Shown piece by piece: positions 1 to 54,100 of a DNA stretch of 54,100 nt (position 1 is its first letter; the number at the start of each line of letters is the position of its first letter). Source of the stretch: Perkinsus chesapeaki ATCC PRA-425 (Eukaryota > Protista > Perkinsozoa). The position numbers and the translations under genes are program-made. The notes under the pieces were generated by a model. The model saw only the letters and a program-made list of their open reading frames with translations. It did not search any database and was not told the origin of the DNA. The stretch spans positions 1 to 54,100 of the forward strand of contig JAAPAO010000198.1 of NCBI GenBank assembly GCA_013115145.1, read 5' to 3'.

Positions 1-223
1 CGGTAAATCACAATAACAACAACTTTAACTTATAGCTACAGCACCCACAGAAATATAGCTAATCGCTTTCCTGCAATGTGCACGAACCCTAATGAGGAAA
101 CATCATTCGTAGCTAGCGCGCGCCCCAGTAATCGATTAGGGTCATTGACATCATTAACATTGTCGAATTGGCATTCACTCTGTATACAGTAGCTCTTTTG
201 CTTTATCGCATTTTCTATCAAAC

Positions 224-3200
224 ATGCCTTCTAATAAGAAGTCCGCTGAAACCACTGAGCCTATCGACGTTGAAAAATGGATGGTTGATGAGTACTACCA
301 GATTTCCTACATCGAAAACCATTGCTAATATTTCAGGCTCGGTTCTCTCGGGCTGGATGGAATCGGTGGCGCGAAGCTCATCGAAACGTTGCTTGACCAG
401 GCAAGTCATTGTTGTCTAACTGAGATTGCATATTGCGGGTTTCAGCACCCCCGTAAAGCCGATCGTGTGACTCAAGTCCGAAAGTATCTTACAACCGCTG
501 GCTTCAAAAGGGCCAGCGCCAATTCCATTAGCCGAACCATTGTTGCTGTTGTGGAAGGGTCTCTGCCTCCTACCAGCCTCAAGGATAAGGTCGATACGTC
601 CTCTGACAAGGAGGCTCCACAACGGCATCAACAGCAAGGTGAGCACCGATAATTGGGTTCGCCACTTGGACGGTCATGTCAGCGACTCCTTCGGAAGATT
701 TGGAATTTTGGAGCCCTAGCGAGGAGGAGTCGGCTGCGGGTGGTGGTGGGATGCATCAGGGATTGGCGGCGGATACTCCCTCACCACCGAGGGCTACCAA
801 GGCCTCAGTTAGACCGAAGAAGGCTAAGCCTATCAAGATTACCGGTAGAGGAAACTAATAGGGAACTTGTGAAAGTTTTGGTAGGCCGTGATTTGACGAC
901 GATGTTGGGCGTAACACAGGAGAGGTCTATTCAGAAGTACAGCGATGATGAGGGACATGGCGGCCGGGTTCTAACGAGGCCTCGGAAACCTCTTACTACT
1001 GGTAGGCTTTGGGGGCATCGGCGATGATAAGGGACGTCTTTCAGCATCTAAAGACCGCAGTAGTGGCAGTCGGAATGTCGGTATGGGCTTCGCGAGTGCA
1101 GTCTCTGGACAAGCCCATCGTCCAGTAGGGGTGTGGGCTGACCCCACGAGGACCGATGGTAGGAGCAATTGTGAGGGTGGTCGTCGATTCACGATTGATT
1201 ATGTTTAGATCGTTCCCGGTCCCTGTCGCCAGAGCTTAGTGAAGTGTATGGTACAGCATTACGCAAGGGACAAGTAAAACTGTCCGGAATGCAGCTCCTT
1301 CAGGTAGGGGGATCTGTTATAATCCTTTGATAGGTGGGCTTCAGGTTTTCGATAACGCACGCGCTCAGAGCAAACTGAAGCGTGATATGGCTGGCAGGCG
1401 ATTGCGAACTAAAGCGTGAGAATAGAGCGCGGATGATTTCCCTATATCGATTTCTCAGCGACGATGGCCAGTCGTCAGATGATGACGTTTACCCCCCGCC
1501 GGCAACTAGTTCTCCTGCCGAGGCATTTTGGCAAACTCCCGATGAGGACGTTTCGGGGAAGAGCGCTCCGGAGCCTAGGGCTGCGCGGGAGAAGCCTCGT
1601 CGGTTGCGCGGCAACAAGGCGCATGAAAGGCCGCAAGACTTCGAGGTAATGCTGACGAAGGGGGGAGACGTATTGAAGAGTGTGGCAGGAATTTGATAAA
1701 CAGCAGAAGGAGACGGAGGCGAAGGATCTCTTTGCAACGCTCCCTGCTGTGCCGATCAATGACGAGGACGAAACGGAGAATGTCGGTGGTGTTTATCATG
1801 CAACGAGCAGAAAGTGAGCTGGTGTAATGGCGGGTACGCTGGTAACTGTGGTGTATAGGGACAAAAAGAAGAACGCTAAAAAACAAGCAGTAGTATCTTC
1901 GAAGAAGGGCGGCGTTTCTAAGGTAGACATGAGTCGATTCCGTGTCGTCGATGTTGAATTGTCTAATGTAGCCTGCCTCCCCTCCTCCTCCAGCTGTAGT
2001 GGCTCCTACAGACAGTATGATGTTACAGCTGCTGGCTAAGCATCAGGTAGTTGGCAGGTGGGGAGAAGGGGAATCCATCATGGGAGGTTTCGGGAAATAA
2101 TGTATTCCGCGAGATATGCAATAAAAGAGCGTTGTTGCACGTCGAATATAGCAATTGGCAGTACTGGTGGATAGGAGGGTATTGCTAATCGTATCACCCT
2201 TATAAAGATGAATAAATATTTATAATGTATATAAACATATCAGTGTACCTGCATCAGTAGGGTTGGCTGGCTGCTGCTTGAGGATTCTAAAAAGGGGGAC
2301 TCTGTGACGAAAGATCTTATCGGCTCGTAGTTGATACCGGGGTTACACAAGCTCCTTGAGTGTGAATGATACGTTAATGCTACTGTGTTCTGCTCCTGGC
2401 CACCTGGAAATCCGTCCATTCCCTTGAGTCTCCTGATTACCGCCGCAGACGCTTTATCATTCGTGAACTTGTCATTTGGCTTATGGGATAGGATTTTCCG
2501 AAGGAGAGTAGCTCTTTTTTGTATGGTAGGGTCGTTGTTGTTGTGGTTATATGGTCTGAGTCGGTTGTGGTTGTTGAACGACTCGGTGTTATATCAGGTA
2601 GCCCAGAGGGAAGAGGCTGAGAGAAAGAAGAAGGCTGAGGAGGAGGAAAAGAGGAGAATTGCTGAGGAAGAGGAGGAGATTCGTCGACAACAGGAGGAGG
2701 AGAAGGCAAGGCTGGAGAGGGAGGAGCAATGGCGAAAACAAAGGGAGGAGGCCCAGAGGCGACAAATAGAGCTGAAGAAGCGCGAGGAAGAAGAGGAACG
2801 TAAAAGGCAGTTGGAGGCTGCTCAAAGGGCTGAAGAGGAAAGGCGTAGAAAAGCTATTGAGGAGGCAGTTAGGAAGGAGAAGGAGGAGATGATGAGGCAG
2901 AAGGAGGCGGAGGAAAAGGAAAGAAAGGAGAAGGAAGAAGCATTGCAGAAGCAACGCGAGGAGGAATTGAGGAGACTTAAGGAGGCCCAAGAGGTTCGGC
3001 AAAGGGGATTCGATCTAGCGTGTTGGAATTTTCGGCTCAGTCGCAGTTTTTGCGGTCGAGAAATGTAGACACTGGGGGTCGAGAAAGAGGCTCATACGAC
3101 GGCATGTCGTCTATAGTAGCTTAAAGCTGATAGCTCTGGCTCTACGAATTACTAGTGAAATATGGGATGTGTTGTGAAACATTCTTCGCTGCACAAATCA

Positions 3201-6200
3201 CATGCAACTAGACAATCGGAATGATTTTATTAGATGTGATAGTGGATCCAGAGTGGCGTGATAGACTTATACGAATATTAAGTAGAGATATTATTGATAC
3301 CTATCAGGAATCATGAGCTATCATGCTTCATAGTGGTGTTTGTTTTAGACTATTTGCACTACTGTTATATAAGGATTGTGATCTTACATGTTGAAATTCT
3401 GTGATATATTTTATGAGTCACCACTTCGCTGGATTCACGTCAGCGATTCGGATGAAATGTCTACATTAGCCTGTTTTGCGAATATAGCCCTTTTCGGTGA
3501 GCATCCTTTGGGAGCAATGATGTTCTGGACTGCTTTGACGGAATTGACTCACTTTTTAGATCGCCCGACAATCACAGCTCGAAGCGGAGAGGCTGAGAAA
3601 GCAGAATGAAGAGAAGGAGGCTCAAGCGGCTATGGAGGCTAAGGAGTCTGGGAAGGAGCAGCAGGAGGTAGTAGTAGTAGTAGCTATGAAGGGGGTATTC
3701 AGTGGGGAAGACGGAGGGGAAGGCTGGGCGACAGTGTTTGCATATCCGCTGAAATCGATACGGTCTGGCATGTTGTGGGATGTGGACTGTTAATCAGCTA
3801 TCCTGACCGTGTGAAAGTGTGGTGAGAAATGTACTATTTGGATTACTTTCGACATCTTACCGTTAACAGGCGAGGAAGGTCTGGAGGAACTTCTTATTGA
3901 TGTCAATTGTGCATTTCTTCGTATCACTTTTCAATCTCCACGGTCCTCTCGACAAGAGGGTAAAAATGCCTGCTTGAATCCCTTGTGTAAAATGTCTTAT
4001 GGTGTTGTTGTTGGGCAGATTGAGAGGAAGGCTGCGGCATTAGCAGCAATGCAGGCCGCAATGGAGGCAAGAGAGAAAGAGTTCGAGGAGAGGATGAAGG
4101 CCATGCAGGAGAAGCTACAGCAGTTAGAGGCGAATAAGGTACGACAGTGGTGGTGGTGGTGGTGGCATGGTGCTATTTTAAGCTCGAAGAGGAAAGTGTG
4201 GTATGAGAATTGCGGAGCGTGGATGCATTGCGCACTATCACTTTGTACGTGCGTGCGTACAAGTATCCAGCAGGTCGATGATCTAGAGGGTTTAAGATTA
4301 CATACTATACACCAATCGATAGCTCTTAATCTGGAGATAATGGAAAAATACGAAGAATAGTATCTGATTGCATCTTAAAGATTTGCGGGCCAAAAATTAT
4401 CTCTTCCACAGAAAAATGGTAGCCCTGGTGATCGAGCCTACGACCATCTAAGTTGGATGATACAACAGAATCTACTTATGATTCGCCGAGCTCCGTCCCT
4501 TCTTGGATGGGAGGCCTAGTATTACAGTCCGGTCAAGAAATTATTGTGCTCTAGGATGAACTCCCCAGTGCTCACCTGGGGCTCTACCTCATTCTTCTGT
4601 TCATTTTTCGTGAAATTCATTCGACCGTATTTGACCGCTACCGCCGAATCAACGTGTCTATCTTTTGCGCATATATAGGTCGGTGGAAAATATAGCACCC
4701 TATATAAGCTTGGCACTCGCAGGTGTTGATAGCCTCGGCTGCTGTTGTGGGCTTACTTGTTATTTTCAGGGGGAAAACGGAGAAAGTTCCAACAGGAGTG
4801 CACAGCAGCTGCCTCAGCAGCAACAAGTAGGCATCATCAGTTTCGTGGCGCGTGACGATATTTTTGCTATTCAGATTATCGATAGACAATTATCTGTCAT
4901 TACTGCTAGTCGCTCCGCTACTGCTAGACAGCAGTGCGTGAATACAATGAAGCACTTCCTTCAGAGGCTCACCAGGTAGCGCAACAGAAGGGGACGCTGC
5001 TGAGGTTGAAGCATGCTTTTCTTAGGCAATATGATATTCATGTCGATACTGGTAGCTGGAAGAAGCGTCTCGAGCAGGAGGGGGAAGGCGCGGCGCCTAC
5101 TTGGAACTGGTAGGTTCATGGGAGGGCAATTGAGACTTGTGGTTCACAAGGGGGGTTATACAGTCGTCACGAGTGAAACTAGTAACCTTGCTTGTTTGTT
5201 GATGATCTGGGTGTTTGGTCGGAGAGGAATCCTCTTGGAGGGACGTGAAATGCTAAAGTCGAAATGGATGTGTTTTCGTTATTTCTGGTTTATAATGGAT
5301 TTGTTTTCTCTCACCAGAGCTGTACTTTATATCGTACCTGGTAGTCATCGGAGCCACCGGGTCGGAGGGTGCATCGATTTCGCTTGTCGAATGAGCAAAA
5401 ACCCAAAAACCCTAAACCCGAATTCGGTATTTGCTGCTGGGTTCGCCTGGGCATATTCGTTGTTTAGGTGCGACCAGCTACTGGTATTCCGTCCATTGGA
5501 TTCTCGAGGCTCCAAGGTGCTACCCACTCCTATGCCGGCCTATATGGACACGGACAACTGCGAGGTAGAAGGAGGACGGAGGGCGTAGCATACCGACACT
5601 GGCTTCATCTGATATCCGCAGGTCCGAATCACGCATGTCGTGCTATGTACCAACTATGTTGGGTTAATTATCGGTGATGTTAAAGTAGATGGTCAGGAGG
5701 AACGTGAAAGGCTTGCTGCTGGTGAGCTGCTTCGATTGCCGGTCACCACGTTGTCCCAGGGGAGGGCATACACTGGGCAGCTTCTCGTCTGTATAGTGCT
5801 GTGTCGCCGGGATATATAGGTCCAAATCCGGTATCCGGTCCAAATGATCGTGATTTCTAGTAGCTTCATTTGCATTGTAAAAATCTAAATTTTCGTCAAC
5901 TCACTCTGTCAGTCGCATGTAGACGGTGACGCTTATTTCGGCATCTGCCAGTATATTTTTAGTGAAGAGCAGCACTCTTTCGATTAAACGTCCTGTACTT
6001 GGCATTCGGTTGTCATATCCAGTATTGTGTCCTTCTATACAGATAATCTGGGTTATGTATTCATCACGCCTCATCATGGTCCTTGTCATACCTGTATCGT
6101 ACTGGGAGGACATCTTGTTAAATCTTAAAGTGTTTTTGCTAACTGTTATTGATCAATATTTTTAAAATGATTATGACTATCATTTTAACAATCGTCTAAA

Positions 6201-7311
6201 GAACGACTTTCTGTTGGAAATATTTATCTTTTCCGTGTTTTGCATTTAGGGGTGATAGTCTGCGGTCGCTCTGGCGGCCTCCCCGGTCAATCGCCAGTTG
6301 GCACTTACCGAGCAATTGATGTGGTTCGGGCAGTATTGCGCCGTAACAAGGACACGCTCGACAGTGACTGGACAGTGCAGGGCGTTAAGGAAATTAAAGA
6401 TGTAAGGCGGAGCGAAGCGGTTTTTGTTTGCACATTTTGGTTTTCTGTTGTTAGCTGGACGTTACGCCTCAGTCAAGCCTCACAAATCAGGATCACAAGC
6501 ACGAGGATGTCTACCTGCAGGAGCTGGAGAAACCTATGTTCATCACAGCTCCTAGGGAGACAATCACGGTGAAGCAAAGGGCACCGCCGGCTCGCTCTGG
6601 GGTGAGTTTTGGGGGGGGGCTGGGCGATTGGACGGGCTGATTTTTTAGTCCCAAACGACCGGAGCGTTGCCGCCGTGGCGCAGGAATACGGCCACAGAGG
6701 AGTTGCCGTGGGCAGCTGGCCCGAGTAGGCAGCAGAGCAATAGAGAGCCGGGCACGCCGAACGCGTTGTTCCGCACGGGGGAAAGGAGAGACTACACGGA
6801 TTCTCAGATACATTTCGACCAAGAGGGTAGGGGAGTGTGATGAGGAGGGATTTTGAGGAGTTGTGGATGATCAGGTCGAAGTTACGGTCTACTTGAGATG
6901 TTACGTTTCCGCACAATTTCCGCGGAGCCACCGAAGGAGCTGATGACCATGCGTGAGATTGAGGGGTTCGCCGACAGTAGGAAGAAGGACGACTTTACTG
7001 CTCGCTCGGCAGCAGCAGGCGGTGAGCAGGCGACCGCTGCATCATCGAGGGTACGTCGGGATGGTTTGGAGTACAGAGTTCGGAGGAAGATCGGTAGGGA
7101 AGATTTACTGTAGCTTTTATTACAGTTGAACTGTTAATTTAGCTATTACCATACAACACTTTATATTTATTTTACATTGACTTAACTATTAGGCGTATTG
7201 TGGTGTGTTTCTCAGGGAGCATCTTCGCCGACGAGACCGGGGTCCCAGCCAGCCCGGGAAGCGCCCTGGCGATCAGTAGCCGTCCCGACTAAAGAGGATG
7301 GCTTCTGGTAA
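224..7311 (+). CDS. Large multi-exon hypothetical protein: low-complexity N-terminus, long E/R/K coiled coil, unassigned C-terminal region
   Basis: Exons join in frame from ATG 224 (MPSNKKSAETTEPIDVEKWMVDE|LGSLGLDG...) through ...LLAKHQ|VAQREEAERKKK... (2598-2993), LEAERLRKQNEE (~3582) and IERKAAALAAMQ (~4019), to a last exon GASSPTRPG...EDGFW* with TAA at 7309-7311. GT-AG junctions, plus one CAG|GCAAGT donor at 401. Some middle junctions are unresolved, so this could be two genes. Confidence 0.55.
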
Positions 7312-7826
7312 ACAGCCGCACTCCCCTTGCCGCCACCGCTGCTGCTGCTGTGATTGCAGAATTGCTGTTGTTGTTGTCGTGGCCGCTAGTGTTCCTAATG
7401 TATGCTAACCGAGAGTTTTTACGCATAGTCGGTGACGGTGTGATCTGGTAGTAATGAACCATTACTAATAATTTTACTAGTTAATCTGCTGAAGGCGGGG
7501 GTCGATGGTGATGCGTGAAGTTTAGTGCAGCATTCATTTTGCGCCGACTTCATCTTCACCATTATATTCTTCCTCCGTCTGTTGGTTTGATATTCCATCA
7601 TCGCCTGTATTGCAGATGTCGAGTTTAGTCAGATAATCGCAGCTGTAGGTGGAGGTTTCCCGCGGGGCTGGCGCCCCCATGTAGGCTTGATTCCATGTTC
7701 AAATTTCGATCTAAGTTTCTTGTCGCGGTTCCCTTCATGAACCTCCAGTGGAGTTCAGTCTTTTACTTGGACGACCGGGAATACTCTGGAAATTGAACTT
7801 CCTCGAGCAGTTTGTGTTTCGATGGA

Positions 7827-10800
7827 ATGGTAGTATCGCGAGTAGCTGAGGCGGACGTCCATCGGGGGCGGCGGCGGCGCTGCGGATTGGCGTGTCTGCT
7901 GCTGCTAGTCCTTGCGGGAATAACGGTACTGGGGAGTTGTGTGCAGCTGCTCTTTGTGCTGTCGGGTTTGAATAGCTCAGTGCGTTTGAGGGGGAGTTCT
8001 TCCATACCAGAGGTCGAGGGTTCTACACCCGCTTGGTTTAATTTAAATCAATTTGCGGCAGTGGCATTGATCCCTTCCATCATGATCACTTCGGGGCTTT
8101 CCAGAGCAGCAGCCAAGCGAGCGCAGCAACGTTGTCTGGCGGCGGCCTTGAGGAGAGCCTCCTCTGCCGTCCCTCGATCCCGTCACTCTTTCGTTCGACC
8201 GCCGATGGCATCGGAGCCTCGCGTCGGGTGTGTGGGGGCCTCCGTCGTTCAATGCAGACGTTTTAACTCGGGTAAAACCGTCCCAGTCGTCTTATCTGCT
8301 GGAGATCATCTTCACGGCTTCACTGTCGTACAGGCCGCCACAGTTCCGGATATCTCAGCGGTGCTGTATGTCCTCGAACACGATCTTTCGGGTGCCCGGT
8401 TCCTCGCGCTGTCGAACTCCGATCCGAACAAGTGCTTTGGGGCAGCCTTCCCGACCCCACCCGAGGACAACTCCGGCGTGGCACACGTTCTTGAGCACTC
8501 GGTCCTGTGCGGAAGTCGGGCTTATCCGACCAAGGATCCTTTTGCGACATTATTGCAGTCAAGTCATCAAACTTTCCTGAACGCTCTCACCTATCCCGAC
8601 CGAACATGTTATCCGGTGTCCTCCTGTAACAGCCAAGATCTTTACAACTTAGCCGACGTTTATATGGATGCATTACTCCACCCAAGGGTAGTTGAAGAGG
8701 ACTTCATCATTCGACAAGAGGGCTGGAGGGTTCAGCAGTCTGGAGAGGGAGAAGAGGAGGAGGAGAGCTCTTCGTTGCAAGGAGTGGTGTATAATGAGAT
8801 GAAGGGAGTCTATTCGAGTGCGGATATGTTGCACTATAGAATGGTCGGGCGGGCGTTAAACCCGGACAATTGCTATCGGTTTGACAGTGGTGGTGATCCG
8901 TTGATGATTCCGAAGGAGCTTAGTCAAGAGCGTCTGGTGAGTTTTTATAAGGAACATTATCATCCTGGACGAGCGGTGTTTTGGTTTTATGGCGATGGTG
9001 ACGTTGGACAGCAGGCTGAGTGGCTGGCATCGAAGCTTGAAGGCTATACGAGGCCGGATGATAGCCTTCAATCCGACCAGCGGGAGAGGTACATGCAACC
9101 TCTGAAGGATCTTACGGGGCACCCGCCACGTCACGTCACGTTCGACTACGACCCTAAGATGCCCGATTTTGACTCGAAATCGCAGGTGTCGGTGTGCTGG
9201 CTACTCAACGACGATCGTTTGACCCCAGATGACCGCATCAGACTGGCTGTGTTCGATTCCCTCATGCTGGGCAGAGCGAGCTCTCCGCTGGCAAGGAGGC
9301 TGCTGGACTCGGGGATCGGGAAATCTTTGGCGATCGGGAGCGGCACTCAGGACGACCTCAGGCAAGCTATTTACAGTGTGGGGCTGAAGGACGTTAAAAG
9401 AGGCGATGAGGAGCAGGTGGAGGGTCTTGTGCTGCAGTGTCTGGAGGAGATACAGCGGGATGGTGTCGACAAGCTGGACGTCCAGGCGGCTGTAAACGCA
9501 GTTGAGTTCAAGTTGAGGGAGTTCAACACCGGCAGACTGCCGCGGGGAGTTGCTTGGTTCTTGGCTGTGGCGCCGGAGTGCCTGTATAATGGAACAGGCC
9601 ATGATGATGTGAGCGATATTATGAGGTTCGAGGCGCCATTGAGGCGACTGAAGGAGGAGCTGGCCGTGAATGTTCCTGTGTTCGAAGGTATTGTGGGAAG
9701 GATATTGGCTAATAAGCATCGAGTGACGGTGGTTACGAGTCCAGAGGCGGGCAAGGGAGAGAGGCTCCGGCAGAAGGAGAAAAAACTGATGGAAGAAGTG
9801 ACGAGTGAGGGCGGAGCGAAGCTGGCAGATCAAACTCGGCGCATGATGGAGTGGCAGAATAGCGAAGACAGTATTGAGGACATCGCCAAGATACCAACGC
9901 TGAGGAAGGAAGATATGCCTAGAGAGGAGCAGGAGATAGTTTGCCAGAAGGATGAGGGAGTGCTCTGGCACCCGGAAGTTCGGACACAAGGTCTTGTCTA
10001 TGCCGATGCTGTATTCGATGTCACTGGCTTGAGCATTGAGGATCAGGTGGGCGGGGCGGGGGGGGCTGCTGTGATCGTCAGTTTTCGTGGCGCGCAGGAA
10101 AATTTAGTCGCAATACAGTGAATTTATAGGAACGCTGTCCGGGGGGCAATTTGTTTTTAGCCCTGTTGAGCACGGTATTGATTGATCACACTATAGTTAG
10201 TAAGAAGAAGCTGGTCTCTGGGAATGGATATTAGACGCCGGGGAGCCCCGGGGATATCCTCATCTACGGTCCAATAAAATCCTCCCCTATATGCATTTCG
10301 AGGGGGATGTTTGCACTGTGGTGAAATATAATATTTGCATAGGGAATGTTACTGGGGCAAAGGGAAGTCTTGAGTGCATTCTTCGAACATCCATCTGGTA
10401 TTGCTTCATAACGCCGCTTTGAAGCCTTTTATAGCAGGAAGGATTGTTGTATTGGGAATCATTAGATGTATTAGAATATATGTTAATATCTAATATTGAT
10501 ATATGAGGAATTTTCAGTGTTTCAGTCCCGTCTGCCTATAGTTTTAAAGGCGCTCACTGAGCTGGGGCTCGAAGAGGGCGAGTCAGTGCAGGAGTTACAC
10601 AGGCGAATCGAGACACATACTGGTGGAGTGTCGGTAAGCTTTATTTGTTGAGCGACGTCATACCGACTTTTCCTCCAACAGGGTGGAATTGTGAATGTAG
10701 CTAGCTTAGCTGGAGGACGGACAGCGGCTGTTATTAGAGGACGTTGCCTATTGGAGAAGACTGAAACCTTGGCGAGTGTCATGGGTAAGACGGATATGTG

Positions 10801-13670
10801 AGTTGGAGGACTCCTAGACTAGAATTCCCGCCGCTCTTCAAGTCCCGAGCCGGAGTATTCGGTTCCGGTAAGGGGTAGCTGGTACTACCAGCTACCCCTA
10901 CTATCAGCCTGGTAGGCGCAGCCTCTAACCAGATTCAACGCTGTCAAAAATGCAGAACATATTTTCTTGTTGCTTTTCTCAATCGGTGGAAATCTCGCTA
11001 TCTTCGCCTTGACAGCAATTGCGTTAGGTAATCTTCTGATCATCATAGTGTTTCAGAGATTATGTTTGGTTATATTGCGGCTTTGCGAACTGCAATTTTT
11101 TTGCATTACGCACATTCATTTCTTTCCGAGCCTGCCCTGTGACCACGTGACGCTGTTGCTCTTTGTTCAGCTGATATTGTTAACTCCTGCAACTGGCTTG
11201 GTAACCGTCAAAGGCTAACTGAGGTCATCGATGAGATGTGCAGCAATTGGGAGCAGTCCATGCTGGTGAGCAAGGGTATACGGTCTTAGAAAGGACAATT
11301 CGCTTAGTGTCAAAGCTCTTTTGAATTGTTCGAGAAGTAATTAGTTCAACCAGACATGGTGTCGTAGTGGCATCATCATCATCATTATCGCCGCAGTGCA
11401 GTATGTTCCACGAAGCTAATAACCTTTTCCAGTTTATAGTTAGGTAGTTGTTTAGTATAGGAAACCTATAACCAGTTTCCTATACTTTAGTTACTACTAC
11501 AGTATTTTATGGTGTATTATACACTTTACTATAGCTTCTCTAATTCGGCGATCACTGCACTGTGGTTCCATCGCTATCGTTACACTAATTTGTCCGCTTG
11601 TCTGGTTTGACCTTTTTTGTGAGTATCTTACAATCCACCATATAAGGCGTGGCTCGAGGAACGAGGATATCAATTTTTAATAGTGCAAGTTTCTTAATGA
11701 AAGCAACTGTTCGGATAATAGACTATTATCTTATAAAATATAACGTACTGAATACATTGTTTCTGACAGTAACCTGAGAATCAATCGCTTCCCGGAACAA
11801 TTCGTATTTTGGTTCTTCCTCATCAGATTGGTGCCGGTCACCAGCTAGCTCTGAGTGCAGCATACGCCTCGCTTCCCTCCGACAGTCGAGTCCACGATGC
11901 CAATAGGAGGGACTATGCGCAAAATGGTAGGTGTCTCCTCCCAAGCGCTTCGGAAATCTCGTTCTACTGCAGGCTTGCCACATTACCGCGAGCTCTTGCG
12001 GCTGAGAAATCTGCTCAAGTCGGACGACAAATGGCTGGATGTGGCTGAGGCGTTGAGGCTGACGGCGGCCCGCGCGCTGAACAGGTGAATTCGAAGAAGG
12101 TTTACCAGGACGACTTGGTGATTAGAGAGACGTTCGCTGTGGTGAGTGCAGCGGGTCCGGAGGAGTCAAAGGAAATCTGGGGAGGCTTTAGCGGCCGACT
12201 TTCGAGATCAGGTAGGAGGTATGCCTCAACGATTTAGAGGTAGATGGTCACTATCAGGTGCTCGGGAAGGAGGCTCCAATTTGGTAACTGTGGGAGCTCT
12301 CGGCATACCGGGAACATCCTATGCCATAGCCTCACCGACCGCACAGGTGAAGCGACCGGCAGATATTTTCATTGAGCAGTTGGTCAGGTTGGATATAATT
12401 CCAGAGCATTGACTGTGGCAGAGGGAACGGATGTTGGTAACGCTATTGTGGCGGCTCAGTTGGTTAATATGAACTATATGTGGCAACAGATACGCATGCA
12501 GGTGAGGGAATGGGGGGGGTTGGTGAAGTGGTATATCTGAGCCGGTTATATTGTATAGCGTTGACCATACTGTCATTAGCTGCTAAGGTTTCACGGTGCA
12601 ACTCCGCAATGTTTTATCATTACTATTTTACTGTGTTGTCTTCTGGTCTGTCATATTACAGTGTGTCTACTCGCATTTAGGTATTAGGTAAATATAGGTC
12701 GTCCAACGCCTCACCTATTGCTTGTCACTCCTCGGACAACGACAGCTTAATGGTTAGCAGATAGTCATAGTTAGGGCCGATTTTCTTAGTACTGCAATGC
12801 ATGGGCTAGTATCTCACTTGATGACGATCTACTCCTTAACTGCTTGCTGTCATGTCAGGGAGGAGCATACGGTGCAGCATGTCAATTCAATCACCGCAGC
12901 AAGACGTTCGGCATGACCACTTATAGAGACCCGCATGTGAGGAGGTCTTTGCAGATTATGCGAGACGTAAGGCCTCCGCCTTACTTCGGGGATTATCTTC
13001 AATGCAGGCTGGCAAATGGTTGCAAGATTCGGCGTCGTTTGATTCGAGTACGGTGGACCAAGCTACAGTTGGTGTGATAGGGCAGCTTGAGATAGGCCAC
13101 TTCATGCCTGATGAGGTAGAGCCAGCCACTGATGCCCTTCCTGTGTGGGTTCGTGTATGATTAGCATTTGCTACATGATACTTTAAAGTCTATGAGTCTC
13201 CGTAAATGTTCTACAATACTGTGCAGTAAGCGTAGGTCACCGTCTGCATGTGATTTTGTAACCGTAGTAATATTGTACACTTCTGCGTAGATGTGTATGT
13301 TTCATGTCCTCTTTGTGAATCACAGATTGTAATTGAGTGACCTGCTTAAAAGGCTATCATGCGAAGTGTGGAATGGTCGATGCACCACAGTCGTATCTTT
13401 GCAGACACTCCGCGCATCATTGATCCGCTGGCTTGCTGGTGAGACTCCCGAGGAGCGCCAGGCCCGCCGTATTGGCATCTTGGCGGCTACCAAAGAGGGA
13501 ATCCGTGAAGTCGGTGAGCACATTGTCGACACGAGCTCCTCTGCTGAGGTAACACAATCACCAGTCGTTATCGTCTTGGTAATGCTTGACAGGTCTGCAT
13601 TGGAAGTGAGGCAGCACTAACTGAGGCTGGTATCAGTCCAGTACTACCGCTTGTTGGAGATGCGGAGTAG
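7827..13670 (+). CDS. PREP: Presequence protease / falcilysin-like M16C metallopeptidase with a long N-terminal targeting leader
   Basis: Inverted zinc motif HVLEH in TPPEDNSGVAHVLEHSVLCGS; FLNALTYPDRTCYP; GVVYNEMKG; YRFDSGGDP; FKLREFNTG. C-terminal exons give ...YMWQQIRMQ|GGAYGAAC...TYRDPH. First exon 7827-10046, followed by about 11 spliced exons ending ...VGDAE* at 13670. Confidence 0.93.
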
Positions 13671-14059
13671 ATGTGTTTCATTGTGCCTTTGTTTCCTATT
13701 GGGACAAGTGTTGTGCTTACGTCAATTCTTCTACTTCTCCGTTGTTCTCTGAGCGGCTGTCACCATCTTGCCCATAGAGCTCGTTTCATGGTACGTCTGA
13801 TGCATAAAGCCACCATCTGTACAACAGCATTACATCGGTCCCTAGTAGTTGGAATAATGCCACACAATATGCGTGAGATTTGAGTTCTTCTAACTACGGA
13901 CCCATCACTGACTGAAGCCAATATGTCTTCATGCCCGTAGTTAGATCCCGCCCCCCCCCAGGGCGTTTTTAATAGGAGCATTGTTGCTTAATTTATGATA
14001 GGCAAGTATAATGACATGATATATTTGTAATGTCAGTTCAACCCGCGCTATCTTCGGAT

Positions 14060-15641
14060 ATGCCCACACTTCTTCAACATAACCCAACAACTCGTGTCTC
14101 AGTAAAGCGCGCTGGTCGCCAACCACGGGAGCTCAAGGACAGGTGAGAACGAGCAGCTGCAGCCGTATGGTGCAGGTGGGTGGGTACTGCTGCTGGCCTT
14201 CTAACAGGTATCGAGTGGCGTGCTTGCAACGGCTGGTTGCGAGCAGGAAGACCATCATCGACCGTATCAGAGGAGTGCATGATAGCTGCCAATCGGAGGT
14301 CACCATCAAATGGTTACCATTTTCCCTGCTTATTTGATCTGTTGGCGGGATCTGTTGATCTAGCGTCGTCGGGAACGAGGCTGCTACTCTTGGCAGGTTA
14401 TCGCGGAGGCTGTCGGAGGCGAGCTTAGCAACCTTCGGAAAGAGAACGATGTCGGGCTCCTTGGTGGGGAAGACTGGGTTGATCTCGCACGGTTGTTAGA
14501 GGAAGACCTGAGAGACCAACTTGAACGACTGGACAACGATGCGGAATGCCGCGGTGAGAACTGGGCACGTGCTTCGACTTGGACATATTCTCATGGAGAG
14601 TTTTCATCGGCGGGTATCAGTTGGATATATTACTCTACAGTATAGACTTTATAGTTCATATGCTCGCAACTTCGAAAATAGATTGGGTGTCACTAAACAA
14701 CCGATGATGGGTGATGAAGTTTGTTTAATGGCCCCCCATAAAAAGGGCCGACTGTCACAGTCAGGCCGGGAGCTAGGCCCTGCACAGGAGTCACTACTGA
14801 TGACATCACCGGCGGGCCAGCTTTTGGGAGTCTCCGACTGTTTCCGTCCTTCCATTTCGCAACTACCTCAGAGATTAGCCTTCTTGGGAATCGCCAAGGC
14901 GCTGCCTTGCGGGGTCGGGGTATCGTCGAAGGGGGGCCTACTACAGCTCTACAGGACTTGGACCTCTCACGTGGGAACCACACTCGATGCTATTTCGTCG
15001 TCATTCTAGGCAATTTTAACACACGCTACCGCGTTCAAAGCCGAACCGAACAGAAGAGAGCTCCCGGTTAATGACTGCGATCACCACAGAGTTATGCTAC
15101 ATTTTTGGGCGTGTTGCGCGAAATTCGGTATGAGATTCTTTGCACGCGTGCACAAAAACTGTCTCTACCGAGATGCCTTTCGGTGTTGTCAGACTTTGCG
15201 GCTTGCCGCCTGCATGAAATTGAGGAAATGGAGATGCAAGCTGCCGTCGAGGAGCTGTAGGCATTCTGTCTCTTATCTTCTCAATAATAGCTTACGATTA
15301 GATACTTGTCACACATGGCGACTCAAGGGGGAGTTCCCTGTCCGTTGTGTTCAAAAGGCAAGCTCGGCCTCAGCCGATCAGATGGCCTACTCTGGTGTGA
15401 GAGCTGTATCGATATGAGGTTACGCTTGGGAAGGCCAGGTAGAGAGCAACACGCCCGTTGCTCGGGTGATGATGTCTTATCAGGTTTAAGCTTAGAGGAC
15501 GACATCGCACCTCTCTTGCATTCAGCTGTTCGTCGACACCTAGAGGAGGGTAAATGCGAACAGAGCCCAACGTTTAAGATTAAGGATGGTAGACTGATAG
15601 CACTCTGCAATATGTGCCACTGGAAAAATGAAGCACTTTAG
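14060..15641 (+). CDS. RPAIN: RPA-interacting protein (RIP/RPAIN-like)
   Basis: N-terminal ...ELKDR|YRVACLQRLVASRKTIIDRIRG matches the RPA_interact_N pattern (F/YRxxCLxRxxxSRxxllxrxR). Acidic middle region. C-terminal CPLC...CESC...H...C...CNMC matches the RPA_interact_C zinc ribbon. The splice join EEL|YLSHMATQGGVPCPLC is in frame. Confidence 0.75.
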
Positions 15642-15704
15642 AATTGAAGCTACTACTTGTTTTAAAACTTCTCACTAATGAACGTAAGGCGTCTTGTTGC
15701 GCAG

Positions 15705-17470
15705 TTAGATCGCTCTATCGGCGGCAAATCTCGAGTGTGTGTAGTCCCGGAACACGTCGGAACCGCTATCGGTGTGATCCCTCTAAAATCGGAAATGAGT
15801 ATGTGTAGAATTCCGCACACATGGCGAGCAATAGTGAGCTGACTTCTGACATTCTTGACCGCGGCGAGTCCGACTAGAGAAGTTCAGGGCTACTGAGTCA
15901 GCAGTCCACTTAGAAAGCCCTACATACATTTCAGCAGTAAAGAGAATTCAATACGCTCGTTGAGTTCGATCGGATGGCGAGGAAGTCGAGTGTGATGTTA
16001 CAGTGTTCTGGAAGTGCGAATGTTATCTGCGCCTCGCTACCTCCTTGTTGTTTGTCTCCTGCCTGAGGTCTTTGGAGTGAATTTCCTTACAGCACCTGGT
16101 CATCAAATGTGTTTCCAGTAAGATACCGCCGATCTAGCAGTTTGGTAGGGAGTGTGATCATTAGTCAGGACATTTCCAGTGACTCGGCTATAGTAGCAAA
16201 GTACACCAAAGCTACGTACTTGATGATGGAAGGAGTAGACGAGGTCGATATGCAATTGGAGTAGGATCGCCATCACACACATTCGCTCGGGTTTGAGATA
16301 TATTCCAACACTAGCTAGAATGCAACCGTCTCTAAAACCCAATAGTTCCAGATAGAATCGTTTCAATATATAATTGGTAACAGAATTTTACTCCACGGGT
16401 TCCTATTTATAGTGCTGAATATCTTCATTATGGGACCATTAAGGTGCGAACTGCGCTTCGTGCCTCGCGATGTAGAAGGCGACGACGGCACAGGAACCCG
16501 AAACCAGCCTACGATTCGTGCCCTGCCGAAGGTGGAACAGTCGGGACAAGAGGCTTTCTCGCCGAAGTTTGGTGAGCTTGCAAACTTCATGCTACCAGTT
16601 GATTGTTCCGTGCAGGTGGACAATATGATATCTGTGTGATATGCCTCGAAGAGCCCGGTGGTAGATGGAAGGCACAGTTAGCGAAGAATGCCAAGTATGC
16701 GACACTTCCAAGGCCGCTAATTATATCCTGGAATTTCCTCAATTTATGTGAATGAACTAGCATGCCAGCTAAGCGGTTCATTCCTGGCTACTTTGGCTGC
16801 TACTAGACTAGCATCTCGCATCACACAATCTTTGCTTTAACAGCGTGTGAGAATCGTCGCAAGATGCGAACTGTTGTTTAGGACCAAATGGAGCCTGACA
16901 GTTGATGTGCTGGGTGAGGTCGAGATGATGGAGATGCCCTTTAGTTCCGGGGATGCAGCAACCAGCGAAAACTTTAAAATCACGTAACTAATTGCATCTC
17001 ACAATCCGTTTAATCCGTCGGTCCACGCGCAGCTGTGGTGCAGCTGCTGCACACTACCATGGTGCTTATTCTTAGAGCCAAAAAATTAAAAAGTTTAATC
17101 GGAAGGGTGACTGGCATGGTATCGGAAAACGAATATGAACGGCGCCAAGAGGAAGTAAGACGATCAACTGTAGCTCATGTAGGAACCGTTTTTAGATCTT
17201 TCGCGATACGTCGGAGTTGGTGAACAGTCGAGTGATGTGGGTTGCTATTTTGCAGATTTCAATCTACGCTGTCGCCTGCGCGTATCAAATGTAGAGAGCA
17301 TCTGTACGGCAGTCTTACTTCATTTGACAGTGTTCTTAGGCGAAGTCTGCGGGGCTTCTTTAGGCAGCATAAGATTTTCTAAACATGTGCCAAGGTATGC
17401 TGTGTTGTGTTCCAAGTGTGGGTAATGCCTGCTAGGCATCACGAAGTATCTATAAACTGCTCCTACTGTA
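15705..17470 (-). CDS. Possible spliced hypothetical gene (fragmentary model)
   Basis: Several AG/GT-bounded open segments on the - strand, e.g. DIISGLGSVAYLAFFANC, DGCILASVGIYLKPERMCVMAILLQLHIDLVY, IGGILLETHLMT, and a last exon RDHTDSGSDVF...DRAI*. I could not build one continuous frame or recognise a family. Confidence 0.2.
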
Positions 17471-18785
17471 CATTCTTGGACCTTCATCGTGAATCGGGGA
17501 TCGAATACACCCGCTACTGCTCTTGTCACGACCGCAAGCCTTGCGGTCGTCACAAGCCTTAGGCCTTCTCTAATCGTCAAGTCATATAAGGTCCACTATG
17601 GTAAGTGTGGACCACGCAGTGTCATTCCTCATAGGCGCTGACGGGACTCCCAACCGAACGAGATATGTTGGCAGTTATAGGCCAGGGTTTCGCGTGGGTG
17701 CCCTGTCACTGAAGTAGGGCAACAGCATGTACAATAAACATCAACCAATTTGTACTCCGAACGCTTGGATGCGCCCTGGTGGGCTGAAACGAACTCCGCG
17801 GTAACTTGACTAACCAGGGGAGATCGTTGGCCAACAATGCTTGCAACCAGCTGCGTGTTCTGGAATTAATACCACTGGAACTGCAGTCAGAATTACCTGT
17901 CTCTACTTAGACACCTTGGACACCTCAATATATATACGGTTAACGAAATGTGATTTATATGGGTTCAGTATTATAGTCATGACCGAATTCCCCGAAGAAA
18001 TTCCTCCCTCTTGTCGGTTGGGTTTTAATAGTAAATGCGTCCATCCTACAACACCGGTGCTTTCGGTGAAGTTAAGGCGAAACCTTTCTACGCGGCATGC
18101 CAACAAGGTGGGGACATTCAAGTGATGGAAAGCGATGTGTCGTCTAGGAGATGTGGCTGAAGCCCGGAAACTGCTGTATGATGACCCAACAGAGAGCACG
18201 TTCTGGGCAGAGAACGAATGCGTTCCTTGTCCCCTAACACTAGCCGTTCACAGTCAATCACCTGCTATGGTACGTACGAGCATAAGCAAATGCCGTGGAT
18301 AAGCCGAGCAAACAAGTTTAATCAGGTCGAGCTACTACTGCAGCACGGCATAGGCAAACCAAAAACGGTAAGACACCCATCACCACCTCTGAAACTCCCT
18401 AGGCGCGTCGATTAACTAGTTTCCCCGCGAAACTTTGGCGAGCCAGAAGTTTTGACTCAAAACTGATTGCATAACCAGCTTTGTCAAAGTTCGACGAGCG
18501 AGCCATCTGCCGGTCAGAACAATATGATATGTGGCCCTGCCACAGACTGGCAGAGAGCCTCTGAGGCAGATAGTTTTCCTTCTGATGCTGAAATTGTTCA
18601 TTTATGTCGCGCGCTGCCGCCTATAACTTAGTAGCCTACTTCTTGTGTAAGCGAACAGCAGGCAATATAGGATAGTGTAACACAACGCAAGGCACGTGAA
18701 TACTCTAGCTTGGAGATGACGGTCTCTGATACAGGTTATTGGCAAGGCAATGATCGCTGCAGCCATGGTTGGCAACTTGAAGATC

Positions 18786-20196
18786 ATGAGCCTTCTGTCC
18801 TCTGCCGATCCGTCTATCGTCGATTACGAAGACCTTCAGAAAGATCCTCCGTCAACACCCTTACTTGCTGCAGTAAGAGTATCCGCTGCTGCCTTTCAAA
18901 GATCGTGAGACTACCGATACCAGCGAGTTAGACTCGCCGAGTTTTGCGTATCGTAGTCCGATTGTAAGTCGATAACTTATCGACGATTATATCGTCGAGA
19001 GTGGTCGAATACTTCTACTCGGAAATCACGATGTTTTCGCTTCCCCGGTTTTTGTTCCAAAAGCCTTTCCAATGAAAAGTTTTTATTCCATAAGCTACGT
19101 TCCAAGATATACTACGCACAGGATGAAGCAGTGCGAACGCTTCTCGACTTGTCCGCCTCACCCATCGGACCACAACCGGAAGGTTTCACCCCCCTCCACA
19201 TGGCAGCTCATACAAATTCGACATGGGCGATGGAGATGCTTCTCGGACGGACATCCGTGACACTTTTAAGCAAGGTTGGGGTGCCTCCTAGGTCGCTGTA
19301 CAGTTATACAACTAATAGGTGCCTGGATTCTGCGGTTCCGCTTCTGAAGGAGAGAATCAGCCTTCAGTGATTCACGTGGCTATTCGTCGATGCAATCTTG
19401 AGCTTGTTCAGCTACTGCTACGCCATCGAGTAGCATGCACATCCGCCGCAGCGTCGTGAAATCGTCTTTACGCAATTCAGGCTGACCCGACTTCACCTTC
19501 GGGGCCTGATGGCGTAACACCCTTGATGATTGCATCTCAGAATGGGAACGCTGGTAGAAGCTGAGCTACCACCATAGCACCTCGGCAAATATGCTCAGTT
19601 GGCGCCGACAACATCGTCAACTTCCTTTTGACCATCGACTCTGTCAGAAGGAGTGTCAACGCTGCTTGCGGGCGCGCGAAATCAATCTACTGCGGGTTAG
19701 GCTCGCCTGACTTGTGGGCCAACACCAACTAACAGCGACGTTAGATACACGGCTCTTCACTTTGCAGCAGAAGCTGGCTGCCTCAAAGCTGTCCGCACCC
19801 TTCTCATATCGGGCGCTTCCCCGAACAAACGTACCGATAGTCATAAACAGTTAAGGTCAACTCGTTCATGTTCTATGTGAACTATCATCGCAGGTATGGC
19901 CATCTTCCTCTGGACCTTTTTCGCGCCAGGGCACGTCCGGAGCTCGGTGGCCATACTTCCGAAAAGGAAGCGCTTGATGATGAAATCTCGCAGGAGCTGA
20001 CTCGTTGCGGCCTCTGCGATGCGAAGGGTTCGACAGTTGTATGAATCGCATGCGATGTTTGGCAGCTAGCTGCTTTACACATCAGTTATGTTTCCGCTGT
20101 CACGCGCAACGCTACTGCACTGACACCTGCCAGAAGAGACACTGGCGTTCACATAAATCATGCTGCAATAACATGGGTGCCGAAAAGGCTCCTTAA
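18786..20196 (+). CDS. Ankyrin-repeat protein with a C-terminal MYND zinc finger
   Basis: Ankyrin motifs GFTPLHMAA, VIHVAIRRCNLELVQLLL, GVTPLMIASQNG, YTALHFAAEAGCLKAVRTLL and GHLPLDL. These are followed by CGLC...LCFRCHAQRYCTDTCQKRHWRSHKSCC (MYND). The junction between exons 1 and 2 is uncertain. Confidence 0.85.
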
Positions 20197-20439
20197 ACGA
20201 CAACAACAGTAGGGCCAGCCTGCGACCATCCTCGTAAGCTCTGCGCTATCGGCCGGTGCAGCTTGTACACGAGTGATTCATTGCTCATTAATCAATCCAT
20301 CGTATGGTTTCCATTATCATAATTGGGTGTTGGTGGAGCATGTAACTTGATTGAGTAAGGACGTAAGTCATTCACGATGAGTGTTGGCGTTATAACATAT
20401 AGTTCCGCTCAAGTAAAAGGTCCTACGGAATATCATATT

Positions 20440-21975
20440 CCATATTCCGAATATGGTTTTGCACTATACCTGCAAAAATTACCCAAGTATACCCGTTAAC
20501 AATTTATTGAAGAAGGCGACGAAGGACTAATAGTCCTGGACTATCTCTAAAAGTGAAGTAGCGGGTTTCGAATGCCCCTAAAAGGGACAAACGATACCAT
20601 TCCTCCCTTTGATGCCATTCGTTTCGAATTGCATCAAGGAAGGACTGGTTCCGGAAGGAGTTGCTGAAAACCTCGTCCAGAAAACCCCTCACTTGGATCC
20701 CTAGAGTCTGGGGGTCTGACCCCAGTCCTGTGGCCAAGTAGCACACGCTAAAGAGGCCGACTGGACTTGAGGTGAAAAGAGATCCCCAGTGATACTGGTT
20801 TGTGAACCAGTACCAACCAAAACAGGAGCAGCAGGAGGAGGAGCAACAGCAACCGTATCATCGTCATCATCATCCGGTGTCTCGGCAAGGCCCTTGCCGA
20901 GACACCGGGGGCACCTGGGGGCACCACCGCCATGCCCCTGGGGCATGGCGGTGGTGGCGGTGATGCCGAAGTCTTCGACTCGAAGAAGCTGTCGAATAAC
21001 TTTACGCTCACATCAATATCATTATTATCGTCTTCGTCATCCTCGTTGTCATGATAACAAAGTGTCATTGTCATTGACAATGTCATCATCAACCGCGTTC
21101 AATTTGAACGGTTTAAAGATGGAAATTCTACCTCCGGCTTGGGCCACGGTAGAATTGATGACATGATGCTTCGGTTTTCAATGACAACTCGTCATCAACG
21201 TCGGAGGGTTGGGCTTGTTGTCACGAGGGCGTTTCGGCATAATGGAATACAATAATCCTACAAAAAACCTTACAAAGAGATAAGACAACAACGAATATGC
21301 TTTACGCATACAAATAAAAGAATCATCATCATCACTATCAGGAAATTAGTCGAGGAAATCTTCATAGAAGAAAAGCGGTGGCCTTTGCCCGAGTGAGGAT
21401 CATATCGTGCAGTGCATTGGGTGTCCAAAAATCAAACAAAATCAAAAAAAGTGAACAAAGGTTGCCCAGACTGGGCAGCCCAGTTGCGTGTCTGCGTGCA
21501 GATGGAACAGAAGTTTCAATGATTCTTGGGAATCCCAAGTTGGGATCAATGGTACTCAATCATAATACTGTATCATGATCGAGTATCAGTGATACTGTAT
21601 TGTCTGTATCACCAAATACTTAACTATTCAGATCCAGTATCATTTTGACCTTTTGTTTTGGCTGTAACAAGATCTTAATAACAGACTGTTATTAACAGCT
21701 GTGTAACCGCAAAACGACCACTGTAAATACCACTGTACTGGGCGACGCAGAGCAACTACAATTATGACAATTGATTTTTCGCCTTTTCGCCTAGGACACT
21801 AGACCAAGCTCGGTCGCCCACCGCTATATTGCAAGTATGAGAACCTTCTAGGCTCGGTATAGTGATAAATAATCACTAATGAGCCATTGGGCCTCTTTCA
21901 CAACAAACTTAAGTTTGTAGATTCTTAGGGTAAGGACTCTTTTCCCACTTACTTAACTTACCGGTGACTCACCGG
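20440..21975. repeat. Cluster of at least 14 short inverted repeats (7-17 bp arms), each with a 1-nt centre
   Basis: Read directly from the sequence. Examples: ccggtgtctcggcaagg-c-ccttgccgagacaccgg (20874-20908), caccaccgccatgcccc-t-ggggcatggcggtggtg (20922-20956), ttaataacag-a-ctgttattaa (21675-21695). Confidence 0.9.
20504..21240 (-). pseudogene. Degenerate frameshifted coding-like segment (acidic/Pro-rich), origin unknown
   Basis: ATG at 21240 (MPKRPRDNKP), then coding-like stretches in three different frames (DNEDDEDDNND..., PDDDDDDTVAV..., FLDEVFSNSFRNQSFLDAIRNEWHQREEWY...) with no convincing introns linking them. Confidence 0.25.
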
Positions 21976-22727
21976 CGGTGAGGCCGTTTCACGGAAAACT
22001 CAGACTTGACCCTAAGAGACCTTACCTTAAGATTTACCATAAGTGAGGTCTCACCGCAAATCTTAAGATCTTACCACAAATCTTAAAAACTTGCGCATGT
22101 TGCAACGCGTGGTGACAGTACTGCGGAACCCTTGACACACTTCACGCGCGACGGCCTCGCGCGTGGCCTATGTTATAAACCGTTGACCCCCTACATCTCT
22201 GAGGGGAACCGCACGGATGACGAACACGACGTCCTTTAATGCATCAACTTGCTTTTAGACGCTGCTCGTGCCGTGCAGCCTGTCGACGGCATAGCTTCCC
22301 CTCTGCTGTCGCAAAATTTGTTAAACGCATGCGCAATTGAAGTGATCGGAAATCGATTCCGACACGCGCAAGTGCAAAAGCATATAGTAAAATTGCTCCA
22401 CGTGGATTTGTACCCACGAGGATTTTTCGAAGCGGGTATGAAGATTAGCGGTGCGAAGTAGGGGAATTATTCCCCGGGAATACATTTTCAACACGTAAGG
22501 TCAGGGCAGGGGTGGTCTACCGGTAAGTTAAGTAAGTGGTTAAGATCTAAGTAAGAGGTTAATCTGAACAAGTTCACTAACTTAAGGGTAGGGTTCCTTA
22601 CCTTAAGGGTGAGGGTTCAAAACTTAAGTAATCTTACCCTCCTTATCTGGTAAGTGAAACGATTTTATGTAAGTTCTTAAGTTCTTACTCGTAAGTTCTT
22701 AAGTAAGTTGCTTGTGAAAGAGGCTCA
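21888..22727. mobile_element. Non-autonomous TIR DNA transposon (MITE-like), 840 bp
   Basis: Terminal inverted repeats tgggcctctttcacaa (21888-21903) and ttgtgaaagaggctca (22712-22727) match at 15/16 positions, with AT on both sides. A second exact 21-bp inverted pair lies at 21945-21965 and 22519-22539. Both ends are packed with CTTAAG/CTTAC/GTAAG motifs. No transposase ORF. Confidence 0.8.
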
Positions 22728-22956
22728 ATAACTAATAAGCTACGAGGGGTCTAGAGAATTGAAACCGTTTATAATATCTTTATCGATTATCCTGGCGCAA
22801 GCGATACTTACGCTAATTTCTCGCGCGCCCGATTTTTGAAATGTGTGATTGTCCATTCCGATGGGCTCCGAGACTCTTTAGATGTCTTTATGTTGAGTAC
22901 AATTCTAGTACACTTTGGTGTTAGCAAACCCCTTTTTTGGTGTTAATAAGCCCGTT

Positions 22957-24464
22957 ATGCGTTATTATCGAGATGCCGGCTACACACATGGCTACGGCTA
23001 CCGTGGTGATGGTTACTATCGTGATTACTATGGTGATGGAAGGTCATCAGCTAAAACGTATCACACTTGGAGCAGACATCGATCTTACAAGTGGCGAGGC
23101 TCGAGAAGTCGGTCACATAACGGTACGAGGTCTACCAGGTGGTCCTCTAGAGGGTATGATGACGGCTACTCGAAGAACAAGCACTACTATGATCCCCAAA
23201 GCACCAAAAGTTACTCGACTACGTCACGAGGCTCGAGCAGCAGTCGGAGTGCTTCGACGAGCGACCATCCCCCGGCCAAGAGTAAGGACGATGACATCGT
23301 GCATTTTGATTGGAAGAGGGGCGATCGACTTGGCAGCTCTGGTCGGTATATCTGCATGAAACACCTCGGTGATGGAACTTTTGGTAGAGTTATTGGATGC
23401 GAAGATACTCATCATAACAACCAGCTGGTTGCCGTTAAGGTCATTCGTGATGTTCAACGTTACAGGGAGTCGGCTGAGATCGAGGCTGAGATCCTCCAGA
23501 GACTCAATCGTCGTATGGACAAGCTGGGGCTGACACACGCCGAGACACACATTGTACGGTTGTATGAGACATTCCACCACCGGCAGTACTACTGTCTGGC
23601 CTTCGAAGTTCTCGGCTGTAGTCTCTATGATCTCATCAAGGCCAACAACTACCGTGGACTTTTCATGACGGACGTTCAAGCACTTGCTCGAGCTCTTTTC
23701 AAAGCTTTGAGATTTTGCCATGATGAGCTGAGGTTAACCCACACAGATTTGAAGCCAGAAAATGTCCTATATATGCAAGCTACTACGAAACATGACGATA
23801 GCTGTTATGAGCTGGATACAGCAGATCTTCCCAGGCGACTGAGAGGGTGTGATGGCCACTCTAGAAGTCGATCTAAACTGTACCTTCGACCGAAATGTGA
23901 CAAAATGAAGGTTATCGATTTTGGTAATGGTACATTCAGAGACGACCATCACAGTTCTATTGTTAATACTCGGCAGTATCGAAGCCCAGAAGTTATACTA
24001 GGCCATGGATGGAGCGAAGTATCTGATATGTGGAGCGTTGGTTGTATTCTCATGGAGGCGTACAGCGGTGAGCTGTTGTTCCCGACACACGACAATCTCG
24101 AGCATCTACACATGATGGAGGTAGGACTCGTGGTGAGTTTTATCTTGATAGTGTGTTTTCATTTCAGAGAGTTCTCGATAGAAGGTTTACGTCACATTAT
24201 CTCGGACGTTCCAATTCGGAGGCGAAGGCAAAACTGATAACGCTTGATCGATATTCCCAATGGACTTTGCACGGTATACATGACCGGAAGCATTTAGAGA
24301 ACATTGAAGACTGCCGTCCGTTACGTCGTATGGTAGCTCCAGGTCACGAACTGCTTGCAGACCTCGTCGAGCGATGTCTTGAAGTCGATCCTTCCAGGAG
24401 GATAACGGCGGCCGAGGCGCTCAATCACGAGTTCATGTATACCGATTTCACCTATAATGAATAA
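22957..24464 (+). CDS. CLK: LAMMER/CLK-family dual-specificity protein kinase
   Basis: R/S/Y-rich N-terminus. Kinase motifs GDGTFGRV, VAVKVIR, HTDLKPEN, DFG, TRQYRSPEV, DMWSVGCIL and EHLHMME|RVL. Single intron 24121-24167. Ends DPSRRITAAEALNHEF...NE*. Confidence 0.93.
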
Positions 24465-24657
24465 GATGACAATAGTTATCGCTGATACGATTTTGCACCA
24501 TTGATCTGTACTGCTCGTCCTGCTGATGCTAAACCTCGATAATTGCCGGATATTCTTCAACAAGCTTGTGCAGTAAGTTAGTTGTTTAATAATACCTTGT
24601 AATAGTCCTAGTAAAGGCCGCCGCCTCTCTATACAGCTTTGGACGGGCTAGTCTATC

Positions 24658-26030
24658 ATGGCAGCCACCGCCCCACAACGAGCGATAAAATCTTTGTCTG
24701 ACCCTCTGGTGACGGAACTATTGGGCTTGGCGAACGAGAGCGCCCGTCGAGTGGAGAGTAAGTTGTGTGTCGTGTCCGGTAGGAAGCTCTTGCATGAGCT
24801 CGGGGAGAAGTAAGATCGCTTGAGGTGGTGGTGAGTGGGGATGATGAATTGATGAAGTTACTCATTCAAGCAAGTAGTGTCGGACCGTCCATTGCCCCCG
24901 ATGTGCCCACTACGGTATGAATCGCATCATATTGTATCCGACAAGATACTCAGAAGGTAGGTGGGATCTTTCTGTAGCCCGAGCGTAGAGCTTTGGTACT
25001 GCCTGGAGCAGTAGGTAGCACGTTTATTGGCTGGTCGCGGCAACTATTCGACATTTGCCTTCTGAGGTGTCTTGTGCTTACTTGAATCCATACTACAACG
25101 CTCCCTTCTGATTGCACTTGCCAAATTAAACCAGGCTGAGGCTTACTCGGATTTCAGGGTGGCTAACATGCGTTCTTATCAACACAACATGCTGGGCACA
25201 GTACAGATGCCTCAACCGCTAGAAAAGCCTCCGGACACCGCTAGGCTACTGCTAGTACTGTAAAGGCGTGTACGCGTCGCCAACTGGAAGCCCTTGTAGA
25301 TCCTAGATGGTATCATTGACGCTGGTCAGCTGGGGACGATACTTCGATCGGCGTTTGCGTTGAAGTGGCATTCGGTGTGGTTCCTGCCCCGTACAAACAC
25401 CGACCCGTTTGACTATAAGGCGATACGGAGTAGTCAAGTAGGACTCAAGGTGGAGCCTACCAAATGAGATGGGCCTCTGTTAGGGAGCGTTGTGGAACAT
25501 GCCATTCACTTACGGCAAACTGGACAGGCTCGAACGGTAGTCTTGTAGCCCAGTTGTGGATGGAATAGATGCTCCTGACAGATTTATCGACGAAGCTGAG
25601 CTGTTCCCGGCGGTGCTGGATACTAGAGGGGCGCTAATAGGCCAGGAGAGTGACATATTTGCTAAGGCGAATGCCAGAGGGAATGGAACACGTGACAGGC
25701 AAAGGAGGAATGGCATTGCTTTGTTGATACGGGGGCCACATGCGGGGCTGGCTGTACCACCAAGTGAGATATCTGCTGGACTGAACTACGGACTATTATG
25801 TTGTCACGGACACAGCTTTAACTGGTATTGTAAATGATAGTGAGCAGTTTCGTGAAAGTAGCTGTGACATCACCACAGAAGTGTTGAGGAATATACGTAT
25901 TAAGGGCATAGTTAGTAAACTGGATGTAGTTATCCTGCACTAGTACAAAATAGCTTATTAGAGACCTGCTGTGCATCCCTTTGGCATTTTACAAGTCCAG
26001 AAAGACATAATGAGTAAATGCTATTTATAC
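24658..26030 (+). CDS. SpoU/TrmH-family RNA 2'-O-methyltransferase (3' end approximate)
   Basis: N-terminal SLSDPLVTELLGLA...RR...VVSGRKLLHEL resembles the TrmH substrate-binding leader. SPOUT motif 1 ILDGIIDAGQLGTILRSA...TDPFDYKAIRSSQ|GALW, then GIALLIRG. The last exons are not firmly resolved. Confidence 0.75.
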
Positions 26031-26582
26031 TACATACTGCTGTGAGGTACCACACACTGCCCGTGGTGATAGTAGTAGCTGGCAGGCTTCAGTTCATCTG
26101 GATGCTGTGATAGATAACACTCTCCCTGGATACATCTTAAACACCAAGAGCTTGCAAACATTCTAGTTACTTCTTCACGGAACGGTCTATTCTCCTTTAT
26201 TTATGGGGGGAGCTGACTTAAGTTACTCGATACGTCTTTCTAATATAGCCTTGCTGGAGCGTGTGCCCCGATAAGGCTTAAGAGTGCAATATACGGAGAT
26301 ATGATAGGAAATGCAGATCCGGGGCAAATATAAAGATTAGAAGCATTCCTCCTGGGAGCATTGGCGTTCGATGGATTCGAGGCTCTCATGCACACCTCCC
26401 TCAGAATCATTCAATCGACTATGTCTTGATGACGCTGGCGGGCGTATGGATCTGGCTGAGGCGGACCTCGGCATGGTAGCGAGTGTAGCTCTGCACGAGA
26501 TTAAAAATACGTACTTCCAGCACATTACAACTTCACCGTAAGTGGTGCCGTTGGAAGGCGACTTAGAACATTTTTCAGTTTT

Positions 26583-26765
26583 ATGGCGTCACCGGAGCTC
26601 TCCAAGGAGGTTTCCAAATACGCTCATCACTTCGATTCCCGAGGTCGTGCTAGAAACAAGCGTGTCCTCGAGCGGCAATCTCGCGGGAAGGGCAATGGAG
26701 GCGGAGGCGGGGCACAGACCGATCGGCTCGCACGCTACGAACGACTTGGGAAAATTAAAGCATAG
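26583..26765 (+). CDS. Small basic 60-aa protein, unknown function
   Basis: ATG just downstream of a pyrimidine tract and AG (catttttcag). Single exon, R/K/G-rich (HHFDSRGRARNKRVLERQSRGKG...RLARYERLGKIKA*). Fills the gap before mL49. Confidence 0.5.
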   Translation: MASPELSKEVSKYAHHFDSRGRARNKRVLERQSRGKGNGGGGGAQTDRLARYERLGKIKA

Positions 26766-26860
26766 CTGCTTGTTTCAGCCTCAGTTTCCGTGATCTATTC
26801 GCTTGTAGTTCCAGGGCGTCGTTGAGGATGGCTGCATTGGTCGCTTAGTTTCACATCTTG

Positions 26861-27494
26861 ATGGTCACGTCGAGATCGGTAATGGGGCAGCAGCTTCGAG
26901 GATTCTCAAAGATGGCGCGGTTCAACACCCGATCATCATCATCCAGCGAGCCTAGCATGCCCTTCCATGTGCATCGGAGCAGCGAGGACAAATTGCCTGT
27001 CCACGTTTATTATAGGAATAATCGGTCCCAGGCATTCACTCAAGTGAAGAGGATTAGGGGTGATATAAAGGTCATACAAGGAGCTACATTTGGGTGTCGG
27101 CTGTTAAAGTGTTAATGGAGGGCAGCACTTTAGGAACTAGGCAAATCTACTGTGTAAAAATCGGTAGACATCCTGCCGCGATAGTTCGAGTCCGAGAATA
27201 ACGGACTTGGCATATGTCCGGAAAATCACCGGAGGCATTTAAAAAGTAAACTTCATGAAACAAGATGAGCTTGATTGGCTTTGTGCATTTCAGTAGTCTT
27301 CGCTCCCCGCCTTTCACGTTGAGCGTCTATAGGCAGCTTGTCGGAGTGCGTGAGGTGCCTCCTTTCAGGTAGTAAAGGCCGAGTTGGAGAATATTTGTCG
27401 AACACCGGCCCGACAGTTAAGTGATAGAGTACTCGAGCTTAAAGGTGATCACAAAAATATGATACGAGCATGGTTGGCTGGAAATGGTCTCTGA
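26861..27494 (+). CDS. MRPL49: Mitochondrial ribosomal protein mL49 (Img2)
   Basis: Presequence-like N-terminus, then PFHVHRSSEDKLPVHVYYRNNRSQAFTQVKRIRGDIK|VVKAELENIC...LELKGDHKNMIRAWLAGNGL*. This matches the mL49 pattern (F.V.RS...lPVY...T.irki.GD...l.ikG.....v..wL...GF). Intron 27071-27368. Confidence 0.88.
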
Positions 27495-27564
27495 AGCGTT
27501 TCTGAATCTTTAATGTGTTTCGTCCAGTGTTGGCAAGATAGTACGCTCACCGTTCCATCTCGAG

Positions 27565-29264
27565 ATGATTCCTCTTCTTGGCGGTCTTCTCCGACCAACC
27601 CCGCGCGCTGCCGTGGGCAGCCTCGCGCCTGCCGTACGGTGGTTTTCTGATAAGCACAGAAGGATTCAGAGAGTTCGCTATCCGTGGAAGCAAGACCTTC
27701 TCAAGGAAGATTGGCAGTACCTCCATAGTGAGATGCTGGACTACTTCAAGGGCCGCCCGACTCGAGACTCAACGGTCGAAATTCATGTAGTACTCTGACG
27801 GCAGTTTAGATTCGATTCGTCCATGTCAGGCCAAAGCGTGGCCGCGGTTCGTTCAATCGCCCTATCTCGTATCAGAAGGTGAGTGCAGCTGAGTGGTGGG
27901 TGGTAGGGAGTGCCTTGGGCAGGCTATGTCCCTGGTATAATAGTGAAGCGTGGTTACGATCGGAAGGTTATCTTCAAGAAGTCTGATATAGAGTCGGTGG
28001 CATTTGATGACGACCCGCAGGCTCATGTAAGCGGTGCGGATTAAGCGTAGATCTATCTGTGTGATACTCTCTTATATACCATGATGAGAGGCTCTGTTTC
28101 CAGTACGGTAATTGATAGTTTCGCTTAATTTCGAAGCGTAGCTATGTCTGACTAGAGAGGCTTGTATGCATCAGCTTGGCAGCAGGAGCCGCGGGCTTAT
28201 AGAACTCTGTCTAGCCACTTGGCATGCCTTCGACAGCATTGTGTATAATGATATGGATCCATCACCATCATTTACCTTACTCCTCTTCACCTGTGGGAGC
28301 TCTTGCTTCATCGCATGCAGCACACACATCTTGTTGCCTGCTGAATTCTAATCGATCTTTCGCATAGTTTTGACAATACCATATGATGGAAATCTGTGAG
28401 GGCCATGCCAAATAGCTCGATGATTGAGGCGATAAGTGACACCTCCACTGTGGGCCTGCCTGTGTACGCGTCTCTAAGCAGTTTACCTTATCTTGCCTTG
28501 GCTGTTTGTAACCTACAATAAGTAATGATTCGTAATAAGTCCCTGGTGCACAGTTACAAAGATCGCCGCTTTATTTCGTTATTATCATCTTCTCAGATCA
28601 GCCATCTCTTCACTGGTCGTATGTTCCGTATTATTGTCGAGCATGAGTGGATCGAGGATTGTGTTGTGGTGGACTACAAGGCTCATCCAGTGAATCGGCA
28701 AGTGTTCTTCGTTCGCTTCAATCGCCACATTCCTGGAGTCATCACCGAGGTGATGACCGCGCTAGTTACGCTGCCCCATTGCTCGTGCTTAGATCGACGT
28801 GCCTGTTACGCTAGTAGGAGTGTTCGGCTCCCACGCCCACCTGAATCGAGCTCAGATCGACCTCGCTATGCCGACCATTAAATTGCAGTAACAGTCCAAA
28901 CTGTCATCAGCGTTGCCGACAAAGCTCAGGTGCGTCGGTGAGAAGATACCCCCACCATTCCTCGTGGACTGCAGCAACCTTCGGATGGAGGAGCCTTATG
29001 GAGCTATAACCCTCCGGGACATCATGCATCTCCTTCCTGAGGACGGCACCGCACGGTAAGCTCAACCGCTTGGCGTTGGCGGGCAAAATTGCGGACAGAT
29101 TCCACCCCTCCTACGATCTAGACGAGACGGAAATAGTGCATGCTTATCGACCATATTCGATACCAGAGCAGGACATCCCGGAGGACTACATCGATCCCAA
29201 CTTTGTCAAACAGAACAAGAAACGCTACCATCTCACATACTCGGGCTATTGGCCACGGCAGTGA
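27565..29264 (+). CDS. Mitochondrial ribosomal protein bL25 (with CTC/TL5 C-terminal domain)
   Basis: Presequence MIPLLGGLLRPTPRAAVGSLAPAVRWFS. L25 motifs GYVPGII and VVDYKAHPVNRQVFFVRF. C-domain IDVPVTLVG...IPPPFLVDCSNL...ITLRDI. Six introns join in frame, though the junction near 28054-28595 is less certain. Confidence 0.8.
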
Positions 29265-29366
29265 TGATGATGAGGGCCACGTTAACATGTGTTGTTTCTG
29301 ATTAAGACGCTTGCTGTTGTTGCGCTCTCCAGTGGGATATTGATTGAAGGTGATGCTGACTGTTGA

Positions 29367-30934
29367 ATGAACCAACAGCAACTCTACGAATACGTACGAC
29401 GGGTGCAAGTAGGACAGATGGAGTCAGCCGCCGCGTGAGAGTACTCGATCAGGCCCAGCAGCAACAACGACAGCAACAACAAACCGCAGCGGCAGCGGCG
29501 GCTGGTGTAGGTATGACAGGCATGGCTCAGCCAGGCCCAGTGTCCCCGGCCATGGCTCTTCAATTGTTAAGTCGCCAACAACAGATGTACTCCCAACAGG
29601 TAAGGTAACGGGCCTCCGATGCCTCCATTGCAGCAGCTGTTAGTAGGCTGCAGCAGCGTTCATGCCGCATGCGATGCCGGGAATGATGCCTGGAGCCGCC
29701 AGGATGATGCCCTACCCTATGGGGGTAGGTCGCTGAAAGATAGGTCGCTACTGACGAGTTACTCAGGCAGCTGGAATGCCCCGACCAGGAATGATGCCCT
29801 TTGGGATGCCTCCTTTTATGACCCGACAAGGTAGGGAAAGTGCGGAGGCTTCCGTGGTGAGGACTTGTCGCGGCTGCAGGCCCACAGCAGCCGCAGGATT
29901 CGACGGCATCGGAGATCGAGATAACAATGGCTGTGATAGAAATCAAGCTCGGTACTGATCGATTGACGTCATTGAAGATCCTTCAGCATGTTGCCAAGCG
30001 ACAAGTGAAAGCGGTAACCCTAGCTGCCGAAACAGCAGTTGAACAACGAATCTCCGAACTCAGAACCGAGGCGATAAGATGATCACGTTCCTATTGGGTA
30101 CGCCGGCAACACCCTCCAATCCTCAGTCTGTGTCTGGTTATGTTGCCCTTTGCAAGGAGACTGGTCGGATATATGTCTGCAGTTGTACGGGTGGTTGGTC
30201 CTCCCCGAATGACGCGTGCCGCTCTTCAGCCTCGAAGGATTTGGCCAATAAATTTGCTATGAACGTTAATAACCTCGCCAGGAATCGACTCAAACAGTTG
30301 CCCCACAACAGAGCGGTCGAGGTGATGCCATTTGTTTGCCTGCCACCTAGAATCGGCGATCAGATGTCTGGTGCCGTGCAGCAGTCGAGTTATCTCACAG
30401 CTGCCCATACAAGTACTTCAGCCAAAGGGATTTACAGAGTCGTCAACCTCGTGGCCGTGGCAAGATTTCCAGATGTCGTTGATGTTGTGAAGCTCGCGGC
30501 GTGAGAAGTACTTTACCGTTTCAACAACTGAATTTTTCGCTCCCTCAGAGATAAGGACAAAATATTGGAGCAAGAACATTGCGTTCGAGTGCACTTTGAT
30601 CCATCCCAGGGAGCATCAGGAACCTCCGTGGCTGTTACTATAGTATGCGAGGTTCCGCCTGGTAAGCTGGAGCGCTTGGTAATGATCGCCTGGACTTGTG
30701 CCTTCAGCTCCTACCCCGACACCACCAGAGCAGCCCGCAGCTGTGCCACAGTCCCCAGCCGGGGGAGCTGCAACACCGTCCAGCAAGCGAACGAGGCCTG
30801 AGGATGACGGCATGGATGAGCCGGAGCTCCACGTGCTTATGTCTCCCATTAATAAACGTACGGCTGCAAGAGGTCCATTCGGTGACCGTTTTCTGTTCCA
30901 GGGCCGAGGGTCGATAGCGCGGCTAGCGGCGTGA
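29367..30934 (+). CDS. Gln/Pro/Met-rich low-complexity hypothetical protein (possibly nuclear)
   Basis: MNQQQLYEYVRRVQ|AQQQQRQQQQ...|AAAAFMPHAMPGMMP...|...ILQHVAKRQVKAVTLAAETAVEQRISEL...; last exon ...SKRTRP...RLAA*. Junctions between 30080 and 30600 are uncertain. Confidence 0.55.
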
Positions 30935-31307
30935 GTGATAGCGTAGGAGTGGAAGGTAGCGACTTCTTCTAATACACGCGTAATTGGGATTCCAGGTGCC
31001 TTGCCTCCCCCAGTGGAGCCCCGGCGGCCGGAAATATACAGTTTGGTATTCCCGAGCGGACAGGTGGGATCTACTGCTATTATTGTCTTTCGTATGGCGT
31101 TCTGACAGGTTGTGATGCACGGTGGGACTAGTGGGGCCATCGAGTTTGAGGAGGTCCTTAGAAAGCATTGGCGAGAGCGAATAAGACCATTATTAGTGCG
31201 ATACAGATTTACTCCGGCTCCACCAGCCACTCCTACCTCTGAGGGGAAGAGTTCGCCGGAGACTTGATATTTAGTCCGTTCTTGCGTTATGAAAAGTGGA
31301 AAGTACT

Positions 31308-32093
31308 TTACGACCTTAAACGCAAAGCCATGAAGAAATACTTGTCACACTTATTAGTGGGCGAGTCGTTCTCTAGTAAAACTGCAATGGCTTTATCTGC
31401 AAGCTCCTTTGTTAGCCCAACCATCGGGTCTGTCTTTACCTGAAGCCAAACATACTAATACGACAATTCAGTGAGTTTCTTACAAAGTGTTGTTTAAAGA
31501 CCTCAGCGACGAGACTGTCGTGTCCAGCGGCGAGGTCGGCATCATCGAGCACCACCCAGCCGTGTTTGACAGCATCTGGATGAGTCTGGACAAACTCCAT
31601 GATAAGGTCCATCCGATCTCTCACATCACGAGTAGCGTCCGCAGCGATCCACCTAACCGATTATCGATAACATTGGGTGGCAAGACATTACTGCTGAAAC
31701 GGCGGGATACAGTAGTTGGCTAGGCATTCTTGGAGTCGGTCTCGAGTGCTCTCGAAGAATCGCCAGCTCGATGAGAGGACTATCGACGCCCCTACCAACT
31801 GGTGAGGGTTGACTCGTAGGCCGAACCTACCTGTGCTCTGGACAATCCTGCTTAATTCATTCATACAGGAACTATCTAAACATTGCATTGTGTCATTCTC
31901 TTTGGAAGGGGTGAGGTCCATCCTGAAAAGATAAAAGTACTTTAAACTTTGGCCACATTTATTTAACCTTACGATCACCAACACAACGTTTCATGCTGCC
32001 CTATAGAGTATTCAACACGAACCCGCCGACCTACGGAAAAGGGTGTAGTACACCGTCCACATCCAGGAACATTGCACGATTAAAGCCGGACAT
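31308..32093 (-). CDS. HAD-superfamily 'Swiss army knife RNA repair-like' phosphatase domain protein (HAD_SAK type)
   Basis: Spliced model MSGFNRAMFLDVDGVLHPFP|MDL...LSRIVQST|GASIVLSSSWR...|WIAAD...RMDLIMEFV...WVVLDDADL...HF|VKTDPMVGLTKELADKAIAVL. It has the DxDGV, IVLSSSWR, LDD and TD...GLT motifs typical of this family. The 3' end may splice further. Confidence 0.85.
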
Positions 32094-32525
32094 GTGACGA
32101 TAAAAAGGAGTAATATATAAATTAATACTTCAAAGGAGACAGTGGGAGCACAACTCCATACAATCTAGCCACCGGCGGTGACAGTGTACCGGCACAGTCT
32201 CATTCGCGTCACAGTGTTGCGTTTCCACCAAACTCAGGCAACACAACACACTGAGATCAATAGAAGAGCTTCGATGATGATGAAGCCGACTGGAGCGAGA
32301 ATTCGGGGCACTGGAGATCGGCTAACTAAGACTTAACAGTATCGTTCCACGCTAAAATAGTACCAGTCAAATCAAGTATAACAAACTCATCATCACGAAG
32401 ATTATAGAGTTCGCCTTGGGCGCCTTCGATCAAGCCGCCTTATGCTGCAAACTCGAGCGTCGGTAAATATCAATAATAGGCTTATAGTAATGTTACTGCC
32501 CCAATTATAGGCAACCGTACAAAAT

Positions 32526-33164
32526 CTATCCTTGCGACTCCAACAGGGGTTCCTTGTCGGGAACGACGACGGCAGGTCTCCCGAGGGCTGCCTCCTTGAG
32601 GTCTCGGTCATGGTGACGGTCGGACATCTCCCTGCTGGCAGGCGCCTGCGCTTTGTTTTTCTCCCCACTGATGCTTCGCATTCGTTTCTTCAACTCGTAT
32701 ATCGGAGGATCGGGTATGTCGCCATTCTGTAATGCGATGCACTTTGGCTTCTCGTAACGGGATGATTGTGCCGCCCCTCCTCCTACTCGTGAGCCCTCAA
32801 CATCGTCCTTATTGTTGAAGATGAAGGATCCTTGCACCCGGAATTGGTCTTGGTTTCGATACTCCTCCGAAGCATCGATCGTTATTGCCGGCAGAACTTT
32901 CAGCAGCTGATGCTTGAGTTTCTCCCCAATCCCTCCGCACCACCGACCGCATCCTCCCTCCCTCACTGCCTCCTTCGCAGCAGGCTTTTCCTCCTCCTGG
33001 AACACACCCTCCTCTGGTATCCGCGGCAAAGGCTCATCCTCAGGAATGGTCGCTGGCCTGACACAACTGGCAAGTCAGCAGCAGGTGGACGACAGGTGAT
33101 CTGTTACTCACCATGTGGGCGAGCGGTTCCGGCTGCGAGGGTCTCCTTGGCCAGGTTTTGTCAT
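32526..33164 (-). CDS. Hypothetical hydrophilic protein, two exons
   Basis: ATG 33164 MTKPGQGDPRSRNRSPTC|CVRPATIPEDEPLPRIPEEGVF... joins in frame to the 32526 ORF across a gtgagt...ccag intron. Confidence 0.6.
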
Positions 33165-33409
33165 TTAAACGTGAATATAACTCTGCCAACGCACTCTATA
33201 AAATATTAAACTGAAATATTCTTCCGCCGATTCCGCAGATACCTCACGTGGGAATCGAACTTGTGCCCATTAAACACCAGACAAGAAGTCGCAGATAATT
33301 AGTGATGACAATAGGCTACTCAGAGATATGTAGGAATGCATCGGACATGACTGCCGATGCACTTGAAACAAAAGCAATAAAAACTTATAAAGTTCGATAC
33401 CATTACCGA

Positions 33410-35032
33410 TCAGACAGCCCCGCAAACCCTCGCAAACTTCGGTGACGTCGATCCTTCTCTCATCCCGGACGGCAATCGCTCATCCGGTATGACCCCATCA
33501 AAGTCGATAGCCTCTTTAGGAGTGCTCAACTCTGACGACCGTTCGCCAGTACTCGGGATGTCCTTGGAAGCACTGCCACTACTGGCCCTCCTCCTCCGCG
33601 CCCTCCTCGCCCGTCTACGTCTGCACCACCACCGTTTCATTTTAATATACGGTGGATCCGGAAAGCTCGCCTCCACATCTCCGCTGTCCTCTAGGGTTGC
33701 CTCCAGAGTCACCGTATGCCTTCCGCCTTCCCTAGTCCTCGCAGTGCTTTGCTGCTGCTGCAGCTCGGATGATGATGATGCTGCTGCTGCTGCTGCCCTC
33801 GGCGTGAATATGAAACTGCCGGGCATCTGACTCTCATCCTCACTATGAACGTCTCGGGCAGCATCGATCGAAATGGCGCTCATAAAGTGTGTCATCGAGC
33901 TTTGCTGTCTGCCGGCATTATCGCTTCCCGTAGACAACCGCCGGACCCCCAAAGGTGGTAGTGGCGGAGGCGGTGCTGCGGCGACCGCCTCCTCGGCGGA
34001 GGTCGCCGGCTCCCCTTGAATGGTAGCAGCTTCATCAGCGCAGATATCACCGGTTGCTTGGTCTCGCTCGGAGGCACCTGTGCCCTTTCTAGGCGACAAA
34101 AGGAACACTCCGAAAAACAACACCGCGGCGGCTGTAAAAAACAGAGCAAGTTGCCAGGGATCCATCTGCTGAAATTCCTCAAAGACAATTCCACCGGAGA
34201 GCATCGTTGCCAAGGTCCAGCAGACCTGCGTCAGAGGCACGACAAACGCCCCCGGGAAAAACCTGAGAGCCCTATTGAGATGGATTACCCAGAAGAGAGC
34301 AGCCAGGACCCACAGTGCCAACACCAGGAACGTCCGTGGCTGATACAGTTCCTCAGGCTCACCCTCAACAATGCCGGCCGCAAGGACCATCGCTAGGACT
34401 TTGCCTGCCACGACCGATTGACCGCCCAAACTGGCGGCGACAGTGGAGTAAAGAAGAGGTAGAACAAAACGGGTGTACCGACCTTGAGAGCGAGGTAGCG
34501 ATAGCTCCCACTGGAGGCGTTTGGCCTTGGGAGACTTACGCAACCAGAACACTAAGACGCCGGTCCGGATCCAGAAGGCAAATGAAAGAGCCGAACACAG
34601 ACTGACAAGGCCGATAATAAAATACAAATGTGTGAAGGAAAAATAATAATCATCAAAGATCTCATCAACCGATGAGGGGTTTTCGGTTTCTACTGACGCT
34701 ACTACCAACAGTACTATAGACATAATAATGATAACAGTTCCGGTAATGTTACTGATGGTGAACTTCTCACCAAGAAGGAATCTAGCAAACAACAAATTAG
34801 AGACAAATTGTACCGCCGAGACTCCCGCCAGCAGAGATTGCGGCGCCAAGGCAAATGAACTGAAGGTGAGTATCGAACCGATACAAAAGAGCAATAGCCC
34901 AACCTTCAACCACGGGCCGTGACCATTGCGAACTGCGGCGTGGAATTTCATTAGAACTGTGCCGAGGTTGGTCGTCACTGCTCCGGCTATATTAACGCAG
35001 ATTCCGAGGGCGAACCCCCATGCGGTAGTCAT
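33410..35032 (-). CDS. NIPA: NIPA-type magnesium transporter (DMT superfamily), intronless, copy A
   Basis: About nine TM segments. Motifs GAVTTNLGTVLMK, W..GLLLFCIGSILTFSSFALAPQSLLAGVSAVQFVSN and HLNRALRFFPGAFVVPLTQVCW...GGIVFEEF. Likely start Met121 of the tracked ORF (35032). Confidence 0.88.
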   Translation of the reverse strand: MTTAWGFALGICVNIAGAVTTNLGTVLMKFHAAVRNGHGPWLKVGLLLFCIGSILTFSSFALAPQSLLAGVSAVQFVSNLLFARFLLGEKFTISNITGTVIIIMSIVLLVVASVETENPSSVDEIFDDYYFSFTHLYFIIGLVSLCSALSFAFWIRTGVLVFWLRKSPKAKRLQWELSLPRSQGRYTRFVLPLLYSTVAASLGGQSVVAGKVLAMVLAAGIVEGEPEELYQPRTFLVLALWVLAALFWVIHLNRALRFFPGAFVVPLTQVCWTLATMLSGGIVFEEFQQMDPWQLALFFTAAAVLFFGVFLLSPRKGTGASERDQATGDICADEAATIQGEPATSAEEAVAAAPPPPLPPLGVRRLSTGSDNAGRQQSSMTHFMSAISIDAARDVHSEDESQMPGSFIFTPRAAAAAASSSSELQQQQSTARTREGGRHTVTLEATLEDSGDVEASFPDPPYIKMKRWWCRRRRARRARRRRASSGSASKDIPSTGERSSELSTPKEAIDFDGVIPDERLPSGMREGSTSPKFARVCGAV

Positions 35033-35458
35033 TAAAAAGGAAAGTACCTTACAACACGAAAATCCCTTGTCAAAGAATTGAAGCCCGATCTCGCCTGGGC
35101 AGGAAGGCATGTCGGCAAACACTAATTGGATACATTTCAACTCACCGGAAAGCTTAGCAAACCGCCTAACCCTCACGGGGCGCCACCGGCCTGCCCCGAT
35201 AGGAACCCAGAAGAAAAATTTCCCACCCCATATACCCGTACTGTTACTACCGCTCCTTCCCTCAATCGCAGCTGCTGGAGAGAGTAGGGCATCACTCTTA
35301 ACGCAGATCCTCGAGGGGGTATGAAGAATCTTTAATATGATCTGTATATATGAATTTAATGATGATAAATGCAGCAGTAGCTGTAGCATCACGAAAACAA
35401 CAGCAGCAGGAGCAGCAGCAGCAGGAGCAGGAGTGAGGTAGCAAGCAATAGTACTTTG

Positions 35459-36814
35459 TCATACGGCATTTACAAACGCTCGCCTCATCGATCGCACCTT
35501 CTCGCTCTCCCGCGCTTTCCTCAGCCAACTCTCAATATAACGATTCACTATTATGTACGGCGGCTCCTTCATAATCCGGCAAACGGCATCCTCCTCGGAA
35601 ACAAAACCATACCCACCCAGGGGCACTTCCCCCGACAACATAGGCGGCAATCTCGCTACAGGATCCGCCCGCTCCTCTGATGCTTCCCACGTGGATACAG
35701 CGGCATCTATCGAGACAGCCGCCATGAACCCCGGGGACATCCATACAGGCGTTGCCACGGATGTTGCTCCCCGCTGATAGCCATCCGAAGCCCTAGTATC
35801 CGAGGTCGAGCCGATGGATACGTAACATTTATCTGGGACAGCTGTAGGAGTGGCAACTGGCCTGGGTTGGTCCAGTGGTGAGAGGAAGTAGACTCCTAGT
35901 AGTAAGGCGAGGGTCGACCATACAAAGATGCATTGCTGGGTCGATGTCATCCTATCAAATTCATCATAGACCACTCCACCAGAGACCATAGTGCATATTA
36001 TCCAACAGACTTGAGTTAGAGGCACGACAAATCCTCCAGGGAAGAGTCGTAGAGCTCTGTCAAGCTGGACAACCCACAGTGATGCCGTAAATACCCAGGC
36101 AACTAGGGCCAGTATGGTACGAGGCCGAACCAGTTCGAACCACTGACCATGAAGGGTCGCCCTGTTTACTACTAGTGAGAGCAACTTGCCAAATACGGCC
36201 GATTGAGCTCCTATAGCGGCGTTGGGCAATATAAAATTAAAGGGCAGCCATACCCTAGCAAACCTCCCTTTTGATCGCGGCTGGCCAAGCTCCCATGTGA
36301 GCCTGTTTTTCATCTTCTTAAGACCAATGAGAAATATATCCGTTCCCGTTCGGAACCAGAATGTAAAGCATAATATAGGTGTCGATACAAGCAGCACCTC
36401 AAAGAGTCGCAAGGTACCGCTGTTGTGCTGGAAGGACGCGAACCACTCGTCGAGGGTGTAGTCCGCGGGCTTCTTGACATCGCGGGAAGTTGCCACAAGG
36501 ACTGTCACTGATACTATTATCAGTACAGTGCCGGATATGTTTCGGGAGCATATGTCTTCGCCGAGGAATATCTTGGCGAAGAAAATGTTGGAGACAAATT
36601 GTACGGCCGAAACTCCAGCAAGGAGGGACTGTGGGGCGAACGAGAAGGACGAGAAGGTCAAGAGATTTCCCAGACAGAAGGAGAAGATCCCGATCTTCTG
36701 CGCAGAGCCGCAATCTTGGCGAACGGCGGCATGGTATTTAATGAGCACTGTGCCTAGGTTGGTGAGCACTGCCCCAACGGCATTAACGAATATCCCGAAG
36801 GCGAGTCCATCCAT
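35459..36814 (-). CDS. NIPA: NIPA-type magnesium transporter, intronless, copy B (tandem paralogue)
   Basis: Same motifs as copy A: GAVLTNLGTVLIK, FSSFSFAPQSLLAGVSAVQFVSN, QLDRALRLFPGGFVVPLTQVCW. Confidence 0.9.
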   Translation of the reverse strand: MDGLAFGIFVNAVGAVLTNLGTVLIKYHAAVRQDCGSAQKIGIFSFCLGNLLTFSSFSFAPQSLLAGVSAVQFVSNIFFAKIFLGEDICSRNISGTVLIIVSVTVLVATSRDVKKPADYTLDEWFASFQHNSGTLRLFEVLLVSTPILCFTFWFRTGTDIFLIGLKKMKNRLTWELGQPRSKGRFARVWLPFNFILPNAAIGAQSAVFGKLLSLVVNRATLHGQWFELVRPRTILALVAWVFTASLWVVQLDRALRLFPGGFVVPLTQVCWIICTMVSGGVVYDEFDRMTSTQQCIFVWSTLALLLGVYFLSPLDQPRPVATPTAVPDKCYVSIGSTSDTRASDGYQRGATSVATPVWMSPGFMAAVSIDAAVSTWEASEERADPVARLPPMLSGEVPLGGYGFVSEEDAVCRIMKEPPYIIVNRYIESWLRKARESEKVRSMRRAFVNAV

Positions 36815-37940
36815 TTAAATACGGCAACAATGCGGCAATAATAATAAAAACAAACTGAAAAAAATAATGGGCGCTTTACGAGAGTCTCTGAATCAACCTC
36901 GAAGGAATCTTGGGAAAGATACGCTAGCCATCGTCCCGCTGTCAACAGGAATGTACTTCTGCGCTCCAGCTCGTGAAACTAAATGAGATTACACGGCATG
37001 TATGTGCATTATATAAAGAGGGATGTTGCAGGCATGGACAGGTACGAGATGGGATATCTGTACTTACGAGACGAGATAAGAATGAAAAAACTTGTATCGT
37101 GGCGCGCGGGAATATAGATCCGGGTTCGATCCCGGCACCTGACAAGTAAACGGCTTTGCTGTAAGTCTCGATTGTCACAACTTAACACTTCATCTTATTC
37201 CGATCCGGTCAGGCTAGAGTACGTTATATGAAAAGGTGATGCTTGTGTATAACAAGGCTTCATAGTCTCGCCTGGGATACGTAAGGATCTATTATAACGT
37301 CATCGACGGCTATCACACCTTGGGTGTGTACCTGGCAAGGAGTGGGCCGGTCTGTCGGTAGACCGATTTCCGTGCCAGGCACCAACCGCCTCCCCGTCAT
37401 CAGGCCGGTATGAGGGCACTATCTTCAAGTCGCTATGACTATTAAGCTGACGCCCAAGGGGTTTAAGGGCTTTAAAACCCGAAAACCCGACTATTAAGCG
37501 TCGTGACGGGTGTGCCTATGAAAACCCGTCGCTGCCTGCTGCGGAAAGTTTTTGATGTCCGATACTTTGAGCGTGTTCTTTGTCGTCAAATGTGAACTTA
37601 TAAAACACAAGGCCGTGAACGAGTATGAAACGAAGCTGAGGGATAATAGAGAATAGCTACAGTAGTTTAGAGAGACTTCATAACTGACAAGGACTATGTA
37701 TAATGCTACACACACCGGCTTGAGCAAACCACCGGCTCATTACGTGGATTATGGCTATAGCGGTTACAAAGACAAGAACTAAAATGATAACATAGATGCG
37801 CGGATAAGTAGCGCTGATGGACTCCAGCTACACGAACAACTTCCAAATGCAGGCAGCTGTGAAGTAGTTCGAAAAAAAGTTACTAAATGCTTGTAGAGAT
37901 ACTAGAGATAAGATTATACAGCACCTTTCGTGGACAACTA

Positions 37941-38300
37941 CTACTTCAAGCGTTTACAGTCCGCGCCGAAAAGGGTGATATCTTCACAGCCATGTCCGAA
38001 ACCCCACCATTCACTAGGGTCCAAGCCAACGTCGTTGCATACTCTCACCAGCTCTTTGTTCGCTCTGTCGAAGTCTAATGTAAACTTAGGCGACGGGCCT
38101 TGATGGTACTTAACATTAAGAGCAGTGTGGCGCACTGTGAAGGGATTCTTCTCAATCGAGATATTGGCGACCCCGAAGGTCCTCTTCGGTTGATCAGCGT
38201 CTATTTCCAGGTAGAAGAAGTATTCTCCGTTAAATCCAGCGTATTTGCCGGTCATGGGCATGCAGCAGCCATTCATTTGAATCACCACAATAAGGACCAT
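37941..38300 (-). CDS. Small putative secreted/membrane-anchored protein, copy 1 (start may lie further upstream)
   Basis: Hydrophobic MVLIVVIQMNGCC followed by MTGKYAG... and a beta-rich ~110-aa domain. Substitutions relative to copy 2 preserve this frame. Confidence 0.65.
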   Translation of the reverse strand: MVLIVVIQMNGCCMPMTGKYAGFNGEYFFYLEIDADQPKRTFGVANISIEKNPFTVRHTALNVKYHQGPSPKFTLDFDRANKELVRVCNDVGLDPSEWWGFGHGCEDITLFGADCKRLK

Positions 38301-39700
38301 AGCAGTGGCGCAGTATCCGATAAGCAAACGTTTGAACCGGGAAGAGTGTACCAACGACCTGTTGGAGAAACCACTCGTGTCGGGATAAGCGGTGCTCGGG
38401 AGGCTCATAGAGACAGATTGCATATAGACTGCTGTTGGAAGGTCAAGGGGGATGGTTGGAAGCCAGCTGCTACAGCTGAGCTGTACGTGTGCAACTTCTG
38501 CGACAGATGGGATCGCTAAACCACCAACCAATGCCGCAGCGTCCGCATGAGTCGAAGTTAGGGATCATATGGGTTGCGGTCAGTAAGAGCTAGAAATCAT
38601 TCGATCCCAAGCACTGACACCTTACAATGCTATACAACCAACCACTAAAATGGCCGAAAATAGACCGTAGGAAAGAGAATTGGTTGAACACATACATAGC
38701 TAAATGAGAAAACGGGGATGCGTGGGACCTTCTGTTGATTCTGATGAGAAAGTTCTCGGTGGGTCTCTGAATGGAAGTGTGAGACATCGCAGCTTTTGGT
38801 CCTCGCAGTAAGATACTACAAGCCGACAGGAGTGGAGCTGCTCCTAAACCTCTGAGCGCTTAGAGCATCCAAGTATGGTAAGGCATAATCCCTAGTGTAC
38901 GTTTTTTGGGTGACGCGAATCAAGATACCGACAAGGCATGGCAGAGATTTATTGAGGTGACAGCAGATTCAATGTTTCCATAGTTATCCGAAACTGACGA
39001 CATGTTCGAGACTCTGCTCTGCTCTCAAGGGCCTCAAAATGGGCCTTAGCCTTGGCCTTTTGCCTGTGTTATGCCAGACTAGCAGCATGCCGTTGGTCGA
39101 CGCCATTACAGTGACGCCGATTGTGCACACCCAGAGGGTCCAGAGATAAAAAAAATTCTCAAAAGGGAACTAGTTTTCGTTGAGTTTCCTCTTGGTGAAG
39201 CTACCGAGAGCTATCAAAAGCGTCATTCAACCTATGACGCACTTAAGCTGTCACGATCACCGTGTTCAACAGGTCCTTAAGCAAATGGTATCAGCGGCCC
39301 CACTAGTAACACGACTCGTAAGATGCAAGCGAGATCAACAAAAGGCTCTTATTAGTGAGTGGAGCCAAAGCGCACTGGGTTCCCGCGGCAGTAGCATAGC
39401 TATCAGTCGCGATCGCCCAAATGGTGGCGCGTGCTACAAGTATGGGCACAGATATTGACTAATATAGGGTGGAAATATTATGATCGACCTAGATAACAAA
39501 GGTCCCATTTGATGCCATAACGGCTTCAGAGACAAGATTTAAAAGGATAACATATATGCACGGATAAGGGGGCTGATATACTCTAGCTACACGAACAACC
39601 TCCGAATGCAGGCAGGAAAAACTTTAAGAAGATGGTTACCAAATACCAAATTGTAGAGGCATTAGAGCTGGTACTACGTGGAGCTCTCCGCCGAGAATAA

Positions 39701-40060
39701 CTACCTCAAGCGAGTACAATGCGCACCGAAAAGGGTGATCTCGTCACAGTCATGTCCGAAACCCCACCATTCATTAGGGTCCAAGCCAACCTCCTCGCAT
39801 AGTCTCACCAGCTCTTTGTTCGCTCTGTCGAAGTCTAATGTGAACTTAGGCGACGGGCCTTGATGGTACTTAACATTAAGAGCAGTGTGGGGCACTGTGA
39901 ATGGATTCTTCTCAATCGAGATGTTGGCGACCCCATCGGTCCTCGTCGGTTGACTAGCGAGTATGTCCAGGTAGAAGAAGTATTCTCCGTTAAATCCAGC
40001 GTGTTGACCGGTCATGGGCATGCAGCAACCATTCATTTGGAAGGCGACAATAAGGACCAT
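39701..40060 (-). CDS. Small putative secreted/membrane-anchored protein, copy 2
   Basis: Paralogue of 37941-38300 with the same length and frame. Confidence 0.65.
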   Translation of the reverse strand: MVLIVAFQMNGCCMPMTGQHAGFNGEYFFYLDILASQPTRTDGVANISIEKNPFTVPHTALNVKYHQGPSPKFTLDFDRANKELVRLCEEVGLDPNEWWGFGHDCDEITLFGAHCTRLR

Positions 40061-41199
40061 AACAATGGCGCCGTATCCGATAAGCAAACGTTTGAACCGG
40101 GAAGAGTGTACCAACGACCTGTTGGAGAAACCACTCGTATCGGGATAACCGGTGCTCGGGAGGCTCATAGAGACAGATTGCAAATAGACTGCTGTTGGAA
40201 GGTCAAGGGGGATGGAAGCCAGCTGTACGTGTGCAAGCTCTGGGACAAGTGGCATCGCTAAGCAATCAATGTTACAGGGTCCACATGTGTCGAAGTTGGG
40301 GATCATATGGGTTGCGGATGATGCGTTGCACATGGGCTCGTCAGTAAGAGCTAGAAGTCTCACAATCCCGAGCAGTTACGTCTTCCAAAGCTTTGCAATC
40401 GACCATTAGAATGATCGAAAACAGCTCGTAGAAAAGAGAAGTGGGCTGACAGCTAAATGAGAAAACTGAAATGCGTTGATCCTGAGAACTCCGGTTGGTG
40501 CTCATGAGAAAGTTCTCGGCAGCTCCCCGAATGGAAGTGCTAGGTCCTCGCAGTAGGAGAATAGAAGCCGACAGGAGTGGAGCTGCTTATAAGCTTCTGA
40601 CCGCACAGAGCATCCAAGTATGATAAACGGGGCTCATTAAGCCCTTTGTGAGCTCCTTGGGTGACGCGAATCGAGATACCGACAAGGCACCGCAGCGTTC
40701 TGTTGAGGTAACAGCACATTCATTTCTATCATTGTTATCCCAACAGACGACATATTTGATACTCTGCTCTCGAGGGCCTTACAAGGAGGCTCGACCTTGC
40801 CTCTCGCCTGTGTTATGCCAGACTAACAGGCTGCCACTGGTCTGGCGTCGAGTGGGCGCCCTGGGAGACAGTGATAAAGAAGTGAGAAGGAGCGCAATTG
40901 TGACTGAATTGCTCCTTAGGGAAGGGGAGAAAACTCTGCAAACATCCGTCTAGCCTTAAAGCATTGATAGTCAATTTCGAGCCCTCGCTTCGCTTGGAGG
41001 TTGGAGCTTCTGATGTTGCAGACTGGCGCACCCACTGGATGCCACACGCCAGTTTGTCCTCATTTGGTGCTTGTCTTCCACCTCCTATTACGCACTGATT
41101 CCGGAAGCATACTCATTTGCGGTAGGCCGTGACAAGATTCGTCATAGCAAGCTGTGTGGTTCTCAACAGTCTTAGCTTGTTCAACAAGCTTTGTTGAAC

Positions 41200-43762
41200 T
41201 CACGACACGCTGCATCGTAGTAGACCCCATGTCACCAGTGACATTTCCGAGGGTACTGTATTGATGTCTTTGGCCTAGCCAGGCGCTCACACTCCGTCAC
41301 TCGCACTTCGCACCATATAAGTATAGCGATTGAGTAGCATGTGAAACTCAGCCACTTCCTGGTCGATGCCAACCTCAGCCCACACTCTAATCTGTATTCT
41401 TAATTCAGCTTTGTATTTCATTTATCAAAATCAACCAGGAGGTAACAGTAGGGGTCAAACGCAGCAGTGCATGGAGCTGTGAATGGTCCTGGGCCAGGAC
41501 TCCTGGCTCACGAACAGGGTGGTGCTCAGGGTCGACTGGCACTGAAGTGGTTGAATGACTGTGAGCGTTCCCAGACCAGTCCGAAACAAAAAGAAGTGAT
41601 TCCAGTTTCAAGACCGAATACTGAACGAGACACAAGGTTCACTTAACGGCTCTGGGTGGCACTGAGTGGATTTTCTGGCATGGAGAGCTCGACACGCATT
41701 GAACACTTCTCCACCATCGGGGCAGGTTCGACAAGTTGCTGATGATGCGACGTATCCAGTTCGATTGACTCTGCAAGGTTCTTAAGAAGCCGGTAATGCT
41801 CTACCCTGTAAATATGAGAATGATAAGGATTTGGGGACTCTACGAATCTTACCACATTTCAAGCCACTTTTTCGGCATCATTATGTCCTGGCGAGGAGCA
41901 CCGACCTCCCTTGCCCACTTCAGCGTGCTCAGAATGTCTTGAACTCGCTCTTCTGTCGACAGCAAATCGGAGAGTGCCTTCTCACTGTGGAACTGAGACA
42001 CTATTTGTAAAGGCGACAAGTGCTTCAACAGTGACCATCAGTTTCTGCATCGCATGGCCATGAACAGTCTTAATCCTGGTATCGACAGATACAGCACTCT
42101 CCCGTTCCAGCTGGGAGATCAAACTGTCAATCTCGTAGAGGAGTGACAGCAATAATTCCCTGAACCGCGTCGTTGGCCAGGCGGATCCGAAATCGGAAAC
42201 ACTTCTCACTTTATTGCCCCGCTGGCATCACTCTTGTTCGAGTCCGCTGCAACAGCTTGTCCGTAGGCAGCAACTGTATAAAGGCTTGACGACAAACCTT
42301 GGCTTGACCCAATGGCTCACAAAGTGGTTGAAGGCGCGATTCATCAGTATTAATTGGATATTGCTCGCTCCGTGCTGTATCACTGATGGCGATCTTCAGC
42401 TACATGCGCGGGTCTTATCCAGAGAGTATCGGACAGTCTCACCGACCTTCGTGTCCCACCAGGCCGCACCTGGGGTTTCCTCTCTATCGTCTATAAGATA
42501 ACAACTCCCTTTGGCCATGCCGGGTCTCTCATTTATTGGAACTCTTATATGCCTTTGACGTATAATAAGGCTAGACTCAACAACGTGCTTCCGCAACTCG
42601 GCATCTGGGAGGGGACAACCGTGTCATCAGTTAGCAACAGAGGAGAGCCGAGAACTTCATTTATACGGAAAAGACTTCTACGGCTCAACGAATCAATTGT
42701 ACTTCGCATCTTTTCATCGGGATCCCCCAGTTTCTCTTGCTCATGCAGTTGATAGTCACATTGCTTGCACAACTTCGCTCGGTCATTAGTGCACCACAAT
42801 GTGGCGCAATTGGTCCCGCACAAGTCACAAGGCAAGCCCTGTAGCAGCGCTCCCGCTGGTCGACCTATGGTTCGGATGAATGGATGAAGCCAGCTAGACG
42901 TACCGTCGAAATTGTGCCCCGCGGTTGATCCAGACTCGAGCGAAGAGGATACTTGAACCTGGTTGGCGGATGCGAATCACACCTAGTTTGTTGGGTTAAC
43001 TCTAACAACGTATATCGGTAGGAGCTGTGACTGGGCATCTCTAATAAGGTAGCGATGGCTGAAGAAAGATGTACAAAGGAGCGGGTGGGCATCCATTCCC
43101 GGCAGCTTCTGAGTATTGGAGAGCAAGTAGGAGTCAAATTTGCCAGTAACAGCTGTAGCGTTTGAACGAGGACCATCATCGAGGACCTAAGCGATCTCGG
43201 TATCTTTGATCGCCTCATATCTACCCACTTTGTTCTGTCCAAGACGAACACGACATAAAACGATCTCGAAGAAGTCGATGCCGGAACGCCTCGTCAGAGC
43301 TTGAGGGGAGGGAAGGTGTCGATTGCCGAGGTGTAGTTCAAAGGCACGGATCTGACATCCTTTGCAGTCAGGCATGCTGAATAAAGTGCTACCCCAGCGA
43401 ATCCATGCTGTGCCACGCGTCGAATTGGGACTCTGGGAGGGAGCTCGCTAGCCTCAATAGCTACTGTGAAGGAGCTCTCGCGTGCCTCAGCACTAACGCG
43501 TGAAAGTGATGCGTCGAATGCGCGGTTGAGTTCAGGATGTTCGACTGCCCACAAGCTGCTCAGTCGCACACTGAAAACGTTATAAGGTTCCTGGGAGAGC
43601 CAGACAGTGCTTCGGACCTCGGGCTGGATCGATAGATGCACTGAACGGCCCACTCCACAGCCCCCCATTCGTGCAGGTTTTCGCTGCGGCGAATTGGTCG
43701 ACAAGTGGATGACACGTACCCAACATCAGAAGGAGCGAGTCCCTTGAGCGAGGAATTGTCAT
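41200..43762 (-). CDS. B-box zinc-finger protein with N-terminal PARP/ART-like domain and C-terminal helical region (3' end approximate)
   Basis: Model MTIPRSRDSLLLML|VHLSIQ...LSSLWAVEHPELNRAFD...HGFA|...FEIVLCRVRLG...|...KFDSYLL...SHRYLIRDAQSQLLPIYVVR|...PCDLCGTNCATLWCTNDRAKLCKQCDYQLH. The B-box pattern is clear. The ART-like call rests on the LCRVxLG, DS and YxI.D..Q.LP.Y.V pattern. Confidence 0.7.
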
Positions 43763-43877
43763 GCGACTGTGCCAGAGTGCTCATCAACAAAAAGGCCTGC
43801 CCGTGGAGGGGTGCTATTTGATAACCATGCTCCAGGTTTGACCGTGTGAATGGTAGTACCGAGTAACCCTGCCACGT

Positions 43878-45216
43878 TTAGGATTTCTCTTTCTCACGAT
43901 TATCAGAATTCATTGGTTTCAGCTTGCTCGGTAATTCTACAGCGAAAAGCAGTTCCGTCGAAAGGGCAGCTGTGGCACCTTCATTTGTGGTTAAGCACTT
44001 GTCTACGGATAAACGGTTACTCGCCGATCGAAGTGTGGTTCCCTCGCCGTATCGTACTGACACCTCATACGATGATCCCATTGCTATGTGTTGTTGCCGT
44101 GGGAAGGATCTGTCACAGTGGCTCCATCTGCAGTCACAAGTAAAGTGTGAAGTTTCAGAAGCTTGAGTCTACACTAGCCGGACACGTGAAACTTCGTAAC
44201 CATTCTTTACAGTCTAACGCAACACCCTAGTGGATCAGCCAGCATCTTGTGCTGCACAAAGTTGCCCTAGGAACGGCCGCCCGGTCCACAGTGCCCAAAG
44301 GCATTCGATATCGTCGGCACTTGGCGAGATCGGGAGACCTGAGAATTTGTGGCTAAGGAATATGGGATGTGAATCCGATAAAAGTAAATACAACAAATAG
44401 TAAGAACACCGCATTCATAATGCAAAGGAAGGGTACACGAGCAAACTGCGATCATCTAGACGGCCACGCCTCGACCATAAATGCAGCACTTAGTCGTCAG
44501 AGTGCATTGCCGATGGCCATAGAGTTACTGGAAAACACAGGAGATTCCAAGGAGCCCTCACCGAGTAGCTGATCCTCCTTCCACTGGACATCGGCCTCAA
44601 CACTGTCGATTATCTCATTTACGCGCACCTTACAGAAATGTACACGGGACCAGAACTCTACCAGTGCTACCCATGACTTAGGCTTGGGTAACTGCACCGC
44701 ACGACAGCACTCCCTCATTCGAGCCAGGTACGCCTTCTCCAACCTTAGCATCTCGTATATCGATGCCAGGCGCTCCTCATATCTGTACAAATACTGGGTC
44801 GACCAGTTCGAGAGGGTGCGGAGTAGCCCGGCAAGCGCAGTCACACCTAACGCTACCCTTCCCACGAGTTTTTCTGAGCTTGCAACCGAAGGTCGCATTC
44901 ATACCGATTCGCCGGACCGTCTGGCAATATCCACAGTAGTATGGTGAAGAAGACGTTTGGGAATGACAATAGTTTTACCGTGCTCGAAACACTTCAGAGG
45001 GAAGTAGGAGCTTCACGGCTCCTCTCAGTTTTCCAGAAGTGCTTCTGCTAAAATGACCTACTTTTCTCTCTCTGATGGAGAGGCACTGCCACCACCAGTG
45101 AACGTGTCCCGAATTGAAACAAGTTCCCCAGCCGTCATGGATTGATCAAGTTTGAGCACTTCATCTAGGAGCGATTCTAGGGTACTGCTGCCGACGGCCG
45201 CGTCAGGGAGTGCCAT
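43878..45216 (-). CDS. Hypothetical spliced protein
   Basis: Coding-like segments MALPDAAVGSSTLESLLDEVLKL..., YLYRYEERLASIYEMLRLEKAYLARMREC... and ...NREKEKS*. Junctions not fully resolved. Confidence 0.4.
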
Positions 45217-45641
45217 TCCAAGACCCGCAAGTCAACTCCTTAGGGTAAGCGTATAGATCCGGCGCATACCGCTCTCCCATATATTCTTGAATAGGTACAG
45301 TATAGCTTCCCAGATGCTTGGTGGAACTTAAACGCAAGAGCAGGCCTTAGCCGTCGTCACGCACATGCTATATCCACAACAACTACTAGTATAGCCAAGG
45401 AGATGAAAGCAGCGTCGCCTCGTTTACGGATGAACAGAAGAGCTTCAATAATAATAATATTGATGATACAAAACACAACACCACCACCGCCGCCAGCCTG
45501 CGAGACTCATAGGAGTCCATTAATTAAGTCTACAGCGGCGGCAGCGGCAGCGATAGCAGGCACGATAGTATAACAACTATCGAGCCCGCCAAAATTTATG
45601 TTACGAGTCGGTTTCCGATGATTGAACTTAACGAGACCAAG

Positions 45642-47449
45642 TCACCATCTCCCTCGGCTGTCCCGTCGCGCTGCAGTAGAGTGAGCCACACCGCCTCGGC
45701 CCTAAGACACATTCCCCGCTGTAATACAGCGCCACCATCACCTTCATCAGCCGGCCACCTCCATTCGCAAAGGTCTTCTGACAGATGGGAATGTGTCGCT
45801 TGGATGCCTCATCATGAAATGTTCTCCCACAGTGCGGGCACTTCACCATGTGTTGCCGCTCATGCTCCGCCTGTAACTCGGCAAATTTTTCAGCAGCCAG
45901 CTGACGCTCGAATGGATCGCTAGATCGGCACGAGGCAATCGCCGCCTACAACGGGCAGCTTCCCTTCCGCGAGTCTGCCCATTCTACTCTGAAAGCTTCG
46001 CTCTGTTGTTTCCACTTTGTCGGCTTGGGTCTCTGCGGCCCCTTTTTCTTCTCTTGCAGCGCCTTCCGTATCAGCTGTTCCTTGTTCTCAAACTCCTGCA
46101 AACGCGTCGCGACCGCATTGAACCTGCCAGCCCCAGTGCACAGGTTCGATCCCCGGCTGCGGCAGCTCACTCCCGTCTTTTCTCCTTAAACACCTTTCGG
46201 CAAACCTTCTCGTGCTTCTCCAACGAGTCTTCCTTAAAACTCTAACAAGCTTCATCCACTTTTCCCCAGCCCCAACTCAACTACCCTTCCGCACTGGTGG
46301 CACTTGACCATCCTCATCTGTTCCTCCGGGTACTCCCCAACTCCCGCCTCGCCGATGACAACCACGCCGCTTGAGACCTGCGGCGCGCTCCTCCTCCTGC
46401 TGGGCTTGTCATTCAACGATGAGGCGTCCTACAGCCAAGATGAGACCAGCAGAAACCCAGATCCTACCTGCTCTTCGGCGAAGCGATGCCGCTCTGGCTT
46501 ATAGTGGCGGATACTCGGACCTATCACAAAGCATCCACGAGAGAAATCCCGATGACTGACGCTACCCGAACTGTGGTGCTGTCGACGCAAAGAAACATGC
46601 TCGTCGACTTCGGGAGAGTACGCTGCACCCCTGCCACCTGCGAGATCATTACCCGCCCGCCGGTAATACCGCTCCTTCGGCGAATCATCGGCGTAGGTAT
46701 CCTTACTATACCTGCAGTACACCGTCTGTCAAATGAGGAACCAATTGACTACCCCGCGCGTCGGTTACCGCTGTACGGGCCACCGATGGTCCTACTGCCG
46801 GAAAAGATACCTCCAGCAGGGACGTCCCCCAGAGGACTGTGAATCCTGAGTTTGAGATAGAAGCGAAAGTCCCCCGAACACCTCGACCTTGCCATCTGAT
46901 TCCCAGGCGCAGTTGCGCTCATTTTGCTCTTCAACAGAGTCAGACTGGTCTTCAGTGTTTTAAGTTCACCTGTGGAGACCGAAGGACGCGCCCCGGAGCT
47001 AACCGCCGGAGGAGAAGGGCTCCCGCTAAACCTGCCCCACAGTACTTGGCAGATACGCCTAGCCCCACTACATTCGATGATCCGATGGTGAAGAGTAACG
47101 ATGGCGAGGCGGTTGGGATGTACTGCTATGATGCCTTCCACCCGAGTTCGATCCAAACGGCACCTACTTCTCCATCTGTAAAGACCTCCCCTCCCTGCTG
47201 CCGTACCTTCCTCGTGGTGACATACCGCCCCCCTTTGTCTGGACTAAAACTGCTATTACTACCACTTCGGCCACCCCCACCACCACCCTGCATCATCAGC
47301 TTAGCGGGGCTATTATACCCCCTCCCTCCGAGGTGCTGTCGAGTCGATGCCCCCGACGTCCAATCTTCGTGAGTAGCAACATACGTTGATCTAGTGGATG
47401 GCGTTATCTCCTCTCTAACGGCGGCAGCCACTCCCCTATAATAATCCAT
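45642..47449 (-). CDS. Zinc finger C2HC domain-containing protein (ZC2HC1/FAM164-like)
   Basis: Two C2HC fingers, VKCHQCGR|SFKEDSLEKHEKVC and VKCPHCGRTFHDEASKRHIPIC, with the intervening KWKQQSEAFR motif. Long low-complexity N-terminus. Ends GRGG...RGRW*. Confidence 0.85.
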
Positions 47450-47699
47450 AGGGCTCCGTTAAACTAGCGATCATTTAATTGAATTACTCAGCACAACAAC
47501 AACAACCGGCTGCTGACAACAACGTGTAGGATTGTGTAATGCGAGATTCATGTTAGCGGACGATATAGGTACTTGGAGGCTTTGGAGCGCAACTCGCCAT
47601 GGAGGGGCTTCAGTAACCTAAACCATCCCAACTATACAACTGAATTCAAACTAACTGAGTGCATCCCCAGCATACGCCTACGGGGTCGAACGGCCCCTA

Positions 47700-49173
47700 T
47701 CACTGATCAAGCAGTGCTGCAGAGGTGTCCTACTGGCTACCAAATTTACTGCACCAACCCAGTCAGAATAAAACTACCCCACCAGAAGCTCACTATCTAC
47801 CCAGCATCATCACTCTTACGTATCAAACGTCTCCCCATCAAGCGTAAAGACAGTGCAGCCCTGCCCCATGGCCTTCAATGTCGAAGTGCGCTTAAGGTCC
47901 CCGTTCAAAAGAGCTACTTCGCCAAAAATGCTGCCCGCTTCGGTATAGCGACGGAGCTCCTGCAACGCAAATGCTACTACTGTAGGGATCGTCGCCAAGG
48001 CTACTTTGCCATCTTTGTCAAAGGCAGCCGCCACGCCATCCTCTAGAATATAGAGACATTCTGCATCGTCCCCTTCATCACAGATGATCTCATCAGCATC
48101 AAACAGATCACGCTGGAGCTTGCCCGCCAACTCGGACTTTTCGTACCTAGTATAGATTCGCTCGGCCCCCTCCCCATATTATTAAAACCAATCTATTAAC
48201 GCCTTGCCGAGGGCAGCCTCTGCTGCAGATATGCGATCCTAATGTGCGATGGAATAACAAAAGTCCCCGTCTGGATAACTTCAGACGGATGTGAAAAGAT
48301 ACCGTACCAACTGCTTTGCACATATCGAAGAACATAATTAAAAAGCAATCGCACCTTACCTATTTAAGATACTAAATGCCGAGCAGGACTCAACAAAATC
48401 TTCATTCTCCTTCGGTGAGATCGCATCCGCAGTGCGCAGCATCATTCGGAAGCTGTCGGAATCGAGGCCCCAAAGCTGCATGGTCGCTAACAGTACGCGA
48501 CAGTAGCAGACCGCACTTACCTTAACTTCGCTGGTGGACGTCACCGTTGCCGCCCTCGGTGCATTATATAGCAAGGCCAGCTCTCCGAAGAGGCTGCCGG
48601 GCCCAAGGTCCATTACCTGAGCCTCATAATGGAGCAATCATAAGTACTGGACAGAACTTTGCCGCCCTTTCCAGCCTCGCTCGGGTCCCTCTTAACGAAG
48701 ACCTCTAAGGAGCCCTCCGACACAATGTAGCATGCATCTCCCACGTCTCCTTGGGCTATGACATCCGTGCCAGCAGGCACCACCTTTGGGTACTAACAGC
48801 AGCAGCGAGGTGTTATGAGATAGAAGCACTGATGATGCAACTCACCATTGCCATGATAACGTCATCAACGGCTTCTGGCTGGAGGTGCCCGAAAAAGACC
48901 TGAATTTCGAGGCGCGTGAATTACCCTACCGGAAAGGTGCTCGCTACCTGCAAACGTTGATTATTATTAATTATGTCTTTAAGCAGTTCCTTATCAGAAT
49001 CGTTCTTATCGAATACGGGTTTGGTCCAACTTTCGACGGTTGCTGTCGGGACGCTTTCAGCAGAAACCCCTGCCCTTCGAGACCGACCGGCCGCTGCCTA
49101 TCGAGAGGTAAGATGGGGTTGAATGGATACTTACCAGATCAGTGTTGCCTTGCTCTCGTGGCGTCAATGGCAT
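47700..49173 (-). CDS. PKAR: cAMP-dependent protein kinase regulatory subunit-like (two CNB domains); both ends approximate
   Basis: Inhibitor site RRAGVSAES, linker KPVFDKNDSDKELLKDII, CNB-A with FGELALLYNAPRAATV, CNB-B with FGEVALLNGDLKRTSTL. Confidence 0.85.
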
Positions 49174-50936
49174 TATGAGACGGATGATGATGAATCTAAC
49201 ACCGAAGCGCGGCTTTCGACAATCTTGCAATCTTACACACACTCACATTTCCGTAACGGACGTCTCCGTTTCACGTACGTTGGAGCGCGTGAGTAATAGA
49301 TAAATCTATGGAATCGGTTTGCACCATCCTTCCTCCTGGGAGAACCAGCTACCTGTGGGATACTGGTACGCCGGAGAGGCCATTGCCTTCGGCCACCTGG
49401 GTCAGCGTTGGCGAGGCCACGCGCACGCGCGCAAATGTCCTCGTTCACCATACACTGTTACCTTACCTGTTATAGGTCTTCAAATAGGAAATCATGACAT
49501 TTCCCCAGGAGTACACACTCTTCGTGTTCTATCGCTACATTACTCTTCATTGTCCTATCGTTACTATTCTGGCCCATTAGTCAACATAGGCTTGAATGGA
49601 TGCTCTCAACTATGCCAACAACACTGTACAAAGTACACGAACTACACTGCGGACTTGTGTGGTCTCAGAGAAATCGGTTGTGATTGAGTTGTTTAAAGTT
49701 AGTCAGCGTTATTGTTGATATATTGTTAGATTGGTAAGCCGGAGATTGATAACACCCCCGAGAGACCATGAGATAGCTAACACACCTTAGTTATTCGGTA
49801 GTGTCAGAAAAACAAGGCCAAAGTTCAAGGGCGACAAACGCCCGAAAGAAGAGAGCTCTCCAACGTTATAACAACTCCGATTCACATCTCGCATTAAGTG
49901 TTGCAATTTCTGTCAAGATGCAATCGTAACACATAGTAGTTGTGCGTTCATACCAATCACAGCAAACCATCAAGAGTCTCGATCTTTATGTCGTAATTCT
50001 AGACCAGTCTTGAGCGTCCAAACCTGCATACACTTATTCAGTTCTGGCAGGAATAGCATTAAGAGCACTTCCGCGCGACACTACAGATGTTCCATTACTA
50101 CTAGTGTCAAGGTCCAGACCGAGTCTCAGCTGTTTTCTACTCAGCACAGCAGATGCAAAGCCATGGTTCGTGACTCACGTAACGTGAGTAACAGCAAAAG
50201 GTTTTCCGTTCGGCGGGTTGTACTTTACTATAAATGTGCTTTACCTGCAACTTGTATCTAATACGCGAGCCCACAGCGGAGGAAGAAGAGATACTTGTCG
50301 AGGACGTGTCAATACGTGCGCGCGCAACCCCCTTTTCGAAATTGGATTCCAACTGGAATTTCCAGCGGTAAGTCATTTAGCGTGTCTTCGAATCCGTACC
50401 CAGGGTTTCCTACAGTCACCCGCGCCTCGGTTAGGCCTTCACGGTCTTCTATTCGCTCCCTCCTTCATGGTTTAGCCACTGCATGTGCGTTCTTGGGACG
50501 CGCGGGCTTGCCGCTCCGATTGTGGCTGATTTGTTACTTTTCTCACGCGTCCGACAATCCAGCCGAGCCTCTTGGTGATATCTGCCTCTTGACTTTGTGT
50601 TTTGGGCAGCACACAGGCCCCAGATAGTCTTGTACTTTGCGTCTCGCTATACGATCCCGTGCGTGCGGCACGCAGCGTGCCAGGGGTGGTTCTCGCAGAA
50701 AGTACTAGCTGGAATCCCAATTTGCATTCCACAGCCTGCGCTGTAGTTGCTGTGACTGATCACATTGGTCGATTGGTTTTTCCTTTGTTTCCAGTAGTCT
50801 GATTCTTGCGCTTTCCAATGGTTGGGACTAGTGCCTCTCTGGTCGTCGCCGATCACGAAATTTGTATCCTTCTATTTCATAGCCGTGTGGGTTATCTACA
50901 TTGTACTCGACTGTTTACTACAGGCTTGCTCTTCTA

Positions 50937-51687
50937 ATGCATCTTAGTATCTTTGGCCACATGCCATCTACTATCATCGCAGTGTTGGATCATCTCTTCC
51001 GCCGAGGGGCAGATACCCCATGGCAGATACTGTGCCAACGTGTACGGTAACTTTTTCTCCAAGCTAGTCGCGACTCCTGATGGTGCGGTCTCGATCAACC
51101 TTAGCGGGAAGACCGCAACTGTCACCGTTCAAACTGACTCGCACACGGTTGATGGGGCTACTGGTATGGTTAACTTCAATCGCAAAGGGCTGCAATATGA
51201 TGCCAAAATGTTCCCTTTCATTCGACACCTTTGGAATATGAGGTATGACTCAGCCAAGAGCGAGCTCCACCTCGTCAGTTCTGTCATCCACTTCGAGGCT
51301 GGATGCAGCGTTTTCAAGCGCGCTGCAATCAAGAAAGCTCCAATGACCAGGAAGCTTGCTGGCAACTCATTTGGCTATGCAGCTTTTTGCTCATCCCGAA
51401 GCCAGGAAGGGCAGGGAGTACATGCTGAGTTTAACTTCTACTCTTCTAGCCTGGAAGCTACAATGGAGCTCGGTAACGTGAGAGTAGCGCTCTATGGTGT
51501 CAAGTATAACAGGGGGACGGCTGACCCCGACGGCAACGAGGAGGTCCGTGTATCATTCCCTAGCCCCTCCGAATACCCATATCTCGAGTACAACTTCAAG
51601 CTTAGATACAGTCCAGGCGCAGATGCCCTGGTGATGTCTCGGACTGCCGACGGAGGAAGCTCAAGCTTGACATTCTCGTCATGCTAA
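50937..51687 (+). CDS. Putative secreted two-domain protein with an out-of-frame start (frameshift or assembly error)
   Basis: Signal-like ILVSLATCHLLSSQCWIISSAEG followed by QIPHGRYC... and 244 open codons. The only nearby ATG (50937) is one base out of frame, and an in-frame TAA lies at 50935. Confidence 0.55.
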
Positions 51688-52526
51688 GTCCTCCCACACT
51701 AACGGGCGGACCATGCTCTACAGTGACCACTTAGGCTGGTTGCGGTCGAAACTAGACCGTCGAATGGACCTAGACTAGAGGTAAAGATGATTAACCAGGC
51801 CAGACAAGCCGTATTCTGTTGACCATGATCTTTGCTTTCTCGTCGCATGCCCGTTTTCTATCCATCAGCTGGAAGAACCTTCTCAACTCTCCTTTTTCAC
51901 CAACTGCTTGGGTGACTCCTCTAACACTGGTTGTTGCGTTCATAGAATTTTAACGCACCCGAGATCCGACCGTGGCCTCTACGCTGCAGAGTTCACAGTG
52001 CAGCGCTCGGTCGAGTAGTCTGATTCGACTGGTCTGTGTTTCTGCTGCTGTCAATGTACAAGTAATTTGCAAACTAAACTTTGTAATTAGTAACCGCACT
52101 TGAAGTACGAGTAACTTCAGTCAAAAGCGAGTTTAAAAGGATCAACGCTTCTTTGGGTCCGTCACCTTATCTGACTCACCTATAAACCATAATCCAGTTT
52201 CGCTGGCCAATCGTATGAGAAATGAACTACAGTGGTATCTTTGGAGCCACATCCTGCAGTTGTGGTGAGCTAGAGAGTATCACATCATCGCAACGCAAGT
52301 CAGGAACTTCTAAAGTCGCTTTTAAAGAATCGCGAAGATTATGTTGTAATGGCGATTTCGAGCTTTTGGGTTGGAAGATAGTAACGAATCCCGATTAAAC
52401 CGAGGATCCGATAAATGAATATAATAAGACATGACTCACTGTATGCGATTTGAAGGGACAACCGCGGCCGTGGTGGGGAGGTTACGAGTAGGCATACAGC
52501 AGCAGATAGATAAATCCAGCGATGCG

Positions 52527-54100
52527 TTATCCACATGGACAAGGAATATCAATTCCATGACACACACTAGGGTGCAACCAGTACTTACAGTAGCTACCTC
52601 TGCTTCTTTTGTTGCAGAAGGCGTCGCATGTCTCAGTGCTTGTCATTGTGGTGGTCGCAGTTGTCGAAGTAGTTGTAATGTTAGATGTGGTTGGTGAGGT
52701 CGTAGCAGCAGGTGTAGTCGACGAAGTTGATTGCTCGCACCAGCAGGGTATGTCGGTAGCATAGCATACCTTTGGGTTCAGCCATGCCTTGCAATAGCTA
52801 CCTTTGTGGAATTTTCTACAGTGCGCATCACCAATCTTGCAATCCAGGGACCCAGAGCTAGTGGTAGATTGAGTTGTGGTTGTTGCAGTTGTCGGAGAGC
52901 CCGTCGGAGTTGTTGTTGTGGTAGTTGTTGGACAGCCCGTTGGAGTCGTGGTTGTTGGACAGCCCGTTGGAGTTGTTGTAGTAGTGGTTGTTGGGCAGCC
53001 CGTTGGAGTTGTGGTTGTAGTACTTGTGACTGTCCTCGAAGTAGTAGTTGTAGTAGTACTTGTGGTTGTCCTCGAAGTAGTGGTTGTAGTAGTACTTGCG
53101 GTTGTCCTCGAAGTAGTGGTTGTAGTTGTCGGACAGCCCGTCGGAGTTGTTGTTGTGGTAGTTGTTGGACAGCCCGTTGGAGTTGTTGTGGTAGTTGTTG
53201 GGCAGCCCGTTGGAGTTGTTGTTGTGGTAGTTGTTGGACAGCCCGTTGGAGTTGTGGTTGTAGGAGTTGTTGGACAACCCGTTGGAGTTGTGGTTGTAGT
53301 ACTTGTGACTGTCCTCGAAGCAGTAGTTGTAGTAGTACTCGTGGTTGTCCTCGAGGAAGTGGTTGTGGTAGTACTTGTGGTTGTCCTCGAAGTAGTGGTT
53401 GTAGTTGTCGGACAGCCCGTCGGAGTTGTTGTTGTGGTAGTTGTTGGGCAGCCCGTTGGAGTTGTTGTGGTAGTTGTTGGACAGCCCGTTGGAGTTGTGG
53501 TTGTAGGAGTTGTTGGACAACCCGTTGGAGTTGTNNNNNNNNNNNNNNNNNNNNNNNNNNNNNNNNNNNNNNNNNNNNNNNNNNNNNNNNNNNNNNNNNN
53601 NNNNNNNNNNNNNNNNNNNNNNNNNNNNNNNNTCGTGGTTGTCCTCGAGGAAGTGGTTGTGGTAGTACTTGTGGTTGTCCTCGAAGTAGTGGTTGTAGTT
53701 GTCGGAGAGCCCGTCGGAGTTGTTGTTGTGGTAGTTGTTGGACAGCCCGTTGGAGTCGTGGTTGTTGGACAGCCCGTTGGAGTTGTTGTAGTAGTGGTTG
53801 TTGGGCAGCCCGTTGGAGTTGTGGTTGTAGTACTTGTGACTGTCCTCGAAGTAGTAGTTGTAGTAGTACTTGTGGTTGTCCTCGAAGTAGTGGTTGTAGT
53901 AGTACTTGCGGTTGTCCTCGAAGTAGTGGTTGTAGTTGTCGGACAGCCCGTCGGAGTTGTTGTTGTGGTAGTTGTTGGACAGCCCGTTGGAGTTGTTGTG
54001 GTAGTTGTTGGGCAGCCCGTTGGAGTTGTTGTTGTGGTAGTTGTTGGACAGCCCGTTGGAGTTGTGGTTGTAGGAGTTGTTGGACAACCCGTTGGAGTTG
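52527..54100 (-). CDS. Mucin-like Thr-rich protein with TPTGCP repeats and two C-terminal 6-Cys modules (5' part outside the window)
   Basis: The frame ending at TAA 52527-52529 reads TPTGCP(T)n and TSRT(T/V)xS(T)n repeats. It continues CKIGDAHC...GSYCKAWLNPKVCYATDIPCWC, a Thr linker, and CDAFC...GSYCKYWLHPSVCHGIDIPCPCG*. The frame is consistent on both sides of the N gap. Confidence 0.85.
   Translation of the reverse strand, partial: TPTGCPTTPTTTTPTGCPTTTTTTTPTGCPTTTTTTPTGCPTTTTTTTPTGCPTTTTTTSRTTASTTTTTTSRTTTSTTTTTTSRTVTSTTTTTPTGCPTTTTTTTPTGCPTTTTPTGCPTTTTTTTPTGSPTTTTTTSRTTTSTTTTTSSRTTTXXXXXXXXXXXXXXXXXXXXXXXXXXXXXXXXXTTPTGCPTTPTTTTPTGCPTTTTTTPTGCPTTTTTTTPTGCPTTTTTTSRTTTSTTTTTSSRTTTSTTTTTASRTVTSTTTTTPTGCPTTPTTTTPTGCPTTTTTTTPTGCPTTTTTTPTGCPTTTTTTTPTGCPTTTTTTSRTTASTTTTTTSRTTTSTTTTTTSRTVTSTTTTTPTGCPTTTTTTTPTGCPTTTTPTGCPTTTTTTTPTGSPTTATTTTQSTTSSGSLDCKIGDAHCRKFHKGSYCKAWLNPKVCYATDIPCWCEQSTSSTTPAATTSPTTSNITTTSTTATTTMTSTETCDAFCNKRSRGSYCKYWLHPSVCHGIDIPCPCG
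52870..54100. repeat. Coding minisatellite with an 810-bp higher-order repeat
   Basis: Units of 30-39 nt (gcccgttggagttgt...). 52891-53290 is identical to 53701-54100. Confidence 0.9.
53535..53632. other. Assembly gap (N run)
   Basis: Run of n inside the mucin repeat. Confidence 1.

Follow-up and report, generated by a model that had tools for sequence, protein, structure and literature searches.

Odd palindromes in the genome of Perkinsus chesapeaki are probably excision footprints of hAT-superfamily transposons

Introduction

In V(D)J recombination (RAG and Artemis), the sealed hairpin at a coding joint is opened off-centre on its 3' side, giving palindromic additions, and the P-tracts that result are usually 1-4 nt long. 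RAG and Transib hairpins carry no 1-nt offset and so yield even palindromes. Flank hairpins with a 1-nt offset are established chemistry of the hAT superfamily of cut-and-paste transposons. To our knowledge, excision footprints are normally known only from engineered donor sites, the natural ones being too short and too varied to be picked out. Zhou et al. 2004 are said to have placed the Hermes nick one nucleotide into the flank.

Among the hAT elements, Ac/Ds leaves palindromic footprints that have the complement of the element-adjacent base in the middle and arms of at most 20 nt in yeast (PMC5873905), and its cleavage at the flanking 5' nucleotide is followed by microhomology-mediated joining (PMC1978519). 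Hermes likewise forms hairpins on the flanking DNA (PMC4763223) and prefers 8-bp targets of the form nTnnnnAn (PMC10368747). Mutator-like elements (MULEs) generate duplications of 8-10 bp with no target preference (PMC5225508, PMC5499845). In Muta1 these are 8- or 9-bp duplications without sequence preference, and >90% of excisions are precise (PMC5225508); its flank hairpin comprises 43+43 nt, without the 1-nt offset (PMC5499845).

Here we analysed a 54.1-kb stretch of the Perkinsus chesapeaki ATCC PRA-425 genome (contig JAAPAO010000198.1, positions 1 to 54,100; hereafter 'the window') that is rich in odd palindromes, which we propose, with a probability of roughly 85%, to be excision footprints of hAT-superfamily cut-and-paste transposons. 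The proposed route shares off-centre, 3'-side hairpin opening with V(D)J joining, which, however, has no target duplication to guide annealing. Ac/Ds in S. cerevisiae, Arabidopsis and Candida resembles Perkinsus in forming palindromes with a complemented centre through hairpin opening (PMC5873905, PMC1978519). Its footprints nevertheless differ from one event to another, with 28 types in 128 Candida events, and mostly retain 0-3 nt of P-nucleotides, whereas a single product makes up 41/44 events in Perkinsus, where the full 8-nt tails would have annealed in register. Ac/Ds footprints have also been seen only at experimental donor sites, whereas the Perkinsus scars are fixed in the genome. Hermes, a hAT element of Musca domestica, shares both the 8-bp duplication and the nTnnnnAn preference with the Perkinsus scars (PMC10368747), although the predicted Perkinsus hAT ORFs resemble Hermes in sequence only in the C-terminal hAT domain. 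Finally, the MULEs (Muta1/Os3378) have flank hairpins and a duplication capable of guiding repair, but they restore their target precisely rather than leaving a 22-bp scar (PMC5225508, PMC5499845).

Results

The original prediction for this stretch described a dense field of at least 14 inverted repeats with a single unpaired central base at 20440-21975. All 14 were recovered with identical positions and arm lengths, although three more (20427-20441, 21470-21484 and 21968-21982) had been omitted. Across the window, we found 34 perfect 1-nt-centre inverted repeats whose arms were 7 nt or longer, 15 of them within 20440-21975, compared to ~4 in the shuffled window; the earlier estimate of ~0.1 chance sites per 1.5 kb was correct. 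At the same arm threshold, the window held two repeats with a loop of 0 nt, four with a loop of 2 nt and five with a loop of 4 nt, whilst the counts for loops of 3, 5 and 7 nt were the same 1-nt-centre sites recounted with shorter arms. The excess over dinucleotide shuffles was concentrated at an arm length of 7 (22 observed versus 3.0) and was also seen at 8 (7 versus 0.6), with little or none at arms of 6 nt or shorter (14 versus 9.7 in shuffles for arm 6). The excess of 1-nt loops is therefore a spike at arm 7 without a smooth decay over arm length.

For comparison, we sampled the first parts of 20 further contigs in the same 41.7-Mb assembly, 111 kb in all; the sequence analysed overall amounted to ~0.5% of the assembly. 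The predominance of the 1-nt loop was maintained, with 52 arm-7 repeats against 7 for loop 0 and 8 for loop 2. Where the arms measured 10 nt or more, repeats were likewise specific to the 1-nt loop, both in the window (5 versus 0 for loop 0 and 0 for loop 2) and in the 111-kb sample (7 versus one each). The predicted excess of 1-nt loops over other loop lengths thus held in both datasets. The dense field itself proved to be a true hotspot (described below), although the excess is not confined to it and extends to the rest of the sampled genome. The arms had no common sequence, as originally predicted, and seven palindrome pairs in the window overlapped with an offset of exactly 7 nt.

These overlapping pairs conform to a single 22-bp architecture on an 8-bp target, t1..t8, which runs t1-t7, the reverse complement of t1-t8, and t2-t8, and which amounts to a pair of 15-nt palindromes that overlap and each have a single unpaired centre base. 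Joints on an 8-bp target accommodated 26 of the 34 window palindromes: 14 in perfect scars, 10 in scars with 1-2 third-arm mismatches and two in a twin joint. The remaining eight comprised four long-armed palindromes and approximately four others, the latter matching the chance expectation for arms of 7-8 nt. Scanning for this 22-mer (n = 8) returned 7 perfect, 6 one-mismatch and 9 two-mismatch occurrences in the window, compared to 0 in shuffles, and 18, 12 and 23, respectively, in the 111 kb of other contigs. The same architecture on targets of n = 7, 9 or 10 gave nothing above background in the window scan, and n = 9 and 10 gave 0 in the 111 kb. The individual features at 20.4-22.5 kb, together with outliers, are as follows (strand is given where one is assigned).

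10871-10915, 14-nt-arm palindrome, short filler and a 7/8 target copy at 10908-10915; target GCTGGTAG; outside the field
20427-20455, twin-joint scar of two abutting 15-nt palindromes with centres at 20434 and 20448; target GGAATATG
20523-20544, perfect 22-bp scar; target AGGACTAT
20874-20908, long left-type palindrome with 17-nt arms and centre C; inferred flank GGCAAGGG
20906-20925, 10-bp tandem repeat (GGGGGCACC, T, GGGGGCACC) that links the two 17-nt-arm palindromes
20909-20921, 13-nt junction separating the two long palindromes, within the 10-bp tandem repeat
20922-20956, long right-type palindrome with 17-nt arms and centre T; inferred flank AGGGGCAT
20965-20986, 22-bp scar with 1 mismatch; target GTCGAAGA
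21066-21082, 8-nt-arm palindrome with no recognisable third arm; old scar or chance
21096-21117, 22-bp scar with 1 mismatch; target CGTTCAAA
21174-21195, 22-bp scar with 2 mismatches (older)
21463-21484, perfect 22-bp scar; target TGCCCAGT
21525-21546, perfect 22-bp scar with T2 and A7; target CTTGGGAT
21582-21596, 7-nt-arm palindrome whose third arm has 3 mismatches in either direction
21678-21699, 22-bp scar with 1 mismatch; target ATAACAGT
21883-22729, + strand, MITE-like TIR element hosting two scars; at least 6 genome copies
21961-21982, perfect 22-bp scar in the MITE; target CCGGTGAG
22461-22482, perfect 22-bp scar in the MITE; target GGGGAATA
22915-24464, + strand, LAMMER/CLK-type dual-specificity protein kinase gene, directly downstream of the scar field
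41486-41507, perfect 22-bp scar, outside the field; target GTCCTGGC
50660-50681, perfect 22-bp scar, outside the field; target TGCGTGCC

Some of these features depart from the simple form. The scar starting at 20427 consists of the left 15-mer and the right 15-mer of one target, both exact and with a 1-nt overlap, and would be the product of unfolded hairpins joined end to end without annealing. The 10-nt-arm palindrome at 21675-21695 is the scar at 21678-21699 extended by 3 chance-complementary bases. The palindrome at 20874-20908 would represent a hairpin that was opened distant from its tip and then filled in. A common 8-bp target could not be rebuilt for the 17-nt-arm palindromes at 20874-20956, as their two flanks share only AGGG, and the pair would fit either a single atypical event or two separate ones whose targets overlapped. 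Among all palindromes with arms of at least 9 nt, 6/28 retained a copy (at least 7/8) of the inferred target no more than 24 nt away on the far side, compared to 1.6% for shuffled targets.

The joint itself was highly stereotyped. Over about 210 kb, 41 perfect 22-bp scars with both centres complemented were identified, whilst the rival joints, namely a 24-mer with no offset and a joint with either centre uncomplemented, each occurred 0 times. The classical short hAT footprint (t1-t7, t8', t1', t2-t8; 16 nt) was also considered and discarded, as it occurred 5 times versus ~4 per control class and was not in excess. Where two palindromes rebuilt a single target, their centres lay 7 nt apart in 41 cases and 14, 22 and 41 nt apart once each. 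The 22-bp annealed product, representing 41/44 two-palindrome events, is therefore strongly dominant.

The inferred targets themselves were not random. T occurred at position 2 in 31/65 targets (binomial test against base composition, P = 1.5e-4) and A at position 7 in 33/65 (P = 1.6e-5), and the scar targets thus show the hAT-type preference nTnnnnAn. The genome encodes at least 11 matches above cut-off to the hAT dimerisation domain (PF05699), several within open frames of 413-532 aa, and the best PDB match of one hAT open frame was the Hermes transposase (E = 6.6e-5). Two TIR/TSD scans covering about 210 kb found no resident TIR elements with an 8-bp duplication, in a search that short or imperfect TIRs would escape. 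The hAT ORF element on contig C18, the sole one examined, was single-copy and gave no copies from which its ends could be defined, and the hAT loci had no DNA similarity to each other. Consequently, no donor element was matched to any scar within the 210 kb scanned or through this hAT ORF element, nor did any site occur there in all three of the filled, empty and scarred states.

Another hairpin-forming superfamily with long duplications could in principle have left such scars, chiefly the MULEs, which produce flank hairpins and are capable of 8-bp duplications (PMC5499845). Their transposase-domain matches numbered at least 25 genome-wide, exceeding those of hAT, and several lay in long open frames. 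However, an offset-free 43+43 nt hairpin predicts even palindromes, and no excess at loop 0 was observed; targets of n = 9 and 10 gave nothing, the targets that were recovered follow nTnnnnAn, and precise excision would be expected where a gain of 14 bp was observed. We therefore regard a MULE origin as improbable. The MULE matches were spread over many contigs (for example C46, C79, C33, C1114 and C1511), several of them within frames of 900-1,370 aa, and the Mutator-like population of this genome appears to be a large and possibly active one.

The fixed geometry also bears on template switching, i.e. fold-back mutations arising during replication or repair and unrelated to transposons. As template switching makes local inverted copies, it superficially fits the idea of sequence being copied back on itself. 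Yet it predicts variable arms and spacers, whereas we observed a spike at arm 7 with a 1-nt loop and a fixed 22-bp register, and neither an obligatory double switch complementing both centres nor an nTnnnnAn bias is expected from it. The version put forward in the original prediction, acting on an ssDNA intermediate, likewise fails to predict the fixed 8-bp register or the target preference. Overall, this explanation is very improbable.

We further investigated the MITE-like element at 21883-22729, since its other genome copies provide a paralogous comparison for the scars that it carries. Its TIR begins GGGCCTCTTTCAC (GGGCCTC), a 3-bp target duplication flanks 3/4 full copies (AAT, AAT and AGA), and the copies share 76-91% identity and contain internal CTTAAG-rich tandem units of 20-22 bp. 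It is at best PIF/Harbinger-like. In the six-copy alignment, the window copy carries 22 bp at 21961-21982 where four others carry exactly 8 nt, and these 8 nt differ from the inferred target by no more than one substitution. The second site, 22461-22482, holds its inferred target just once in the other copies. Two further copies have private scars of their own, and at one such scar the 8 nt of the remaining copies are one base off the inferred target. All four MITE scars were private to a single aligned copy (a paralogous, not an orthologous, comparison), and for 3/4 the empty sites hold the inferred 8-mer once, within one substitution. As the paralogous copies carry a single 8-bp target, each scar is derived and represents a gain of 14 bp. 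The original prediction had placed the field next to a TIR element, and this element does indeed host two scars; with its 3-bp duplication and GGGCCTC TIR it was rejected as their source and is only a passive host. Separately, the copy on contig C3411 contains a nested insertion of ~180 bp (alignment columns 566-747) with its own TIRs (ACCCCGTAAC.. / ..GTTAACGGGGT), representing a second small TIR element family.

Scars were unevenly distributed along the window. The 2.1 kb between 20.4 and 22.5 kb contained 9/22 window scars (no more than 2 mismatches), compared to 0.53 expected from the remainder of the window (Poisson, P = 5e-9), and inclusion of the twin joint and the long palindromes raised this to 12-14 events. 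Scar sequence occupied 183/2,056 bp of the hotspot stretch (about 9%). Across about 165 kb, the density of scars with no more than 2 mismatches was about 0.4-0.5 per kb. Only 1/22 scars fell in long open frames, whereas 31% of the window consists of such frames (P = 0.003). The kinase gene immediately downstream of the field has a kinase domain with 89% identity to its closest relative, a Perkinsus marinus ATCC 50983 protein, and an N-terminal region rich in Arg/Ser/Tyr. The view that the field occupies a degenerate ORF was not upheld: none of the four ORFs in 20504-21166 matched a Pfam family, and neither of two variants with the scars collapsed contained a frame longer than 115 aa. A second, older cluster was present at 17000-19100, with two-mismatch 22-bp scars at 17031, 18419, 18442, 18923, 18969 and 19065 and an 11-nt-arm palindrome at 17528-17550. 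Near the contig end, an assembly gap of 98 N spans 53535-53632.

A high density of palindromes upstream of a gene is also what would be seen if they had a function, for instance as protein-binding sites or RNA hairpins. We give almost no credence to this possibility, as the arms have no common sequence, the sites are private to single repeat copies and a 1-nt loop makes a stable hairpin tip impossible. The original prediction had already set aside a single protein-binding motif; the unrelated arms agree with this, and the evidence favours footprints instead.

Decayed scars were informative about the reality of the palindromes. In scars with one deviating base, this base lay 8 times in the left arm, 11 times in the middle arm, 11 times in the right arm and 5 times in the end pairs, compared to 9.5 for each arm and 6.4 for the end pairs under a uniform spread. 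This even spread is that of random substitution after scar formation, which an artefact would not give. An artefact of assembly, polishing or library construction had been considered, given that the threshold-like spike at a total length of 15 nt hinted at a k-mer effect and that the draft assembly is broken into 3,544 contigs. Against it stand scars in successive stages of decay whose substitutions are evenly spread, the target preference, the depletion from open frames and the exact 8-bp empty sites in paralogues, features that no known artefact generates. A k-mer or assembly artefact was dropped once the scars proved specific for n = 8, biased in their targets, graded in their decay and matched by empty sites in paralogues, and an artefact of any of these kinds is extremely improbable.

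Discussion

The original prediction that these palindromes are hairpin-opening excision footprints, in which local sequence is copied back on itself, is borne out by the 8-bp geometry, the complemented centres, the paralogous empty sites and the target preference. If they are hAT footprints, a hAT element would first have inserted and produced an 8-bp target-site duplication, t1..t8. At excision, its transposase would nick one nucleotide into either flank, and each flank would be sealed as a hairpin, with the complement of the element-contacting base at its tip. The left flank hairpin would read t1-t7, t8', t7'-t1' and the right t8'-t2', t1', t2-t8. Host enzymes may then nick each hairpin on its 3' side, several nucleotides past the tip, so that the left hairpin unfolds into a 3' tail of t8'..t1' and the right hairpin into one of t1..t8; the two tails would be complementary because the target was duplicated. 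Annealing of the tails in register, followed by fill-in and ligation, would replace 8 bp with 22 bp, and each insertion-excision visit would add 14 bp.

We infer both the 3'-side nicking far from the tip and the in-register annealing from the product alone. Provided that the tails overlap, fill-in would yield an identical 22 bp wherever the two nicks fall, and this would account for the scars being so uniform. A minority of events would be joined without annealing, giving either two abutting palindromes or one long palindrome plus filler; such un-annealed long palindromes would account for arms of up to 17 nt in the window. The dense field may reflect repeated visits to a non-coding stretch upstream of the kinase gene, with the clustering probably arising from local hopping or from a preference for open promoter-proximal DNA.

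A missing repair pathway was considered as the cause of the stereotypy and rejected, as Ku-like, SNM1/Artemis-like and Mre11 domains were all detected. The Ku domain match (C189:18552-18839, 28 bits) contains three in-frame TAA codons, probably in introns; the SNM1/Artemis DRMBL domain match lies at C245:37644-37853 (65 bits) and the Mre11 DNA-binding domain match at C1251:8187-8399 (50 bits). By sequence similarity, these loci are candidate hairpin-opening and end-joining genes of the parasite.

The hairpin chemistry has precedents in Ac/Ds and Hermes, whereas neither a near-uniform 22-bp product nor scars at this density seem to have been described. In the open-access literature, we found no account of hAT scars in Perkinsus or of any genome populated by a fixed 22-bp hAT scar. 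More tentatively, and at slightly less than even odds, Perkinsus hAT hairpins may almost always be opened distant from the tip and annealed in register, an outcome not reported as dominant elsewhere.

If the proposed origin is correct, scars of this kind would account for most of the otherwise unexplained odd palindromes in Perkinsus genomes. Transposon traffic alone would have contributed about 9% of the intergenic stretch studied here. If, in addition, the hairpins are almost always opened and annealed in the manner just described, with exactly 14 bp gained per insertion-excision cycle, the scars would represent a measurable engine of non-coding DNA growth, given ~10^4 scars (a genome-wide extrapolation only, from about 165 kb) alongside very few resident elements. 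They would equally form a readable fossil record of former hAT positions, including promoter-proximal hotspots. The 22-bp scar is long, uniform and, because each one encodes its own 8-bp target, self-identifying, so that transposition history becomes legible from a single assembly: landing sites, preferred target, hotspots and the age of visits. The scars would also report on how hairpin-capped breaks are repaired in a little-studied alveolate parasite of shellfish.
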